64,000 nt of DNA from Ignavibacteriota bacterium. Lineage in GTDB: Bacteria; Bacteroidota; Ignavibacteria; UBA10030. This document shows, in pieces, positions 1-64,000 of the stretch. Numbering within the stretch: position 1 is the first letter of the stretch; each line of letters begins with the position of its first letter. Where the stretch lies: positions 2,976,001 to 3,040,000 of the forward strand of contig OY969585.1 in NCBI GenBank assembly GCA_963701295.1, written 5' to 3'. The notes under the pieces were generated by a model. It was not told where the DNA came from. It searched no databases and worked only from the letters and a program-made list of their open reading frames with translations. The position numbers and the translations under genes were made by a program.

Positions 1-133
1 CTTTACATTGACTTCCCCATGGTGTGTATGTTTTTCGTACGGCAACCACCAGAAGTCTGTGCGCACGGGTACCAGAATAATTTTTCGCTTTCTCATCTCA
101 CATTACTTGAAAAAGATTAAAGGATACCGAATT

Positions 134-1348
134 TTGAAGTCAACCCGTTTTTTTCTCCTCTTCTGCACAGGAGCCATGGTGTGTTTATCCTCAGGATGTA
201 ATGATGCCCCAGATCCAGTTGGAGTATCAACACAGCCGAAATGGGACTATGGTGTTATCCGTGATACTACATTTTATGCCACAGGTCACTCCTCTCTTTC
301 AAATCGTTTATACACATCAACGATTAACAGATTCATGCTCGGCAAATATCAAACATATCAAGCTTGGGCATGCTTGAAATTTAGTTCTTGGCCCGACTCT
401 ATGATAGGTGCAACGATTACCAGCGGAACAATTCGATTAAAATCAGTTTATCATTTTGGCAAGTCCATGTCTGTTTTGCCCTTTGTTATGTATCGTGCAC
501 GAGCAAGTTGGGCAGGCGACTCACTTACCTATGATTCGCTTAGTCTCAACACTATTGCTCAGTCTCCCTATAATTACTATTACGATATCAATACTAAATA
601 CTCCTCCACGATTCAAGCGGGCGACACCGATTGGGTGACGATTGACATTCCAGATACCACTATGCTACGCGAATGGTTCTCCACAAATTCAGACACTGTG
701 CATTTGAATGATGGGATTATCCTCAGTCCGGATCCGTCGTCCTCAAATGTTATCAGAGGATATTATTCGTATTATGCAACTGATACATCCTATCAACCTA
801 CACTTTATGTTAATTATACTGGAGCCTCTGGTCCCAATACGTATGTTCATAAAGTGAGCAGTTCTAAATACGTTTCTACAGTTGATCGTGCAAGTCTCAT
901 AACTGATAACAATTTGATTTATGTCCAAAACGGTATTTCCTATCGAGGACTTATCTCGTTTGACAACTTCTTAACGACTCCAGTTTTAATTCATCGGGCG
1001 GTTCTTCAAGTAACATTAGACGCAAGCAAATCCTCTCCTCAATTTAAAATTTTCCCTACTCCATTTTTGTATGATTCACTTTATGCACTCTCCGTTGGAA
1101 CAGACAGTATATCTGATGGATCGTTTTCTGCGTTAAGTCCGAGTTCGATAGACAGTGGCCGTGTCATTTATTCATTTGAATCAGCAGGTCTCGCCAATCG
1201 CTGGTTGAACAATTCTTCAGCACGAAAGGTCATGTTGAGCGGCTATATTGAGAAATATTGTTTCGATTTATTTACGATTTATAGCGAAGCGTCCGATTCT
1301 ATAAAATTTAGGCCACGAATTACCATCACGTATTCTATCAAACGTTGA
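134..1348 (+). CDS. Predicted lipoprotein (DUF4270-like, beta-rich exported protein)
   Basis: Signal peptide and lipobox (VCLSSG-C) if started at TTG 134. S/T/Y-rich mature part. Adjoins the downstream barrel gene. Family assignment is tentative. Confidence 0.6.
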   Translation: MKSTRFFLLFCTGAMVCLSSGCNDAPDPVGVSTQPKWDYGVIRDTTFYATGHSSLSNRLYTSTINRFMLGKYQTYQAWACLKFSSWPDSMIGATITSGTIRLKSVYHFGKSMSVLPFVMYRARASWAGDSLTYDSLSLNTIAQSPYNYYYDINTKYSSTIQAGDTDWVTIDIPDTTMLREWFSTNSDTVHLNDGIILSPDPSSSNVIRGYYSYYATDTSYQPTLYVNYTGASGPNTYVHKVSSSKYVSTVDRASLITDNNLIYVQNGISYRGLISFDNFLTTPVLIHRAVLQVTLDASKSSPQFKIFPTPFLYDSLYALSVGTDSISDGSFSALSPSSIDSGRVIYSFESAGLANRWLNNSSARKVMLSGYIEKYCFDLFTIYSEASDSIKFRPRITITYSIKR

Positions 1349-1362
1349 CACACCCTTTGACT

Positions 1363-2601
1363 ATGAACTATTTCCGAATTAGAGTTACTCTGGCTGTCTT
1401 CACCGTTCTTTTCCCCCTCATCGCCTATGCAGGTGGATCATCTTACTCACGGTATGGATTTGGAGATATTCTCCGCTATGGCGACAGTCGAATCTATGCA
1501 ATGGGAGGAACAGGCATAGCCCTTGTGGATGATGGAAGCATAAACCTCTTGAATCCAGCCGGTATGGCTCGTATTGGTTTTACAAGATTTTCTACCGGAT
1601 TTGAATACACTTGTTTTTCCTCGAAAGATAGCAGCGGCTCTTCGCTTTATTCTACAGGCGAATTTCAAGGTCTTGCATTTGCGTTTCCCATATCTCGAGA
1701 GAATGGCATCGTTATGTCGATAGAAGCCACTCCGTATAGCAAAGTGAATTATGCAATCAGTTCTTCCAACTTTGACAGCCTATCGGGATCCATTCAACAT
1801 CAAAATTTCTACGGCAGCGGAGGTCTCTCCTATCTAGGACTAGGACTTTCTGGATCACCGCTGAACACATTACATATTGGCGGCCGTTTGAATTATATGT
1901 TTGGCAGCACACGTCAATATCAAATATCCAGTTTTGATAACGGCGATTACACCACTACTACTTTTGACCGTACTATTCATTATTCCGGTTTCACATTCAC
2001 GCTGGGAGCTATTTATGAAGGCATAGACCAACTTCTCGGTCTTCCATCGCTTCATAACTTATCTCTTGGGTTGACACTGAGGACTGCAAGCTCGTTTGAT
2101 GCGAATGCTGAGAGGATTTATTCAACCAGCGACACAACTAATCAAAATGGAACGGCCGACATTCCCCTTTCCGCAGGGTTTGGACTCTCTTATTTACATC
2201 AAGGCAGGTACAGATTTCTCGGCGACTTTGTATTTGAAAATTGGGGAAACCTCAAGCCCTTTGCTTTGGATCCAGTTACACTTCGGAATTCCTACCGAAC
2301 GAGTATCGGTTTCGAGGCAATACCTGAAAAAGGAACAGACACATTTTGGAAACGCATATTTTACCGTGCTGGATTTGCCTATAACTCCACCTATTACCAA
2401 GTCAACGGTGTGGGAATCAACGAGCTCTTAATGAGCGGCGGCGTCGGACTTCCTATAGGACCTGAGTCTTGGCTCAATATCGGTTTGCAGGTTGGGTTTC
2501 GCGGTACGACCGATAATAATTTACAGAAAGACATCATCGTTCGCCTTTCTGTTGCCGTATCCGCAAGTGAACTTTGGTTTCTCAAATTTGAAGAAGAGTA
2601 A
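1363..2601 (+). CDS. Outer-membrane beta-barrel protein (FadL/TodX/PorV-like)
   Basis: Signal peptide, GSSYSRYGFG N-terminus, AMGG..A and NPA motifs, amphipathic strands, C-terminal ELWF. Confidence 0.75.
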   Translation: MNYFRIRVTLAVFTVLFPLIAYAGGSSYSRYGFGDILRYGDSRIYAMGGTGIALVDDGSINLLNPAGMARIGFTRFSTGFEYTCFSSKDSSGSSLYSTGEFQGLAFAFPISRENGIVMSIEATPYSKVNYAISSSNFDSLSGSIQHQNFYGSGGLSYLGLGLSGSPLNTLHIGGRLNYMFGSTRQYQISSFDNGDYTTTTFDRTIHYSGFTFTLGAIYEGIDQLLGLPSLHNLSLGLTLRTASSFDANAERIYSTSDTTNQNGTADIPLSAGFGLSYLHQGRYRFLGDFVFENWGNLKPFALDPVTLRNSYRTSIGFEAIPEKGTDTFWKRIFYRAGFAYNSTYYQVNGVGINELLMSGGVGLPIGPESWLNIGLQVGFRGTTDNNLQKDIIVRLSVAVSASELWFLKFEEE

Positions 2602-2606
2602 ATTCT

Positions 2607-3047
2607 ATGATAGCTATCGGCAGTGATCATGCAGGGTTTGAATATAAAGAACAATTGAAAAAGCTCCTTGATGAAATCGGAAAGCCTTATCAGGATTTCG
2701 GTACTACTTCTCCAGACCCAGTCGATTATCCGGATTTTGCACATCTTGTTTCGAAGGCGGTCGCATCCGGCAAATGCCTGCGTGGTATTTTAATCTGTGG
2801 AACAGGAATTGGTATGTCGATCGTCGCCAACAAACATAAAGGAATCCGGGCTGCTGCCTGTGAATCTCCTGCCTCTGCAAAACTTTCACGCGAACATAAT
2901 GATGCCAATATCCTCTGTTTTGGCGCACGCATCATCAGCTGGGAAACAGCAACTGAAATTGTGAAGACGTTTCTCTCAACTCCTTTTAGCGGCGGCGAGC
3001 GACATATGGGTCGCATCGAAAAGATTCACTTGTTAACAAATCTCTAG
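2607..3047 (+). CDS. rpiB: Ribose-5-phosphate isomerase B
   Basis: IGSDHAG, DYPD, CGTGIGMSIVANK, HNDAN motifs. Confidence 0.97.
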   Translation: MIAIGSDHAGFEYKEQLKKLLDEIGKPYQDFGTTSPDPVDYPDFAHLVSKAVASGKCLRGILICGTGIGMSIVANKHKGIRAAACESPASAKLSREHNDANILCFGARIISWETATEIVKTFLSTPFSGGERHMGRIEKIHLLTNL

Positions 3048-3101
3048 AATCCATTAAAATGTTTATCACTCAATTAAACAATTTTCTTAAAGAACTTACT
3101 C

Positions 3102-4397
3102 ATGAAAAATCTTAAAACCGCCGATTCAGAAGTCTATGCCGCCATTCAAAGCGAAGTTCATAGACAAAACTCCAAGCTGGAACTTATCGCTTCGGAGAAC
3201 TTCGTGAGCCTTGCAGTACTGGAAGCAATGGGCAGCGCTCTGACGAACAAATATGCAGAAGGATATCCTGCGAAACGATACTATGGGGGCTGCGAGTTTG
3301 TCGACATTGCCGAAAATCTTGCACGTGATCGTGCCAAAAAATTATTCGGCGCTGAATATGTCAACGTGCAGCCGCATTCCGGTTCGCAAGCGAACATGGC
3401 AGTTTATTTCTCTTTCATCAAACCTGGCGATACTGTCATGGGCATGAATCTTTCTCATGGCGGCCACCTGACGCATGGGTCTCCAGTGAACTTTTCAGGA
3501 CAATTGTATCGTTTTACAGCCTATGGCATATCGAAGGACACCGGACGCATCGATTACAACAATGTAGAAGAAACGGCAAAACGCGAGAAGCCTAAGATGA
3601 TTACTGTTGGAGCTAGTGCCTATTCGCGCAACATTGATTATAAGGCATTTCGAGAAATTGCAGACAAGGTTGGCGCATTCCTCTTTGCCGATATTGCTCA
3701 TCCGGCAGGATTGATCGCGGCAAAGCTGCACAACGATCCGCTTCCTTATTGTCATGTCGTTTCATCGACAACTCATAAAACGCTCCGAGGCCCTCGCGGC
3801 GGACTCATTCTTATCGGCAAAGATTACGAGAATCCATTTGGGCATGTGGCGCCAAAATCCGGCCGCAAGAAGATGATGTCGGAATTAATTGATTCGATGG
3901 TTATTCCCGGTGTTCAAGGCGGAGCACTTATGCACGTGGTTGCTGCAAAAGCAGTTGCCTTCGGCGAAAATCTTCGGCCGGAATACCGCACCTATGGAGA
4001 ACAAATCATCAAGAACGCTCATGCTCTCGCAGCAGCATTAGTAAAACGCGGCTACAATATTATTTCCGGCGGCACAGACAATCATCTCATGTTACTTGAT
4101 TTACGTAATAAAAATCTCACCGGCAAAGATTCTCAGGAAGCGCTGGATCTCGCAGGGATTACGGTGAATAAAAATGCTGTGCCATTCGACGACAAATCGC
4201 CGCTCATCACTAGCGGCATTCGCGTTGGCACGCCTGCTGTTACAACACGCGGACTGAAAGAACCGGAAATGGAAATTATTGCTGGCTTCATCGATCGTGC
4301 GCTGACCAACCGAACGGATGAAAAAGTACTGAAGCAAGTAAGCGAAGATGTTAAAACACTCTGTGCAAAATTCCCGCTGTATCCAGAACTGATATAG
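3102..4397 (+). CDS. glyA: Serine hydroxymethyltransferase
   Basis: [33 protein letters not shown] (PLP lysine). Confidence 0.99.
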
Positions 4398-4406
4398 AGT
4401 TGCTTG

Positions 4407-5201
4407 ATGGGCATAACCCAAGCCATTCTTAGTAAAATATTCCAATCGGCTGGAAAATCTCCAAGCCAAAAGGAAATGTCTTTTCTGGAGCACCTCGACG
4501 AGCTTCGTTCAAAAATCATTAAAGCGCTGATAGGAATTTTTGTCGGCACAATACTTTGTGTCTTCTTCGCTGACTTCATTGTTCAAAATGTACTATTGCA
4601 CCCGCTTCGGTCAGCGAGCTTAAAGGTACAAGTGCTTTCGCCTTACGGTATTGTGATGCTGTATATGGAGGCTGTACTGATATGCGGAATCATTCTCAGC
4701 ATGCCGTATACCATTTATTGTCTCTGGACGTTTGTCGCTCCTGGATTGCTCCCCAAAGAACGCCGCTACATCTCGCGTATTGTCTTCTTCACATCGTTTT
4801 GTTTTTTTGCTGGCGTAATATTCGGATATTATATTTTATTACCTGGGGCACTTGCTTTCTTTGCTTCTTTTGGTACGCAGAATATCGACATGAATATTGC
4901 TCTCGATCAATACGTAAGCTTTATGCTTACATTACTGCTTGGTGCGGGACTCGTGTTTGAACTTCCCATGATCTCTTATTTTTTATCCAAGATGGGAATA
5001 CTGGCTCCCAGCTTTATGCGCAAGTACCGCCGTCATGCCATAGTCATCATCTTTATTATTTCTGCAGTTGTTACGCCGACCCCTGATATGGTAACACAGA
5101 CTCTTCTCGCTCTGCCAATGATCTTTTTATATGAGGTCAGCATTTTCATCTCTAAGTATTCACAAAAAAAGGCAGAGTCTTCTCCTGAAGATGCCGCATG
5201 A
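4407..5201 (+). CDS. tatC: Twin-arginine translocase subunit TatC
   Basis: EMSFLEHLDELR, APGL...ERR, FELP, TPTPD motifs; multiple TM helices. Confidence 0.96.
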   Translation: MGITQAILSKIFQSAGKSPSQKEMSFLEHLDELRSKIIKALIGIFVGTILCVFFADFIVQNVLLHPLRSASLKVQVLSPYGIVMLYMEAVLICGIILSMPYTIYCLWTFVAPGLLPKERRYISRIVFFTSFCFFAGVIFGYYILLPGALAFFASFGTQNIDMNIALDQYVSFMLTLLLGAGLVFELPMISYFLSKMGILAPSFMRKYRRHAIVIIFIISAVVTPTPDMVTQTLLALPMIFLYEVSIFISKYSQKKAESSPEDAA

Positions 5202-6193
5202 GTATATTTCATCCATCAGAGAGTTCACTCGATAACATTCGCGAGCCGGTCACACAAGAACTCAAGAAGTTCGATAGCGTTTTTCGGGAGGCTATGCGGT
5301 CTCAGGTTGCTCTGGTGTATCTCATCACCCGCTACATCCTGCGCCAAAAGGGAAAACGCGTTCGCCCATTGTTGGTGATGCTCAGCGCAAAGTTATGCGG
5401 CGAGATTAATGATAGCACCTACCGCGCTGCTACACTCATCGAGCTTCTGCATTCTGCTACACTCGTTCACGATGATGTCGTCGACGATGCTGACACACGC
5501 CGCGGTTTTGCTTCCATCAATGCTGTCTGGAAAAATAAAGTAGCTGTGCTAATGGGTGATTATCTCCTTTCACGCGGTTTGCTGCTATCGCTGCAGTACC
5601 ATGATTATTACTTTTTAAATTCAACAGCCTTTGCGGTGAAGCGAATGAGCGAAGGAGAATTGCTGCAGATTCAAAAAAGCCGACAGCTGAACATTGACGA
5701 AGAAACCTATATTAAGATCATAGGCGATAAGACAGCATCGCTCTTTTCAGCGTGCACGGATATCGGGGCAGCAAGTACAACGGAAGATCCGGAGAAAAGA
5801 AATTTACTGAAAGCGTACGGCGAGAATGTCGGATTGGCATTTCAGATACGGGACGATCTGCTCGATTATCTCGGGCGAAAGAGTATTCTTGGCAAGCCAA
5901 CCGGCGGCGATATTAAGGAAAAGAAACTTACACTGCCCCTGATTCACGCGCTTCATCAGAGCGATCGACATGAAGCACAGCAGGCATTACGATTTGTAAA
6001 AAAAGACGCGAAGAAAAAAGATATTGCATGGATCGTCGACTTTGTCCGTACTAACGGCGGCATCGAGTATTCACTTCAAAAAGCGGAAGAGTTTGCAGCA
6101 CATGCTCGCGATTGTCTCTCCTCTTTCCCTGATTCACCGGAGAAACAATCTCTTCTGCAATTTGTTCGTTTTGTTATTGAGCGAAATCGTTAG
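5198..6193 (+). CDS. Polyprenyl (octaprenyl-type) diphosphate synthase
   Basis: GKRVRP, HDDVVD...RRG (FARM), FQIRDDLLD (SARM). Confidence 0.95.
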   Translation: MSIFHPSESSLDNIREPVTQELKKFDSVFREAMRSQVALVYLITRYILRQKGKRVRPLLVMLSAKLCGEINDSTYRAATLIELLHSATLVHDDVVDDADTRRGFASINAVWKNKVAVLMGDYLLSRGLLLSLQYHDYYFLNSTAFAVKRMSEGELLQIQKSRQLNIDEETYIKIIGDKTASLFSACTDIGAASTTEDPEKRNLLKAYGENVGLAFQIRDDLLDYLGRKSILGKPTGGDIKEKKLTLPLIHALHQSDRHEAQQALRFVKKDAKKKDIAWIVDFVRTNGGIEYSLQKAEEFAAHARDCLSSFPDSPEKQSLLQFVRFVIERNR

Positions 6194-6294
6194 AACAAAA
6201 ATTGCGAATAGGCGCTTCCTGAGTCTTACAATTCTTTGTTGTGTCTTTAAACAATTTTGATGGCACGCGCAAAGCACGCATTGTCATTGTTCCA

Positions 6295-6311
6295 GTCCCG
6301 CTTTGCGGGAC
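6295..6311. repeat. REP-like palindrome GTCCCGC-TTT-GCGGGAC
   Basis: Perfect 7-bp stem with a near-identical copy at 25728-25744. Confidence 0.55.
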
Positions 6312-6439
6312 ACACAATTCGCGGAGCAGCTGGAAGCCTGAGAATATCATATCGTTCTGCGTCGTTTTAAATTCTTTTATAGAGAGTTTACACAACAAGA
6401 GTGAAGCCCGCTCCCTTTTGTGCTTAGTTTCATTTTCAC

Positions 6440-7069
6440 TTAATTATTTTTTATTAGTGCAAGACGAATCCCTAATATTACTAAAATAAATCCCGAAATA
6501 TTTTGAAGTCTTTTTGCTATGACATTGCTTTTCATGAGACGTTGTCCAATCCAACCGGAAAAATATCCAAGTGCAGCAAGAAATAGTATAGTGAATAAAG
6601 CGAATACTAATCCAAGAATTATAAATTGCGTTGCAGCACTTTCTTGTTCTTTGACACTTACAAATTGTGGAAGAAAAGAAATAAAGAATAAAGCTACTTT
6701 AGGATTAAATACATTTGAAATCAAACCTTGTGTAAATATCTTATTGCTTTTTGTTTTTCCAGATCTTTCTACATTAAATTCTCTTTTATCTAAAATCGTT
6801 TTAATTCCTATATAAATTAAATAACCAGCTCCAATACACTTAACAATCATAAAAGCAAGAGCTGATGTTTTCAAGATAATTGACAATCCTAATGCGGCGA
6901 ATATTGTGTGAACAAATATGCCTAAAGTTACACCCGCCGCAGAAATCAATCCGGCTTTTCTACCATCCGATATTCCCCTGGTCAGAACATATATGACATC
7001 TGGTCCAGGAGTTATTATTAATATCCAGGATAATACAATAAATAATCCAAAATCTTTAATTCCTATCAT
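6440..7069 (-). CDS. LysE/RhtB family amino-acid exporter
   Basis: TPGPD, GAGYLIYIG, NVFNPKVALFF motifs; visibly more AT-rich than its neighbours. Confidence 0.93.
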   Translation of the reverse strand: MIGIKDFGLFIVLSWILIITPGPDVIYVLTRGISDGRKAGLISAAGVTLGIFVHTIFAALGLSIILKTSALAFMIVKCIGAGYLIYIGIKTILDKREFNVERSGKTKSNKIFTQGLISNVFNPKVALFFISFLPQFVSVKEQESAATQFIILGLVFALFTILFLAALGYFSGWIGQRLMKSNVIAKRLQNISGFILVILGIRLALIKNN

Positions 7070-7218
7070 ATTCAGTTCTATTTTGTGTTACCTAAAATTA
7101 AGCGCAACTATTTATCGCGCTTATTGTTGATTTATTATTCTTGTAATTTCTTTACAGGGTGTTCCCCAATACAACGAATGAGCTTCGTTTATCTGCCTTT
7201 TTTGTTTTTAGCCAACCC

Positions 7219-7752
7219 TTATTCTTTCACAAACTCATGTTCACCGGTTCGCACAACCAGGACAGGACAGGGAGCTTTCCGGACAACTTTTTCCGCTGTA
7301 CTGCCAAAGAGGATATGCTCCATTCCTGAATGTCCATGAGTAGCTATTATTATGAGATCGATGTCTCTTTCTTGGGCGTACTGGTTAATCTCGTAGAACG
7401 GCTTTCCTGTGCGGACAACCTTGCGCGATACTACTTTGCCGCCGATTTCCTTCTTAATGAGATTTTCCAATTCTTCATTGCCATATACCTGTAGCTCTTC
7501 TTCGACATTGGGGAATCCGATTTGACCGAAACTAAAATCCGCCGGATAAACAGTCGGTTCGACAACGTAAATAAGATCAATGGAAGTTTTGAATTGCTGT
7601 GCGAAGGATAATGCATATTTGAGCGCGTTCTTCGAATGATCGGAGAAATCAATGGGTACAAGAATGCGCTGAAGCTTGATGTGCGTTCGACTTGACGGTC
7701 TATTCTTTTTTGCCGGTACCTTCTTGATTGGATGGACCTTTTTCGCTGTCAT
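7219..7752 (-). CDS. Universal stress protein (UspA family)
   Basis: RILVPIDFS, ATHG...FGSTAEKVVRKAPCPVLVV. Confidence 0.95.
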   Translation of the reverse strand: MTAKKVHPIKKVPAKKNRPSSRTHIKLQRILVPIDFSDHSKNALKYALSFAQQFKTSIDLIYVVEPTVYPADFSFGQIGFPNVEEELQVYGNEELENLIKKEIGGKVVSRKVVRTGKPFYEINQYAQERDIDLIIIATHGHSGMEHILFGSTAEKVVRKAPCPVLVVRTGEHEFVKE

Positions 7753-8326
7753 GGGAATCCCTTTCGCCTTGTGCTTGAAGTCGTTCGAGTTGACTCTTCA
7801 CCTTGGAAAGTTCTTTATCTGTATGTCGCAACCGCTGTGCAACTATTTCTGCAAGTTTGAGTACGATTTTAATGCCTAAGGTTGTATTCTTTTCAATTAA
7901 TTCAAAAAGGTCCGGACGAAAAAAACCAATGAGCGTACATTCTGTTTTGCAGACAGCATTGGCAGAACGCGGTGATTCATCTAAAAGTGCAAGTTCACCA
8001 AAAAAATCGCCGTCTCCGAAGAGTGCAAGCTCTTCCTCATTCCCATCTTTACCCTGGATGACGATGGAAACTTCTCCGTCTTTGACAATATACATTCCTA
8101 ATCCTGGATCTCCTTGATAGAATACAGGTTCACCGATGCGGTATTCGCGTTTATGGACAATTGCGGCAACTTCTTTCAATTCCCTCGGTGCAAGGTTGGC
8201 AAATGCCGGCACTTTGCTCAACACTTCTTCTATCGTACCTTCGCGGATAACACGTTGGGAGAATAAATTTCGCCAGAGTGCATTATCCGTCGAAGATTGT
8301 GAAGTTGCCATTGTCTTTACTCCCAT
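7700..8326 (-). CDS. Cyclic-nucleotide-binding domain protein without an HTH
   Basis: QGDPG..MYIV..G.V, FFGELALL...PRSA cNMP motifs; coiled-coil tail. Confidence 0.9.
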   Translation of the reverse strand: MGVKTMATSQSSTDNALWRNLFSQRVIREGTIEEVLSKVPAFANLAPRELKEVAAIVHKREYRIGEPVFYQGDPGLGMYIVKDGEVSIVIQGKDGNEEELALFGDGDFFGELALLDESPRSANAVCKTECTLIGFFRPDLFELIEKNTTLGIKIVLKLAEIVAQRLRHTDKELSKVKSQLERLQAQGERDSHDSEKGPSNQEGTGKKE

Positions 8327-8331
8327 ATGGT

Positions 8332-9252
8332 TTATCGTACAAACGTCAACCAGCTGTGCTTATCTTGCCCGCTTTGGATGATGTCAAAAAAAGCCCTTTG
8401 AAGTTTCTTTGTCACAGATCCGGCTTGCCCACCGCCAATAACGATTTTGTCGACCGACCGTATCGGAGTGATTTCTGCCGCCGTTCCTGTAAAAAATATT
8501 TCATCTGCAATGTACAACATCTCTCGCGGAATTGCCATTTCGACAATCGAATACCCAAGTTCTTTTGCCAGTGTCACCACAGCCGAACGCGTCACACCCG
8601 ATAATATGGCTGAACTCAAGGGAGTCGTATATATAACATTCTCCCTGACAACAAAGATATTTTCTCCGCTTCCTTCGCTCACTGTACCATCTACTCCTAA
8701 GGCAATACCTTCTGTATATCCGTTGGCGATGGCTTCCAATTTAATGAGTTGAGAATTTAGATAATTTCCGCCTGCTTTTGCTAACGTGGGAAATGTATCC
8801 GGAGCCGCACGACGCCACGACGAAACGCAGACATCTATTCCCTGTTCCAATGCACCTGCGCCAAGATATGCACCCCATTCCCACACAGCGATGGACACAT
8901 CCACAGGACAAGCTGTTGGATTCACGCCCACATCACCATACCCTCGATAGACGATAGGCCGAATATAACATGCCTTCAAATTGTTCGCTATAATTGTTTG
9001 TTTGATCGCTTCGGATATTTGTGATTCCGTATAAGGAACTTGTGTCCTATAAATTTTTGCTGAATCAAAGAGACGGCGAACATGTTCTTGAAGCCGGAAG
9101 ACTGCCGGCCCTTTCTTGGTATCGTAGCAGCGGATTCCTTCAAACCAGCTTGAACCGTAATGCACCACATGAGAGAGAATATGAATCTTTGCATCGTCCC
9201 AATTGACAAGTGTTCCATTCATCCATATTTTTTCAACTTTCTTCACCGGCAT
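8332..9252 (-). CDS. ilvE: Branched-chain amino acid aminotransferase
   Basis: [36 protein letters not shown]. Confidence 0.97.
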
Positions 9253-9303
9253 AGTTGACCTTGCTCTTTCATAAATGATATTGAACTTGTAGTGTTTTCT
9301 TAT

Positions 9304-10423
9304 CTATAAACTCATTTCATAAATTCTATACCGTTTAGTAATTTTCCCCTGCATTGCTTCTGCGGATTTCACCATCCGGTCGTTGTCTTCAAGAATCCAA
9401 CTCGCTTCTCCATATTTGTATCCCAATTTTCTTGCATTTACAGCAGTCTCATAAAAAAGTGCCGCTCCTGCTCCTGTATTTAAGATACTCAGGAATAACA
9501 CCTAAGACAATGATGCGCACCAAATCAATTTTCTTCTTTTTTGTAAAAAGATGATACAAACCCGGCAAGATATAGCCATTCTTGTTATACTTCAACGCAA
9601 CATTGATATCCGGAAGCGAAAGAGCAAACCCAATGGTCTTTCCTTCTTTTTCTGCAAAGATGACAAGCTCCGGCACAATGACGGGTTTGAGATCCGCAGC
9701 CAACGCATCAAATTCTTCGTCTGTCATGGGAACTGCGCCCCAATTTTTTGCCCATGCTTTATTATAAACGTCCTTTACTTTATCAACTTCATCTTGAAAA
9801 TGCTTCATATCAAATGTTCGAAATGTGAGCTTCTGGCGCTGCTTGACAAGTTCATGCGCCCGATCAAACCGTTCGGTATATACTGTTTTTTGATCAAGGA
9901 GATATGCGTAAAGGTCTTTTGCTTTCTTAAATCCATATCTCTCAATCAAGTCAATATAATACGGCGGGTTATACGTCATCATGACTGTTGGGCTTAAATC
10001 GAATCCATCAATGAGCAAACCAATTTCATCATTGACCGATGGGTTTACAGGACCTCGCATTGCCGTCACACCCCCTGCTATCAAGTATTTTCTTGCAGCA
10101 TCAAATAATGCATTCGCAACCGTTTGATCGTTGATACATTCGAAGAATCCAAAAAATCCAATATTCTCGCTGTGCTCTTTGTTGTGGTTATGATTAACGA
10201 TTGCAGCTATTCTGCCAACTACTTCTCCTTCATGTTCGGCAAGAAAGAATTCCGCATCAGTATGTTTATAAAATGGATTTTTCGCCTTATTCATTAATTT
10301 CTTACGATCCATCATCAATGGCGGAACCCATGCCGGATAATTTCGATAAATCTTCCAGAGAAACCGAATAAACGCAATTGTATCCTGCTTCGAAGAAATC
10401 GGCTTAATAATTAATTCATCCAT
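9304..10423 (-). CDS. GNAT-fold N-acyltransferase, bacterial ceramide synthase (bCerS)-like; +1 frameshift near 9480
   Basis: WVPPL, NPFY, VGRIAA, FGFFEC, MRGP.NPS.N, YNPPYY, NWGAVP. The C-terminus (GAGAALFY...EASWILEDN) continues in another frame because of one extra A in CTTAAATACA. Lies directly downstream of spt. Confidence 0.75.
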
Positions 10424-10453
10424 TATCACTCCAAAATAATATTCTTATAATAT

Positions 10454-10486
10454 AAAAAAGCCGCAGCGTGTTTACAACTACGGCTT
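10454..10486 (-). terminator. Intrinsic terminator after spt
   Basis: AAGCCGTAG...CTGCGGCTT hairpin plus T-run on the minus strand. Confidence 0.6.
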
Positions 10487-10521
10487 ACAATTCAAAGACT
10501 GGGAATCTTAATTGTGCAAGC

Positions 10522-11736
10522 TTAGTTGATCACACCAAATTTCTTACCTACTTTGCTGAAGACTTCAAGAATTTTATTCAGATGATGTTCTTCATGCGTT
10601 GCCATATAACTTGTGCGAAGCATTTCCATACCAGGAGGTACACCCGGCCGAATGAATGCATTCACAAACACACCTTCATCGAAAATTGCTCTCCACATCA
10701 TCAGCACCTTTTCTGTATCTCCAATAACAACAGAAACGACTGCCGAATCGTGTTCGCTCACTCGAAAACCCAGCGCATGCAATCCTGAGCGCATCTTCCG
10801 AGCATTGCCCATCAACTTACCAACACGCTCCGGCTCAGTCTCGAGAATATCAAGCGCTGCCAATGCCGCAGCAACAGATGCTGGCGTTGGACTTGCGCTA
10901 AAGATAAGAGCCGGTGCACTATGTTTGAGATAATCAATGACTTTCGCTTCACCTACGACAAATCCGCCTAACGAAGCAAAAGTTTTACTGAATGTTCCCA
11001 TCGTGAGATCGGTTTCTTTTTCAAGGCCGTAATGGCTTGCTGTTCCCCGGCCGCCTTTTCCGATTACACCGATTGCGTGCGCATCATCGACCATTATGCG
11101 TGCGTTGTGCTTTCGTGCAACTTTTACCATGTCTGGCAAGTTCACAATTTCGCCTGATGTGCTAAATACACCGTCGCTCACGATGAATTTGGCTGCTTCC
11201 GCGGGTAGCTGTGAAATGACATGTTCTAAATGTGCCATATCGTTATGCTTGTACCGAACAACAGAGTTTTCACCCTCATTGGTATAGGACGCCATTCCGG
11301 CGGCAACAAGAGTACCTGCAACAATACTTGCGTGATTGTCCTTATCAGAAACGACATAATCACCGCGTTGAACGAGCACGGGAACAATTCCCTGCCCCGT
11401 TTGATATCCTGTGCTGTAAAGTAAACAAGCTTCTTTCCCCATAAATTTTGCAAGGCGACGTTCCAATTCGATATGCAGATCAAGCGTGCCTGTGAGATAT
11501 CTCGAGCCTGAACAGCCCGTGCCGTATTTTTTTATCGCTGCGATTGCGGCTTCTTTTACTTTGGGATGCGCTGTCAATCCAAGATAGTTATTTGACCCGG
11601 CCATAATAACTTTGCGGCCGTCAATCTTCACAACCGGACCTTCACTCTCCTCAATAGCGTGAAAATATGGATAACAACCTGTTGCTTTCACTTCATCTGC
11701 ACGCGTAAAATTCCAACACTTTTCAAAAAGATCCAA
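10522..11736 (-). CDS. spt: Serine palmitoyltransferase (alpha-oxoamine synthase family)
   Basis: [32 protein letters not shown]. Likely TTG start at 11736 (MDLFEKC) after a GAGGAG RBS. Context with the GNAT and reductase genes supports Spt. Confidence 0.75.
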
Positions 11737-11859
11737 TGAATTCTCCTCAGGACATGGGCAAGAATGATCACGAAATGAATCAGCTTTTTGCTTCTCGTGC
11801 TTTTTTTTAATATAGTTGAATAAGAAAAGAAAGTCAATGAACGCGAGAGTGAGGAGGGC

Positions 11860-12846
11860 TTGATCCAGACAATTTTCGTTACGGGAGGTACCGGTTTTAT
11901 TGGCAGCCACACCGTTGAGCGTTTATTGGAGGAAGGCTATCGTGTGCGATGCCTTGTCCGCCCGCATCAGATAAATCTGAGGTGGCTCCAAGGTCTGCCT
12001 GTCGATATTGTGAGGGGCGACCTATCAGATTCTGTATCACTTTCCAAGTGTCTGGAAGGTGTTGATTACATCATCCACATTGCAGGGATGACCAAAGCCA
12101 AACGGAAGAGTGAATTCTTTACCGGTAATGCAAAAACGACGGAACATCTCCTTCATGCGGCAAGCAAAATGAAGCATCTTAAGAAGTTTTGTTACCTCAG
12201 CAGTTTAACTGCCGTAGGACCGAGCACGACAGGTATTCCTCTCACGGAAACAGCCCCCTGCCACCCCATTACTACCTATGGTCAATCGAAACTTGAGGCA
12301 GAACGTCAATGCAGACACTTTGCGGATCGGATACCGATCGTCATCATACGGCCTCCTGCTGTATTCGGACCTCGCGATACAGACATTTTAGAAATGTTCA
12401 AATGGGTTAGTTACGGTTTTAAGCCGATCATCGGCTCGTCTGAGAAAACACTAAGTCTTGTGTATGCACCAGATTTAGCGAAAGGAATCATTCGGGCATC
12501 CATTGATGAAAGGACGATCGGACAGACATATAATATTTCAGATCCGGCCATCTTTACATTTTCTTCTCTCATCGATTATATTGCAACACTGGTCCAGAAG
12601 CGAACGATTCGCATACATTTCCCCAAAGGACTCTTCTATTCGATGGCAGGGATTGCTCAGGTTTTTTCAGCTTTTGGAAAGAGCCCGGCTTTACTCAACA
12701 TTGAAAAGGCGAGAGATCTTCTGCAAGATCATTGGATTTGTGATTCGCGGAAAATCCAAGAGCACATCGGATTCCACACAGCGACATCCATTAATAACGG
12801 CCTGAGTAAGACATTTCAATGGTATAAAGAAACCGGGTGGCTGTAG
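11860..12846 (+). CDS. NAD-dependent epimerase/reductase (extended SDR), candidate ceramide reductase
   Basis: TGGTGFIG Rossmann motif, YGQSK catalytic motif, RPPAVFGP; divergent from spt. Confidence 0.8.
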
Positions 12847-12870
12847 AATCCTACTGCAGAATTTCTAAAT

Positions 12871-12899
12871 TTGATATTTTGCTGTAAATTCTGTAGATT
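12871..12899 (+). promoter_or_regulatory. Sigma70-like promoter of the fluoride operon
   Basis: TTGATA-17 nt-TAGATT, placing +1 at about 12906, the first base of the riboswitch. Confidence 0.6.
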
Positions 12900-12905
12900 A
12901 ATTTT

Positions 12906-12957
12906 GGCGATGGAGTTCGCCATGAATTATTCCATAGAGGAATTGATGACTCCTACC
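12906..12957 (+). promoter_or_regulatory. Fluoride riboswitch (crcB RNA motif)
   Basis: GGCGATGGAGTTCGCC...TGATGACTCCTAC consensus with the GGAG/CTCC pseudoknot, directly upstream of crcB. Confidence 0.95.
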
Positions 12958-12996
12958 TCGAGGCAGATTGCTTACGACGTAGGAGTTTTTCGTTTT
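12949..12996 (+). terminator. Riboswitch expression-platform terminator
   Basis: ACTCCTAC (12949-56) pairs with GTAGGAGT (12979-86), followed by TTTTcgTTTT; overlaps the aptamer 3' strand. Confidence 0.85.
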
Positions 12997-13009
12997 ATGA
13001 GAGGATAAT

Positions 13010-13387
13010 ATGCTTCGTAATTATTTATATGTGTTTTTCGGCGGTGGGTTGGGTTCATCACTCAGGTATTGGCTATCAGGTCTGATACCACGATATACAG
13101 GAAGTCAGTTCCCGTACGGGATTCTCATCGTTAATATCGTGGGATGCTTCTTTATCGGTTTTCTTATGTCGGCATTGGAAGAACGGTTTATTGGTAATCC
13201 TTCACTTCGCATCTTCCTTACTATTGGGATAATCGGCGGCTTTACAACTTTCTCAACGTTCAGTTATGAAACAATCGCTATGATGCGTGATAGTGAATTC
13301 TTAAGAGCATCTCTCTATGTCGGACTATCCGTTGCGCTAGGATTGGGTGGAACACATGTTGGTTCTTTAATCGGCAAATTAATTTAA
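13010..13387 (+). CDS. crcB: Fluoride channel FluC/CrcB
   Basis: GGGLGS..RY, P.G...VN..GCF, GGFTTFSTF. Confidence 0.97.
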   Translation: MLRNYLYVFFGGGLGSSLRYWLSGLIPRYTGSQFPYGILIVNIVGCFFIGFLMSALEERFIGNPSLRIFLTIGIIGGFTTFSTFSYETIAMMRDSEFLRASLYVGLSVALGLGGTHVGSLIGKLI

Positions 13388-13403
13388 TCGGAAAAGGTGA
13401 TGT

Positions 13404-13754
13404 ATGAAACTTGCAGGTGATGGTAAACTCTTACGCATATTTATTGGTGAATCTGACAAGTTTCACCACCAAGCACTCTTTGAAGCAATTGTCCATTCCG
13501 CGAAGGAAAAAGAGCTCGCGGGGTGTACAGTGTTGCGTGGTATCGAGGGCTATGGTGCCGACAGCCGTGTAATCCACACTGCAAAAATTCTACGGTTATC
13601 TGAAGATCTCCCGATAGTCATTGAAATCGTAGATACTGAAGAGAAGATAAAAAACTTCCTGCCCACTGTAGAACAAATGATTGAAACATCAGGATGCGGG
13701 GCGATGATAACGCTTGAAAAAGCAGAAATCATCCGATACAGTCACGGAAAATGA
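13404..13754 (+). CDS. DUF190 PII-like protein
   Basis: LLRIFIGE, GCTVLRGIEGYG, LSEDLPIVIEIVD; usual crcB neighbour. Confidence 0.93.
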   Translation: MKLAGDGKLLRIFIGESDKFHHQALFEAIVHSAKEKELAGCTVLRGIEGYGADSRVIHTAKILRLSEDLPIVIEIVDTEEKIKNFLPTVEQMIETSGCGAMITLEKAEIIRYSHGK

Positions 13755-13778
13755 AACAACTTTTTAGGCGTTTGATTT

Positions 13779-15406
<1,628 letters not shown>

Positions 15407-15409
15407 TAA

Positions 15410-15625
15410 ATGATGTTTTTTATTTCAATCTTTCTCGGTTCCGCTTTCGGATTATTTGCCTCGATTATGGCATTTGTCATAACATGGAATGAATTGGAAA
15501 AGCATCAGTTCGAACGCAAACGATTAGTGAACGAATCTCTTCAAGCCGCAGGTTTTACATTTATTTTTTTCCTCGTGTTGTCTATGCTAGCAGGTTATTT
15601 CATTACACGATATGCTCTAAAATAA
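15410..15625 (+). CDS. Small two-helix membrane protein
   Basis: 71 aa with two hydrophobic segments, starting 3 nt after the eno stop. Confidence 0.6.
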   Translation: MMFFISIFLGSAFGLFASIMAFVITWNELEKHQFERKRLVNESLQAAGFTFIFFLVLSMLAGYFITRYALK

Positions 15626-15672
15626 TACGCAATCCTAGTAATGTGAAAAGTGAGAATAAACCGTTCATCCAT

Positions 15673-15789
15673 ATCAAACAATTCCTAACCATCGTTGATG
15701 AGTTACTTGAATCTGCCGACGGCGGCGCAATGGTGACACTTGAAAAAGTGAATGTAATTCGCTACTCAGCGGGAAAAAGTGATGTATAA
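15673..15789 (+). pseudogene. 3' remnant of a second DUF190 gene
   Basis: Translates as IKQFLTIVDELLESADGGAMVTLEKVNVIRYSAGKSDV*, matching the C-terminus of 13404-13754 (IKNFLPTVEQMIETSGCGAMITLEKAEIIRYSHGK). Confidence 0.8.
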
Positions 15790-15817
15790 AACTTCTTAAT
15801 CAAAAAGATATCGAGAA

Positions 15818-16822
15818 CTACAGAAACTTTGCAATGCACCAATAACAGGCGGCAGAGACAAGTGCTGATGTAGGAATCGTGATAATCCAAGCAATAACAA
15901 TTCTTCCTGCAAGGCCCCACTTCACCGCCGATACACGTTTGGTCGCGCCCACACCCATAATCGCACCTGTGATCGTATGTGTTGTACTTACGGCAATACC
16001 GCTAAATGCCGTAATGAGCAATGTAAATGCACCAGCTGTCTCTGCACAGAAACCGCCTGCCGGTTTCAACTTTGTCACTTTTTGCCCCATCGTTTTCACG
16101 ATGCGCCAGCCGCCGAACATTGTGCCAAGAGCGATTGCCGTGTAACAAGGAACAATAACCCACCATTTAACAGGAAAGTCATCCGGACTGCTCGTGTAAA
16201 TTATTTTTGCATTGATGAGAAGAATCGTTATAATTCCCATCGTTTTCTGTGCATCATTTGCTCCATGACCAAGACTATAGAATGCAGCAGAAACGAGTTG
16301 AAGTTTCCTGAAAATCCCGTTGATTTTAGATGATGGTCGCTTATGAAACAGCCACATCAGTACCGACATCATACCAAATCCCATCACCATACCAAGCATC
16401 GGTGCGACCACGATGAAGATAACTGTTTTCGTCCAACCGCTCCAGAGGATGGAGCCGAAACCTGCTCGAGCAATTGCTGCACCGCCTAATCCACCCATCA
16501 ATGCATGGGAAGAGCTTGATGGAATGCCGAAGTACCACGTGATGAGATTCCAGACTATAGCGCCAAGCAATGCCGCAAGAATAACATATTCTGTGACGAG
16601 GTTTGCCGTTACAAGACCTTTCCCGATGGTCTTAGCAACATTATGGCCTGTGAAAAGAAATGCCGCCGCAAAATTGAAGAACGCAGCCCAGAGTACAGCT
16701 TTACGTGGAGTAAGAACCCGTGTTGAAACGATGGTAGCGATAGAATTCGCTGCATCGTGAAATCCGTTGAGGAAGTCAAAGATCAATGCAATGAAAACAA
16801 TGAAGAGAAGGAGGGCTATCAT
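15818..16822 (-). CDS. pit: Inorganic phosphate transporter (PiT family)
   Basis: NGFHDAANSIAT, PSSSSHAL, HGANDAQKTMG, VSTTH. Confidence 0.95.
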   Translation of the reverse strand: MIALLLFIVFIALIFDFLNGFHDAANSIATIVSTRVLTPRKAVLWAAFFNFAAAFLFTGHNVAKTIGKGLVTANLVTEYVILAALLGAIVWNLITWYFGIPSSSSHALMGGLGGAAIARAGFGSILWSGWTKTVIFIVVAPMLGMVMGFGMMSVLMWLFHKRPSSKINGIFRKLQLVSAAFYSLGHGANDAQKTMGIITILLINAKIIYTSSPDDFPVKWWVIVPCYTAIALGTMFGGWRIVKTMGQKVTKLKPAGGFCAETAGAFTLLITAFSGIAVSTTHTITGAIMGVGATKRVSAVKWGLAGRIVIAWIITIPTSALVSAACYWCIAKFL

Positions 16823-16838
16823 GTATCCGAATATCCCG

Positions 16839-17486
16839 TCAGTTTTGTTTGATTAGGATACCTTCAAGGACATTCGCCGCATCCTCACATTTATCGGTTG
16901 CCGTCTCTAATCCAACCAATATTTCTTTCAGTTTAATGATCTGGATAGCGTTTTTTTCTTTAGCAAACAGATCCGCTACAGCTTGGTCAAAGATATCATC
17001 GGCTTGATTTTCATATTCATTAATCTTTTTGAATGTGTCTTGAAGAATGTCAGTCTTATTTAAGTTGCGTAAGAGGTGAACACCATTTTTTAGTTCATTG
17101 ATGGAAAGAAATAGGACGTCGATGAGTTGGGAAAACGCTTTCGGAACACGCGTAATCTTATACATAGCAAACCGGTGAGCGCATCCATCGATATGATCGA
17201 GAACGTCATCTAAGGCAGATGTAAGCTCATGGATATCTTCACGGTCCAAAGGAGTAACAAATGTGGAATTAAGTTCAGAAAAAATATTATGTGTGATCAA
17301 ATCGCCTTCATGTTCGATGTCTTTGATTCGCTTCGCTGTTTCTTCCCTCTGGGACTGCTTTTTACAGAACGGGAGTTTTTTTAGCTCCACTCCGGCTTTC
17401 ACCAGGTTTTGTGCAGATTCTTCCAATAAAACATAGAAATTGTCATCATGAGGAAGAAATTTTTTTATAAATTGATCAAGTTTCAT
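16839..17486 (-). CDS. DUF47/PhoU-like phosphate transport regulator
   Basis: IEHEGD, FVTPLDREDI, ENQAD, ETATDKCEDAA; upstream of pit; likely start MKLDQF. Confidence 0.92.
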   Translation of the reverse strand: MKLDQFIKKFLPHDDNFYVLLEESAQNLVKAGVELKKLPFCKKQSQREETAKRIKDIEHEGDLITHNIFSELNSTFVTPLDREDIHELTSALDDVLDHIDGCAHRFAMYKITRVPKAFSQLIDVLFLSINELKNGVHLLRNLNKTDILQDTFKKINEYENQADDIFDQAVADLFAKEKNAIQIIKLKEILVGLETATDKCEDAANVLEGILIKQN

Positions 17487-17661
17487 AGGTCTGTAGTATG
17501 TAATGAAGAAAAAGATTGTCGCTTGTTTGGCAGGTCCAGGCATGGAGCAATCTCCTTCCTGCCTGCCAATGTAAGGTAGCAGAATGTTGTTTCAAAACCA
17601 ATTGCTTTTTATATCGATAAAAAACAATTGAGGAAAATAAATTTTAATTCCCTGATCATTA

Positions 17662-18162
17662 TCATACGGAAGACTTCAGTACCTTCTCCTGCATTTTTGT
17701 ACGATAGACATCAAGTTTTGTACCGAGTTCTGAATTATTGAGTGCAAGTATTTCAAGTGCGAGTAAACCGGCGTTGGATCCACCATCGATAGCAACTGTA
17801 GCAACGGGAATTCCTGCAGGCATCTGAACCATTGATAGTAATGAATCGAAACCGTTCAATGTCTTAGATTTAATCGGAACACCAATCACAGGAAGCGTCG
17901 TAACAGCAGCGACGATACCCGCTAAATGTGCCGCACCGCCTGCACCTGCAATGATCACTTTTATTCCTCTCCCCTTGGCCGTTTTCGCATATTCGATAGT
18001 CTGCTCGGGTGTGCGATGCGCTGAAAGTACTTTTACCTCACAAGGAATATCAAACTCTTTCAGAATCTGTCTTGCCAGTTCCATGGTATCGGCATCCGAT
18101 GTACTTCCCATGAGAATTGCAACAAGTGGATTTGTTGATTTGTCTGTACCTAATAGAATCAT
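17662..18162 (-). CDS. purE: N5-CAIR mutase
   Basis: [32 protein letters not shown]. Confidence 0.97.
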
Positions 18163-18250
18163 AATTATTATCTCCTGCTTTAATAGTATCCTACACTGTC
18201 CCATTATTTTCTCCTCATGAGAGGAGTGAACATCGGGAAACGTGCTTTTC

Positions 18251-19267
18251 TTAACCGTTATGAAGTGCGGCTTTACGTAATCGATCCATCACTGCCGCAC
18301 CAAGCCCCTTTTCTTCTACACTTTCTACTAGAATGACATCTACTTCCTGCCGATCTAATTCACGCAATGCCCTAAACAGATTTCTTGCAACATATTCAAT
18401 CGAAGATTCAATAATCACATGAAATGAGGATTGTTCAATGCCCGTTAATACTTTTGAATAAGTAATGGAACCTATCTTCTTTTTTTGTTTTCTATTCTGC
18501 TGAATAAGAAGCTTAAATTTTTTCCCATCTGCCGACGGGAACAGAATTACACGCGCATTGGGGGCATAATGACGATGCTTCGTACCCGGAGAGCGTCTGA
18601 GCAATTCTACTGCATTAGTCCAACGCACCTCTCCAATTTCCTTCTCTATATCTTCACGGCTTAATCCACCGATCCGCAGAATAACCGGAGGATCAACGGT
18701 AACATCCAGCACAGTCGATTCGACTCCTATCGTTGTTGGTCCAGCATCAATGATGAGATCGATCTTTCCATTTAAGTCGTTGTACACATGTTCTGCCAGA
18801 GTCGGACTCGGTTTTCCCGAAATATTTGCACTCGGTCCAACAATACCGCCTTTGAACTGCCTGAGTAATTCCAGTGTCACCGGATGATCAGGCACTCGCA
18901 GCGCTACAGTCTCTAATCCTGCGGTTACAGCATCAGGAATACTTATTTTCTTCTGAAATACTAATGTCAATGGACCGGGCCAAAATCGCCGAGCAAGCAG
19001 CAATCCCTTCTCGGAAATCCATGCTGTAAATTGCTGAACATTTTCCAGTGATGCAACATGTACGATGAGTGGATTATCCGACGGCCTTCCCTTGGCATCA
19101 AAGACTTTTTGTACAGCTCCGGCATTCAAAGCATCGGCACCGAGTCCGTACACGGTCTCTGTTGGGAAAGCTACCAACCCTCCCCCGTGAAGCACTTCCG
19201 CTGCATATTGAATCTTATCAGCATCTGGATGTTCTGTGGAAACCTGTATGATTTTGGTTATCGGCAT
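18251..19267 (-). CDS. sua5: Threonylcarbamoyl-AMP synthase (Sua5/TsaC2)
   Basis: [30 protein letters not shown] plus a C-terminal SUA5 domain. Confidence 0.95.
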
Positions 19268-19278
19268 TCTCTCTGTTA

Positions 19279-21279
19279 TTACTCTACTGCCGCTAACAAC
19301 ATCTCCGCAACATCTTTCACTTTTACTGTCTCGGCCGCTTCTTTATCTTTAACACCGTCCTCCAGCATTGTCATACAAAACGGACACGCTGTACCGATCA
19401 CATTCGGTTTCAGCGCAAGCGCTTCTTCTGTTCGCTCAACATTAACTCTTTTTCCTTCAACCTCTTCCATCCACATTCTGCCGCCGCCCCCACCACAGCA
19501 GAATCCTCTCGACTTCGTTCGTTTCATTTCTACCGTATCCACACCGGAAATAGCATTAAGAATTTCCCGCGGCTGCTCATAGATATTGTTGTAGCGTCCT
19601 AAATAACAAGAGTCATGGAATGCTACTGTTGCTACTTCTTCCTTTGTTACCTTCAACTTACCTTCATTGATAAGCCTTACCAGAAAGTCGGTGTGATGAA
19701 CTACTTCATACTTACCGCCAAATTGCGGGTACTCGTTCTTCAGCATATTGAAGCAATGTGGACATGTTGCAACAATTTTTTTTACATTGTAATTATTCAA
19801 TGTCGCGATATTGTCTTTCATCAGCATTTGAGCAAGATACTCGTTTCCAATTCGACGCGCAGAATCACCAGTACATTTTTCTTCGGTTCCAAGGATTGCA
19901 AATTTAATTCCTGCTTTCTGCATCAACTTTGCGAAGGCTTGCGTCACCTTGGTGTAACGTGCATCGAATGCGCCGGCACAACCCACCCAAAAGAGAATCT
20001 CTGCATCCTGTGATTGAGACATCTGCGGAATGTCCATACCTTCTGCCCAATCCGCACGACTAGATGCAGGGAACGCCCACGGACTAAAATTTGTCTCGAG
20101 ATTCTTAAATACAACTTGTACTTCCGGTGGAAAACTGGATTCCATCAATACCAGACTGCGGCGCAAGTCCACTATTGCGGGAATATGTTCATTGTTCACC
20201 GGACATTCCTGTATGCACGACATACACGTAGTGCAAGCGAAAAGTTCTTCTTGAATGATATACTTATGAAGAAGTGTGTTTTCTAATAGATTTTTCTCAC
20301 CTTCTTTGTATATTGTAGCGCTATTACCATTCAATAATAGCTTTCCTTTTTCCACCGTACGATGCCGAAGATCGGTCATAATCTTTTTGGGTGAGAGAAG
20401 CTTGCCTGTAATATTCGCCGGACAAGCTGCCGTACAGCGTCCGCATTCCGTACAGGTGAATCCATCAAGTAATTGCTTCCATGTAAGGTCGTCGACATCT
20501 GTTGCACCAAATTTTTCTATTCCTTCTTCTTCGAGATTAATCGGCGTTAGCGCACCTCTTGGTTTCAGTGAAGTGAGAAATACATTTGGTAGTGATGTGA
20601 GAACATGTGCATGTTTTGAGTATGGCAAGTAATTCAGAAACCCGAGAACCAGAACGATATGTATCCACCAATAAACTTCAAAAAGGAGATGACTTGTAGA
20701 AGCATTTGAAGAAGCAAGAATCGAACTCATCGCCGCAGAAAGAATACGGCCTCCATCAGTTGCGCCCAACTGAAGACGTGCTGCATTTTGTCCGAGCAAG
20801 CTCACTATAATTAAGAAGATAGTGAAGAGAATTACTGTGGCATCGACTTGAGCATGCCGATCTCCCTGCAGACGTTTTGGCCGAAGGATGTAACGTCTAA
20901 ACAAAGCAGTGCATATTCCAATAATCACCAAACCTGAAAAGATATCTTGTAAAAACACTAATGGTTGATAAAGCATACCAATACATCGGAAAGAAAATTC
21001 TTGGATAAATCCTTCACCGATGGCTTCCAGAACGGACGATAACAAGACAAGAAATCCCCAGAAAATAAATGCATGCATCAGTCCTGCAATAGGTTCACGA
21101 AAAAGTTTTGTCTGTCCAATAGCTACCATCATCATTTTTTTGAAGCGCTCCCACAGGCAATCCAACCTATTTTCTGGTTTACCTATGGAAATAAGAGCGA
21201 TCATACGCCGCAAGCTGAATCCGAATGCTCCAAACGCTCCAAATAAGACAATTGTAAAAATGATGGTCTTCATCGCCAT
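19279..21279 (-). CDS. Membrane-bound Fe-S oxidoreductase (FadF/heterodisulfide reductase-like)
   Basis: N-terminal TM domain, two CxxCxxCxxxCP motifs, CCG domains. Confidence 0.9.
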   Translation of the reverse strand: MAMKTIIFTIVLFGAFGAFGFSLRRMIALISIGKPENRLDCLWERFKKMMMVAIGQTKLFREPIAGLMHAFIFWGFLVLLSSVLEAIGEGFIQEFSFRCIGMLYQPLVFLQDIFSGLVIIGICTALFRRYILRPKRLQGDRHAQVDATVILFTIFLIIVSLLGQNAARLQLGATDGGRILSAAMSSILASSNASTSHLLFEVYWWIHIVLVLGFLNYLPYSKHAHVLTSLPNVFLTSLKPRGALTPINLEEEGIEKFGATDVDDLTWKQLLDGFTCTECGRCTAACPANITGKLLSPKKIMTDLRHRTVEKGKLLLNGNSATIYKEGEKNLLENTLLHKYIIQEELFACTTCMSCIQECPVNNEHIPAIVDLRRSLVLMESSFPPEVQVVFKNLETNFSPWAFPASSRADWAEGMDIPQMSQSQDAEILFWVGCAGAFDARYTKVTQAFAKLMQKAGIKFAILGTEEKCTGDSARRIGNEYLAQMLMKDNIATLNNYNVKKIVATCPHCFNMLKNEYPQFGGKYEVVHHTDFLVRLINEGKLKVTKEEVATVAFHDSCYLGRYNNIYEQPREILNAISGVDTVEMKRTKSRGFCCGGGGGRMWMEEVEGKRVNVERTEEALALKPNVIGTACPFCMTMLEDGVKDKEAAETVKVKDVAEMLLAAVE

Positions 21280-21298
21280 TCCTTTTCTCCTTTGCTGG

Positions 21299-22222
21299 TT
21301 ATATCTTTAAAATTGAATTTATAATTGTTACAGCTTCACCGGCTATACTGATGTTTTCAATTTTTTTCTGTCTCATATGAACGCGTATTTTGACTCTTCC
21401 CGTTCGACGAATCTCGTCCCCCTGCTCTCCAACAAATTCCAATTTGCCATCTGATAACTCCCGACACACAACGGGATATCCAGCAGATAATACATACTTT
21501 TGCAGGTAACATCCAAGCGGGCCATTTGCCGATCCAGTGACGGGATCTTCATTGATGCCATAATTCGGCGCAAAGAACCGTGAATGCACTGCTGAATTCT
21601 TTTCTTTTGTCTCCAATGAAAACAAGCTCACTCCATTCAGCTTCATTTTCTTTAACTCATTGGCTAATGCCGAAAAGTCCGGTTTGATTTTTTCTATCAC
21701 TGCAAGACCATTCATGGGAACATAGAGATACAAGTCGGTAACAATAGGTAAATCCTTTTTTATTTCCTTTGCTGTAAGGTCAAGTGCGCGCAACATCGTT
21801 GCCGGAAGTTTCTTTTTGATCTTGAATTTTGGTACCGGCAGCTCAAATTCTATTGTTGTGTCGTAGAAATTCTTCTCAACTCGTACAGCTAAAATACCGC
21901 TCTTCGTCTGCAAACGGAAGTAATGCTGACCATTTGTGCTCATTCCTTCCAACCCCTCTTCAGCAAGTGCGTGGAAGCTCGCAATGGTCGCATGTCCACA
22001 TAGCGGAACTTCGTTCATGGGCGAAAACCATCGAATGCGTAAATTCGCATCCTGCTCTGTTGCCGGAAGAATGAACGCAGTCTCTGGACAATTCACCTCA
22101 CGCGCGATGAGCTGCATCTGAGTATCTGACAATCCGCCGGCATCGAGAACCACACCCGCAGGGTTTCCCGCATATGGTTTCTTGGTAAATGCATCGACTA
22201 TTTTAATTCGATAGGTCTTCAT
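21299..22222 (-). CDS. PhzF family isomerase/epimerase
   Basis: DAFT...GNPAGV, ETAF, LCGHAT, EDPVTGSA. Confidence 0.93.
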   Translation of the reverse strand: MKTYRIKIVDAFTKKPYAGNPAGVVLDAGGLSDTQMQLIAREVNCPETAFILPATEQDANLRIRWFSPMNEVPLCGHATIASFHALAEEGLEGMSTNGQHYFRLQTKSGILAVRVEKNFYDTTIEFELPVPKFKIKKKLPATMLRALDLTAKEIKKDLPIVTDLYLYVPMNGLAVIEKIKPDFSALANELKKMKLNGVSLFSLETKEKNSAVHSRFFAPNYGINEDPVTGSANGPLGCYLQKYVLSAGYPVVCRELSDGKLEFVGEQGDEIRRTGRVKIRVHMRQKKIENISIAGEAVTIINSILKI

Positions 22223-22226
22223 TGTT

Positions 22227-22646
22227 TTATTTTCCCATGAATTGAATGACAATATCGCGATATCGCGTTCTTGTATCGAAATCAATCAGTACGATTTGCT
22301 GCCAAGTTCCAAGCAGCATTTTTCTGTCTGAGAAAGGAACAACGATCGATGGTCCCAAAAGCGAAGCCCGTATATGCGCATGACCATTTCCGTCTCCCCA
22401 AGTATCATCGTGGTGATAGCGGGAGCTGCTTGGTGCAAGCCGTTCAAACATCTCAGGAATATCTTTTCGCAATCCCGGTTCAAATTCTGTCGTTGTTATA
22501 GATGCAGTCGAACCGACAACGAAGATAGTCACATTTCCTTCTTTCAGCGTCTGTTGATGAAGGAGAGCGGCAACTTTCTCGGTAATATCGACGACTTCCG
22601 AATTTCCCTTTGTTGACACTTTGATATGCTCGGTTACTACTTCCAT
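22227..22646 (-). CDS. yjbQ: YjbQ/UPF0047 family protein
   Basis: GSTASIT..E, NGHAH, LGTWQ....DFD. Confidence 0.9.
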   Translation of the reverse strand: MEVVTEHIKVSTKGNSEVVDITEKVAALLHQQTLKEGNVTIFVVGSTASITTTEFEPGLRKDIPEMFERLAPSSSRYHHDDTWGDGNGHAHIRASLLGPSIVVPFSDRKMLLGTWQQIVLIDFDTRTRYRDIVIQFMGK

Positions 22647-23506
22647 AGTTGTAATGCTGTTAATATGTTTTGATTCTTGATAAAATACACAAACTTATCT
22701 TTCACAAAGAATGTATCAGGACTCGGGACTTGCACACCTTTTACGATTATCTCGTTGAACCGTTTTTCTCTTTGTTCTGTGTCGTATACGGCAAAAATAT
22801 TTTCTAATGTCGCTGATGTCGAAGAATTTTCTTTCTGATAATAACTCACCAAAAGGATATTGCTCCGAAGGAGATATTCTATCCACCCTTCTAGCGCATT
22901 TCCTCCTGTGATCTGCCGAATAATAATGTCTACTTCCGAATCGGCCTGTCTCTGACTATATAATTTTGGAAATATCGTTCTTTGCATGCCTTCAGATTCT
23001 TTTTGCAAAATCTGTCTTTGTAATTCATGTAAAGAATCCAGATTTTCGGCAAATTCATTGAGCACTGTTCCTGTGTTGATATCGATTTCGTAATCAAGAC
23101 GTTTTTCGAAAATATATTTATATGCATAAAGGTTTTGATTATGCGTAAACCAATAGATTAGCTCATCGTTTCTCCATAAAATCTTGCCCGTTGCAAGTTC
23201 TACTATATGAATGCCGCGATGTTGCGGCATATCAGGCCTGGCAAATCTATGCAAAATTATCCATTTGTCATAGACCGTTTCAATTCCTATCCACCACGGT
23301 TCATCAAATTCAATTCCCTTCCATAACGATTTGCCGGTACGTGCATCGACACAAAAAAAACTCGCCGATTTTGCTTCTTGATTGCGCGTTTCGCCTACAA
23401 TTGTATTTTGCGACGAAATAAATATTCGCCAAATAAGCACGCCTGTGCTGAATTCCCATATCGGCTTTAATTGTTTTGAGCGGAATAATGGGAAAAAGCC
23501 AGCCAT
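22637..23506 (-). CDS. DUF4905-like protein with PQQ-like beta repeats
   Basis: DARTGKSLW and ELATGKILW repeats, EPWWIG, PDTFF. Confidence 0.6.
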   Translation of the reverse strand: MAGFFPLFRSKQLKPIWEFSTGVLIWRIFISSQNTIVGETRNQEAKSASFFCVDARTGKSLWKGIEFDEPWWIGIETVYDKWIILHRFARPDMPQHRGIHIVELATGKILWRNDELIYWFTHNQNLYAYKYIFEKRLDYEIDINTGTVLNEFAENLDSLHELQRQILQKESEGMQRTIFPKLYSQRQADSEVDIIIRQITGGNALEGWIEYLLRSNILLVSYYQKENSSTSATLENIFAVYDTEQREKRFNEIIVKGVQVPSPDTFFVKDKFVYFIKNQNILTALQLWK

Positions 23507-23552
23507 GATGCAGGTGAACATACCAATATTTTTGGGGAGTATCAACCGATGG

Positions 23553-23591
23553 AAAAAACGAAAAGCCAGCCCTGCTTCATAGGACTGGCTT
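23553..23591 (-). terminator. Intrinsic terminator after the glutathione peroxidase gene
   Basis: AAGCCAGTCCT/AGGGCTGGCTT stem plus T-rich tail. Confidence 0.7.
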
Positions 23592-23619
23592 GTATAGTGC
23601 CACTCATTGCTAAAGAGAT

Positions 23620-24195
23620 CTACTTTTCACTCAAGAGCAGTTCTATCTTATCTATTACTTCTTTCTCTTCAGGTCCTGTTCCTGGCGCAAATTTTTCTAC
23701 TACGTTCCCTTTCCTATCTATAAGGTATTTTTGGAAATTCCATGTCACAGCTCCTGGGACAGAAGATTTTTTCGTGAGATATTGATAGAGTGAGTCTTGA
23801 TCGCTTCCCTTGACGCTGATTTTTGAAAACATGTCAAATGTAACGCCATAATTTAATGTACAGAATTGTTTAATCTCATCATTTGTACCTGGCTCCTGCC
23901 AAAGAAAATTATTTGCAGGGAAACCAAGAATCATAAATCCGCGGTCTTTGTACTTTTCATAGATTGATTCAAGCCCTTTGTATTGCGGCGTATAACCACA
24001 CTTTGAAGCAACATTAACAATCATTAAGACTTTGCCTTTGTATTCAGAAAGCGGTTTATCTTTTCCATCAATTGTTTTCATGGAAAACGAATAGAGCTTT
24101 GGTTGTTGTTCCATAAGCTTCTCCTCAGTTTGTGCGGATATTGTCATCGGTACCGTGAATACAATCACTAACACAAATCTTATTGTATTTTTCAT
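23620..24195 (-). CDS. Glutathione peroxidase family (Cys-type), possibly exported
   Basis: NVASKCGYT, GFPANNF..QEPG, WNFQKYL; N-terminal signal-like segment. Confidence 0.93.
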   Translation of the reverse strand: MKNTIRFVLVIVFTVPMTISAQTEEKLMEQQPKLYSFSMKTIDGKDKPLSEYKGKVLMIVNVASKCGYTPQYKGLESIYEKYKDRGFMILGFPANNFLWQEPGTNDEIKQFCTLNYGVTFDMFSKISVKGSDQDSLYQYLTKKSSVPGAVTWNFQKYLIDRKGNVVEKFAPGTGPEEKEVIDKIELLLSEK

Positions 24196-24276
24196 TGTTG
24201 TATCCTCTCAAATATTTCTTCTATAGATACAACATCAAAAACGAGGCAAATAGTTTCAATTACCATGTTGATCATA

Positions 24277-24462
24277 CTAGCCAACCGGCACAATCCACCA
24301 TGCTATTAAATAAGCAACAAAGAATCGAAAAAACCCGGTTACAAGGCCAAGCACTACCACTGCAATACGGATAATAGTGGGATCAGTGTCTGTCATTTCA
24401 CCGATTCCTCCGCAGATTCCTGCAATCTTTTTGTTGGTTTGTGAGCGATAGAGTTTTTTCAT
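24277..24462 (-). CDS. PspC domain protein
   Basis: KKLYRS...IAGICGGI...DPT..R, Y..AW..VP. Confidence 0.9.
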   Translation of the reverse strand: MKKLYRSQTNKKIAGICGGIGEMTDTDPTIIRIAVVVLGLVTGFFRFFVAYLIAWWIVPVG

Positions 24463-24555
24463 AACAAATTCCCAATAATGTTATTTGTGTTTTCTATGGA
24501 CTCCTGAATTGATATACGCAACAACGTGTCGACTGTTGCATCAAAGAGAATATTT

Positions 24556-24984
24556 CTATTCAATAACTACTTTTCGGAGACGCTTTGTTTCACCGCGGAC
24601 TTTCTTCATGCGAAGGCGGTCTTCTCGAGCAGTCCGTGTTGGTTTAGTAGAAATTCGTTTCTTGCGTACTTTCAATGCAGATTTGAGCAGCTCTGCCAAT
24701 CTTTCGATAGCAAACTGTTTATTATTCCATTGGCTGCGAGAATCCTGAGCAACAACTCGCAGAACACCTAAAGAATCAAGTTTTGAGAATAGATTGCTCA
24801 GTAAGCGCTGCCGAAGATGTTCGGGTATGCAAGGTGAATGAGTGACATCGAATAAAAGTTCAACTCGTGTTTCGAGCTTGTTGACGTTCTGTCCGCCAGG
24901 TCCGCCGCTTCGGCTTGTACGAAACTGCAGTTCGGCAACTGGAATCTTGAGTGAATGTGTTACAACTACATGCGATGTGAGCAT
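24556..24984 (-). CDS. arfB: Alternative ribosome-rescue peptidyl-tRNA hydrolase ArfB
   Basis: RSGGPGGQNVNK, RSQ..N, basic C-terminal tail. Confidence 0.95.
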   Translation of the reverse strand: MLTSHVVVTHSLKIPVAELQFRTSRSGGPGGQNVNKLETRVELLFDVTHSPCIPEHLRQRLLSNLFSKLDSLGVLRVVAQDSRSQWNNKQFAIERLAELLKSALKVRKKRISTKPTRTAREDRLRMKKVRGETKRLRKVVIE

Positions 24985-24993
24985 GTTTTTCTA

Positions 24994-25491
24994 TTAAAAG
25001 AAATAGTAGTGCGCAGCAATTTGCGGGAGAGGAATAACCCTGCCATCCGAAAAAAAGACGAACACACCTTCTACGGATATATGTAGTGCCTCTTGCACAT
25101 GAAATTCACCGCCGACACCTGCACCCATCCGAAACGGGCCTTGTACTTCATTAGATCCGGTGCCATTATAGAAATACGCGATTGTGCCTACAATAAAGAA
25201 TCGTGTTGCATTACTTCTCACAAGGTCATATTGATATTCACCGCCAACACTCATCAAAAGTTTGTCTGATGTTTTAATGATCCCAAAAACTGCTTGAAGC
25301 GATGACTTTGATGGAAAATGAGAACGAAAACTCAGTCCGACCCCAGAACCCCATCCTGCCGACAATCCCAAACCATACACCGGTTTGCTCAAGTCTTCAG
25401 CCTTTGATAACCCCGAGGTAGTTATTTGAGCAAGAGAGATCGATATAAAGACAAACGATAGAACACACCACGAAAGAAAAATATTTTTCAT
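24994..25491 (-). CDS. Small outer-membrane beta-barrel protein
   Basis: Signal peptide, alternating strands, C-terminal HYYFF. Confidence 0.7.
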   Translation of the reverse strand: MKNIFLSWCVLSFVFISISLAQITTSGLSKAEDLSKPVYGLGLSAGWGSGVGLSFRSHFPSKSSLQAVFGIIKTSDKLLMSVGGEYQYDLVRSNATRFFIVGTIAYFYNGTGSNEVQGPFRMGAGVGGEFHVQEALHISVEGVFVFFSDGRVIPLPQIAAHYYFF

Positions 25492-25661
25492 ATGGTCTCC
25501 ACTAATTTCTCTCGAAGAAGGAATCTAAAAGTGAACCTTGGTAAGATACGATTTTCTGTAATAGAAGAAAAGAGAAGATTTAAAAAATGAGATACTCGGT
25601 AAAGTGCTAAGGCGGAAGACGTATATCCGTCGCTTTCTTTGATTGCGCAAAGGAACCCCTC

Positions 25662-25744
25662 TGTCCCGAAGAATTATCATTCTTCGAGACACTTCCCCTT
25701 ATGAAAAAGGGGAGAACATGACAGAAAGTCCCGCTATGCGGGAT
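25662..25744. repeat. Cluster of REP-like hairpins
   Basis: TGTC.CGAAGAAT/ATTCTTCG.GACA, TCCCCTT/AAGGGGA, GTCCCGC-TAT-GCGGGAT. Confidence 0.5.
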
Positions 25745-26395
25745 GCCGCACATTTATATTTTTTGAAGCGGCAAAACGCATGTGAAATCGAATTGTATTT
25801 TCTCAATGTGGAATGTGGATTACGGATTTAATTAGATTCTCGTTATAAGATTTCGATCGGACGTAAAATAAGCATTGCCTTGCTCTGGCTCTCTTCAGTG
25901 TTGTCGATTTCGCGGGCATAGTGAAAAAGATTAAGAAAAGAGCAATGCCTCAACCCAAGAAACAGCGGTAAAAAGCAACGGAAAGACAGGCTGATTGCTC
26001 CTCTATCCCGTACAAAACGCGAATGATGGGAACAGTTTTTAACAATGCTGTCAGGACTTACGTCCTGACGGAAAGGATGTATTACTCAAGGAATTGTCGG
26101 GAGGGAACTTCCGACACCACTGTGGAATAGTAGTTATTGTTCTATTTGCGTTTGATTGATCTCTAACGTACTTTATTCGCAGTTGTTTTACTTGTGATAT
26201 TATGGGAAATATGATGAGGGATCGTTTGTTTTTCAATTCAAAGAAAATAAAGTTCTTAGGTAATAAATTGTGGCGTCGAGCATGTCGTTATAGACAGATA
26301 GACGCAACTTCTCCGCCTCTTCCACCACACAAATGACGGACAGGTTTATGGATGCGTTTTTACACTGGTTAGTTTTGCGCTAACAGGAGGATTCA

Positions 26396-27781
26396 ATGAA
26401 TAGGATAATGGCAGCTGCTGTCTTGTCGTTCGGTTTTATCTTTCATCTCCCGGCACAGAACGCCAGTCATATCGATCCGATCTTGCTGATCGAACTCGAA
26501 CGCTCTTGTATTCCAGACGCTCAATTAAAAGCGGCTCAGAATACACTTTCTCAGATCGACGGTAACAAGGCTACTCAGAATTGGGAAAAGATTATTGGGG
26601 TCGATCCATATTTTTCACTCCGCTTGAAGGATCAGAAGATTACCAACCAGAAGAACACGGGGAGGTGCTGGATGTTCTCGGGGCTTAACATTATTCGCCC
26701 GGTGATCGCCAGCAAACTTGGCTGTGAGGACATCGAATTGTCACAAAGCTACCTGTACTTCTATGAAAAACTGGAAAAAGCCAACCTCTTTCTCAATGCG
26801 ATTATCCAGACTAAGGATAGACCATATACAGATCGTTCAGTAGAGAATCTCATGAAGCATAACGTGCAGGATGGTCAAAACTGGCTTGGTTTTATCGAGC
26901 TCGTCAGGAAGTACGGTGTCGTCCCGAAGGACATCATGCCAGAGACAAACAGTGCATCGAACTCTGGTCACGTGAATTATGTGCTTAGCTTGAAACTCAA
27001 GCAGGCCGCTGTAAAGATCCGGCACCAGTCAAACACCACCTTGATTGCAGAGATCAAACTGAAAACCCTGAAGGATGTCTATCGCATTCTCGCCATCAAC
27101 TTTGGCTTTCCGCCCAAAGAGTTCGCTTGGCGTTATGAGACAAAAGACAAGAGACTCTCGCCTCTGAAGTCGTACACGCCGCAACAGTTCTATCATGATT
27201 TGGTTGGGAACGTCCTCGATGAGTACTTCCCGTTATACTCCATTCCGACATTACCATTTAACAAGAAGTACGAAATCGATCTTGATCGGACCATAAGTGA
27301 TCAACAGAACATGTACTTCGTCAACTGTTCGCTTGAAACACTGAGAGAAATTACCAAAACATCGCTGATAGACAGCAATGCCGTTTGGTTTGGCTGCGAT
27401 GTCAGCCAACAATCCAGCACAGACAATGGATTAATGATCCCACGACTTTATGACTACGAATCGCTCTACGGAATGGACTTCAGTCTTTCCCGTGAGGATC
27501 TTTTCGAAACATACTCTAGTGCGCCCAATCACGATATGGTGTTTACGGGCATAGACGTCATAGATGGAAAGGTAACGAAGTGGCTTGTTGAAAATTCATG
27601 GGGGGATACCAAGGGAAAGCGGGGATACTTTTATATGCTCGACGAATGGTTCGATAAGTATGTGCAAGTGGTGGTCGTTCATAAAAAGTACATTCCCGAA
27701 AACCTGATAGCAGTCTTTCATGAACATGCTACAGTACTCCCTGCGTGGGATCCTATGCAGAAAGTACTGAACGCAGAGTAA
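26396..27781 (+). CDS. pepC: Aminopeptidase C / bleomycin hydrolase (C1B cysteine peptidase), secreted
   Basis: NQKNTGRCWMF (catalytic Cys), NHDM (His), VENSWG (Asn); signal peptide; AGGAGG RBS. Confidence 0.92.
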   Translation: MNRIMAAAVLSFGFIFHLPAQNASHIDPILLIELERSCIPDAQLKAAQNTLSQIDGNKATQNWEKIIGVDPYFSLRLKDQKITNQKNTGRCWMFSGLNIIRPVIASKLGCEDIELSQSYLYFYEKLEKANLFLNAIIQTKDRPYTDRSVENLMKHNVQDGQNWLGFIELVRKYGVVPKDIMPETNSASNSGHVNYVLSLKLKQAAVKIRHQSNTTLIAEIKLKTLKDVYRILAINFGFPPKEFAWRYETKDKRLSPLKSYTPQQFYHDLVGNVLDEYFPLYSIPTLPFNKKYEIDLDRTISDQQNMYFVNCSLETLREITKTSLIDSNAVWFGCDVSQQSSTDNGLMIPRLYDYESLYGMDFSLSREDLFETYSSAPNHDMVFTGIDVIDGKVTKWLVENSWGDTKGKRGYFYMLDEWFDKYVQVVVVHKKYIPENLIAVFHEHATVLPAWDPMQKVLNAE

Positions 27782-28062
27782 AATGTGTTGATAGTGCACA
27801 GGCTCATCCGAGAATTCTAATGCAGTTCTTTTTGACTGCACTTGCTTAGTGGGGTAACAGGCGTATGAAACTATCCTACCGCGCGAATGTCAACATTATA
27901 AGCTCTACGGCTTTACTCACAGAAATTTTAGTATTATGAGTCCGTAAAAACCGCTGCATAGTACTACAGGACGTTATGCGCCATTTTGCGAAATGACAAA
28001 AACACAACCCACATATTAAGAAAGTGTGTGGAATGCGACGAAGCTACTTTCTAATTATTTTT

Positions 28063-29415
28063 TTATGTCGATGCACTTCTATCCACTTTCTCCAATTTCC
28101 CGCCTTCTTGTTTATCGGCGCGGAGCAAGAGAAGTGAAAAAACCAAACCAATGACGCCGAGCATAGAAAACATGACCATGCTTGCGGTATACGTGTGTGT
28201 TGCATCTCTCAAAAGGCCGTTAAGCCATGGAAAGAGTGCAAGGCCAAAATTTTGGATCATTGTTGTCAAACCAAATGCAGTACCAACTCGATTCTTCTCC
28301 ACAAGAAGCGGAATCGAGGGCCACATTGCAGCCGGAACCATTACAAAAGCTGCTCCGAGTACGATCATAGGAAATGCCGGCGGTATCATCGTAAACGCCA
28401 TTGTAAGAAAAGCTGGGACCATCAGTATAGATCCACCAACCATGATCGTCGCTCGACGACCAAAGCGATCAAGTAATTGTCCGAAGATTGGTGCTAAAAC
28501 CATTGAGGCGAATATAATAATTGTCGTGGTACCGCCTGCCGTGCTGAACATATGGATGACATTGTAAAACACTTGAGTAAAGAATCCACCTTCCGACCCA
28601 ACCGTGAGCGGTAATCCCCATTTACTGTTGAAAAAATCTGTCGAAAGTGCTGTGAAGGGAAAGATGGCTGAGTAGAATGTCAAACAGAGCAGCGTCACAT
28701 ACCAGTAGGAGGAACGAAATTTCTTGATATCCGCAAGAACGATCTTATCGCCGCCCCCTTCTTCCTGCAATTTGAGTTCCCGTTCGCCGTGCCTATCCAA
28801 CATAATATAGAGTGCATTGGCAAGAAGCGATAAACAACAGAATATAACTGCAGCCCATAGTGCTGCACTATAACGGCCAAAGAACTCGGCAATCAACGCT
28901 TCTGTATTAAAACTGAAGAGTGTTCCCAATCGGCTGATGGTGAGCCCTACTCCAAACGCAAACGCTAGTTCCTTCCCCTTAAACCATCGTGTAAATATCG
29001 CACTTTGGGCCACAACCAATGATTCCGAACCCCAGCCAAAAATGAAACGACCAAAATAGAGAATCCAAATGTTCGGCGCTACAGCAACAATCAAGGCTCC
29101 AAGTGTTACGAGCATAGAAAAAAGAAGGCTTGCGCGTCGTGTTCCGATACGGTCAATCAACAAGCCTCCGATGAACACGGAAAGAATAGCCGCAACACTA
29201 TAGAGCGTGTACATTTGCCCTATGGATTCACGGCCGATGCCAAGCGCTTCGATGAGTGTGGGCGCAATTGCACCGACGCTGTCATATGCAAAATAACTGC
29301 CGAATGTCAGCAAGCTCACAACAAAAAGTACTGAATAACGATAAGGTCGACGAGATGGATGGAACCATGATACATTACTAAGAGCATTCAATTGATCAAT
29401 TTCAGTCATAATCAT
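28063..29415 (-). CDS. MFS transporter, MFSD1-like
   Basis: 12 TM pattern, LLTFGSYFAYD N-terminal motif, GLLIDRIG.R, GRFIFG.G.ESL, WFKGKEL. Confidence 0.85.
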   Translation of the reverse strand: MIMTEIDQLNALSNVSWFHPSRRPYRYSVLFVVSLLTFGSYFAYDSVGAIAPTLIEALGIGRESIGQMYTLYSVAAILSVFIGGLLIDRIGTRRASLLFSMLVTLGALIVAVAPNIWILYFGRFIFGWGSESLVVAQSAIFTRWFKGKELAFAFGVGLTISRLGTLFSFNTEALIAEFFGRYSAALWAAVIFCCLSLLANALYIMLDRHGERELKLQEEGGGDKIVLADIKKFRSSYWYVTLLCLTFYSAIFPFTALSTDFFNSKWGLPLTVGSEGGFFTQVFYNVIHMFSTAGGTTTIIIFASMVLAPIFGQLLDRFGRRATIMVGGSILMVPAFLTMAFTMIPPAFPMIVLGAAFVMVPAAMWPSIPLLVEKNRVGTAFGLTTMIQNFGLALFPWLNGLLRDATHTYTASMVMFSMLGVIGLVFSLLLLRADKQEGGKLEKVDRSAST

Positions 29416-29457
29416 CCTTTTGTTTTCTTTCTTGCGCTTTTATAAAGCCTTTTTCAC

Positions 29458-29493
29458 AAAATAAAAGCGCTGCACGTTTTTCCGTACAGCGCT
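29458..29493 (-). terminator. Intrinsic terminator between pepD and the MFS gene
   Basis: AGCGCTGTACG/CGTGCAGCGCT stem plus TTTATTT. Confidence 0.6.
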
Positions 29494-29538
29494 CTAGGTT
29501 TGCGATGTCTGTACAATTTCTCCTAAACTCTGCTTAAG

Positions 29539-30997
29539 TTATTTTACGTTTTTCAAAATTGCCAGCAAGAAATTCCAGAATTTTTCTACCGTATCAATAT
29601 GGATTTTTTCATCCGGAGAATGCACTCCTTCGAGCGTCGGGCCAAACGACACCATATCTATTCCTGGATATTTTTCACCGATGATCCCGCATTCGAGCCC
29701 GGCATGAATTGCTTTTACTTCTGGCTTTTTCCCTGTAAGGTCTTTATAGGTTTCTCGTGCAATTTTCAGAATCTTCGAGTCCATGTTTGGTTTCCAACCG
29801 GGATATCCATCAGATGTCTCAGCATCTGCACCACCAAGCTGTAGGATTGATGCAACCGTGTGAACAATCTCATCGATCTCAGACGCAACAGAACTTCGCT
29901 GGCTGGTGATCAGGGTAACGCTTTTCGCATCAGTCTTGATAATCGCAACATTGGTGGAAGTTTCGACCAATCCACGAATTTCAGCGCTCATTTTCATGAC
30001 ACCGTGCGGCAATGCGGAGAGTGTTTGAAGGATTTTCTTTTGAATCGCTTTCTTCAACACCTTCCCTTTTTTCTTTCCTTTTACCTCATCAATGAGAATG
30101 GCAAGTTCGGGCTCAACTGTTGAGAGTTCCTCTCTGAGGATGGAATTATATTGCGAAACTACTGCGCTGGCGTCATTCAATTTTTTATTGGGGACGTATA
30201 CAACAGCTTCTGCTTCGCGTGGAATCGCATTACTCTTATTCCCTCCTTCTAATGTCGATATGCGCACACCAAGTTTATCAAGTTCTATCAAAACACGGTT
30301 TAGGAGCTTGAGAGAATTTCCTCGTCCTTTGTCTATCTCTAATCCTGAATGCCCGCCTTTCAATCCTTTGACCTTCACAAGAGCCGGAGCATATTTCAAA
30401 TCGATAGATTCGTACGCGGTTTTCCATGTGCCAGTAGTGTCTTTTCCACCAGAACATCCGACATACAACTCACCTTCCTCTTCAGAATCAAGATTCATGA
30501 GAATCAGTACTCGCAACAAATCCTGGTTGAAGATTATTCGCTCCGGTTAATCCAGTTTCTTCGTCGACGGTAAAGAGAAATTCCAACGGGCCATGCATAG
30601 CCGACGTGTCTTCCATAAGTGCAAGATTCGTCGCCACGGCAATGCCATTGTCGCCACCCAGCGTCGTTCCATTGGCCATTAAATAATTACCGTTCACAAC
30701 TAATTCGAGCGGATCCTTTTCAAAGTTGTGAACTTTTTCCTTATTTTTCTCGCAGACCATATCGAGATGCCCTTGCAGGCAGACCATAGGAACGTTTTCA
30801 CGTCCCTGAGATGCCGGTTTGCGCACAAGAACATTGAGCACCTTATCGCGTTTTGCTTCAAGGCCAAGCTTCTTTGCTGTCTCGACGATGTAATCAGAAA
30901 TTTTCTTTTCATTTTTTGAACCGCGCGGAATTTTGCTAATCTCTGCAAAGTATTTCCACACCAATTCCGGTTTCAAGCCTTCCAATGGATTTGACAT
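29539..30997 (-). CDS. pepD: Aminoacyl-histidine dipeptidase (M20C); +1 frameshift near 30508
   Basis: IPRGS, QGHLDMVCEK, TLGGDNG, DEETGL, then NLDSEE, GGHSG, IHAGLECG, HSPDE. The two ORFs join across one extra base. Confidence 0.9.
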
Positions 30998-31008
30998 AGC
31001 AGCCTCTT

Positions 31009-31389
31009 TTATTTTTTTTGAGAGAATTGCGACTTTTCTTCGTTTTTCAAACCTACATCGATAAATCTATGTGAGTGCAATCGCTGAATATACCTGCGTA
31101 CCCGCGTATCGACAGGTTCAGCAATTGTACCATACTCTTGTTTCATTTTATTTGCAATATCCTGTACTGTCATTGTGCCGTCACAATAATCCCAGACAAA
31201 ACTGCCAAGGATATCAAGTTTCACACGCATATTTGTCCTGTTCTTTTTCGGCGTGAACCATTCAACGAGTTTGCTTTGTGGCTCTGGCACAAGAACGACA
31301 ACTTTTCCCTTCTCCACGAGTTCGGATGGATACAATTGTTTAGGTCTTAATTCAAAAATATCTAATGGCTTCGAATTCTGTCTTATCAA
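31009..31389 (-). CDS. Standalone PqqD-family / RiPP recognition element protein
   Basis: KLDILGSFVWDYCDG..TV.DI...M...YG ... V..YI..L....FI winged-helix signature. Confidence 0.85.
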   Translation of the reverse strand: MIRQNSKPLDIFELRPKQLYPSELVEKGKVVVLVPEPQSKLVEWFTPKKNRTNMRVKLDILGSFVWDYCDGTMTVQDIANKMKQEYGTIAEPVDTRVRRYIQRLHSHRFIDVGLKNEEKSQFSQKK

Positions 31390-31474
31390 CCCTAATCGCT
31401 AACTATTTATTTAAAAATATTTTGTTAAATATATAACACTTCAAACAACCATTAAGTGCCCCTGCCTTGTCAGA

Positions 31475-33564
31475 TTACATCATTGCTGTTGGAGGTGCAG
31501 GTTCGTCTGCCCTTCCTGCTTTCGATAATGGAATATAGATTAAATATAAGGCAAGGATCACAAAAATCGGAATCGCCAGCCACGATGCAATTGATTCAAA
31601 TCCTTCTAATGTCCAGAATTCCGGCTTGCCGCTCATTCGATCCCGAACAAACACAACAGTAGCGATGAACAATCCCATCAATGCCTCTCCTGCAATTAAT
31701 CCAGACGCAGACAAAATTCCGGCGTTCTCGACTCTTGCCTTTTGAGCATCATTATAACCTCGTTGAGAAGCGCGCTTATCGACTAAACCGCGAATTAATC
31801 CGCCGATGAATATTGCAAATGTTGTTTCGAGCGGCAAATACATTCCAACAGAAAATAACATCGGACTTTTTACTTTGATCAAAATTAATGAGATACCCAA
31901 TGCGATTCCAACGAGAACCAACGGCCACGCCATTTCACCACCGACTATTCCTTGCGATAACGCAGCCATTAATCCTGCTTGAGGTGCGGGAAGTTTTGAA
32001 CCGCCAAATCCGCCTGTCAATGGATTGCTCGCAAGATCGGAGTTGTGAAGAACATAGAGCGGGAAGAACATCACTAATCCGGCAAGGATAACGCCGATAA
32101 TATCTCCAACCTGCATCTTCGATGGTGTTCCGCCAAGAATGTGGCCGACTTTAAGGTCTTGAAGCATTTCTCCGGCAACTGCCGATGACACACACACCAC
32201 CGCAGCAACACCAAGAACAGCGGCAACTCCTTGCATTCCTGTGACGCCAATGATTACCATTGTCAATGCAGCCACGACAGTGGTTGCAAGTGTTAATCCA
32301 GAAATAGGATTATTGGATGAACCGATCATACCAACAAGATTTCCCGAAACTGCCGCGAAGAAGAATCCTGCAACCAGCATAACGACAGCGGCAAGGATTG
32401 CACCAAGCAGCATGTTTGTGAAGTAGAAATAAAGCCCGATCATCAATGCAAAGACAACGACGATACCGAGGATGACTGCTTTGAACGAAATATCTTTCTC
32501 GGTTCTTTCTGTCGCAGCTTTTGCAGCAGCAGATTTCTTCACATCAGCAATACCACGCTTGATGCCAAGAATTAAGTTCTTGCGCATTTTCCAAAGAGTG
32601 TAGCATGCGCCAACGAGCATTCCTCCAACTGCAATCGGTCGGACAATGTAGCGATAGAGATGACCGGTGAGTGCAGCCCATGCAGCAGGTGAATCGCCAT
32701 TGCTTGTAACAAGATATTTGTCGATTAATTGAGGCCCAGAAAAAACACTAGCAAGGGAACAAATAATCCCCAAGCAAGAACGCCGCCTGCAAAGTTTAAT
32801 GCTCCGAGTTCCGGTCCGATGATATACCCGACACCAATGTATGCCGGTGTAGCAGCGGGTGCAGAAATTGTGGTGATGCCACCGCCGAGAATTCTTCCCG
32901 AATCCGGTTTCATTCCAAGCTTCACAAATGATTCTTTCACACGTCCGACCATTACTTGAAAATCGTTTGATGAGTGAAAAATTCCCAATCCGTCGATTAA
33001 TTTAATGAATGCGCCGACTGCCATTGCTTTGAACAACGAGACAGCCGCATCTGCTCCGCGTTGACCCGCCTTATGAATTTCAGCTGCTGCGACCGATTCA
33101 GGAAATGGCAGGGTTTGATCTTCTACCATTACGCGCCGTAGAATCGTAACAAACATAATTCCAAGGATGCCGCCAAGAATCATCAGCGATGCAGCGATAA
33201 TATATTCTGTCAGCATGTTTTCCGGCGTGAACTTCCAAATGTGAAGAATCACAAATGCGGGGATCGTAAATATTGCACCGGCTGCTACAGACTCACCAAT
33301 AGAACCAACCGTTCGAGCAAAATTCTCTTCGAGGATGGATCCCTTCATGATTTTGAGTAATGCCATACCGATAACTGCAGCAGGATATGTTGCTGCTATC
33401 GTCATTCCGGCTTTCAAACCGAGGTAAGCATTTGCCGCACCGAGAACCACACACATCACCAAACCGATGATCAGTGCGCGGATTGTAAATTCTTTCATGT
33501 CGGTATTGACAGGAACATACGGGATAAATTTTTTCGGTCCGCCTGTGTTTGTTCCATCTGCCAT
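31475..33564 (-). CDS. OPT family oligopeptide transporter; one-base deletion near 32735
   Basis: EFTIRA, YLGLKAG, LPFPE, GVGYIIG, SSNNPISG, QDLKVGH.LG.TP, APQA. The ORFs join if one base is added in CTGGGCCTCAA. Confidence 0.9.
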
Positions 33565-33597
33565 AAACATCTCCTTACGTTTGAGTGAAGTATGAGA

Positions 33598-34497
33598 TCA
33601 ACGAATAAAAATCGCTTTTGTAACATACCACGCCATATGCGGATTCTCTTTTAAACGACGTGTTGAATAAGCATACCACTGTTCGCCAAACGGCACATAG
33701 ACTCTCAATTGATGTCCATCTTGAACAATCGCGTTTCGGCGTTTCTCGCGCACACCGAGAAGCATTTGAAATTCATAACGCTCTTTTTCCAACCCGTTCT
33801 TTTGTATCATCTCACATGCGCCATCGATTAAATAATCATCGTGTGTAGCAATACCAACATAAGAACCGGCTTCAAGAATAATTCGCAAGAGCTTGAGATA
33901 ATTTTCTCTGATTTCCTGTCGTTCTTTAAAAGCGATTGATGGTGACTCATTGTAAATGCCTTTGCACAGCCGGATATTTGTTCCTTCTTCCACAAGTGCA
34001 TAAACATCGTCTTCACTTCTGCGCATATATGCCTGGATAACTACACCGGTATTTTTAAAACCATCTGCTCGTAGTCGCCGGTACATAGTAAGTGTATCAT
34101 CCGTCGTCGTTGCATCTTCCATATCAATCCGGACAAAGTTATTAAGCCGGTCTGCTTCTTTAATAATTTTCTTAAGATTGCGATAGCCAAGTTCTTTGTC
34201 GATCTTCAGTCCGAGTTGTGTCGGTTTGATGGAGACATTAGAATTTAGTCTATTCTCCTTAATTGATTGGAGAATAGAAAGAACTCCTTTTTTTACTTGT
34301 TCGGTTTCGCCGGCATTTTTCACATCTTCGCCTAACAAATCCATCGTTGCCATTATTCCCTTTTCGTTGAGGTTCTTAGCAACACGAACACCATCGGACA
34401 AACGAACACCGGCAATATACCTTTTTGCCACCTGACCGACTATTGTTTTCGGAATGAACGGAAGTACTGTCGTGATAAGCTGATTCAGTATCGGCAT
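33598..34497 (-). CDS. Monofunctional proline dehydrogenase
   Basis: SIKPTQLG, RIDMED, RLCKGIY, IATHD, FQMLLG, YVPFG..WY.Y..RRL.E. Confidence 0.95.
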   Translation of the reverse strand: MPILNQLITTVLPFIPKTIVGQVAKRYIAGVRLSDGVRVAKNLNEKGIMATMDLLGEDVKNAGETEQVKKGVLSILQSIKENRLNSNVSIKPTQLGLKIDKELGYRNLKKIIKEADRLNNFVRIDMEDATTTDDTLTMYRRLRADGFKNTGVVIQAYMRRSEDDVYALVEEGTNIRLCKGIYNESPSIAFKERQEIRENYLKLLRIILEAGSYVGIATHDDYLIDGACEMIQKNGLEKERYEFQMLLGVREKRRNAIVQDGHQLRVYVPFGEQWYAYSTRRLKENPHMAWYVTKAIFIR

Positions 34498-34582
34498 AAC
34501 TTCCTATTATTGCGGGCTATTTTCCGTAGAATTAACAATTCAAATCCGTGTCAATATAGCCACACAGGCGCGAAAAAGCAAT

Positions 34583-34605
34583 AAAAAACCCTCCAAATTG
34601 GAGGG
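34583..34605 (-). terminator. Hairpin/terminator after the M13 peptidase gene
   Basis: CCCTCCAA/TTGGAGGG inverted repeat plus T6. Confidence 0.6.
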
Positions 34606-34696
34606 CTTAAAAAAGCTGAATATCAGCTAACATCATGATACTCTCAGAAGAATCCGTTAACTCGCTGAAGCCTTCAAGAATGGTAAAAGGAAACTA

Positions 34697-36736
34697 TCAC
34701 CAGATCACTACTCTCGCACTGTCCGCACGCCACATGGTATCACCTTGTTTAATTCCAAACGCTGCATAGAACTCCGGCATGTTCGATAATGGACCGATGA
34801 CACGGAATTTAGCAGGCGAATGCTCATTGCTGCGCACCTGGCTTGCAATGGTTTCGGGACGTTCGTTCACCATCCACGCGAATGCATAGCCGAGGAAAAA
34901 ACGCTTATTTGGATTTAAACTTGCAATGATCTCATCGTTCTTATACTGGTCAGTTTTCTTGAACGCCTCATATCCCATAATAACACCGCCGAGATCTGCG
35001 ATGTTTTCACCTTGCGTCAGTTCGCCGTTGATGTGCAGACTGTCGACAGCCGTATATTCGTTAAATTGTTTGACGATCATTTTCGTCTTAGTGTAAAACT
35101 TGACGCTGTCCTCGCTCGTCCACCAATTATTCAGGTTCCCCTGTTCATCGTACTTGCTCCCCTGATCATCAAACCCGTGTGTGATTTCATGCCCGAATGT
35201 GGAGCCGCCAATGACAGAATACAGCAAAGCATCGTCGGCAAGCTTGCCTTCATACCCCGGAATAATAATATTGCATCCCGGTACACAGATTTCATTATTC
35301 GATGGATTGTAATAGGCATTATAGGTTTGAGGTTCCATATCCCATTCAGTCCGATCGACCGGCTTGCCATATTTAGAAATCATGAAATGAAATCCCCACA
35401 AATTGGCCCTCATCACATTGCGAACATAGGAAGAACGATCGATCCGCATCGTGCTGAGATCTTTCCATTTGTCTGGAAAACCGACTTTCATGATGATCGT
35501 GCTGAGTTTCTTAAGTGCCTTCACTTTTGTGACTTCGCTCATCCAATCCAATTTCTTTATCCGTTCAGCATATACTTCTTTGATGGCATTTCCGATCTCC
35601 AGTAGCTTTTCTTTTGTCCCTTTGGGTAAATATTCAGACATGTACACCTGCCCGATCAATTCACCAAGCGATTCGTTGGTTCGCTCGACGACACGTTTCC
35701 ACCTCGGCTTTGGTTCCTGCACTCCTTGAAGTGTTGTTGAATAAAAGTTGAATATCTCAAGATATGTTTTGTCATCAAGGTACGCTGCAAGACCGCGCAC
35801 AAGGTGGTACTTGAGATAATTTTTCCATGTATCGATAGAAACTGTCTTGAGATACCCGTTCAATGCGGTGAGAAATTCGGGTTGGCCGACGATAACGGTA
35901 TCTACGGTGCGTAAACCAACGCCTTTCGTAAAAACATTCCAATCGAAGTTTGGAGTAGTTTTCGACAATTGTTTGAAGGATATTTTATTGTAATTTTTCA
36001 GGGGATCGCGTGTGTCTTCTCGGTTGCGTGACGTTTTTGCAAGTGCGGTCTCCAGCGTCATCAGATTTTCTGCCGCTTGTTTTGCTTTTACGTCATCATA
36101 ACCAAAAATTTTAAACATATTACCTGCATGCACAACAAATTTCTGACGGATCATCATAGCAGCGGAATCGACATCGAAATAGTAACGCTTGTCAGGCAAA
36201 CTCAACCCCCCTTGATAGATAAAGACGGCATTCTTACTGCTGATTCTATTATCTTGTCCCACATCAAAAGAAAACATTGGTGAACCGGCAACAGTATGAA
36301 TATACGCCACTGCATAGACCATCCCCCTTAAATCATTTATACCGTCGATCATATCAAAATCTTTTTTAAGATTAGTTATCCCTTCTTTATTGAGTGTAAG
36401 GCTGTCCATACCAGTAAAAAAGAAATCGCCAATCTTTTGTTTATTACTTCCCTTTTCGGCGTTGGTCAATGCAGCGGAGGATTCGCACATAATGCGGATT
36501 TGTGCATTAATCGTATCCTGAATTAACTGCATGATGCCATTGTTAGCTTCATTGGCGGGAATAGGATTTTCTTTAAACCATCTGCCGTTAGCATATTGGA
36601 AGATATTATCTCCGGCTTTTACAGTCGTATCGATGTGTGCAACAAGTGGGTCTTGAGTGATTTGAGATTGGCCAAATGAGAAAGAAACAATGATTGCCAG
36701 GATAGCACAGAGTAAAACACTATAGGAATTTTTCAT
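34697..36736 (-). CDS. pepO: M13 family metallo-endopeptidase (PepO/neprilysin-like), secreted
   Basis: NAYY, HEITHGFD, GENIAD, HSP...RV; signal peptide. Confidence 0.93.
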   Translation of the reverse strand: MKNSYSVLLCAILAIIVSFSFGQSQITQDPLVAHIDTTVKAGDNIFQYANGRWFKENPIPANEANNGIMQLIQDTINAQIRIMCESSAALTNAEKGSNKQKIGDFFFTGMDSLTLNKEGITNLKKDFDMIDGINDLRGMVYAVAYIHTVAGSPMFSFDVGQDNRISSKNAVFIYQGGLSLPDKRYYFDVDSAAMMIRQKFVVHAGNMFKIFGYDDVKAKQAAENLMTLETALAKTSRNREDTRDPLKNYNKISFKQLSKTTPNFDWNVFTKGVGLRTVDTVIVGQPEFLTALNGYLKTVSIDTWKNYLKYHLVRGLAAYLDDKTYLEIFNFYSTTLQGVQEPKPRWKRVVERTNESLGELIGQVYMSEYLPKGTKEKLLEIGNAIKEVYAERIKKLDWMSEVTKVKALKKLSTIIMKVGFPDKWKDLSTMRIDRSSYVRNVMRANLWGFHFMISKYGKPVDRTEWDMEPQTYNAYYNPSNNEICVPGCNIIIPGYEGKLADDALLYSVIGGSTFGHEITHGFDDQGSKYDEQGNLNNWWTSEDSVKFYTKTKMIVKQFNEYTAVDSLHINGELTQGENIADLGGVIMGYEAFKKTDQYKNDEIIASLNPNKRFFLGYAFAWMVNERPETIASQVRSNEHSPAKFRVIGPLSNMPEFYAAFGIKQGDTMWRADSARVVIW

Positions 36737-36782
36737 ACTATATCCTTTCGAAGGAAAAATTATAATACATGAAACATACTAG

Positions 36783-37115
36783 CTATAATTTGCGAAAATA
36801 GAAAAATGAAATAATAAGAAGAATACCAATCGGCAGCACTACAACTAATCCTCCGAGTTTATTGACCATGATTACTGAAACGACATCAGGAATTAAAACA
36901 GCGACAATGAGCACGACGAGAGAAAACAAACTTGAAATGAGCAAGCCGCACCCAAAGAATTTATTTGCCTTATACCATACGGTCTCATCCGACATTGTTT
37001 TACGCGTACGAACCCCATAAAAACAATTTGGACGTACTTTTTGAAGTACCAGAGGAATTGATAATATCATGAAAACAAAACAAAGTATCATCGGAATGAT
37101 AATATGATTGATCAT
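36783..37115 (-). CDS. SdpI/YhfL family membrane protein
   Basis: PN.FYGVRT..TM.....W.KAN motif; 3 TM. Confidence 0.85.
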   Translation of the reverse strand: MINHIIIPMILCFVFMILSIPLVLQKVRPNCFYGVRTRKTMSDETVWYKANKFFGCGLLISSLFSLVVLIVAVLIPDVVSVIMVNKLGGLVVVLPIGILLIISFFYFRKL

Positions 37116-37265
37116 GGTATATGATTACTCAATCGCAATTCTTTCATATCTCAACACCAAAGCATTATCTACCGCTACCGCAGCGTGGATTGATGGTGTG
37201 TCAAATAACCAGCAAATTCCGAGATGTTTTGATGGTGAATGTCAATCTTATTTCTTTTTTTCACG

Positions 37266-38099
37266 TCAAAAATTGAAATTATTCGGATCTGCACCAACAC
37301 GTTCATTCTTGTCCAGGCGATCGATTGCCTGTGTATCCTTCGGCTTAATTTCAAAATCGAAAATCTGCGCATTGGAAATAATCCGCTCTCGACGGATGGA
37401 CTTAGGGATTGTAACAACACCTTTTTGCAGATTCCATCGCAACACTATTTGAGCAATATCCTTCTTATATTTCTCGACAAGAGGATGGAGCTCCTTAATG
37501 TTAAAAATATTTCCTTGCATAAGCGGACTCCATGCCTCATATTGGATCGTATGATTATGACAAAAGTCTATTAATTCCTGCTGAACAAGACGCGGATGAA
37601 ACTCCATTTGGTTCACCATGGGTACTACTTTGCAGTGTGCCAGGATGTCCTCAAGATGATAGCTGAGAAAATTACTTACACCTATGGCACGCACACGGCC
37701 TTCAGAGTATAATTGTTCAAGAGCTTCCCACGTCTCAATATATTTTCCTTTTACCGGCCAGTGAATCAGATATAAATCGAGGTATTCGAAATCTAACAAT
37801 TTCATACTCACATCAAAGGCACGCAGTGTGTTAGTATATCCCTGATCGGAATTCCAGACTTTGCTTGTAACAAAAATATTCTTGCGTGGTATGCCACTTT
37901 CTTTTATCGCCTGACCAATACCGCGTTCATTCCTATAAAGAGATGCCGTATCGATGTGCTTGTACCCGGCAGATAATGCGTATCGAACAGTTTGCTTTAC
38001 TTCTTCTCCATCACGAACTTGAAAGACTCCTAGTCCAAAATACGGCATGGGAACGCCATTCTTTAATTCAACAGTACCTTGTATATCAGAAATCTTCAT
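37266..38099 (-). CDS. Aldo/keto reductase (AKR5-like)
   Basis: IDTASLY.NE, DLYLIHWP, IGVSNF, IPKS...RI. Confidence 0.95.
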   Translation of the reverse strand: MKISDIQGTVELKNGVPMPYFGLGVFQVRDGEEVKQTVRYALSAGYKHIDTASLYRNERGIGQAIKESGIPRKNIFVTSKVWNSDQGYTNTLRAFDVSMKLLDFEYLDLYLIHWPVKGKYIETWEALEQLYSEGRVRAIGVSNFLSYHLEDILAHCKVVPMVNQMEFHPRLVQQELIDFCHNHTIQYEAWSPLMQGNIFNIKELHPLVEKYKKDIAQIVLRWNLQKGVVTIPKSIRRERIISNAQIFDFEIKPKDTQAIDRLDKNERVGADPNNFNF

Positions 38100-38142
38100 A
38101 AAGTGACTCCAATGTCCATTGCGTGATTTGTACTATATCCGT

Positions 38143-38970
38143 CTATTTCAAGGTTTGAGCAAAAAGCCATCTATACAGCTCTGGATCTGCATATGCCTTG
38201 ATCCAAGATTGTGGATGATCTGCTTCAGGATAGAGCGTGTATCGAATATTGCCTCCACATGCTTTTAATGCATCCACAAGAATTTCAGTCTGCCACGCCT
38301 GCACGGATCCATCTTTTCCACCATGGAAAGCCCAAATTGGAAGCTCTTTGAGATCACAAAGGTTATCCGGAATTTCTTTACTTTTAAATTTATATGCTCC
38401 TGCAATTGGTACAATCGCGGTAAAATAGTGGGGATAACGCAAAGCAAAATTCCATGTCCCAGCTCCTCCCATACTAAATCCTGTTAGATATACACGCCGA
38501 GTATCCACGGAATATTTTGATTGAATTTGATCCAACAATTCTTTTAATGGATCGATGAAGTCATCCCAGAGTGACTTGTCGAGTGGCAATTGTGGAGACA
38601 CAACAATACATGGAAAATCTTTTTGCTGATCGAGAATCTTCGGCAACGGATGTTTTTTCAGAATCTCTAGATCATCCCCGCGTTCGCCCATACCGTGGAG
38701 AAAAAGAATTAACGGCCATTTCTTTTGCTGATCCTTTCCATATAATTCCGGTAAATAAAATAGATAGTTTATATGCATCGTTGCTTTCATTTGAATTGGC
38801 GACTCAGTTTTTAGAGTTATTGAATAGGCATGCTGACCTTTAACAGCGACCAGCGGAGGTGCCGGATATACAGTTGCAGTACTTGTGGCTCCACATCCTT
38901 CAATCATAAAAACAGTCACCGCCGAGAATATCAATCCAATAAAGAGAAAACACAATGAATATTGTGCCAT
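38143..38970 (-). CDS. Alpha/beta hydrolase (carboxylesterase/peptidase-like), probable lipoprotein
   Basis: FLHGMGE, GFSMGG nucleophile elbow, FHGGKD, catalytic His; EG-C lipobox-like site. Confidence 0.85.
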   Translation of the reverse strand: MAQYSLCFLFIGLIFSAVTVFMIEGCGATSTATVYPAPPLVAVKGQHAYSITLKTESPIQMKATMHINYLFYLPELYGKDQQKKWPLILFLHGMGERGDDLEILKKHPLPKILDQQKDFPCIVVSPQLPLDKSLWDDFIDPLKELLDQIQSKYSVDTRRVYLTGFSMGGAGTWNFALRYPHYFTAIVPIAGAYKFKSKEIPDNLCDLKELPIWAFHGGKDGSVQAWQTEILVDALKACGGNIRYTLYPEADHPQSWIKAYADPELYRWLFAQTLK

Positions 38971-39052
38971 AGAGAGCCTTCACAGTGATACCGTTTTGAT
39001 CGTATGACTTGAATGCAGCTTTTTCTTATTTCATCTATAGCAGCCGATACAG

Positions 39053-39244
39053 CTATTTTTTATCTCGCTGCCTGAGAAGTGACCGAGAAATTCCTAATAT
39101 CAAAGCGAGACGAAAGCTCGATTCCCCATCAATCATACTCGTACGGTACACAATAAGATTATAAAGGAATGCAACAATCAAGCTAACCACAAAAATAACT
39201 GCAAATGCAATCACAAAATCTGTTGCTAATTTGTTCATTTTCAT
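39053..39244 (-). CDS. Small membrane hypothetical protein
   Basis: Hydrophobic ORF co-oriented between the GH26 and hydrolase genes; start uncertain. Confidence 0.45.
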   Translation of the reverse strand: MKMNKLATDFVIAFAVIFVVSLIVAFLYNLIVYRTSMIDGESSFRLALILGISRSLLRQRDKK

Positions 39245-39306
39245 TGGAGGAATTCCTTTGATTTGTTGATTGATTTTTTTCATATGCACCCTCATTCTTT
39301 TTAGAT

Positions 39307-40857
39307 TTACTTCTTATCATAAATCATTATAATATTTCGTTCGCCCCAGAATGAATTGGAATACTGTTTTATTGATAAAACCGTACCAAGTTTCTGTAAA
39401 CTCCATGATTCATTATCCGCAACATTGTAAGTCAGTCCGCCTCTTTTTAATATGACCTTCGATTCAATGATCAACGTATCACAATTTTTAGACCATGTTG
39501 CTTTCATTGTTTTTGGAGAATCCCACATCTCTGACATAGATTCTTTGCCGTCAAGCGTCATGTTTTCGTCTGTAACCAAATCATCAGTATATTCCAAAAC
39601 GTAAGCCTTTTGAATGGCTAGAACATTCTCTTTTTGAGTAATCTTTAATCTGTAAGGAAGGGAGTTGACACCCATATTATCGAGTACACTGTTTTCTTCA
39701 TTAAAAATCCAGTTCCCTGAAAAATCAGCCTTTCCGCCATTGGACTTCGTCTCCTTCAATGGAAAAGGAGAAAGCCCGCACACTGCGCGGTATGGAGTAA
39801 TAAGTTTCCAGTACACAGAATCTTCTAAATTCAGTATACGATTGTTATTCACCAGTTCCCAATGTTGTTTCTTCATTGTGTTTCGAACCATTCCTGCCCA
39901 AATAACATAGAATGCCCACTTCGGCTGGTTTTTCAGAATTTCAAGCGTTGGTGGATTTCCAACTTCCGCAAGGACAAGTGGTTTTCCTTTTGATAAAACA
40001 ATCAGGCTGTCATAATACGATTGATTAAAATCTTTTTTATAAATATCTAATGAGATGATGTCGAGGAATTCATTCCCTGGGTAATAATCTGAGAACTGCA
40101 TTTCAGGCTTCACGGGCCTATCGACACTCCACATCCAAATCAGATTATGGAGTTTGTGATAATTCACGAGCCTGTCAAAAAGTTGACGATAGAGCGTTGC
40201 GGTACCGTATTTTCCAATTCGTCCTCCCCACCAGAACCACTTGCCATTCATTTCATGATAGGGACGCCAAAGCACTGGCACTTGTGCATCTTGAAGTTTT
40301 TTTAGATAAAAAGCAATTGAGTCGACTTGCGCCTGCCATCGCATATACAGCATGGTTCCCGGCGTCAGCACGTCTCTGAATTGTTGATCCAGGATTTGAC
40401 CCTGCACACTCGTCAGTGAGTCCGATGCGGTACCTTCAAATTGCGACCCGAAGGTAACAGGCTCTTCCGCGGTTGGCGGTACCGCATGCCAGCATATCGT
40501 AATGATCGAACCCATGAGATGCTGTCTTTTAATTTCTTCTACAATATCCGGTCGTGCAAGGTAAGAGTCTTTGTCGCCATCCTTTGCAAATCCCCAATCC
40601 GTACTGAATATGACAGGTGTTTTACCGATATATGCTGCTGCAAATTGTGAGTTCCTGCTTTTTGCGTTTGAATAATTATGTTGACCGGTTAACGTGTAAT
40701 TTCCTGAAATGCTGTAAATAAATTTCAATAACGCTTGAGCTTCTCGCGAAGCGTTGGGGGTTACCGGCTTGACGTTGCTATCAGAGCTAAAAAGCGAAAA
40801 AGACCTTAAACACAAAAGTACTAGAGATAGCCAAAATATTCTTCGTTTGAATATCAT
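39307..40857 (-). CDS. GH26 beta-mannanase with an extra C-terminal beta domain
   Basis: PVTPNA, ICWH, WRPYHEMNG.WFWWG (acid/base Glu), YYPG...D, LAEVG (nucleophile); signal peptide. Confidence 0.9.
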   Translation of the reverse strand: MIFKRRIFWLSLVLLCLRSFSLFSSDSNVKPVTPNASREAQALLKFIYSISGNYTLTGQHNYSNAKSRNSQFAAAYIGKTPVIFSTDWGFAKDGDKDSYLARPDIVEEIKRQHLMGSIITICWHAVPPTAEEPVTFGSQFEGTASDSLTSVQGQILDQQFRDVLTPGTMLYMRWQAQVDSIAFYLKKLQDAQVPVLWRPYHEMNGKWFWWGGRIGKYGTATLYRQLFDRLVNYHKLHNLIWMWSVDRPVKPEMQFSDYYPGNEFLDIISLDIYKKDFNQSYYDSLIVLSKGKPLVLAEVGNPPTLEILKNQPKWAFYVIWAGMVRNTMKKQHWELVNNNRILNLEDSVYWKLITPYRAVCGLSPFPLKETKSNGGKADFSGNWIFNEENSVLDNMGVNSLPYRLKITQKENVLAIQKAYVLEYTDDLVTDENMTLDGKESMSEMWDSPKTMKATWSKNCDTLIIESKVILKRGGLTYNVADNESWSLQKLGTVLSIKQYSNSFWGERNIIMIYDKK

Positions 40858-40946
40858 ATTCTCACTTACTTTCTTGAGAGATAGAAATTTTCTTGTCGTT
40901 CATATGCAAAGGTTTTAGAAATGTAGCCAAAAGGTGCGTGAGAAAC

Positions 40947-41019
40947 AAAAGAAAAACCCCGACGCACTACCAGACGCCGGGGTTAGGGAGGCTATCTTAC
41001 GCCGCCGGGGAGACGGCGC
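40947..41019 (-). ncRNA. Candidate ~75-nt small RNA with a C-rich loop and terminator
   Basis: Starts 7 nt after a consensus -10. 8-bp hairpin with a UCCCC loop, GCCUCCCU linker, 10-bp terminator stem and U-tract. G-U pairs fit only the minus strand. Confidence 0.7.
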
Positions 41020-41025
41020 AGTGCA

Positions 41026-41054
41026 ATTATAGAAAAGTTTTTCGTTTTTGTCAA
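41026..41054 (-). promoter_or_regulatory. Perfect-consensus sigma70 promoter
   Basis: TTGACA (41054-49), 17-nt spacer, TATAAT (41031-26). Confidence 0.85.
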
Positions 41055-41251
41055 ATAGGGATTTCGGGTTGCGTTTCTATCCATTGATAGAATATCTTCA
41101 GCGGAATCGGGCACTCGAATGATCATAATATCATCTTAACAAATTGTCTTTCTTAAGTGCAATATATTTCTCTTTTATATTTATTCTTTCTATTTTTCAA
41201 CTGTTCTATCTTTTCTAACTATTCTTCAATATTCCATGGAGGAACATATAG

Positions 41252-42235
41252 TTACCAATAGTGATGGACGAATGGCCGAATATTCTGATTATATAATTCC
41301 TTAATTGTTTTCATTGTAGAATCGGGAAGAGAAGGCAAATCGGCCGCTTTGGTATTCTCTTCTGCTTGCCGAGGATTCTTCGCACCGGGAATCGCACATG
41401 TCACCGATGAATTCATTAAGATCCACTTCAAAGCAAATTGTATCATCGTTATATCAGCTGGTACAAGGTGGCGTAGTTTTTCCACAAAGTCCAAACTCAG
41501 ATCATAGTCAACTCCAGAAAAAGTTTCTCCACGGTCGAATGCCTCGCCATGCCGATTAAATAATCGATGATCACCCTTTTCAAAATTTGACTGTTTCGAC
41601 ATTTTGCCTGTCAGCATACCGGAAGAAAGCGGCAATCTGGCGAGGATTCCTACCTTACGCTTGGCTGCTTCGCCAAAGAACAATTCTGAAGGTCTCTGTC
41701 GAAAAATATTATAGATAATCTGGACAGACTGGATATTAGGAAACTCTATTGCCTTAAGCGCCTCTTCAACCTTTTCAACACTCACTCCATAAAATCGGAG
41801 TTTACCGATCTGAACAAGATCATCTAGAATTCCGAATACTTCCGGCATATAATATACTTCCGTAGGTGGACAATGAAGCTGAAGGATGTCAATTGCGTCG
41901 GTATTCAAATTCTTTAGACTGCTTTCAATGAATGCTGTGAGATTTTTTTTATTGTATCCGTCAGAAGTATGAGGATCCAAGCGCCTGCCAGCTTTTGTTG
42001 CAATATAGAATTGTTCAGCCCGCTCATGTCTTAATTGAGCAAGAAGTCGTTCGCTCCGTCCGTCTCCGTATACATCGGCTGTATCAAAAAAGTTGACACC
42101 TGCATCCAAGACTGTATGAAGGGCAGCTAGTGAATCCTTATCGTTCACAGATCCCCATGCACTTCCAATCGCCCATGCACCGAAGCTTATTGCCGATACG
42201 TTCCAGCTTGTTCTTCCAAGTTTTCGATATTCCAT
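41252..42235 (-). CDS. Aldo/keto reductase
   Basis: FDTADVYG.G.SE, IATK, QLH, YGVSV, IPGA. Confidence 0.93.
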   Translation of the reverse strand: MEYRKLGRTSWNVSAISFGAWAIGSAWGSVNDKDSLAALHTVLDAGVNFFDTADVYGDGRSERLLAQLRHERAEQFYIATKAGRRLDPHTSDGYNKKNLTAFIESSLKNLNTDAIDILQLHCPPTEVYYMPEVFGILDDLVQIGKLRFYGVSVEKVEEALKAIEFPNIQSVQIIYNIFRQRPSELFFGEAAKRKVGILARLPLSSGMLTGKMSKQSNFEKGDHRLFNRHGEAFDRGETFSGVDYDLSLDFVEKLRHLVPADITMIQFALKWILMNSSVTCAIPGAKNPRQAEENTKAADLPSLPDSTMKTIKELYNQNIRPFVHHYW

Positions 42236-42374
42236 CTTTTCTTCCTTTAAGGTCTACACTAAAAATATGAATATGCCATTCACGTTTTTAAGCCAAGAAC
42301 TGAGAGTCTAAAAAAGGGACTATCATTATATATATGTAACCATTGGAAGATTTCTGAATAAAGCTTTGAAAATC

Positions 42375-43682
42375 TTAGAAATCAAACACGAGACTCACTT
42401 TTGGTTCTACACGAATCTGTTTAATAAAAGAACCATCGGGGCGTAGTGAACCATCAGGATTTCTATTCGAATATGTTTGTTGATATAATATTGACACTAG
42501 TAAATATTTAGCCGGTTTATAACCGATCTCTGCGCTCAGGAGAGAATAATTATCCAGAATAAAGACACGGCCTATATTTGCTTTGTCGAATGCCCCTCGC
42601 ACAACGATATCGGAAACTTCTGGTAATCGAAGTTCTGCATGTAACAGGCCTTCGTCTTTTGTTTCAAACGGTGCCTGATAACCAGCGATGATATTGAATG
42701 TATTCAAAATACTCATAACGAGCTCGCCGTAGTAACCACGATTTGCCGTGACACTCTGAAGTGTATCAGATTTACTTCTGTTTCTGAGTGCATCATATCT
42801 ATCATGCTCATAGAACGCATTGAAATATGCCGGCAAATACTTGTCACCATTAAACCGCAATTCGTATTTTCCTCTAATACTGACCAGTCCAAATCCTGTA
42901 TAAAACATATTGATACCGACAGATGATCCTTGTCCATAATTTTGAATTTTTGCATAATCAAAATATAAAGTGGATTTTATCGTCGCATAAGAGATAATTG
43001 GTAAACCAAGATCGAACCCAATAATGGCAAGTCCTCTACCGCTAGAATCAGCGGATGTTATATCTGCTTGCTCATTCAAATCACGCGCGTAGGTAGCACC
43101 AATTTCAAAGTTATTTATCACAGGTACTTTTGCAAGACTTGTAAGCTTTAACGGTTTCACATAAGCACGAAAACCTATTAAGCCTTTGTTAACAAGGTCG
43201 CTACAAACTGATTCTAAGCCGAATTTCTCAAAATTCAAATCTAATTCAATGCCTGTCCTCCTCATGTCATAACTTGCACTATTGCGATAATCGTAAATTA
43301 TAGAACCGTGACCAAGAAGAGAATAATCAAGCTGTCCAACACGAGTATAGAACGGATCGCCTTTCTGCGCCCAACGGACATAACGGACGATTCGAAGGTA
43401 GTCCTCAAATTTATCGTAATCACCTGCTCTGAGCGTACCTTCCGTAGTGAAACGAAGATTCAGATCAAGACCTATACCAAGCTGTCCAAATGCAACTTCG
43501 GGTGCTATACTGATCAAATAAAAAGTTTCTCCGTCGATGAAGGTAGCGCCAAACCCAACGGGTATTGAACCTCCACTTGTTCCCATCATTGCTGCTGTGG
43601 CATTACTCCATTGACCATTTCCTATTACAATAAAAGCTACAACAGCGAAGAGGATAATCGACATAGTTCTCAGTGGTTTCAT
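42375..43682 (-). CDS. Outer-membrane beta-barrel protein, unknown function
   Basis: Signal peptide, amphipathic strands, C-terminal VFDF. Confidence 0.65.
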   Translation of the reverse strand: MKPLRTMSIILFAVVAFIVIGNGQWSNATAAMMGTSGGSIPVGFGATFIDGETFYLISIAPEVAFGQLGIGLDLNLRFTTEGTLRAGDYDKFEDYLRIVRYVRWAQKGDPFYTRVGQLDYSLLGHGSIIYDYRNSASYDMRRTGIELDLNFEKFGLESVCSDLVNKGLIGFRAYVKPLKLTSLAKVPVINNFEIGATYARDLNEQADITSADSSGRGLAIIGFDLGLPIISYATIKSTLYFDYAKIQNYGQGSSVGINMFYTGFGLVSIRGKYELRFNGDKYLPAYFNAFYEHDRYDALRNRSKSDTLQSVTANRGYYGELVMSILNTFNIIAGYQAPFETKDEGLLHAELRLPEVSDIVVRGAFDKANIGRVFILDNYSLLSAEIGYKPAKYLLVSILYQQTYSNRNPDGSLRPDGSFIKQIRVEPKVSLVFDF

Positions 43683-43712
43683 AATTCCTCCTATTGTTGT
43701 TTTCTTAATGAA

Positions 43713-44261
43713 CTATACTCCAAAAAGAATCCGGCAAATAAAGACTGCCGCCAACATGCCTGCAAGATCAGCAAGCAGTCCGACTGGTACAGCATGTCGT
43801 GTATTTTTAATATTCACAGATCCGAAATAGACAGCAAGAATATAGAATGTTGTTTCTGAACTGCCGTACAGCGTCGAGGCAAGCACACCGATAAACGAAT
43901 CCGGTCCGTGCACCTTCATCAATTCTGTCATAATACCCAAAGAACCGCTGCCTGAAAGCGGACGCATGAGTGCCATCGGTAAAGCATCCGGTGGCATACC
44001 GATGAGATTCGTAAGCGGTGTAATGATCGATATTAATACATCCATTGCGCCGCTGGCACGGAAGATTCCGATGGCGAATAGCATTGCTACCAGATAGGGA
44101 ATAATGCGTATAGCGGTATGAAATCCATCCTTCGCTCCTTCAACGAATACTTCATAGACACGAACCTTTTTGAAAAAACCCCAGCCCAAGAAGATTGCAA
44201 TCATAAGCGGGATAGCAAGAATAGAAATAAAATTGATGACAGTGCGAAAGAGATCAGCCAT
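43713..44261 (-). CDS. spmB: SpmB-like nucleoside-recognition (gate) domain membrane protein
   Basis: VYEVFVEGAK.G, MRPLSGSGS, GPDS, GSSETTFY..AVYFG. Confidence 0.85.
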   Translation of the reverse strand: MADLFRTVINFISILAIPLMIAIFLGWGFFKKVRVYEVFVEGAKDGFHTAIRIIPYLVAMLFAIGIFRASGAMDVLISIITPLTNLIGMPPDALPMALMRPLSGSGSLGIMTELMKVHGPDSFIGVLASTLYGSSETTFYILAVYFGSVNIKNTRHAVPVGLLADLAGMLAAVFICRILFGV

Positions 44262-45264
44262 TGTTCATCTCATTCAACTTTTCCGTATCGTCAATCAACA
44301 ACTCACGTTTATACCTCGGCAGCCGCTGGAAAAGTTTTGATGCAACAATTCCTGTGATTGTTGCACATCCTGCAGCAAAGATCGATGTGCCAATGATAAC
44401 GCCTATATTCGTCGAGCCAACTGCTGCTCGTATCGCCATCGCTGTCGCTGGAATCAAAATTAATCCGCCGGTATTAATAGCAAGAAACGTCACCATTGCG
44501 TTTGTCGCTGTGCCGATTTTCGGATTGAGCTTATTCAATTCTTCCATTGCCTTCAAGCCTATTGGTGTTGCTGCATTACTCAACCCGAGCATATTCGCTG
44601 CGGTATTCATAATAATGGCGCCTATTGCAGGATGATCGGGAGGCACATCAGGAAATATGCGTTTCGTAATCGGTGCAAGCAATCGCGTGAGAACTTTCAC
44701 TAATCCGGCTTCTTCCGCCACTTTGATGAGACCAAGCCAGAGCGACATTACACCGATAAGTCCGATAGCAATTTCTACCGCGATGTTTGCGAAATCAATT
44801 GCGGCTTGTGTAATTGCTTTCAATTTCACAAATCGTATGGATTCCATTACAATAATTGCTTTTGCCCAGTCATGATCATCTGAAAATTCGATTCTTTCGA
44901 CTTTCCCTGTCAGCTTATCACTCCCCGACGCTGATTTAGCCATATCCTTCCATAACGCTGGCGCTACCTCTGTGCAGGTGAAAATAAAGTTACCGGTTTT
45001 GTTTTGCAGTAATGAAAGTACTGCTGGTTGTTTCACTTCTTCAAGCTGTGATGACGTTCCATAAAAATCGTTAAACTGTTTTGCCGTGAGATAGAATTGT
45101 CCTTCGCATTTTGTTGCCGTTCCTGACGGTACGTGTGAAGAGATGAATATGACTTCCAACGGTGTGCCATTCCGGTAAGTATTTCGGACTTCGTCATTGA
45201 TATCTTTGCCAACACCAACAACAAGCGCAATGACGATGAGGAAAAACCAGATGTAATTCAGCAT
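44254..45264 (-). CDS. spmA: SpmA-like membrane protein with an N-terminal soluble insertion
   Basis: MLNYIW start, LWLG..KVAEEAG, ANMLGL.NAATP.GLKAM.EL, LIP.T. Confidence 0.85.
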   Translation of the reverse strand: MLNYIWFFLIVIALVVGVGKDINDEVRNTYRNGTPLEVIFISSHVPSGTATKCEGQFYLTAKQFNDFYGTSSQLEEVKQPAVLSLLQNKTGNFIFTCTEVAPALWKDMAKSASGSDKLTGKVERIEFSDDHDWAKAIIVMESIRFVKLKAITQAAIDFANIAVEIAIGLIGVMSLWLGLIKVAEEAGLVKVLTRLLAPITKRIFPDVPPDHPAIGAIIMNTAANMLGLSNAATPIGLKAMEELNKLNPKIGTATNAMVTFLAINTGGLILIPATAMAIRAAVGSTNIGVIIGTSIFAAGCATITGIVASKLFQRLPRYKRELLIDDTEKLNEMNNG

Positions 45265-45410
45265 TACACGTCCTGATGTAATTAAAGTCTTCCAGCAGAT
45301 TGCAATGAACTCGCCGTCAAATTATTCTTTTATACTGAGAAAACCAAGTGGAATATTAGGAGGGAGACACGGATCACATAAAAAAACTGAACCATACATA
45401 TAAAATAACT

Positions 45411-46239
45411 GGTAATTAGGTAGAAACGTAACCGAAATAGATTAGAGTAAAGAGTTTCAACAAATTGTCATCGCGATGGTTAAAACGATATTCAACTTCT
45501 TTAAGATACATAGGAAAATGATATTTTGAAACACCGCGATAATTATATAAGACATGTTTAGCAAAAGACTAAAATCCTTCAATACCATTAATATGATTCT
45601 TTGTTTTCGGAAATTTCTTTCCATGACTAATGGTATGATGTTTTCCAAAGCGTTTCAAGGAGCGATAACTACGAAAGGTGTCCGTGAAGTAGACCGATCC
45701 TTTCTTGGTATGTTGTCGAATATGATCCATCAATTCATTGGCCGAGACAGAATCAACAACCTTAGTATAGACCCGTCCATTGCGCTCCAGAAGCCCAAAA
45801 ACGATACTTTTTCCGCCTGCACCGCGTCCTCGTTTGCCTTTGCGACGACCACCAAAATACGCTTCGTCCAATTCTATTTCTCCTTTGAGCTTGCCAGCTT
45901 CAAGTTCGCTCACATGATAAATCGCTTCTCGAATGCGCTGATAGACTCTGGTAACAGTTTTATAATTTATTCCAAGATCATTTGCCAATCGATACGCCGG
46001 TTGCTGTTGATAAAAACCAAGAATGATTTTCAACTCTCGCCGAAGAAGATGACTTCCTTTTTGTCTTTGACACTTGTTGCATTTTACGTAGCCGCGTTTC
46101 GTTCGACAGACGTTGAACGATCCACAATACACACACTTCTTTCCACTCAAAAAGTTGTCATGGTAACTGATTTTACTGGAACTTGCCATAAAATAATATA
46201 CTTACAATTATTCTATGGTTACATTCTTACCTAATTACC
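45411..46239 (-). mobile_element. IS1595-family insertion sequence, 829 bp
   Basis: 23-bp terminal inverted repeats (GGTAATTAGGTA...GTAACC, 20/23 match) and an 8-bp target duplication AAATAACT (45403-10 and 46240-47). Confidence 0.95.
45416..46189 (-). pseudogene. IS1595 DDE transposase with an in-frame TAG at 45569-71
   Basis: N-terminal CxxC...CxxC, ELDEAYFG, FTD, NHINGIEGF*SFAKH...YLKEVEYRFN. The TAG replaces the usual Trp, and the true stop lies inside the inverted repeat. Confidence 0.9.
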
Positions 46240-46316
46240 AAATAACTACAAGTATGGTTCTTGGAAAAAAGGGTTGTTCTTTGTTTCTATTCTGTCTGTT
46301 CTGTCGAAAAAGAGTC

Positions 46317-49300
46317 TTATGTGTTTCTGCGTTTTTGTGTCGATGGCGTCTTACCAACGGGTGGTTGTTCCGTATTTGCTTCTTTGTGATCGGTTATCAT
46401 CGAGTCTGCAGTCTGAATATCATCATCACTTCGAATCTCTCGCTTGAACCGTTCCTCAAATATGGTATAGAGAATAGGAACAAAGAAAAGCGTCAACACG
46501 GTAGAAAATGTCAATCCGCCGATAACAGCAATGGCAAGTGGAGCCTGGGTAGATTCGCCACCCAGCCCGATTGCCATCGGGATCAACCCGAGCACAGTAG
46601 CGAGTGAAGTCATAAGGATCGGTTTCAAGCGTGTCCTGCCGCCGCGTACGACGGCTTCGTGCAATTCAAGGCCGCTTATGCGCAGATGATTCGTATAATC
46701 TACCAGAAGAATGCCATTACTCACTACGATACCGACCATTACGATCACTCCCTGAAACGACGTGACCGAAAGGGTTGTATGCGTAAGGAACAACATCCAC
46801 AAGACGCCGGCAATGCCGAGCGGAACAGTGAACATGATAATAAACGGATCGATGAACGATTGAAATTGTGATGCCATAACGACGTACACCAAAACAATAG
46901 CGAGTAAAAATGCTAAACTTAAATCGCTAAATGTTTTTTTCTGCTGCTCGACATTGCCCGTTTGTTTTATTTCAAATCCTTGCGGTATCTTCATTTGATC
47001 GAGTTTATCCTGAATATCTTTTGCGACGCTTCCCAGGTCACGTCCCGAAACATTTGCGGTCACTTCGACAAGGCGCTGCTGATATTTCCTATCGATCTGC
47101 ACCGGGCCGCTGCGTTTTTCAATCGTTGCAATATTTCCCAGTAGCACTTGTTGCCCGTTTGCCGTTGTGATCGTTAATTGTTTTACGTCTTCGATATGGT
47201 CTCGGAAATCCTGATTGAGACGCACAAGAATATTATATTGATTGCCGGAAATCGGATCGGTGTACAACGACGCGACAGTTCCAGCCATACATGTATAGAT
47301 CGTATTGGAAATTCCCGCAACATCGATTCCCAGTACGCCTGCTTTATTGCGGTCGATGTTAATATGAAGTTCAGGTAGATTATCATCACGTGAGATCTGT
47401 ACGTCCACAGCACCCTGGGTCGAGCGAACAATTTGAGAAATTTCCCTTGCCAGTGAACTTCCGGTCTCAAGATCGAACCCGCGTATTTCAACATCAATGG
47501 GAGCGTTAGAACCGAAGTTCAGCAGATAGCGCAATATGCCGCCAGGATTTAAAAACACCTGTACACCCGGCAGTCTCGCCAATTTGCGCCGAACATCAGC
47601 AGCAATTTCAAACACCGACCGACTTCGCTGTTCTAAAGGTACAAGGCCTACCTGAATATTTCCCGCATGACTTCCGGAATTACCTCCGCCTCCGATTCCT
47701 GAAGCTGTCTTGGTATTTGTGGTAATACCGACATCGGTAACGAGAACCTGTGTTTCAGGGACTGACGAAAGAATGATTTTTTCCATTTGCCGCGCTACCG
47801 AATCCGTTTTTTCATATCGTGAACCGACAGGCAGTTTAAAGGACGCCGTAAATCTGCTTTCATCCTGATCCGGGAAAAATTCTGTGCCGATGAACGCAAA
47901 AAGACCCATCGACAATGCCGAAAAGAGAACAATGCTGATGACAATCGTTTTCCGGTGCTGCATCGTCCACCGAAGGCACGTTTCATAGAATGATTCGATC
48001 TTTTCAATCATACCGTGAAAATATATTCTCGTACGATCTGAGAACTTTTTCGATGTCCTATCCAATTCCTTTTCCGGCGGAAGATAATTCATGCACATCA
48101 GCGGCGTGACCGTTCGTGAAACGAAGAACGATCCGAATAGCGCCACGGCAATCGTTATCGTGAGAGGAATAAAGAGAAGCTTTGCAATGCCACTCAGGAA
48201 TACGACAGGTAAAAAGACAATAACAGTTGTCAGCGTAGAAATAAAAATTGGCGCGGCAACTTCCTTTGCTGCACCTAAAGTCGCATCAAGGCGCGATTCG
48301 CCTTTCTTGCGCATGTTATAATGGCGCGAGATCGCTTCCAGCTCGACAATAGAATCATCTACAAGCCTCCCGACCGCAAGTGCGAGTCCACCAAATGTCA
48401 TAATATTGAGGGTAATGTTTCCGAAGCGGAATAAAATAAATGTGATAAGTATGGACAGCGGAATAGCAACAACGATAATTAGCGTACCACGAATATTACG
48501 AAGAAAGATAATGATGATAATCATTGCGAGAATGCCGCCGAGCATTGCTTCTCTCTGCAATCCGGAAATCGTCTGCCGTATATAAACAGATAGATCGAAC
48601 GTGACTGTCATTTTTACGGAAGAAGGAATACCTGTCAGCTTTGGAATCCCGCGCATCACATTATCGACAACTTCCACAGTATTTGCGCTCGAAAGCTTCA
48701 GAACACGCATCACGACACCAGCTTTGCCGTTGACACGCACAATTTCCGTCTGTTCCTGATAACTGTCGTCAACCGAACCGATGTCTTTTAGTCGTATAGG
48801 GACACCATTAACTGTTTTCACGACAATATTTTCCATCGGCTTAACGACATTAAAGAGGCTTTCAGTCTTCAAAGTGTAATCGAACGGGCCTGTTTTGAGG
48901 TCACCCGATGGAATGATGAGGTTGGAATTTGCCACAACGGTTAAAACGGTTTGCACAGGAATATTCATTGCCTGGATTCTATTGCGGTCGAGCGTCACAT
49001 GAATTTCTCGAATTCTTCCGCCTGAAACAGCAGCTGAAGCAACACCGTCGATATGTTCGATCTGCGGCTCAATAATATTGAACGCCAGATCATAGAGATC
49101 GCGCTGATCCATATCGCCTTCAACAGCAACGACGCAAACCGGAAGGCTCGTAATGTCGAACCGCAATACTGAAGGCTGCGAAATACCCGTCGGTAATTGA
49201 TTAATGATGCGATTGACACGCTGCACACAATCCACAAGCCCGACATCGGTGTTTGCATCCCAATTAAAATATCACGCGTACCTGTGAAATTCCCTCACGC

Positions 49301-49551
49301 GTTGAAGACTGAACGTAATCGACATCATTAATGGAACTGACGCTTCGCTCAATGAGGCGCGTTACGCTCTGCTCCATATCGAGAGGGCTGGCACCGGTAT
49401 AATACGTTACAGTGGTAACAACCGGAATGGTAATATTCGGTAGCATATCGATGGGAAGCTGTGAGAATGAAACAAATCCCAACAAAACAATTGTGAGCGC
49501 GAAGAGAAACGTTGAAATCGGATAACGAAGCGCAAGTCTAGTAAGCCACAT
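46317..49551 (-). CDS. RND efflux permease (AcrB/AcrD/AcrF family); +1 frameshift near 49267
   Basis: LPIDMLP, GASP..ME, AVGRLVDDSIV, SNGILLVD, RLKPILMT. The N-terminal ORF joins the main ORF across one extra base. Confidence 0.92.
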
Positions 49552-49566
49552 AAATTATAAACCGTT

Positions 49567-50625
49567 TTACTTTTGAATAGTAAGAGTCGTGCCTTCTTTA
49601 ACAAATTGCTGACCTGTTGTGATAACGTCTTCATCGCCGTTCAAACCCGTGAGAATTTCGGTATGTGAATTATTTTCGTTGCCAATAGTTAATTCGAATT
49701 GATGTGCTTTCTTTCCATCCGAAATAAAAACAAAATATCCATTATCATCTTTTAATAAATCATCCGACGACAGTGTAAGGGCATCAGGCCGTTCACTGAC
49801 GATAAATGAGATGGTCGCAAACATACCGGGCTTGATGATACGGGAATGATTGGGAATGTCCACTTCAATCGGCATCGTGCGTGTTGTCAGATCGACGGCT
49901 TCACTGAAACGGCTGACATATCCGATAAATTCCTGATTCGGTAATGCATCGAGCGTCACTTTTGCTGTCCGCACGTGATACATTTGCGACAAATCTTTTT
50001 CTGGTACATACACTATAATCTTTACGCTATCGAGGTACATCATTGTAAAAAGTGTTGAAGTGCTTGCATCGACCAGCGCACCGGCATCTAAGAATCTTCT
50101 CGTAACAAAGCCGTTGAACGGGGCAACGATGTGTGCATAACTGAGATGCGTTGCTGCCGCATCATAATTTGCTTTTGCGACTTTCATCGCCGCTTCGGCA
50201 TTATCCACATCTTGTTTTGCCGAAAGATTTCTTTCAAAAAGCTGCTTCGCACGTTCGAACAACAAGGATGTATTTTGGAACGTCGCATTGGTCTGCTGAT
50301 ATTGCTGGAATAATTCTGTCGTATCGATCAGGGCGAGCAATTGATTGCTTCGAACGTACGTTCCCATTTCGACATAGTTGTGTTCCAAGTTTCCGCTCAC
50401 TTTCGAATAGATAGTCGCTTGTTGCAAGGGAAGAATATCACCAGTGTATGTAAAGATTGTTCTCATTGTTTCCTTAAACGGTTTCTGGACTTTCACAATC
50501 GCTATGCCCAGCCGCCGCGGGTCCATCGCCGATGATGTCAAGGTAATCCGTAACACCACAATGAGAAGAAGGATAACAATTATTCCACCGATAATAAAAT
50601 ATTTCTTTTTCGTTCCCATATTCAT
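49567..50625 (-). CDS. RND membrane fusion protein
   Basis: N-terminal anchor, lipoyl half-motifs, IVAPFNG.V, IKPGMF. Confidence 0.93.
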   Translation of the reverse strand: MNMGTKKKYFIIGGIIVILLLIVVLRITLTSSAMDPRRLGIAIVKVQKPFKETMRTIFTYTGDILPLQQATIYSKVSGNLEHNYVEMGTYVRSNQLLALIDTTELFQQYQQTNATFQNTSLLFERAKQLFERNLSAKQDVDNAEAAMKVAKANYDAAATHLSYAHIVAPFNGFVTRRFLDAGALVDASTSTLFTMMYLDSVKIIVYVPEKDLSQMYHVRTAKVTLDALPNQEFIGYVSRFSEAVDLTTRTMPIEVDIPNHSRIIKPGMFATISFIVSERPDALTLSSDDLLKDDNGYFVFISDGKKAHQFELTIGNENNSHTEILTGLNGDEDVITTGQQFVKEGTTLTIQK

Positions 50626-50756
50626 TGATTTATTTTTTATCCTTTATATTTCCTATATATTGAAAACTGCTATTGTTTCAAGCGGACGGAATTTATACTT
50701 CTTCTTACATTCCGCTTCGAGACTAATTTTCTTATGATTTAATTTCACAAGCCATC

Positions 50757-51122
50757 TTATTTCTTAGCTGTTTCTTGTTCCCGCCTTTTTGCTTCCCGTT
50801 CATTCATTTCCTGAATCACACCATCAAATAATTTATTTTGTTCGGCACCCAGGAACTTGCGTATTTCCATCTGGGTTGTATCGCGCATCGCAAACAATTG
50901 TTTTCGATATACATCCATCTGCTGCCGACGGATTTCGAGGAGAGAATCCACTTGTGCGATTTGGTGCTCATCGAGGTGCAATCGCTCAGCCAAAATTTTT
51001 TGAAAATCACCCGGCATGTGTTCTGGTTTCATAAAAACATGATCCTTTATAAACCATCCGCAGAATATTCCAAGAGTAAAGCTGAGAAGGATAAATAGAA
51101 TTGTTTTCGTTTTTGGTTGCAT
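50757..51122 (-). CDS. Membrane-anchored helical periplasmic protein (Spy/CpxP/metal-sensor-like)
   Basis: TM helix then L.L...Q and L..EQ...F repeats; lies in the ECF operon. Confidence 0.6.
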   Translation of the reverse strand: MQPKTKTILFILLSFTLGIFCGWFIKDHVFMKPEHMPGDFQKILAERLHLDEHQIAQVDSLLEIRRQQMDVYRKQLFAMRDTTQMEIRKFLGAEQNKLFDGVIQEMNEREAKRREQETAKK

Positions 51123-51140
51123 AGGTGCCTCATTCGAACA

Positions 51141-51596
51141 TTACTTCGTCATAACTGCATATAACAGATCACTCTTCGAAAGATGGTCTTGTTGTAACAA
51201 CACGCGTGTTGTTACAGAATCAGTAAAATATCCGTTTAATAATTGATCTTCAGTGAAACCAGAGGAAGTACCGATAGTACTGGTCAACATGAATGTCACA
51301 AGAACGACAATCGCAAGCGCAAAGAATGTATTGCGTGCTAACGGCTCAACGCCAAGCCATTCCTTCACCTGTTCATCGCGTCTTTCTATGGAGTGCAATA
51401 CATGTGCTGTAAAAGTGTATGGAAGATCTGCTTCACCAAGTGCTCGGATTTCTTCTTTTATTTTATTTGCATGCTCAATAAATTCTTGGCACTCGGTGCA
51501 AACATTAATATGCGATAGTACCGTTTCCTTGTCGGTCTCACTCACTTCGTCATCTAAATAGGATGACACAAGTAATTGCATTTTTTTGTGTTTCAT
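51141..51596 (-). CDS. Anti-sigma factor (zf-HC2)
   Basis: SYLD.E, HxxxCxxC, single TM; overlaps the sigma gene stop. Confidence 0.88.
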   Translation of the reverse strand: MKHKKMQLLVSSYLDDEVSETDKETVLSHINVCTECQEFIEHANKIKEEIRALGEADLPYTFTAHVLHSIERRDEQVKEWLGVEPLARNTFFALAIVVLVTFMLTSTIGTSSGFTEDQLLNGYFTDSVTTRVLLQQDHLSKSDLLYAVMTK

Positions 51597-52171
51597 GTTC
51601 GCTCCTCGAAATAATCACTCAAGAAATTCTTGAGTTCCATCCGTGCACGGAAAATGCGCGATTTTACAGCTTCCAGACGCAAGCCTAATGTTTCAGCAAT
51701 TTCATTATAAGACAAATCTTGATATTCCCGCAGCACAAGAACTTCTCGATGTTCCGGTGTAAGCCGCTGCAATGCGGATTGAATCACTTGCCGCTTTTCC
51801 TCTGTCAATACCGAATCAGATGCCATTGTATGGTCCTTACTCTTACGACTCTTTTCCAAAGTGTCTTCAGTCAAATAATCCAATGACAACACCCGCCTGA
51901 TTTTCCGCTTCCTAATTTCATCAATGCATAAGTTCATGGTAATCCGATAAAGCCATGAAAAGAACGATGCATCGAACTTAAACTTCGGCAACGAACGATA
52001 TACTCGAATAAACACTTCTTGTGCAATATCATCCACGTCATCACGGTTGCCCATGGTCAGGTAAATCAAGTTTGCCACCTGACGCTGATAACGCTGCACA
52101 AGCGATTCAAATGCCTGATGATCACCAGCCTGTATTGATCGAATAAGTGTGAAATCGTCAGTCACCGTCAT
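51593..52171 (-). CDS. ECF RNA polymerase sigma factor (RpoE-like)
   Basis: D..QEVF, F.SWLYRI..N, region 4 SY.EIA.......VKSRIFRAR. Confidence 0.95.
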   Translation of the reverse strand: MTVTDDFTLIRSIQAGDHQAFESLVQRYQRQVANLIYLTMGNRDDVDDIAQEVFIRVYRSLPKFKFDASFFSWLYRITMNLCIDEIRKRKIRRVLSLDYLTEDTLEKSRKSKDHTMASDSVLTEEKRQVIQSALQRLTPEHREVLVLREYQDLSYNEIAETLGLRLEAVKSRIFRARMELKNFLSDYFEERT

Positions 52172-52304
52172 ATCAGCTTCTGTGTAATAAACGCTTGAGG
52201 CCTTAAATTGTTTCTAAATATAAGTCGAATTCTATCCGAACTGAAAATAAAGCCTAATCTCCAAGCCCCTTAGATTGGGCTGATAGCAGTTTAGTTTTAT
52301 ACAC

Positions 52305-53414
52305 TCAATCCATAACTTGCTCAATGACACCCCCGCACAATAAATCATCGCCGTCATAAACAACTACGGATTGTCCAGGAGTAATTGCGCGCTTGGGCTG
52401 ATCAAATGTCACTCGAATTTTTCCCGATTCTTCAAGTGATACGAGCGCGTTTGTCCCTTCATCCTTATATCTGACTTTTGCCTGCACGTGCATACCGCCC
52501 TCAAATCCGGTTACGCAGCCCCAATTTACTTGATCGGCAATAAGCGTTCGGTGATGAAGTTCATCATCTGGTCCAATTCTAATGATATTGGTCTGGCTTT
52601 CGATAGCAGTAACATACATCTTCTGTCTATGTGCACCGATATTCCTGCGTTGACCGATAGTATAGAACGGATAGCCGTGGTGCTTTCCTACGACTTTTCC
52701 ATTCTGTACAATATCACCGCCAGAAACTCGTTCCTGCAAATTAGGAACGCGCTCGTTTAAAAAACGTTCATACCGGTCGTCCGGTACAAAACAGATTTCA
52801 AAACTTTCTCGTTTCCGTGCATTGATCAACCCATGCTGTTCAGCAAGAACTCTCACTTCTGGCTTCGATAACTCGCCGATCGGAAACATCGTCTTACTCA
52901 ACGAGACCTGTGGCACAGCCCAGAGTGCGTATGATTGATCTTTTTCACCATATTTGCCACGAGAAAGAATATAGCGACTGCTTTTTTCATTATATCGAAT
53001 TCGTGCATAGTGCCCTGTTGCGATATATCGTGCTCCAATCTCCTCTGCTTTTTTCAACAAGGCACCCCATTTAATTTCCCTATTACAGATAACGCATGGA
53101 TTGGGAGTCCGTCCTTTCATGTATTCATCAATGAAATTTTTAATAACAACCTCATTGAATTCTTCACGATAATTCACAACGTAATGCGGAAACCCCAATT
53201 TGTCAGCGACAGTGTGCGCATCGATAACTGCACTCTGATCGCAGCAATTTCCTTCATTTCTGATATTGCCGCCGACCTCTATATAGTCGTACGTCTTCAT
53301 CGTAATACCGATGACGTTATAGCCCTCTTTGACTAATAATGCTGCCGCCACTGAAGAATCCACTCCACCGCTCATACCTACTGCAACTGTTATATTTTTT
53401 TTGTCTTCATTCAT
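52305..53414 (-). CDS. mnmA: tRNA 2-thiouridylase MnmA
   Basis: MSGGVDSS, TPNPC..CN, ATGHYA, KDQSY, TIGQR, ITPGQ. Confidence 0.97.
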   Translation of the reverse strand: MNEDKKNITVAVGMSGGVDSSVAAALLVKEGYNVIGITMKTYDYIEVGGNIRNEGNCCDQSAVIDAHTVADKLGFPHYVVNYREEFNEVVIKNFIDEYMKGRTPNPCVICNREIKWGALLKKAEEIGARYIATGHYARIRYNEKSSRYILSRGKYGEKDQSYALWAVPQVSLSKTMFPIGELSKPEVRVLAEQHGLINARKRESFEICFVPDDRYERFLNERVPNLQERVSGGDIVQNGKVVGKHHGYPFYTIGQRRNIGAHRQKMYVTAIESQTNIIRIGPDDELHHRTLIADQVNWGCVTGFEGGMHVQAKVRYKDEGTNALVSLEESGKIRVTFDQPKRAITPGQSVVVYDGDDLLCGGVIEQVMD

Positions 53415-53539
53415 TTCTTTTTTAAGATACTAAACTATTTCTCTGCGTTCAAAAGCGACAAACGGGCTGCAGAGTATCTCTTCAGTCCATTTGTTCAACA
53501 TCATTTTAGGTATAAAAGGTTTCAGAGAAGAAGTCCTCT

Positions 53540-53740
53540 AGGGTTGGAAGAGAATTGTCTTGCCCACCCATCTTCGTGGTGGGACTCCCTCCTAACTTGG
53601 ATTGGCTCCACAAGACTCTGATTTTCACACTCTACTGTAGTGTCCGACACTCCGTCAGATATTTAAGCTCAGCTCTTCCATTCATCCTACCCTTGTTGAA
53701 GTGCTGTCAGGAATTTCTTCCTGATGTTTTCCCTTTTCTT
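53540..53740. ncRNA. Candidate structured non-coding element (multi-branch) with a downstream hairpin
   Basis: Nested complementary segments TGGAAGAG/CTCTTCCA, GTCTTG/CAAGAC, CCCACC/GGTGGG, ACACT/AGTGT in a 417-bp intergenic gap. Confidence 0.4.
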
Positions 53741-53831
53741 GGTTTAATTAGCAACTGATGTAATTAGGAATAGCGTGATTTGCATCTCTATTGCAAAACT
53801 ATCTCAAGTCTCCCATTCAAGTTCGATACTG

Positions 53832-54737
53832 TCAATGAGCCACACCGAGACTATCGAGATCTTTCAAAACTTGTTCTTTGTTTCCCCAGTCGCTCCAGAG
53901 AACCCCCTCCACACGCAGAACAAACAAACTTTCGGGAATTACTTCAAGCACACATTTAGAAAAATTCATCGATGGAATGCTTTCAAAGGCATTCACAATA
54001 AATTGTTCTTCTTTATCTGTTCCGTATACCGATTTTGCTTTCTTAAAAGCATCGTAAATAACCTCTAAGTGCTGGCGGTACATTTTCACGAGCGTCTCGC
54101 ATTTCGCTGTAAGCACCAATGAATTCCACAGACCTCCCGTATTGAAAAACTGCTGTGCCTCTTCCAGTTTCGGTTTTTCACAAAAGCGAACTACTTTGTA
54201 GAAACGATTCCCTTCGTGCAACAAGAAATTCTTACTCGGTTCAATCCAGCCATATTGCAAATTAGCATCAGTGGGTTTTATTCCCAACAATACTACAAAG
54301 TCTGGATGTTTCCCTACAAACGATATTGCACGCTCCACATAGCTCAGAAATCGGTCTTCTTCCCCGATAAAATGATCGGAAGGAAAAATTGCAACAACGG
54401 CTTCAGGATCGCGAAAGTAAATATGCGACAGAGCAAGATATACACTTGCTGCCGACTCTCGATTTTCCGGAGCAACAAGGAGAGCTTTGCGCTCGCGCTC
54501 TTTAATCTCTTCCTGTACATAGTTCCGATGATTGCGATTAACAACGATCTGAAGTTGTTTTGCGGGAATGATTTTCTCTACACGATCCAGTGTGTGACGC
54601 AGCATGGATCGCTTACCAATAATGACAGAATATTGCTTGGGACGCTCTACACCGTACCGCTTGCGAATAAAATCCTGCAGGCGCCTCCCTTCCCCCCCGG
54701 CAAGAACGATTCCCCAAAGATGATCTATACTCGACAT
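53832..54737 (-). CDS. Mannose-1-phosphate guanylyltransferase-like nucleotidyltransferase
   Basis: LAGG.G.RL, RPKQY, P.NR, PSDH, YGWI, EKP, WSDWG. Confidence 0.88.
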   Translation of the reverse strand: MSSIDHLWGIVLAGGEGRRLQDFIRKRYGVERPKQYSVIIGKRSMLRHTLDRVEKIIPAKQLQIVVNRNHRNYVQEEIKERERKALLVAPENRESAASVYLALSHIYFRDPEAVVAIFPSDHFIGEEDRFLSYVERAISFVGKHPDFVVLLGIKPTDANLQYGWIEPSKNFLLHEGNRFYKVVRFCEKPKLEEAQQFFNTGGLWNSLVLTAKCETLVKMYRQHLEVIYDAFKKAKSVYGTDKEEQFIVNAFESIPSMNFSKCVLEVIPESLFVLRVEGVLWSDWGNKEQVLKDLDSLGVAH

Positions 54738-55019
54738 ATGGCGTATCTATTTTGTGGGCTCTATTCACACACTGCATTTTTGTATAAGCGCATTTTACAG
54801 TGTATTACCTTCACAAGAAATGTAGGAAAGAACTTACAATGACGCAAGAGTTGGCCGATGCAAAGATTTAGAATGATTTAAATTAAACACATAAGGGTTA
54901 CAACAGGAGGAATCGTCCTTCACTTGCAACAGTACATTCTTCGATTGAACTCACATGAAATACATCGGAGAAGCGGTGCAACGATGACGTTATCCTCTAC
55001 CTCTCCAAAAAGGAACCCG

Positions 55020-56015
55020 CTATTTCAATACTTCTTTCAACAGCCACGTATTCCAATTGACTGACCATTCATTTACATTTTTTTCTGTGATCGATGTTAG
55101 TGGACTATAGAGAAGGGGTTCATTTGGCGCTTTACTTTTGATTATTTTATCAAGTAATATTGCAACCGATTTATAACCCATCTGGAAACAGTTTATTCCA
55201 ACAAGGCCTTGTACGTAACCACTCTTCACATATTCCAATTCGACCGGCACTGCGTTCCCGGCGACTACTTTCACTTCGCCTGCTTTCCATTTTAAGCTAT
55301 TCTTCACCTGAAGCGCTGAACTGGTAATAAGTATCCACCCTGCAATATTGGGATTAGTTTTCTGTGCTCGATTTAAAGTTTCTGACGCTATTTCAGGAAT
55401 ATTTAAATTATGATAAATATTATCCTGAGGGAGAATGATATGGGGATGTTTTTTTAATTCTTCTTTAATTCCTTGAAGTCGACTCTGCAAATTCAAAGTA
55501 TTTTTAGGCCCAGCAAGAATGGCTATTATTCCCTTCTCATTGATTGCGTTTGCAAGTTCCTGCATTAGCATTCGGCCAAATTTAATGTCATCCGCTCCAT
55601 AGTAAGCAAATCGTTTACTCTTTGGCGCATCAGAATCGAAACATATGATTGGTACTCCTCTATCAATCGCCTTATCGATAACAGGTGTCAGAAAATTTGC
55701 ATCAGAGCAGGATATTGCAATGCCGTCAATTTTTAGACGGGAAAAACGCTCAATTGCATCTGTTTGTTCCTCTACATTTTCCACAGAAGGTGTCTGCCAA
55801 TCAATAACAATATCGACTTTATATTTTTGACCCAGCTCCCTTGCGGCTAATTTCGCCCCCGAATATGCCGCGATGAACACGGGATTTGTACCTATTTTCC
55901 CGATAAGACCAATTGTTATTTTCTTCTGGCTGGAATTATTCTTACCTGATTGCGCAAAAATTATTCCGAAGATCACAAACACCAAACAGAAGAGAAAAAT
56001 GAATCTGTGTTTCAT
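55020..56015 (-). CDS. Periplasmic sugar-binding protein (RbsB/type I PBP fold)
   Basis: Signal peptide, NPVF, GIAIS, FDSDAP.SKR, YG.D...G; paralog of the next gene. Confidence 0.88.
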   Translation of the reverse strand: MKHRFIFLFCLVFVIFGIIFAQSGKNNSSQKKITIGLIGKIGTNPVFIAAYSGAKLAARELGQKYKVDIVIDWQTPSVENVEEQTDAIERFSRLKIDGIAISCSDANFLTPVIDKAIDRGVPIICFDSDAPKSKRFAYYGADDIKFGRMLMQELANAINEKGIIAILAGPKNTLNLQSRLQGIKEELKKHPHIILPQDNIYHNLNIPEIASETLNRAQKTNPNIAGWILITSSALQVKNSLKWKAGEVKVVAGNAVPVELEYVKSGYVQGLVGINCFQMGYKSVAILLDKIIKSKAPNEPLLYSPLTSITEKNVNEWSVNWNTWLLKEVLK

Positions 56016-56194
56016 ACTCTTCATATCCCTTCGTAGGTATCTCACATTTTGTATCTCTTAGAACAAACTCAACTACGCATTGTGAAAATGGTTACATCGT
56101 CAACGTTATATAGCATCCTGCTTGTTCTTTCGAAATGAAGATACTATCTAGTATCAAAAATGATATCTCCATCAATCATTAAAACTTTATAATT

Positions 56195-57193
56195 TTATTG
56201 ATTTACCGCTTCTTTGAGTAGCCACTTCTTCCAATTAAGCGACCATTCCTCCAGATTTTTTTCTGTGACACGAGTCGGTGGATCGACAATTAATTCTTCA
56301 GTCGGTGTCTGATTCTTCAGTATCTTATTTAGCAAAATTTCGACTGATTTATATCCCCACAAAAAACAGCCTTGCGCGATAAGAACTTGTACATGGCCAC
56401 TTTTTAAATACTCCAATTCACTAGGGAGTGCGTCGCAGGCAACGATCTTAACTTCTCCTGGTTCCCATTTTATTGCATTTTTTATCCAGAGCGGCCAGCC
56501 ACCGACAAATACCCAGCCTCCAATTTGAGGATTTGCTTTTTGTGCTCGAGCTACTACTTCAGATGCCCTCTCTGGAAGTTCATCATGATAAAAGACTCCA
56601 TTTGGCAAAAGTTTCATAGATGGATATTTGTTGAGTTCCTCAATGACCGCATGAATACGGCGTTGTAGATTCGGTGCATTCTTATTACCACCAATAATTG
56701 CCACGACTCCTTTTTCATTCATTACTTGAGCAAGCTCTTTCATGAGTATACGCCCAAATTCAGCATTGTCTGAACCATAATAGGCAAATCGTTTGCTCTT
56801 CGGTGCGTCGGCATCAAAACAAACAATCTGAGTGCCAAAATCCACAGCTTTATTAATGGATGGAGTAAGAATATTTGCATCACTGCAAGCGACAGCAATT
56901 CCGGCTACACCCGAACGGCTGAGTTGGTCAACTGACTGAGCTTGTTCCCGAGGATTCTCAGTTTTTGGAGTTTTCCATTCAATGATGACCTCAACACCGT
57001 ACTTGGCACCAATTTCTTTTGCAGCCACACGCGCCCCTGCATACGCGGCTATGAACACCGGGTTCGATTGACTTTTTCCAATGATACCTATAGTGATTTT
57101 TTTCGCATCTCCTTTTTTGTTAACATCTTGGGCAAAAATCTGTCCGTAATTTATAAGAAGTAAACAGATAAGAAAAACGAGTCTGTGTCTCAT
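56195..57193 (-). CDS. Periplasmic sugar-binding protein (RbsB/type I PBP fold)
   Basis: Signal peptide, KSQSNPVF, FDADAPKSKR, GGWPL, DALP.EL. Confidence 0.9.
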   Translation of the reverse strand: MRHRLVFLICLLLINYGQIFAQDVNKKGDAKKITIGIIGKSQSNPVFIAAYAGARVAAKEIGAKYGVEVIIEWKTPKTENPREQAQSVDQLSRSGVAGIAVACSDANILTPSINKAVDFGTQIVCFDADAPKSKRFAYYGSDNAEFGRILMKELAQVMNEKGVVAIIGGNKNAPNLQRRIHAVIEELNKYPSMKLLPNGVFYHDELPERASEVVARAQKANPQIGGWVFVGGWPLWIKNAIKWEPGEVKIVACDALPSELEYLKSGHVQVLIAQGCFLWGYKSVEILLNKILKNQTPTEELIVDPPTRVTEKNLEEWSLNWKKWLLKEAVNQ

Positions 57194-57286
57194 AGTATTC
57201 CCATCCTTTCGCCTATTCAAAAATAATTTGTGCTTCATAGACTTTATTCTTTCACGTAACTCCTACTATAGGTCCTACAAGATAAT

Positions 57287-58894
57287 TTATCTAACTGTGT
57301 ACCCTACTTGCCTTTTAGTTTCTACAGAATTTTGAGAATTTTGTGAAAGTGCTCCATATCCACTTTGAGAGTTCAATTTGAACTGATTAACAAGTGTTTG
57401 AAGAGTTTCCGTTAATCGGTTCAAATCTTCTGCAGCGCGGGCAATCTGTTGAGTGCCCGAAGCTGTTTGCTGAGTGACACTAGCTATGGCTTCCATGTTC
57501 TTACTAATCTGTTCGCTGGTGCTCGATTGCTCTTCGTTCGCGACGGCAATCTGAGAGACCATGTGTGTCACTTTCTGTGATATCTCGACAATCTCTTTCA
57601 GCGACGCACCCGCATGATCTGCCAATACAATTCCTTCATCCACTTGCTTCGTCGCATTTGCCATTGTGCGAACTGCACCATGACTATCGGATTGAATTTG
57701 TTGAATCATCCCAGCAATTTGTTTTGTCGCCTTTGTGGTCTGTTCTGCCAGCTTCCTCACTTCATCAGCCACCACTGCAAAACCACGACCTTGCTCGCCC
57801 GCTCTTGCCGCTTCGATAGCAGCATTGAGAGCCAAAAGATTTGTTTGATCTGCAATATGTTCAATCACTCCAATGATCTCGCCGATCTGATCGCTCGATT
57901 TTCCAAGGTTTTGGATTGTTCCAGCCGATTCTCGCACAACATTAGCGATTTGTTTCATTCCGCTCACAGTATCTAAGACGACTTTTCCACCTTGCTCTGC
58001 AGCTCCTTTGGCTTTTTCTGCGGTATGCGCAGCCTCTCCTGCATTCTCAGAGTTCACAGCGATGCTTTTGGCCATTTGCTCAACAGCTCGTGCTATCTCT
58101 TCCGATTGAGTCGTTTGTTCTTGAGAACCTGCAGCCATTTCTTCGGTACTAGAGCTAATTTGTGCGCTTGCGCTCGCAACCGAAGTTGCCGTTTCGGATA
58201 CTTGAATCAATGTGTCACGTATGGAACCCACAAATCGATCAAAGGAATTTTGGAGTTGACCCATCTCATCTTCTCGGGTCGTATTAAATTGTGTGTTCAG
58301 ATCGGCATTATCGATACTCACTTGTATAGCCTGGAGGTCTTTTACCAAAACCTTTGCATATCTAATCACCCATACAATTCCTAATACAAGGATGATTAAA
58401 TTAATAATTGAAGCCAGCGCTACTTGTCTATAAACCGCAGCCATGACCGGCTCTATAGAAATGCCAACAATCGTAGTCCCCAATTTCCTTCCCTTATATT
58501 CAACCGGACGCAACTCCAAGACAATATCTTTTGCATCATCAAATTCTACCTGGCGCAGTAGAGTCGTTACGTCATATTTCAATTGTCGCGGATTATGCTC
58601 AACAATGGTTTGGTTGGATTCATCCATGATCAATATAAAAGCAACAGCAGGATCCTTCTTTGCCCAGTTGAAGGACGTTTGAATGAGATCAAAATTTCCG
58701 TCGTTCAATCCAGCTCCAACCGAAAAAGAAAGCGTTTCCGAAAGTAACCGGGCATTATTGTCAGACGCGTCACGTCCAGCCGACTTTTGATTGATCCAGT
58801 AGTAGATGATTCCGAAGAAAGTAATCACCAATAATGGAAGAAGAAAAATTGCAATCATTCTGGATGTTAATGATTTTTTAATTATGTCCATCAT
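57287..58894 (-). CDS. Methyl-accepting chemotaxis protein
   Basis: 2 TM, periplasmic domain, HAMP (REDEMGQL), [38 protein letters not shown]. Confidence 0.97.
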
Positions 58895-59162
58895 GGCTGT
58901 GCTCCTTTAATATCATAATGATTGTGCCATAAACAGCAGAATCTTTTTCCGCCCAAATAGTTTTTTTCAATAAAAATTATGCCCCGTTACAATTTCGTAC
59001 TTTGCAAATATGCATTTTCGCCCCAACAATAGCTATCAGCAATCCAATGATTTTTCGTCGGACTATTCCTATAGAAAGTCGCACAGAATAGTTCGATCGA
59101 ACAAGTGTCACCTTTATAGAATGAATAATATTTAAACCCTGTCTTATTTAGTAAAGACAGCA

Positions 59163-60464
59163 TTAGTTGTGTTTCATTTGTTTATAGCGTTTCAGCTTTC
59201 CTTTGACTGTATCGATGAGCATATCGCCTGAAAATGGCTTTGTCAGATAATCATCGGCACCGAGCCCTTTCCCATATCGTACCATACCCTCATCTGTCAT
59301 CCCACTCAGAAAAATGAATGGCACTAGACTTAGATGATGTAACTGTCTGACTTTCTCATAGAACGAGAAACCTCCTATTGTTGAGGTTTCAAGATTTATA
59401 TCAGAAATTATCAAGGAGGGCATGTCATTCTTAAGTCCGGTGAGCGCTTCATCGGATGTATTGTAAGCCTGTACGGTAAATCCCCCACCTTCAAGCACCC
59501 GTACGATCATTCCCAGAGTATTTTCATCGTCATCTATAACATAGAGCATAGGTTTATCCTGATGCTCTCCAAACTCCACAAGAACCTTTGATTCTATTCT
59601 CGAATGTGCTTCCGGCGAAATTTGGTACTTATTGCGAAGTTCATTAATAACTGCTGAGCGTTCCTTTGCATTCATGCCGGAAGTCCAGACCAGTGTAAAT
59701 GCATGTGAATAGGATTCTTCCTTAGCCTCTAACTCGAGCTTTGTATGCTCTTCCGTTGTAATGCGAAGGGTTGTTCGCAAATCTCGAAGTTGACTCTGTT
59801 CTTCCGGAGAGACTGCACCATCTGCCCACGCCAGCAACAACACTCGTTTATACATATCATGAGCTTGATCGATTGTTTTTTGTGTCTGCAAAACATCAGG
59901 AGCAATTTCCACTACCCTTCGCAGTACTTGTGCCGTTGCATTTTGCTGCATTGGCGTCTGTGTAGGTTTTTGTGTATGCACAGTCTCGATCATCTGCTGC
60001 GTTTCCATATGGACAGAATACGCTTTGTCAGAACTCTTTGGAGAAGTAACAGGTTCTTGCATTTGACGCGCCGCAGCATCACTCAGCAATTCATTATGTC
60101 GTTTTTCGGCTTCAAGTTTTTTTTGTTGCCATTCCTCACGTTGCGTCTGCTGATCAGTTTCTTTCTTTAACCGTTCCAATTCTGCACGCCGGCGATCCTC
60201 CTCAATTCTTGCTCGTGCAGTATTCTCCATAGCTCCGCGATTCGATACTGCAACATCCTTCTTCGCTGCTTCTTCTTTCAAGAAAGCGATCCGCTCTTGG
60301 AATGCATAGATGTATGCATTTGTTGGATCTATAATTCGTGCTTTGTCGAGATGTCCCTTCGCTTCTTCTAGAAGTCCGGCTTTAATACACTGATCAACCA
60401 CTTTTAGAATGAAGTTTGCTTCCGTTCGGACTTCTTCGTGATTATGTTGACTTGAGGGTGTCAC
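59163..60464 (-). CDS. Multidomain response regulator: helical/coiled-coil region, TerB-like repeats, C-terminal REC
   Basis: AWADG.VS.EE..L..LR motif; REC: VIDDD, ISDINL, FLSG, GADDYLTKPF. Confidence 0.85.
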   Translation of the reverse strand: MTPSSQHNHEEVRTEANFILKVVDQCIKAGLLEEAKGHLDKARIIDPTNAYIYAFQERIAFLKEEAAKKDVAVSNRGAMENTARARIEEDRRRAELERLKKETDQQTQREEWQQKKLEAEKRHNELLSDAAARQMQEPVTSPKSSDKAYSVHMETQQMIETVHTQKPTQTPMQQNATAQVLRRVVEIAPDVLQTQKTIDQAHDMYKRVLLLAWADGAVSPEEQSQLRDLRTTLRITTEEHTKLELEAKEESYSHAFTLVWTSGMNAKERSAVINELRNKYQISPEAHSRIESKVLVEFGEHQDKPMLYVIDDDENTLGMIVRVLEGGGFTVQAYNTSDEALTGLKNDMPSLIISDINLETSTIGGFSFYEKVRQLHHLSLVPFIFLSGMTDEGMVRYGKGLGADDYLTKPFSGDMLIDTVKGKLKRYKQMKHN

Positions 60465-60557
60465 TTGTTTTTTCGTTTCAAAATATATATTTCTGCTCTA
60501 CCATAACATCAAATTAATTTTTACTGTATCATTTCTTGGCATGTTCCATCTATAATG

Positions 60558-62153
60558 TTAGCACCGTTCTTGATACCACCATCGTCTGACAATATCGCTC
60601 ACGCTCGTTGATGTATTACTTATTTTCCATTTATCAAAAAACTTTATATCCGCACTTGCAGGTTCCGGATTGGGAGGATCCATCTGTACTCGCAACGGCA
60701 TGGGAACTGCATCACCGACTATCAATGCCTCTCCTTGACGAAGCGAAGGAAGAAGGTTCTCTAGACCGGGAAAGGTGTCTGCAACAAGCCGACGCACATA
60801 ATTCTGATCAACCGGATTTGTAAGACGCATTACTACAAAATTGTTGCATTGAGACAGAATTGTCTCAGAAATATCAGATGGCCTCTGACTAACGATCATA
60901 CAGCTTACGCCATATTTTCTTCCTTCTTTCGCAATACGTTCGACAGTGCGTCTTGCAGATTGCGTGCCCCCGGCATTTGAAGATAGATAATTATGCGCTT
61001 CTTCAAAAACCAGGAGAATCGGACATTCGCGCCGATTAATATTCCAAAAATTAAAATCAAATGCGAGTCTTGCCATAAGGGAAACAACGGTGTTGACGAT
61101 ATCGAAAGGAACACCACTCATATCCATGATCGTTACTTTTGATTCACCATTCGACCCAAACATTTTTGTTAGTAATTCTGAGAACGATTCAGAGTGGATG
61201 TATAGTCTTGGCCGGAACATGAAGTCATATCGCGGATCGTTCAGTTTTGTATCAAGCTGTACAAGGAACCGGGCAAACTTGCCATGAAAGGGCCCGCCCT
61301 TCTCTGTCTCAAGAGCTTCTAACTTCGAACGCACCTTCGCAAAATCATAGTACACAGGCGTATCAATGGTGAGAACATTTTTTAATTCCGGATTTTGAAG
61401 GCGTTTTGCCTGGAATACCAGCTCTTTCAAAATAGTGATATGGGTCGCCGCGTTTTCATCTGCAAGATCAACAAACACCTCAGTCATTTCCTGAAACGTC
61501 ATCAACCAAAATGGCAACTCGAGTTCAGTCAAATTCAGATACTGACTGTTTTTCGGGAATGCACTTCTATATTCGTTATGTATATCCAAAATAACAACTT
61601 TCGTCGCAGGATTGCCGATAACCTTCTGCAGGATGGAAGCGACACTACACGACTTCCCAGAACCGCTTGCTCCAATGATTGCGATGTGTTTCCCAAAGAA
61701 ACGATTTGGATCAAGATAAGCACGTTCGTTTTCAAAGTGTGTCAGTGTACCGGTTGAAAATCCAAACTTTTGGAACACCGAAAAAGCAATAGCAAGGTCC
61801 TTTTCTTCCAGCAGATACACAGGTGCTTCTGCCGTCGGAAAAGCAGAAACTCCTCGCTCGAAGATACCGTTTTTCACCGAACCGACGAGGGAGATGATCA
61901 TCTCATAGTGAGCAGTGGTTTTCCCATTTTCACCATATTCCATTTTCCTGAATTCTGATACCATTCCCAATAGCACCTGTCTGCCAACAGGCACAAGTAC
62001 ATACGAACCAATCTGTCCAATAGGATATGTTTTTCCATTTAGTTGCAATGAGAGGCTTGATAGATGGGGATCAAGAGCAACGGTTGCATTTGAGGTCGTA
62101 ACCTTGCGAATAACACCGATCCGTTTTTGATCCCATATTGTTTTTACAGCCAT
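60558..62153 (-). CDS. HerA-like (DUF87) ATPase with an N-terminal HAS barrel
   Basis: GQIGSYV barrel, KHIAIIGASGSGKS (Walker A), FEEAHNY (Walker B), KEGRKYG, SQRP, LTNP.DQ. Confidence 0.92.
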   Translation of the reverse strand: MAVKTIWDQKRIGVIRKVTTSNATVALDPHLSSLSLQLNGKTYPIGQIGSYVLVPVGRQVLLGMVSEFRKMEYGENGKTTAHYEMIISLVGSVKNGIFERGVSAFPTAEAPVYLLEEKDLAIAFSVFQKFGFSTGTLTHFENERAYLDPNRFFGKHIAIIGASGSGKSCSVASILQKVIGNPATKVVILDIHNEYRSAFPKNSQYLNLTELELPFWLMTFQEMTEVFVDLADENAATHITILKELVFQAKRLQNPELKNVLTIDTPVYYDFAKVRSKLEALETEKGGPFHGKFARFLVQLDTKLNDPRYDFMFRPRLYIHSESFSELLTKMFGSNGESKVTIMDMSGVPFDIVNTVVSLMARLAFDFNFWNINRRECPILLVFEEAHNYLSSNAGGTQSARRTVERIAKEGRKYGVSCMIVSQRPSDISETILSQCNNFVVMRLTNPVDQNYVRRLVADTFPGLENLLPSLRQGEALIVGDAVPMPLRVQMDPPNPEPASADIKFFDKWKISNTSTSVSDIVRRWWYQERC

Positions 62154-62201
62154 AGTAACACCTTATTTAACCGAAAATCTGACAGTATTCAACTAATTTT
62201 T

Positions 62202-64000
62202 TTAATCGTATACTGCTGCAATTTTGGATGCACCATAAATTTCATTGTTCACCAACATCACCATATCCTCCGAATCAAACGGCTTCTGAAGAAATGGTAA
62301 TTCTTGTACGAGAGTACTCATATCACTCGGCAGATTTTCTATTAAGCTCCCGCTCATGCCTATGATTTTAATGTTTGGATTTATTCTCCTGAGGGCAGGA
62401 ATTGTTGTAAGTCCATTCATATTAGGCATCAACATATCAAGCAGCACAACATCGATCTTATTTCTATTTTTTTCATAGATCGAAATCGCTTCATGTCCGT
62501 CAAACGCAGTCATTACTTTGAATTTTCTGCTTTCGAGCGTAGCCCGTACAAGATCCTGCAAGCTTTTTTCATCATCGACAACAAGAACAGTTTCTCCATG
62601 TCCCATCGATAGGTTGCTGCCTCTCGCAACATGTTCCTTTACTTTTTCTTCTTTGGCGGGGAGGAATACCTTAAACTCTGTTCCTTTGCCGAGTTCGCTA
62701 TGGACATCTATGAAACCACCGTGGCTCTTTACAATGCTTAATACTGAAGAAAGGCCTAAACCAGTTCCTTTGCCCGGTTCCTTTGTAGTAAAAAATGGAT
62801 CGAATATTTGATTTATAATCTCTGGAGCGATTCCAGTACCTGCATCTTTTACACTAAGGACAACATAGGGTCCCGGTACCGCTCTAAAATGCAAACCTGC
62901 TTCCTGTTCATTGAGGACAACATTTTGCAAATCGATGGCAAGCGTTCCACCATTTGGCATAGCATCTCGGGCATTGATCGAAAGATTCATTAATACCTGA
63001 TATAACTGCGTTGCATCTCCCTCAACATTCCAGATTCCTTTCGGACAATGCCTTCTTACTTTTACCATAGGCGGGAATGTTTCTGAAACGAAATTGAGCA
63101 ATTCCCATAAGAGATGCTTAAGTTGAAGAGTCACATGTTCACCTTGCACTCCTCGCACAAACGACATCAGTTGTCTTACAACCCCTTCTCCACGCTTTGC
63201 CGAACTTTCCAATGTTCGTAAAATATCTTGGCTCGTTTCATCTGTGAGCTTCTCCTTCATAAAGGGAACAGCCAGAATAATGGGTGTAAGAATATTGTTA
63301 AGGTCATGCAAAAGTCCGCTTGCCAAAGTGCCCACACTTTCCAACCGTTGAGCACGAAGGAACTGCTGTTCTATAATTTTCTTATCGGTGATGTCTGTAT
63401 TAATAGTTAGGATTGATTTCGGCCGCCCATATTCATCCCGCACAAGACTCCATCGGCTTTCCATAACAATGGTTTTGTGCGTCTTTGTGACTTGCTTCAA
63501 TTCACCAAACCAAGAGCCCTTATCTTTCACATCGAGCAATGCATGTTTTATACTGTCCGCTTCCGTATGGAGTAGTTGGGATGCATTTTTTGCTAGAGCT
63601 TCATCCCGCTTCCACCCATAAATTCTCTCTGCACTATTGTTCCAATAGATTATATTATCATCCAGGTCTCGAACAACAATCGCATCCTGTGCAATATCCA
63701 GCAAATTTGCTTGTTCTCTAATTTTTTCTTCCGCTCGTTTACGCTCAGTAGCATCTTGCATATAAATCGCAAGGCCATCTTCCGCAGGATATGCCCTAAC
63801 TTGCAGCCATGAATTTAACGCTGAATAGTATTCTTCAAATTCCGCAAACTTGTGGTCTGTCATTGCACTATGTAATGCTTTATATGCTACGGAGTCCTTT
63901 GGTGCTGGGAATTCACTCCACCAATTTTTCCCCCAGAGGTCTTCGCGCCGCTTGTTTACTTTTGCCAAGAAGACATCCGATCTCGGATTCAAGTACTTAA
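62202..64000 (-). CDS. PAS-PAS hybrid sensor histidine kinase with REC (5'-truncated by the window edge)
   Basis: PAS/PAC domains, HDLNN (H box), NARDAM, DAGTG, FFTTK..GKGTGLGL, REC with DMLMP; frame stays open to the window end. Confidence 0.95.
   Translation of the reverse strand, partial: KYLNPRSDVFLAKVNKRREDLWGKNWWSEFPAPKDSVAYKALHSAMTDHKFAEFEEYYSALNSWLQVRAYPAEDGLAIYMQDATERKRAEEKIREQANLLDIAQDAIVVRDLDDNIIYWNNSAERIYGWKRDEALAKNASQLLHTEADSIKHALLDVKDKGSWFGELKQVTKTHKTIVMESRWSLVRDEYGRPKSILTINTDITDKKIIEQQFLRAQRLESVGTLASGLLHDLNNILTPIILAVPFMKEKLTDETSQDILRTLESSAKRGEGVVRQLMSFVRGVQGEHVTLQLKHLLWELLNFVSETFPPMVKVRRHCPKGIWNVEGDATQLYQVLMNLSINARDAMPNGGTLAIDLQNVVLNEQEAGLHFRAVPGPYVVLSVKDAGTGIAPEIINQIFDPFFTTKEPGKGTGLGLSSVLSIVKSHGGFIDVHSELGKGTEFKVFLPAKEEKVKEHVARGSNLSMGHGETVLVVDDEKSLQDLVRATLESRKFKVMTAFDGHEAISIYEKNRNKIDVVLLDMLMPNMNGLTTIPALRRINPNIKIIGMSGSLIENLPSDMSTLVQELPFLQKPFDSEDMVMLVNNEIYGASKIAAVYD

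Follow-up and report, generated by a model that had tools for sequence, protein, structure and literature searches.

Genes of a PqqD-like subfamily were found behind predicted importers in many bacterial groups and one archaeon. One of them lies in the window, the 64,000-nucleotide stretch of an Ignavibacteriota genome analyzed here. In our judgement the chances are about even that its product is an RRE-fold protein outside RiPP biosynthesis, a non-essential cytoplasmic helper of peptide importers and above all of the OPT carriers encoded just ahead of it. The observations underlying this reading are the fold, gene linkage spanning phyla, occurrence alongside one group of OPT carriers, a switch to MFSD1-like partners in some lineages, and a conserved, altered cleft. 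The literature search found no published description of an importer-linked role for the RRE fold; an earlier sequence-only reading had expected such a system to be poorly described.

A PqqD-like gene within a predicted peptide uptake unit

The gene (31009..31389, minus strand) starts with TTG and encodes a 126-aa protein of the importer-linked PqqD/RRE-fold subfamily. It is the third of four minus-strand genes separated by gaps of 27, 85 and 11 bp: a lineage-specific proline dehydrogenase gene that begins the predicted unit (33598..34497; PF01619), an OPT-family transporter gene (31475..33570; PF03169/TIGR00733), the PqqD-like gene, and a PepD-type M20 dipeptidase gene (29539..30997; TIGR01893). 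This is the co-oriented, closely spaced order that the earlier reading had reported. In this assembly, a one-base indel splits the OPT frame (near 32735) and, separately, another splits that of pepD (near 30506); both sites are intact in same-genus genomes and related metagenome contigs. Against the TIGR00733 cut-off of 182.5, the C-terminal OPT piece scored 207 bits and the intact orthologue in genome G004 354 bits, while the intact pepD orthologue in G004 reached 607 bits for TIGR01893 (cut-off 343.75). An oligopeptide substrate is assumed for the OPT group from the family name and the neighbouring genes.

The gene following pepD (28063..29415, minus strand) encodes an MFS transporter and is a conserved member of the cluster that had been overlooked before. 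It matched the lysosomal dipeptide uniporter MFSD1 (8R8Q) by phmmer with an E value of 7.5e-51, the next PDB match being at 7.1e-5. Residues D60, E150, R181 and W373 of MFSD1 correspond to D45, E131, R162 and W365 of the MFS protein, and the first three are among the peptide-coordinating residues named in PMC11252000. Sequence kinship and these three equivalents place the protein in the MFSD1-like group. Unlike MFSD1, it is bacterial, does not keep Q176 and N157, and has no GLMP. Dipeptide transport is predicted for it, and the pepD linkage of bacterial MFSD1-like carriers supports a dipeptide substrate.

The M13 and C1B peptidases, noted earlier as nearby, are incidental: of 40 extended loci, only the three closest had M13 linked, and none had C1B. 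Terminator-like hairpins lie on the minus strand after pepD (29464..29495, 13 pairs) and in the interval between the M13 and proline dehydrogenase genes (34586..34608). Each is a weak hint, since the scan returned 10 sites against 9.0 expected; the promoter scan returned 15 against 20 expected.

Fold and family membership

The 126-aa protein matched PF05402 with 41.2 bits (Pfam cut-off 23.4), and its gene gave the sole PqqD/RRE match above cut-off in the genome. It fell below the curated NCBIfam cut-offs for TIGR03859 (31.5 against 46), PRK02079 (20.3 against 101), ScmD (24.5 against 100), the lasso PqqD model NF033536 (21.1 against 80) and GeoRSP PqqD (18.8 against 100). An AlphaFold2 model (pLDDT 80) showed three strands followed by three helices, and this winged-helix topology was also found in the model of a typical family member and in the structural searches. 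The top structural match was Rv2067c (8HKR; Z 11.1, rmsd 2.6 over 86 residues); further matches included TbiB1 (Z 10.3, rmsd 2.5 Å over 82 residues) and 6JX3 (Z 9.7). Foldseek returned nothing at E ≤0.001, its best match being TbiB1 at 1.5e-3.

The protein shares the stand-alone three-strand/three-helix domain of the discrete lasso and LPP RREs (TbiB1, 5V1U/5V1V; TfuB1, 6JX3; LppB, 9X8Z; PbaB1, 9X90). The profile match to LppB had an E value of 7.8e-6, and the Phe dividing the cleft is retained as Phe or Tyr. Unlike these RREs, it is linked to importers and accompanied by no precursor, peptidase B2 or cyclase. The PqqD proteins of PQQ biosynthesis have the same fold (Z 8.2 for 5SXY and 7.2 for 3G2B) and likewise score above the PF05402 cut-off; the window protein differs in failing TIGR03859, in having no PqqE-type enzyme nearby, and in being ~20-30 residues longer. 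Use of the fold outside RiPPs is exemplified by the RRE-like domains of Rv2067c and Rickettsia PKMT; these are fused to lysine methyltransferases, whereas the window protein is free and encoded beside transporters.

The winged-helix fold also raises the reading, which we regard as unlikely, that the protein is a peptide-sensing regulator controlling the uptake operon through DNA or RNA binding. Fur-type and other regulators appeared among the structural matches at Z 5-7, the subfamily proteins are basic (median net charge +4), and PMC7470986 raises the possibility that some discrete RRE matches lacking lasso machinery are DNA-binding proteins. However, RRE-type domains outscored the regulators structurally, conservation peaks in the peptide cleft, and the gene is internal to the operon and tied to a transporter gene of either kind.

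The subfamily comprised 927 clusters at 50% identity (E up to 1e-10). Eight weak phylum-level matches (E 1e-7 or worse) were excluded; the six of them that were retrieved were ordinary PqqDs without the insertion described below, three adjoining radical SAM genes. In five of six pairs the dN/dS of the PqqD-like gene was 0.12-0.16, and the gene is under purifying selection in this lineage.

Search for a RiPP pathway

The spacers between the four genes leave no room for a precursor ORF, no radical SAM match was found within the window, and no RiPP enzyme recurred downstream in the family; the claim that RiPP genes are lacking nearby thus held. Searches of the genome, which is 99% complete, gave no match for YcaO or lasso B2, and the controls were positive. 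A search of the genome for LanC-like cyclases gave no match, and the control genomes gave none either.

A role of the protein in a RiPP or cofactor pathway encoded at another site is very improbable. Two findings could point that way: a single radical SAM/SPASM gene ~627 kb away in the genome, and a radical SAM gene downstream in one Bacteroidales locus (L243). Nevertheless, the distant enzyme was below cut-off for all of the 25 best NCBIfam models shown, no PqqD accompanies its gene, whose neighbours are an MFS_2 carrier and an S15 peptidase, and the two other radical SAM neighbours in the family were MiaB-type by domain content. The failure to find YcaO or lasso B2 and the replacement by Arg of the LppB residue that holds the leader Tyr also count against such a pathway. 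RREs serve as markers of RiPP clusters, yet this subfamily scores as PqqD and marks peptide uptake, which makes it a large source of false RiPP leads and an unambiguous example of the RRE fold outside biosynthesis.

Linkage to importers across genomes

The neighbourhood analysis suggested earlier covered 155 non-redundant loci of many phyla. Directly upstream of the PqqD-like gene lay an OPT gene in 131 and an MFSD1-like carrier gene in 11, and the transporter stop and the PqqD start often overlap or abut. No transporter was directly upstream in 12 loci, five of which (L063, L229, L236, L247 and L250) had PepD directly downstream. An M20 peptidase, mostly PepD, followed directly in 66 loci, a peptidase lay within 6 kb in 96, an unrelated gene was downstream in 77, and proline dehydrogenase lay at most 6 kb away in 21. 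The MFS partner of Bacteroides finegoldii is also MFSD1-like, a POT carrier lies directly downstream in L235, and Clostridium butyricum and Halocatena salina carry minimal OPT-PqqD pairs with no peptidase adjacent. Together with a search that found no RiPP cluster in the genome for the protein to serve, the conservation of the linkage across phyla bore out the proposal of a non-biosynthetic RRE tied to peptide uptake and breakdown.

The Clostridia sample consisted of 120 genomes, with one (G440) left out of the OPT, PqqD and PepD counts. The protein was present in 27 of the 28 genomes with a cognate OPT, compared with 22 of the 49 with PepD, so its steady partner is the importer and not PepD. 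It was absent from all 86 genomes without an OPT match. Of the PqqD-like matches, 28/30 adjoined OPT; conversely, OPTs with at least 52% identity had an adjacent PqqD in 28/30 cases and more distant OPTs in 0/7.

These data also bear on the rather unlikely alternative that the protein is a partner or activator of a cytoplasmic peptidase (PepD, PepV or M29) and hands peptides over to it, much like the activation of B2 by lasso B1, with the transporter linkage reflecting only a shared operon. The peptidase frequencies given above, the PqqD-pepD loci without an upstream transporter, the presence of PepD elsewhere in all four MFS-PqqD genomes and in G088, and one recorded PqqD-PepV fusion (P0192) favour it. 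On the other hand, 5 of the 27 Clostridia with the protein had no PepD match, including the single-contig genome G382 with three copies, 27 of the 49 with PepD lacked the protein, the downstream gene is unrelated in 77 of 155 loci, and P0192 was seen once, on one contig.

In related genomes with the gene, OPT was directly upstream in 17/17, a linkage far beyond chance. In 16 other relatives OPT and pepD stand back to back with the PqqD-like gene missing, showing that this lineage can do without the protein. A quick OPT tree needed five gains or losses of the gene. Seven genomes with the protein have a distant OPT only (31-33% identity), and the protein therefore does not belong to any one transporter as a dedicated subunit. 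Of the earlier idea that the RRE acts as an adaptor between OPT and PepD, the link to uptake and breakdown genes therefore stands, while an obligate adaptor is weakened by the Clostridia counts and the 16 relatives. The suggestion that the RRE binds the C-terminal ADEPAPP tail of OPT found no support: by eye and without de-duplication, the tail was absent in 60 of 101 PqqD-linked OPTs, and it was kept in 16 of 16 partnerless ones.

A fusion search gave four matches among 6818 long candidates. OPT-PqqD (P0190) and PqqD-PepV (P0192) were not accepted as fusion evidence, since each was recorded once, on one contig. In P0191, which has the appearance of a chimera and was not accepted either, the C-terminal piece of P0190 is attached to a fimbrillin-like domain. 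The open frames of 607 aa (G193) and 744 aa (G345) proved to be separate genes with a stop between. Complex prediction with alignments for the G004 OPT (8-698) and PqqD-like protein (4-116) scored 0.00 in two runs, and the controls were likewise unfolded, which makes the score neutral as to contact.

Family-specific insertion and altered cleft

An insertion of ~17 residues (36-52; 31234..31284, minus strand), basic and hydrophobic, separates strands 2 and 3 and distinguishes the subfamily from the lasso and LPP RREs. After 43 of 272 sequences that could not be anchored were dropped, the Pro-to-LD spacing was 23-24 in 196 of 229, with a median net charge of +5. The model of a typical member contained a helix at 39-48 within the insertion; that of the window protein showed merely a short, low-confidence helix. 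Amphipathicity did not clearly exceed that of shuffled versions of the same insertion (median z 0.41, with 11% above 1.64).

When mapped on solved RREs, the most conserved residues of the subfamily fall in the leader cleft, where Asp has taken the place of Asn and Arg that of Asp/Gln. The positions concerned, D59 (codon 31213-31215) and R96 (codon 31102-31104) within 31102..31215 of the minus strand, align with N33/D70 of LppB and G42/Q79 of PbaB1, whose roles are described in PMC13381572. Asp occupied the D59 site in 140/142 and 83/83 alignment rows, and Arg the R96 site in 139/142 and 82/83. The LppB-type leader-binding residues Asn33 and Asp70 are thus replaced in the subfamily, with Asp/Arg in at least 139 of 142 rows, while six ordinary PqqD proteins inspected kept the Asn in 6/6 and the helix-3 Asp in 5/6. 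D59 may be just a helix cap. The Gly/Gln pair of PbaB1 indicates that these sites can vary, so leader binding would be compatible with the Asp/Arg pair taken by itself.

A quite unlikely reading is that the module imports one special ligand, such as a signalling or modified peptide or a YSL-like metal-peptide chelate, for which the RRE would be a dedicated receptor in the cytoplasm and not a general nutritional helper. In its favour, the invariant Arg points to a single defined ligand group, RREs are described as sequence-specific receptors in PMC13381572, and eukaryotic OPT/YSL carriers are reported to transport glutathione, folate and metal chelates. Against this, the genes that recur nearby encode general peptidases and dipeptide carriers (PepD, PepV, M29, MFSD1-like, POT), and a scan of 39 unlabelled downstream neighbours revealed no recurring metal-uptake, signalling or modifying gene.

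Proposed role

As an accessory of importers, the PqqD-like protein would be made together with the transporter and placed at the inner membrane face by its basic-hydrophobic extra helix. The Asp/Arg cleft might then hold short imported peptides, plausibly via both charged ends, or alternatively a cytoplasmic segment of the transporter, and ligand holding could tune or buffer uptake. PepD, PepV or M29 peptidases would cleave the peptides downstream, with no need to dock on the PqqD-like protein. Known RREs bind long leaders and not di- or tripeptides, which counts against a short-peptide cleft.

Several observations speak against an accessory role. The OPT and MFS folds are unrelated, so direct contact would need two origins. 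The protein is dispensable at 16 loci, 12 of 155 loci have no transporter directly upstream, some genomes have distant OPTs only, and the amphipathicity of the insertion is near that of its shuffles.

A bolder version, which we consider doubtful, is that the cleft has become a clamp whose Asp and Arg hold free short peptides, and that the protein is a membrane-side ligand-sensing subunit recruited by two unrelated importer folds, OPT and bacterial MFSD1. If true, OPT carriers would gain their first cytoplasmic accessory subunit and the RRE a nutritional role, perhaps an ancestral one. The subfamily opens a way into two poorly characterized groups of carriers, the bacterial OPTs and the bacterial MFSD1 relatives, and it occurs in the culturable gut anaerobes Lachnospira eligens, Roseburia, Clostridium butyricum and Bacteroides finegoldii.

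Genomic setting of the PqqD-like gene

The 126-aa PqqD-like protein (31009-31389) matched PF05402 at 41.2 bits (cut-off 23.4), the sole one of four matches in its genome above the cut-off, but fell short of all five NCBIfam models specific for RiPP or PQQ pathways. Its gene stands on the minus strand with those for proline dehydrogenase (33598-34497), the OPT transporter (31475-33570), the dipeptidase PepD (29539-30997) and an MFS carrier (28063-29415), all minus. Named records that share this gene order point to Bacteroidota as the likely lineage. A terminator-like hairpin on either side of the stretch from proline dehydrogenase to pepD suggests a four-gene transcription unit, though the scan that gave the pair did not exceed chance in its total of terminators. 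A second, distant OPT (~32% identity; L201:2791-6098, G000:C1 about 176800-180100) lies elsewhere in the genome behind an M20 peptidase, without PqqD, and an M49 peptidase is nearby on the opposite strand.

Compared with same-genus genomes, OPT lacks one base near 32735, where relatives read CCTGG, and pepD carries one extra base near 30506. In four runs of related metagenome contigs, from relatives and not the same strain, the pepD break was absent from all four and the OPT break from two. In a control with 176 orthologues from one relative, three were genuine splits in this assembly; one more split was a paralogue pair, and for another seven a stop fell within the aligned part. Two breaks within 3.5 kb exceed the control rate, in a comparison made post hoc. 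A third split gene lies at about 9483 of the window. Assembly error and real operon decay are both possible origins.

The sequence-only reading, which described a standalone PqqD/RRE protein without RiPP genes, was borne out: none of the 17 radical SAM matches in the genome fell inside the window, and neither YcaO nor lasso B2 was found genome-wide, with positive controls for both. The one SPASM match was about 627 kb off and had no adjoining PqqD. This sole radical SAM/SPASM gene (L200:7452-8516; G000:C1 about 3633450-3634520) has an MFS_2 carrier on one side and an S15 peptidase on the other, and passed none of the best 25 NCBIfam cut-offs listed. That the PqqD-like protein serves RiPP biosynthesis in trans is very improbable.

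Linkage to predicted peptide importers across phyla

The gene occurred in 18 of 61 genomes, own included (17 by profile), and a phylum sample gave matches in 41 of 301 genomes, 33 of them strong. OPT was directly upstream in all 17 other gene-bearing relatives, and pepD directly downstream in 15, the other two being a contig edge and a locus with pepD further on. Nine loci placed the gene behind an MFSD1-like gene; in four of these OPT was absent for 8 kb around, the genomes concerned having just a distant OPT (32-33% identity). Extended loci add to the cluster an M29 aminopeptidase and an uncharacterised, putatively secreted protein of ~250 aa. The latter (L091:11330-12076 and 14 other loci), conserved in class-level relatives, has a signal-peptide-like start, a CGFGC motif and no Pfam match, and is flanked by the M29 gene on one side and by either the MFSD1-like gene or PqqD on the other. 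Genes of the 23S rRNA IVP family (four-helix bundle) are repeatedly inserted between cluster genes (loci L078, L079, L080, L182 and L183).

Searching 1.84 billion representatives with the profile returned 927 clusters whose E was no higher than 1e-10, and a GTDB motif scan confirmed 238 of 243 stretches. The best 80 of the 238, which were retained, span Acidobacteriota, KSB1, Ignavibacteria, Gemmatimonadota, Deltaproteobacteria, Clostridia, Treponema, Fusobacterium and others. Among annotated records, Lachnospira eligens and Peptoclostridium acidaminophilum have the order OPT-PqqD-pepD, and Enterococcus raffinosus has pepV-OPT-PqqD. The bare OPT-PqqD pair occurs in Clostridium butyricum and in an archaeon, Halocatena salina; Bacteroides finegoldii had MFS-PqqD, the MFS again MFSD1-like.

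Pooling 201 loci left 155 non-redundant ones, with flank lengths unequal between sets, so that within-6-kb counts are floors. The conservation of the OPT-PqqD linkage, a point on which the earlier proposal depended, held across many phyla: the upstream neighbour was OPT in 131, MFSD1-like in 11, another gene in 12 and a contig end in one. Downstream stood an M20 peptidase in 66, M29 in six, POT in one, a contig end in five and something else in 77, of which 61 had a co-oriented ORF. Forty of these ORFs (39 singles and one member of the ~250-aa family) were scanned with Pfam; they formed a mixed set with three radical SAM proteins, two of them MiaB-type, and no recurring RiPP enzyme. In several Clostridia, an unknown ~120-aa protein with one N-terminal membrane segment and no Pfam match lies between PqqD and pepD (L147:6371-6733, L132, L140, L143, L152, L171, L173, L176 and L257). 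Orphan members away from transporters (L062 in genome G088, L253 in G458, L255 in G382, and L128) stand beside housekeeping genes, which read from their sequence as dnaJ, GHMP-kinase-like and murC-like.

Among 120 Clostridia genomes, the protein occurred in 27, OPT in 34 and a PepD match in 49; these are raw counts without P values from related, non-independent genomes. By coordinates, 28 of 30 PqqD matches adjoined an OPT. PqqD was adjacent to 28 of 30 OPTs with at least 52% identity and to none of seven more distant ones, and 27 of 28 genomes with a close OPT had the protein. It was present in 22 of 49 genomes with PepD, and five of its 27 carriers had no PepD match. Of 30 Bacteroidales loci, 22 had OPT immediately upstream, two had it one gene off, and four had PqqD-pepD lacking an upstream transporter. 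On these co-occurrence counts, the protein goes more steadily with the importer than with PepD, which is the most frequent third member; a role as peptidase partner is unlikely.

Fold, insertion and cleft

The window protein (pLDDT 80) and a typical member (pLDDT 90) both take an RRE fold in AlphaFold2 models. The top structural matches were the C-terminal domain of the methyltransferase Rv2067c (Z 11.1), TbiB1 (10.3), 6JX3 (9.7) and PqqD (8.2). One mark of the subfamily is that strand 2 is separated from strand 3 by an insertion of ~17 residues, whose length is constant in 196 of 229 and whose median charge is +5; it is helical in the typical member's model. This basic insertion might anchor the protein to the membrane, its amphipathicity being not clearly above that of its own shuffles.

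The second mark is an altered leader-binding cleft. According to the available text of PMC13381572, LppB holds the Pro backbone and the Tyr of its leader through N33 and D70, and in PbaB1 the cleft is divided by F83. These align with D59, R96 and Y100 (chain numbers offset by 18), the Arg being kept in 139 of 142 and 82 of 83 rows, with Lys in the rest. Conservation of the cleft thus persists, but its fit to a YxxP leader in the manner of LppB is lost. By analogy with MFSD1 E150/R181, the Asp/Arg pair could hold the ends of a short peptide; it could instead form an internal salt bridge.

A putative importer accessory

The likeliest role of the PqqD-like protein, at about an even chance, is that of a cytoplasmic accessory of the importer. 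It would bind short peptides or a transporter segment, a predicted interaction, and so tune peptide uptake, with the peptidases acting downstream. Among the rival roles, a nucleic-acid-binding regulator is rather improbable and a receptor for one special ligand quite improbable. The OPT C-terminal tail, earlier suggested as its ligand, does not fit this part: DEPAPP was kept in 16 of 16 OPTs without a PqqD partner and missing from 60 of 101 PqqD-linked OPTs among those listed, so the tail is not a general ligand.

The protein is optional in the window's lineage. All 15 genomes of the genus have a close OPT and six, own included, the protein; 16 of 20 loci from protein-less genomes run from OPT to pepD across a 75-414 bp spacer with no PqqD remnant. 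In a quick tree of 42 OPTs, all 16 negatives fell inside the window's own subclade and five changes were required, a picture biased by picking negatives by close OPT; OPTs at 59-63% identity had the protein adjacent in nine of nine. Purifying selection still acts on the gene within the genus: five of six pairs had a dN/dS of 0.12-0.16 and the most closely related pair 0.40, against 0.02-0.06 for OPT.

The subfamily is a real, conserved RRE variant tied to predicted peptide importers, not RiPP enzymes, and no published description was found. Searches pairing PqqD with oligopeptide transporter, OPT family, aminoacyl-histidine dipeptidase or peptidase, and PF05402 with PF03169, returned none from a literature whose subscription journals mostly lie outside coverage. 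The available text of the RRE-Finder papers (PMC7470986, PMC12710340) reports many discrete RRE matches without RiPP machinery; "oligopeptide" is absent from the main text of both, and their data sets may list such proteins. The significance of the putative role is tempered by the optional presence in this lineage.

An MFSD1-like carrier beside pepD

Among solved structures, the best match of the MFS gene (28063-29415) was mouse MFSD1 (8R8Q), with E 7.5e-51, and the second best reached 7.1e-5. In the available text of PMC11252000, MFSD1 is a dipeptide uniporter of the lysosome, with D60, E150 and R181 as critical residues. These align with D45, E131 and R162, and W373 with W365, whereas Q176 and N157 have no kept counterpart. 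MFSD1 homologues occurred in 45 of 61 relatives, with dipeptide-binding residues kept and pepD a frequent neighbour (also at loci L053-L061, L096 and L113). POT carriers are the sole bacterial comparators discussed in the available text of PMC10990142, and the MFSD1 homologues adjoining pepD hint at a bacterial dipeptide-carrier family outside POT.

Follow-up and report, generated by a model that had tools for sequence, protein, structure and literature searches.

Does the short intergenic stretch between the genes for an aldo/keto reductase (41252-42235, minus strand; Pfam PF00248) and a GH26 glycoside hydrolase (39307-40857, minus strand; Pfam PF02156), neither of them a conserved partner, contain a gene of its own, and if so, how would its product act? 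The initial annotation of the window, that is, of the whole 64,000-nt stretch of DNA analysed here, had placed in this gap a self-contained small RNA gene with a perfect promoter and twin anti-Shine-Dalgarno (anti-SD) motifs, acting either in trans or as an attenuator ahead of GH26. The promoter is indeed perfect: the −35 box TTGACA (41054-41049, minus strand), which in relatives lies at a fixed distance from the seed described below, and the −10 box TATAAT (41031-41026), identified by sequence match, are both of the sigma70 type, flank a 17-nt spacer and match at 12 of 12 positions. Three perfect TTGACA-17-TATAAT sites, this one included, are present in the entire 3.64-Mb genome, and the rRNA operon of the host has a promoter of the same sigma70 type. 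The promoter spacers of the window's copy (41032-41043, minus strand) and its paralogues often hold, by eye, an inverted GAA-N-TTC motif, a possible repressor site.

With the usual promoter spacing, transcription would start near 41019-41022 and yield a predicted non-coding RNA of ~73-75 nt (40947-41020, minus strand), delineated by its fold, by covariation and by a covariance model, R1, built on 32 copies. It consists of a 9-bp hairpin (hairpin 1, 40998-41020) with the loop UCCCC at 41011-41007, a 13-nt single-stranded linker (40985-40997) that ends in the seed AGCCUCCCU at 40993-40985, and an intrinsic terminator (40947-40984), with an 11-bp stem at 40984-40955 followed by a U-rich tail. This is the hairpin-linker-terminator layout that had been proposed for the minus strand, including both CUCCC motifs, one in loop 1 and one in the linker, and three G-U pairs, to which a fourth, closing the terminator loop, can be added. 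The 76-nt minus-strand fold reaches −33.8 kcal/mol (z −3.79), a value equalled by none of 200 shuffled sequences; the plus strand folds at −24.6 kcal/mol (z −1.26; 20 of 200 shuffles equal). Loop 1 and the linker CUCCCU of the window's copy are unpaired with a probability of about 1.0, and in an 80-nt fold the first two seed bases, AG, are paired in part. The unit encodes no peptide, as had been claimed, the predicted transcript being devoid of AUG. A 44-codon open frame lacking an SD (40992-41126, minus strand) crosses the promoter and hairpin 1 and stops in the linker; because it starts upstream of the promoter, at 41126, it is not encoded by the RNA transcript. Comparable open frames exist in two relatives (G009 and G004), and the frame is probably due to chance, given the short divergence. 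Across the region, promoter-like sites (8 versus 7.1 expected) and terminator-like sites (2 versus 2.1) are found at chance level, so that it is conservation that sets the unit above chance.

Conservation was assessed in an alignment of 32 copies (A2). Covariation among homologues, one of the checks called for at the outset, is evident in both stems, with two-sided changes in 13 of 19 pairs (7 of 8 in hairpin 1 and 6 of 11 in the terminator stem). The stem cells are paired in 97.8% of cases, compared to 34-48% in slid controls and matched by 0 of 500 shuffles; the shuffle test is inflated by relatedness, whereas neither the slid control nor the range of pair types depends on it. Model R1 assigns 89.8 bits to the window's RNA, a sequence that is part of its training alignment.

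The unit, although self-contained as first described, is one of many, its paralogues having been overlooked. The closed 3.64-Mb genome carries five strong copies (BLAST, E<1e-11), namely, the window's and four more, and R1 yields ten matches at E<=0.01, with E-values that are rough; the weaker matches (about five) are decayed copies or belong to a related longer repeat. R1 matches were found in 15 of 15 congeners, with 3-20 per genome, and, family-wide, in 64 of 86 genomes, mostly as one match each outside the window's genus. Within the order, R1 matched 22 of 31 genomes of the family, compared to 4 of 119 from outside it; three of these four are family-like copies with restriction or AbiEi-like genes next to them, and the remaining one has the look of a terminator-only match. 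A model restricted to the 3' part (R2) matched 49 of 151 genomes across the class, but the 23 weak loci that were inspected are ordinary terminators lacking the seed and promoter; a relaxed ECF-plus-seed pattern searched in 277 genomes produced noise. Pattern matches come from Ignavibacteria/Bacteroidota metagenome-assembled genomes, with the exception of a 3-kb contig bearing the label Izemoplasmatales (L057), whose copy is complete and reflects either misbinning or transfer. The exact pattern gave no matches in IMG/VR, and BLAST searches of phage and plasmid collections returned one and two short, chance-level matches, respectively.

Consistent with its description as unannotated, the unit overlaps no Rfam 15 family at the gathering threshold, and the same holds for 20 homologous loci; the best sub-threshold match, anti-hemB (RF02837), scores 20.9 bits, the gathering score being 49.5. 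Elsewhere in the window, at 12897-12962 of the plus strand, the scan recognized a fluoride riboswitch (46 bits; gathering score, 34). A literature search found no account of this RNA family, a weak negative, given that generic papers swamped part of the results. An atlas of prokaryotic non-coding sequence produced with a language model in 2026 (10.64898/2026.10.21.760802) does not mention the lineage in its main text, and its clusters or supplements may hold the motif. Judging from sequence, this is a real sRNA family of a known functional kind which is apparently undescribed.

The promoters divide the family into two classes. We collected 70 unique metagenome copies using a seed-plus-terminator pattern that leaves the upstream DNA unconstrained (80 of 99 matches taken). 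A promoter at a fixed distance is present in 66 of the 70: 44 are of the sigma70 type (TTGAC), one of which (L193) is an ECF-class copy by eye, and 22 are of the ECF type (GGAAC-N16/17-YGTT). The distance from TTGAC to the seed is 58-63 nt in 41 copies and 68 nt in three, and TTGAC occurs in 9 of 192 control windows. The exact ECF-promoter-plus-seed pattern is found in 59 of the 86 family genomes, usually once, compared to two matches for the reversed control. The ECF-type copies are syntenic across genera, being divergent from the citrate synthase gene (gltA) and adjoining dpp4 or rluE/clpC. The ECF-promoter copy is likely to be the ancestral orthologue, because it is widespread and mostly single, whereas most of the observed sigma70-type copies come from this genus and another two or three. 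The promoter picture first drawn for the locus is thus accurate for this copy but missed the ECF-type promoter of the family's ancestral one.

A candidate for the cognate sigma factor is encoded in the window itself. The gene at 51593-52171 (minus strand), located 10.5 kb from the RNA, matches the ECF family below the cut-offs of named subfamilies, and GRAAC-N16/17-YGYY lies upstream of 28 of its 30 orthologues, compared to 1 of 30 for a within-gene control. The ancestral paralogue and the sigma factor's own gene carry similar ECF-type promoter motifs, whereas the window's copy has a sigma70-type promoter. The genome contains 14 sigma-region-2 matches, and this one ECF sigma factor was compared across relatives; the role proposed for it is that of candidate regulator for the ancestral paralogue, not for the window's copy. 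The motif is conserved about 45-55 nt before the start of the sigma factor gene, which is followed, within 50757-52171 of the minus strand, by the gene for a probable anti-sigma factor and by one for a small exported protein, with an efflux operon further downstream.

Among the sigma70-type copies, one holds a fixed place in many congeners, with cysK on one side and the gene for an acyl-CoA synthetase on the other. The window's locus was found in 3 of 16 genomes of the genus, and its copy appears to be a recent accessory member of a later sigma70-promoter expansion. The 3' half of the window's copy is identical to that of the ECF copy at 47 of 48 bases and, in three genomes (G003, G008 and G013), downstream flanks have been exchanged between ECF and sigma70 copies; together, the near-identical 3' halves and the exchanged flanks point to recombination between copies. 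Some copies reside in mobile regions. In this genome, one lies inside a 22.8-kb element bounded by tRNA-Met repeats and carrying integrase, DUF932-like and RadC genes, directly behind a longer repeated RNA-like unit, and another precedes abiEi/abiEii. Similar arrangements of an integrase, the RNA and restriction genes are found in two other genomes (G010 and G002). Defence or mobility genes, as named by Pfam, are among the nearest genes for 11 of 27 matches, an uncontrolled count from 20 chosen, likely non-core loci of G005 and G007. The RNA was considered as the integration site of the 22.8-kb island and rejected: the direct repeats correspond to the tRNA-Met end, and the RNA lies inside the element.

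Several other repeated or mobile features were observed in the course of this survey. Some island copies of the anti-SD RNA are directly preceded by a second repeated unit of ~130-150 nt, whose structure comprises an outer stem, inner hairpins and a CCCC loop, along with a C-rich linker and a related terminator. This unit occurs near positions 546.8k, 2217.6k, 2381.2k, 2423.5k, 2761.3k, 3401.5k, 3457.1k and 3620.4k of this chromosome (G000:C1) and at L025, L043 and L501; Rfam gave no match to it in the two loci scanned, and it is probably another non-coding RNA family. Sequences of ~100 nt are shared downstream of 2381.3k, 2423.6k and 3457.1k, with ends that we take to resemble attC, and cassette-like junctions are repeated around 2820-2833k, which suggests integron-like gene cassettes. 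Two overlapping integrase matches on opposite strands (G000:C1:529758-530840) are found just past tRNA-His and tRNA-Glu, and the window itself carries an IS1595-family (ISXO2-like) transposase gene at 45569-46189 (minus strand).

The part of the RNA under the strongest constraint is the linker. In diverse copies, the invariant unpaired bases are CUCCCU and the A-purine-C that precedes it, for a seed consensus of ARCCUCCCU; CUCCCU is identical in 29 of 29 aligned diverse copies, while the stems vary, and CCUCCCU is predicted to be unpaired (P > 0.8) in 61 of 71 copies. By its sequence, the linker seed is a mimic of the anti-SD tail of the host 16S rRNA. The first loop is less constant. Among the 70 metagenome copies, which are of the genus type, it reads UCCCC in 50 and is C-rich in 69, whereas in 65 ECF-class copies from across the family, counted by eye, it is C-rich in 52, GGAG in seven and otherwise in six. 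The twin anti-SD motifs emphasized in the initial annotation are thus typical, and both are found in the window's copy, but they do not define the family: the linker motif is universal, and the loop is not C-rich in 13 of the 65 ECF copies. Hairpin 1 of some genera (L100, L101, L102, L103 and L106) has an SD-like GAGGAG loop, which could pair with the anti-SD seed of the same molecule. The host does use SD sequences: SD-like words lie at −16 to −4 in 197 of 532 unambiguous starts, while an upstream control gives 15 of 532. The 99%-complete host genome contains no match to Hfq or CsrA and encodes one RRM protein and three cold-shock (CSD) proteins.

Overall, we consider it probable that this conserved structured RNA acts in trans, with its seed directed at strong SD sequences, and that the ECF-promoter copy is ancestral and the sigma70-type duplicates are later. 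The trans-acting alternative of the two first offered is favoured by the covariation, the constant promoter distance seen in 66 of 70 copies, the exposed invariant seed and the SD use of the host. The features of trans-acting anti-SD sibling sRNAs are recognizable here in the sequence: a promoter and a terminator of its own, no ORF, a conserved unpaired C-rich seed complementary to the host SD, and several paralogues per genome. In such a scheme, the unpaired CCUCCCU would pair with strong SD sequences of mRNAs and block ribosome loading on a set of them, presumably with repression as the outcome; the RNA would then be an Hfq-independent, trans-acting anti-SD sibling sRNA and, in the likeliest picture, a broad dampener of mRNAs with strong SDs. 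The G:C-rich pairing could proceed without a chaperone, as reported for 6C RNA; candidates for a helper are the host's cold-shock proteins and its single RRM protein. As for the order of events, a single ECF-driven copy next to gltA, dpp4 or rluE would have come first, followed by duplication under sigma70 promoters, both in this genus and in two or more related ones; one duplicate would have become fixed at the acyl-CoA synthetase/cysK locus, and the rest scattered in accessory regions and integrase islands, where extra copies would raise the dose or uncouple the RNA from stress.

Which mRNAs would be paired is less clear-cut. A duplex ranking over 2,976 predicted genes, based on in-house gene calls without genes shorter than 60 codons, yielded no target outlier. 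The best perfect single-gene site, in a GAF/SpoIIE phosphatase gene, was rejected, as it is not conserved in relatives, and the matching site of ytxH is retained mainly within the genus. The gene for ribosomal protein S1, rpsA, is a weak candidate: GGAGG precedes its start in 34 of 34 family genomes versus 9 of 16 outside the family, and GGAGGYT in 30 of 34 versus 5 of 16, in a sample in which 14 of the 34 family genomes come from one genus. However, the final two invariant seed bases are left unpaired, G029 has a mismatch, and the motif does not track the RNA, which is present without the motif in G017 and G028, the reverse being the case for G024 and G026, where no RNA was detected. In all 34 family genomes, the GGAGG of rpsA lies only 4 nt before the start (in this genome, G000:C1:2904340-2906112; L286-L315 and L346-L365); to our knowledge, E. 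coli rpsA has no strong SD. In five other genera, many seed-matching starts belong, by eye, to exported proteins. In this genome, a signal peptide is predicted for 64 of 174 genes with a GGAGG SD versus 241 of 1570 without an SD, a gap obtained with a crude predictor and widened by start-calling errors; the excess fits an envelope-stress role. However, signal-peptide genes are not enriched at seed-extended sites in this genome (9 of 25 versus 55 of 149 other GGAGG sites; p=1), and the exported-protein bias seen here is therefore a general property of strong SDs rather than of seed-extended sites.

That neither the duplex ranking nor the conservation checks produced a convincing mRNA target is one of the observations that would be expected if the RNA, rather than pairing with mRNA, bound and, through its many copies, titrated a protein. 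We regard this explanation, in which the partner would be the RRM protein, a protein of the cold-shock type or the anti-SD-binding site of the ribosome, as unlikely. The high copy number and the presence of one RRM and three CSD genes would fit it, as would the upper terminator stem, which is unvarying in 32 of 32 copies of A2, a set picked mostly by similarity to that very region. Furthermore, a 14-member Bacteroides sRNA family is described as binding an RRM protein (PMC11697453). However, similar terminator stems across the class are ordinary terminators, so that their conservation requires no extra function; the lack of a CsrA match leaves the GGA loops of some genera without an obvious partner; and, in the same account, the Bacteroides FopS RNA binds RbpB and still acts by base pairing (PMC11697453). 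The invariant bases are exactly the SD complement. An anti-SD mimic looks conserved under other uses too, for example, protein or ribosome binding, and the GGAG loop of seven of the 65 ECF copies is unexplained by anti-SD pairing.

Pairing with strong SDs remains the preferred reading for the family, and a further question is whether it extends to the sigma70-type copies. The ECF copy, perhaps together with the one at the cysK locus, might be the only functional member, the others being passengers of recombination and islands and, at most, promoter-terminator insulators. Decayed and 5'-truncated copies do exist, the copy number ranges from 3 to 20 among congeners, and the flank swaps in G003, G008 and G013 as well as the presence of the window's locus in only 3 of 16 genomes are in line with such passive spread. 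Yet, the sigma70 copies retain the promoter distance, compensatory stems and an intact seed while spacers and flanks diverge, and the window's copy combines a perfect promoter with an intact seed, making this a decidedly improbable account.

The second reading first offered, an attenuator ahead of GH26, fared poorly. The start of GH26 does lie about 90 nt past the U-tract on the same strand and, at the 20 chosen loci of G005 and G007, the next downstream gene is co-oriented in 24 of 27 cases by eye (two convergent, one off the contig), as expected of a cis-acting attenuator or leaky leader for GH26 or, on islands, for downstream defence genes. However, G009 retains the RNA at this locus although both the reductase and GH26 are gone; GH26 is split into two frames in G004; the genes that the two core copies of this genome face are convergent; and the genes downstream of different copies are unrelated among themselves. 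Moreover, the unit has no leader peptide, and a search for antiterminators showed that upstream pairing of the terminator 5' arm gains a median of 2.4 and a maximum of 5.8 kcal/mol, compared to a median of −19.7 kcal/mol for the terminator, and reaches half the terminator strength in 0 of 71 copies. Such a cis-acting role is very unlikely, and passive read-through into GH26 may occur. Least likely of all, to the point of being hardly credible, is a type I toxin-antitoxin antitoxin whose peptide would be encoded on the opposite strand, with the seed read as an SD and often followed by ATG: of 135 unique copies, 55 have an SD plus ATG in antisense, and several copies adjoin toxin-antitoxin and defence genes, but the lengths of the antisense frames vary between 1 and 99 codons (mostly 9-14), their products are neither conserved nor hydrophobic, and the window's copy has no antisense ATG.

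With this RNA, an uncultured lineage for which we found no sRNA literature gains a well-supported regulatory RNA family and a candidate sigma factor; anti-SD pairing itself is a familiar mechanism, and the surprise for a specialist is moderate. The family illustrates the growth of a stress sRNA from one ECF-driven copy to up to about 20 model matches per genome, most of them of the sigma70 type or without a recognizable promoter, and, with its island-borne, mobile copies and the recombination suggested between copies, it is a tractable case of the origin and spread of sibling sRNAs. A bolder and doubtful scenario is that defence islands captured the host's ECF-stress anti-SD RNA, placed it under a housekeeping promoter, coupled it to a second, multi-stem RNA, and use it to brake mRNAs with strong SDs, be they those of host envelope proteins, ribosomal protein S1 or incoming phages; if true, a translational brake made of RNA alone would be mobile alongside restriction and abortive-infection genes.

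The closest parallels are found among sRNAs of distant bacteria. Cuckoo RNAs (RSs0680/CcsR, alpha-r14) of Alphaproteobacteria are described as having 2-4 hairpins, each loop with CCUCCUCCC, and one member as binding Hfq (PMC4615179). They resemble the present RNA in being multicopy and linked to a stress sigma factor, with variable stems and an anti-SD-like C-rich motif (PMC4615179). The present RNA has one 5' hairpin with a UCCCC or variable loop, and its universal motif is the linker CCUCCCU. It further differs in its Ignavibacteria/Bacteroidota hosts, the lack of an Hfq match in the host and of an Rfam match at threshold. GsrN of Caulobacter is likewise reported to be ECF-sigma-dependent, with an unpaired C-rich stretch that recognizes G-rich mRNA sites; it is alphaproteobacterial, is processed and activates katG (PMC5869019). 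No sequence match between GsrN and the present RNA was found. The sigma70 promoter of the window's copy is another difference from the ECF-dependent GsrN.

MicA and RybB represent the non-coding arm of an ECF/sigmaE response. FoxI of Fusobacterium nucleatum, described as repressing membrane-protein mRNAs, plays the same part in a host without Hfq (PMC9546586), and its −10 box is GTCWAA, compared to YGTT here, sequence relation having been compared via Rfam only. Closer in taxonomy, FopS of Bacteroides thetaiotaomicron belongs to a big paralogous family of Bacteroidota sRNAs, with a seed and an intrinsic terminator, in an RRM-encoding host without Hfq; as depicted in the cited account, its single-stranded 5' R1 seed directly precedes the terminator, with no 5' hairpin, and its promoters are of the sigmaABfr type (PMC11697453). 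The present RNA, set apart from FopS by layout, has a covarying 5' hairpin, TTGACA/TATAAT or ECF promoters and an internal anti-SD seed. In addition, the host studied here uses SD sequences, which ribosomes of Bacteroidia are reported to ignore (PMC9976891). Another multicopy hairpin RNA with a terminator from a related lineage, the Chlorobi-1 motif (RF01696), is drawn with two stem-loops, the second with a G-rich loop, ahead of the terminator (PMC2864571), a different layout, and gave no cmscan match here. Anti-hemB (RF02837) shares the hairpin with a C-rich loop, the linker and the GC-rich terminator, in an alignment that is mostly generic terminator.

RsaE and LhrC repress many mRNAs through twin or multiple anti-SD or C-rich motifs. 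The same is described for the NmsR sibling sRNAs of Neisseria (PMC5362039), and 6C RNA, which also has C-rich motifs, is described as acting without a chaperone (PMC6486639). NmsR, 6C, RsaE and LhrC belong to other lineages and differ in length and fold, and none was matched at the Rfam threshold. By analogy, the present RNA would work like the cuckoo, NmsR, 6C, GsrN and FoxI RNAs.

Follow-up and report, generated by a model that had tools for sequence, protein, structure and literature searches.

Known HerA partners are nucleases and NADases, usually NurA in end resection or Sir2 and nuclease effectors in anti-phage systems. KaiC, an ATPase of a different family, offers in KaiC-SasA an example of a signaling hub. 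The closest solved relatives of the HerA described here belong to the DUF4297-HerA system (PDB 9c1m, 8ziq, 8xau; PMC11291478; bioRxiv 10.1101/2024.10.24.620088), matched at E 6e-100 and with a TM-score of 0.81 at 33% identity, and SIR2-HerA of S. aureus (PDB 8wiv/8wld; PMC11514289; Nezha, 8j4u) contains the same HerA type (TM 0.80-0.82 to 8wld). HerA-NurA (PDB 4d2i, 9x1m, 8yhx) shares the superfamily fold (TM 0.65-0.67) but is far more distant (E ~1e-30, 19-24% identity). In SIR2-HerA and HerA-DUF4297, HerA is reported to activate its partner enzyme via HAS (PMC11514289; bioRxiv 10.1101/2024.10.24.620088), and SIR2-HerA (PMC11514289) is a precedent for HerA as an allosteric activator. The nearest functional analogy is with KaiC-like RecA-fold ATPases, rings of the RecA-like class that recur next to receiver, PAS, and kinase modules or as fusions with them, and for which a role as signaling hubs has been proposed (cited in PMC5847659). 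The likeness is analogy only, as no KaiC match is present among the domain and profile hits of our HerA, and autophosphorylation is a feature of KaiC and not one known for this protein. A full-text literature search returned no published link between HerA and signaling and no domestication of HerA; the main survey of HerA gene neighborhoods lay outside its reach and may mention such contexts.

The window (the whole 64,000-nucleotide stretch analyzed) carries a gene block entirely on the minus strand in which a hybrid kinase gene is followed after 48 bp by the HerA gene and after a further 93 bp by a gene for a 433-residue receiver protein (Table 1). An earlier note on this DNA had described this co-oriented arrangement, continuing into an MCP and binding proteins, and had called the HerA/DUF87 ATPase complete; coordinates, domain matches, and intact Walker motifs confirm both descriptions. 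The kinase is a REC-PAS-PAS-HisKA-HATPase-REC protein of ~765 residues with its phospho-acceptor His398 present; its gene starts ~500 bases past the window end, preceded by another kinase gene and by a complete che operon (cheW, a HEAT protein, cheR, two cheY, two cheZ-like genes, cheA, and cheB). Among 2839 non-signaling genes of this genome, only 3 (0.1%) are flanked on both sides by co-oriented signaling genes and 112 (3.9%) on one side, and the placement of HerA between signaling genes exceeds chance. Our best explanation, which we put at slightly under an even chance, is that this is an anti-phage-type HerA ATPase, inherited vertically and without a toxic partner in the genome, that acts as an ATP-dependent hexameric platform to bind and tune the signaling proteins of a non-flagellar chemosensory pathway.

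Table 1. Features of the HerA locus in the window.
Feature	Position	Strand	Basis
Hybrid histidine kinase, 3' part, soluble	62202..64000	-	PAS, HisKA, HATPase, REC domain matches
HerA-family ATPase, paralog P1, 531 aa	60558..62153	-	DUF87 E 2e-35; PADLOC HerA PDLC04105 E 6e-147
Walker A of HerA, residues 161-168, intact	61650..61673	-	Motif reading
Walker B region of HerA, residues 380-388, intact	60990..61016	-	Motif reading
HerA insertion-subdomain remnant, residues 278-285	61299..61322	-	Comparison with 8xau
Response-regulator protein, 433 aa	59163..60464	-	TPR-like hairpin, coiled coil, ENT-like repeats, receiver
Twin ENT-like three-helix repeat of the receiver protein	59556..59873	-	ENT profile 30.6 bits
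7-pair hairpin just past the receiver-gene stop; possible terminator	59139..59160		Hairpin scan
Membrane methyl-accepting chemotaxis protein (MCP)	57287..58894	-	HAMP and MCP signal domain
Periplasmic sugar-binding-type protein	56195..57238	-	Domain match
Second periplasmic sugar-binding-type protein	55020..56045	-	Domain match

The MCP gene lies 268 bp from the receiver gene with the hairpin in between, and may therefore be transcribed separately, although its downstream position is kept in most P1 loci. The promoter and terminator scan was at chance level (38 against 43.5; for hairpins, 12 found against 13.7 expected), and 5-9% of words were present in four peat metatranscriptomes. RNA contigs of relatives span all of the genes, one bridging the HerA-receiver gap; these contigs have no silent-stretch control and do not prove a single transcript, so we give them no weight as evidence.

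P1 HerA has a HAS barrel, a RecA-like core, a helical bundle, and a C-terminal hook, with an intact arginine-finger motif at residues 409-415, and its AlphaFold monomer model (pLDDT 88) superimposes on 9c1m. It is closest to the DUF4297/SIR2 anti-phage HerAs and scores below the curated cut-offs of the anti-phage HerA profiles (NF042944, 407 bits against 850; NF042943, 178 against 800). Domain order, Walker motifs, arginine finger, hook, and a same-strand gene directly upstream are all common to DUF4297-HerA, but here the upstream gene encodes a histidine kinase, no DUF4297 nuclease was found, and the protein is vertically inherited with up to three paralogs per genome. A further difference is that the 44-residue insertion of 8xau (277-320, with DNA-contact residues R284 and K287) is cut to ~7 residues; in 8/8 P1 proteins it is 8-11 residues shorter than in paralogs P2 and P3. 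One basic residue, K285, is left in the P1 remnant, and because of this lysine a loss of all DNA binding does not follow; moreover, SIR2-type defense HerAs (loci L164 and L169) also have short loops, and we do not take the shortened loop to prove that DNA binding is lost. With the DNA-gripping insertion gone, a DNA-motor role for this HerA is not established.

The receiver protein comprises a TPR-like hairpin (residues 9-72), a coiled coil with a variable linker, a pair of helical repeats resembling ENT/Tic110/TerB (198-303), and a receiver (309-420) that is canonical, with the D311-313 acidic pocket, phospho-acceptor D355, S387, and K409 all present. ENT-like domains are known from eukaryotic EMSY. 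The 106-residue middle domain scores 30.6 bits with ENT (PF03735; cut-off 28.5) and the whole protein 21.8, so the ENT assignment is marginal; TerB (PF05099) gives 20.9 bits for the middle domain and 17.6 in the genome search, both under the cut-off of 24.4. In the receiver-protein family, at E<=0.1, ENT is matched by 14/16 members and TerB by 7/16. The protein had earlier been called a TerB-like REC protein, of which REC stands (E 4e-16) and TerB is only weakly right, ENT scoring higher. EMSY ENT, Tic110, and TerB repeats are the best matches to the middle domain, from which it differs as a bacterial twin repeat set between TPR/coiled coil and receiver, with no ter operon beside it. Superposition of EMSY ENT (1utu) gave Z 7.8, rmsd 2.9 over 73 aligned residues, within the noise range for helical folds; with a single-sequence model (pLDDT 61.6), Foldseek gave no match at E<=0.001 and VIA-align only helical matches at Z 8-10. 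As far as our searches reached, this TPR-ENT-receiver family is unnamed. It is present in 29/30 genomes with the HerA clade described below against 13/170 without, and the genome has eight paralogs, of which one adjoins HerA; a role as dedicated adaptor for HerA, as had been suggested, is thus not established. The HerA-adjacent paralog is 85-87% conserved and another 84-87%, and unique conservation of the former was rejected, as was, by tree, direct orthology between the window protein and the receiver protein of a further HerA-bearing family (f9).

No flagellin, FliM/N, or FliF was found in this genome, and a PilT-like ATPase, just under cut-off, is present. Following cheB, two flagellated relatives (G016 and G040) have flagellar genes where the window lineage has the HerA block, and FliF was not found in 20/21 P1-bearing genomes searched. 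Strict replacement of the flagellum by the block was rejected, as the remaining genome (G506) has FliF. These observations bear on the direction taken in the earlier note, an alternative that we regard as unlikely, in which HerA is under phosphorelay control: once phosphorylated, the TPR-ENT-receiver protein would dock on the ring and switch on a motor or remodeling activity as the chemosensory output. Consistent with this are the post-cheB position, a canonical receiver accompanied only by interaction domains, and, in P1, in f9, and in P3 of genome G125, which are separate branches, an ENT-receiver gene no more than ~3 kb from HerA. Against it, seven other ENT-family paralogs of this genome are not beside HerA, the surroundings encode neither a substrate nor a nuclease, the loop that would contact DNA is reduced, FliF persists in G506, and other neighbors within the clade (phosphatase, cyclase, kinase) make signals. 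Such neighbors suit a regulatory HerA, and on our analysis HerA controlling signaling would fit known HerA behavior at least as well as a phosphorelay controlling HerA.

All 26 P1-bearing genomes examined keep the kinase-HerA-receiver order where a chemotaxis-type operon ends (frameshifts or assembly gaps are present in three or four), bearing out the conservation that the earlier note had proposed to check; since P1 is one evolutionary event, these are not 26 tests. In one genome (G007), HerA, cheA, and the receiver ortholog have been lost together as one block. HerA is present in 24/24 relatives of the family, its GC content resembles that of the genome, and its dN/dS (0.024-0.041) is the lowest among six cluster genes in 4/4 comparisons, showing strong purifying selection. 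Its clade, of Ignavibacteria type and inherited vertically, is found in 30/200 class genomes. This genome has three HerA paralogs, each with a co-oriented signaling neighbor (the hybrid kinase and receiver protein; SpoIIE; a REC-kinase), against the one-sided genome background given above. Elsewhere in the clade, SpoIIE is upstream of HerA in three families and downstream, in another order, in 14/14 genomes of one genus, an adenylate cyclase is directly downstream in 2 loci, and a receiver cluster is present in a further family. The ancestral neighbor was likely the SpoIIE phosphatase and not the receiver protein. SpoIIE orthologs occur in 136/200 class genomes, most without HerA and there with varied neighbors, so the partners do not need HerA, and strict SpoIIE-HerA co-occurrence was rejected.

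Some of these data would suit a stand-alone housekeeping ATPase, for instance in DNA metabolism, that is merely co-transcribed and whose neighbors reflect a few old insertion events. The sister paralog P3 has housekeeping surroundings (sucD, ndk, gatA, recG) in most genera and in 7/11 genome loci read, with signaling genes nearby in four from two genera; three other loci (L162, L174, L328) also have no signaling neighbor; both this genus and genus g41 have mutS close to their SpoIIE-HerA pair; and the partner families are widespread without HerA. Lone domestication does happen, as another branch of the wider family follows a PF09608 membrane protein with no known effector seen. We nevertheless consider this distinctly unlikely, as at least five branches have signaling neighbors, in altered gene orders and compared with a background of 4%, and the clade, not found in 170/200 class genomes, is not core machinery.

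No defense or repair partner was found. As had been noted earlier, no NurA, Sir2, or nuclease adjoins HerA, which is flanked by kinase and receiver protein, and a search for a cognate NurA or Sir2 elsewhere in the genome (99.3% complete) found none, the NurA search controls being positive in 7/14 genomes. Neither this check nor that of gene order counted against the earlier note, whose reading is partly supported. SIR2_2 was likewise not found, so that, unlike in SIR2-HerA, the neighbors are signaling proteins and not an NADase; no homolog was found in the genome to the DUF4297 protein of a class relative or to eight queries from upstream of defense HerAs in related genomes (six SIR2-type and one DUF4297-type included). 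A Pfam PF14130 search gave no signal even for its controls and does not count here. The suggested PADLOC check matched HerA itself, its neighbors having no defense match of note, and a plasmid search gave only distant HerA matches (<60% identity, best ~33-35%). Outside the clade, the wider family is represented by 73 metagenome loci, some without flanks; SIR2 or DUF4297 is directly upstream in 39, and none has a same-strand signaling gene within 500 bp. That the locus is still anti-phage, with an unrecognised effector or with signaling proteins relaying an infection signal, is very improbable: anti-phage HerAs give the best matches by profile and by structure, and the clade sits within sequences linked to SIR2 and DUF4297, but the NF042944 score of this HerA is under half the cut-off, no effector homolog was found in the genome, and vertical inheritance with slow evolution is unlike the patchy true SIR2/DUF4297-HerA loci (~31-35% identical) in the same class.

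We return to HerA as a platform for signaling proteins, which is favored by the kept gene order, signaling neighbors that differ by branch, inheritance unlike that of defense genes, ENT-receiver co-occurrence, the lack of signaling neighbors in the metagenome loci outside the clade, the shortened insertion, the HAS precedent, and a parallel in a separate alphaproteobacterial HerA branch, where a sensor-less kinase is directly upstream in 19/32 loci. It is weakened by the mostly housekeeping setting of P3, the three loci without a signaling neighbor, partner families occurring without HerA, short loops in defense HerAs, and the lack of unique conservation of the HerA-adjacent ENT paralog. By analogy with its solved relatives the window HerA would form a hexamer with a HAS ring able to dock a client, as it does with SIR2 or DUF4297; the client here would be the hybrid kinase encoded upstream, the TPR-ENT-receiver protein, or both. 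Through its nucleotide state, the ring may then gate the passage of phosphate from hybrid kinase and MCP-CheA array to the receiver protein, which is the likely output; the ancestral copy presumably does likewise for the SpoIIE phosphatase, duplication having given P1 new clients. A broader proposal, possible but fairly unlikely in our judgment, is that anti-phage HerA rings were domesticated at least twice, in Ignavibacteria-type bacteria and in Alphaproteobacteria, as a general signaling module in which the hexamer, sensing a nucleic-acid ligand or ATP, would act via HAS as a switch for kinases, phosphatases, and cyclases; here the duplicate would have shed its DNA-gripping loop and, together with the bacterial ENT-repeat receiver protein, would have become the output stage of a che operon outliving the flagellum.

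HerAs of this kind reach high scores with defense-system profiles (E 6e-147) even where no effector is present, which is a warning for the use of such profiles. If the proposed role is true, it would add signaling to the HerA family, the partners being kinases, a phosphatase, a receiver protein, and a cyclase, and would be a case of a defense component turned cellular regulator. The branch also offers a candidate for the output of a chemosensory system where flagella are lacking. The TPR-ENT-receiver family brings an ENT-like domain into bacterial signaling.

The genes, gaps and co-orientation of the kinase, HerA, receiver-protein and MCP genes in the window are as the earlier note described them. 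The kinase upstream of the window HerA (paralog P1) runs past the window end with the domain order REC-PAS-PAS-HisKA-HATPase-REC, and it is preceded by another kinase and an entire che operon (CheW, a HEAT protein, CheR, two CheY, two CheZ-like proteins, CheA and CheB). The gene order is conserved, with the kinase upstream and the ENT-receiver gene downstream in 26/26 P1 genomes (14 duplicate loci dropped; one genome counted from two contig ends). Among the cluster genes HerA is the best conserved (86–98% identity), and it is under selection, with dN/dS of 0.024–0.041 versus 0.038–0.22 for five neighbors; its GC content is the genome average. HerA is split in three assemblies (L048, L088, L101), probably by sequencing frameshifts, as the genes beside it in L088 are split as well.

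Besides its canonical receiver, the receiver protein contains a TPR-like hairpin, a coiled coil and a pair of helical repeats. The label 'TerB-like' given to it previously holds only weakly, as the repeats match ENT best, with Tic110 and TerB next. Its family has eight members in the source genome; the other seven include two tandem pairs and one member lacking TPR and receiver, and in some the phospho-acceptor position is occupied by Glu. The family is found in 42/200 class genomes, including 29 of the 30 with the Ignavibacteria-type HerA clade, a co-occurrence among kin, and thus non-independent, genomes; it is also present throughout two families that lack HerA. In other genomes, members have coiled coils reaching about 1,100 residues, and such members may resemble the receiver-coiled-coil polarity proteins found in myxobacteria. 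In three branches a family member is encoded within about 3 kb of HerA; the member in family f9 is ruled out by the tree as an ortholog of the window protein.

P1 is a full-length HerA whose Walker A, Walker B and arginine-finger motifs are intact, and its best matches in profile and PDB sequence searches are anti-phage HerAs (PADLOC profile PDLC04105, E 6e-147; PDB 9c1m, E 6e-100 by sequence); against NF042944 it scores 407 bits, below the cut-off of 850. An AlphaFold model built from 100 sequences (pLDDT 88) matches 9c1m with a TM of 0.81. Passages of PMC11291478 describe DNA in DUF4297-HerA as gripped by R284 and K287 of an insertion subdomain, and residues 277–320 of 8xau, a DUF4297-HerA chain agreeing with the paper's numbering at K157, correspond to only about 7 residues in P1. 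A further 8–11 residues are absent in 8/8 aligned P1 sequences and retained in P2 and P3, the other paralogs of this genome (55–60% identity among the three). We infer only that P1 may bind DNA more weakly, because short insertion loops are present also in two SIR2-linked HerAs. A motor driven by the phosphorelay, as the earlier note read P1, is on balance unlikely.

In two midpoint-rooted trees excluding fragments and near-identical copies (FastTree, 199 sequences; IQ-TREE quick search, 81 sequences), the clade is nested among HerAs linked to SIR2 or DUF4297. P1 and P3 are sister paralogs (support 0.99 with FastTree and 100 with IQ-TREE), and inclusion of a branch from g41, a genus of another order, has support of 0.98 with FastTree and a weak 45 with IQ-TREE. 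The clade is present in 24/24 family relatives and, counted from matches at E≤1e-98, in 30/200 class genomes. A SpoIIE phosphatase gene lies beside HerA in deep branches and at P2, upstream in three families and downstream in 14/14 g41 genomes, and SpoIIE-HerA is likely the ancestral pairing. An adenylate cyclase is often upstream of the pair, or directly 3′ of HerA in two loci whose SpoIIE is elsewhere. SpoIIE is present in 136/200 class genomes with varied neighbors, and HerA is therefore an optional companion. The g41 HerAs at L153-L158 are ~506 aa with a shortened HAS barrel domain, encoded between mutS and spoIIE.

P3 follows two kinases in this genus, and in genome G125 it belongs to a cluster with a kinase, a receiver and an ENT-receiver gene; in a HerA-less family (f19; L278, L286) the two kinases seen in this genus come after an ENT-receiver gene. 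Seven other loci have P3 among housekeeping genes, which is the main evidence against a strict signaling role. By home-made profiles, 112 of 2839 non-signaling genes in the source genome have a co-oriented signaling neighbor, and three have two. Among 80 metagenome loci of the wider HerA family, the 73 outside the clade (several without flanks) include 39 with SIR2 or DUF4297 directly upstream, none with a co-oriented signaling gene within 500 bp, and one with a kinase 1.07 kb downstream; the seven inside include four with a signaling neighbor, one without and two lacking flanks. We consider a housekeeping ATPase co-transcribed with signaling genes a little less probable than the motor.

A separate alphaproteobacterial HerA branch occurs in 39/81 genomes of one order; 19/32 loci have a sensor-less kinase directly upstream, one further locus has a divergent one, and six have GGDEF-EAL on the downstream side. 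At L218-L228, L185-L187 and L117-L123 there is either a DivJ/PleC-like upstream kinase or the downstream GGDEF-EAL protein. Because the trees put this branch apart from the clade, it probably represents a second recruitment to signaling. In seven further loci (L342, L343, L346, L347, L351, L361, L371) HerA follows a PF09608 (Alph_Pro_TM) membrane-protein gene, and neither SIR2 nor DUF4297 was detected for this branch. Four HerA proteins (P0152, P0155, P0187, P0216), 1,030–1,140 aa in length and with a long extension at the N-terminus, are likely natural DUF4297-HerA fusions, because the start of P0152 resembles the DUF4297 protein of L171.

The known partners of HerA were not found in the source genome, a single contig 99.3% complete. 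The earlier note saw no NurA or Sir2 partner adjacent, and a genome-wide check found neither NurA (controls positive in 7/14 genomes) nor SIR2_2 (1/14); eight proteins encoded upstream of defense HerAs in related genomes have no homolog there at E≤0.01 (PADLOC scans of six confirmed SIR2 for five and DUF4297 for one). That P1 still acts in defense is accordingly improbable. HAS is the most divergent domain among the paralogs (44–49% versus 70–75% for the ATPase core), which is compatible with a change of partner and also usual for this domain. From this divergence, the allosteric activation of SIR2 by HerA (in parts of PMC11514289) and the activation of DUF4297 via HAS (in parts of bioRxiv 10.1101/2024.10.24.620088), we tentatively favor P1 as a putative platform regulating signaling proteins over these three alternatives. 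P1 would form a hexamer, a signaling partner would dock at its HAS, and P1 would control that partner in a nucleotide-dependent manner; passages of PMC5847659 offer KaiC as an analogy for a signaling ATPase.

Features of the source genome (G000), located on the window, locus L001 or C1
Feature	Location	Observation
CheZ-like and CheY genes	L001:14220-15638	A tandem pair of CheZ-like genes plus two CheY, just outside the window; flagellar genes were not found in the genome
Periplasmic sugar-binding-type proteins	window:55020-57238; L001:19112-20000	Flank the che cluster on both sides
P2 (L004)	G000:C1:3489524-3492393	After SpoIIE phosphatase, in a run with mutS, dinB-family and DUF3109
P3 (L005)	G000:C1:1-5692	Contig start; after HAMP-GAF-kinase-REC-REC and REC-kinase
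PilT-like ATPase (L297)	G000:C1:3521841-3522887	Slightly below the family cut-off
Seven other receiver-protein family members	G000:C1:131776-134380, 302403-303515, 462899-463576, 1230708-1232069, 1397268-1399834	

Searches of the source genome found no flagellin, FliM/N or FliF, and none found FliF in 20/21 P1 genomes searched. The same che operon leads straight into flgB, flgC, fliE, fliF, fliG and fliI in G016 and G040, cheB is followed by other genes in G030 and G032, and the kinase-HerA-receiver block occupies the post-cheB position in P1 genomes. Each of G016, G032 and G040 carries a single CheZ-like gene. The sugar-binding-type proteins are probably ligand inputs to the MCP, and the che system may alternatively act on type IV pili, given the PilT-like ATPase. 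Because the block takes the place of the flagellar genes, and the eight family-sample genomes in which both FliF and P1 are missing lack this CheA ortholog, the data suggest, from one evolutionary event only, that the block provides a function for the che system where flagella are missing. A literature search of titles and abstract openings found no description of HerA with signaling genes, and the HerA contexts in portions of PMC12839542 and PMC9503650 are defense only. Defense-type HerA embedded in signaling operons is a genuine variant, conserved and apparently not described before.
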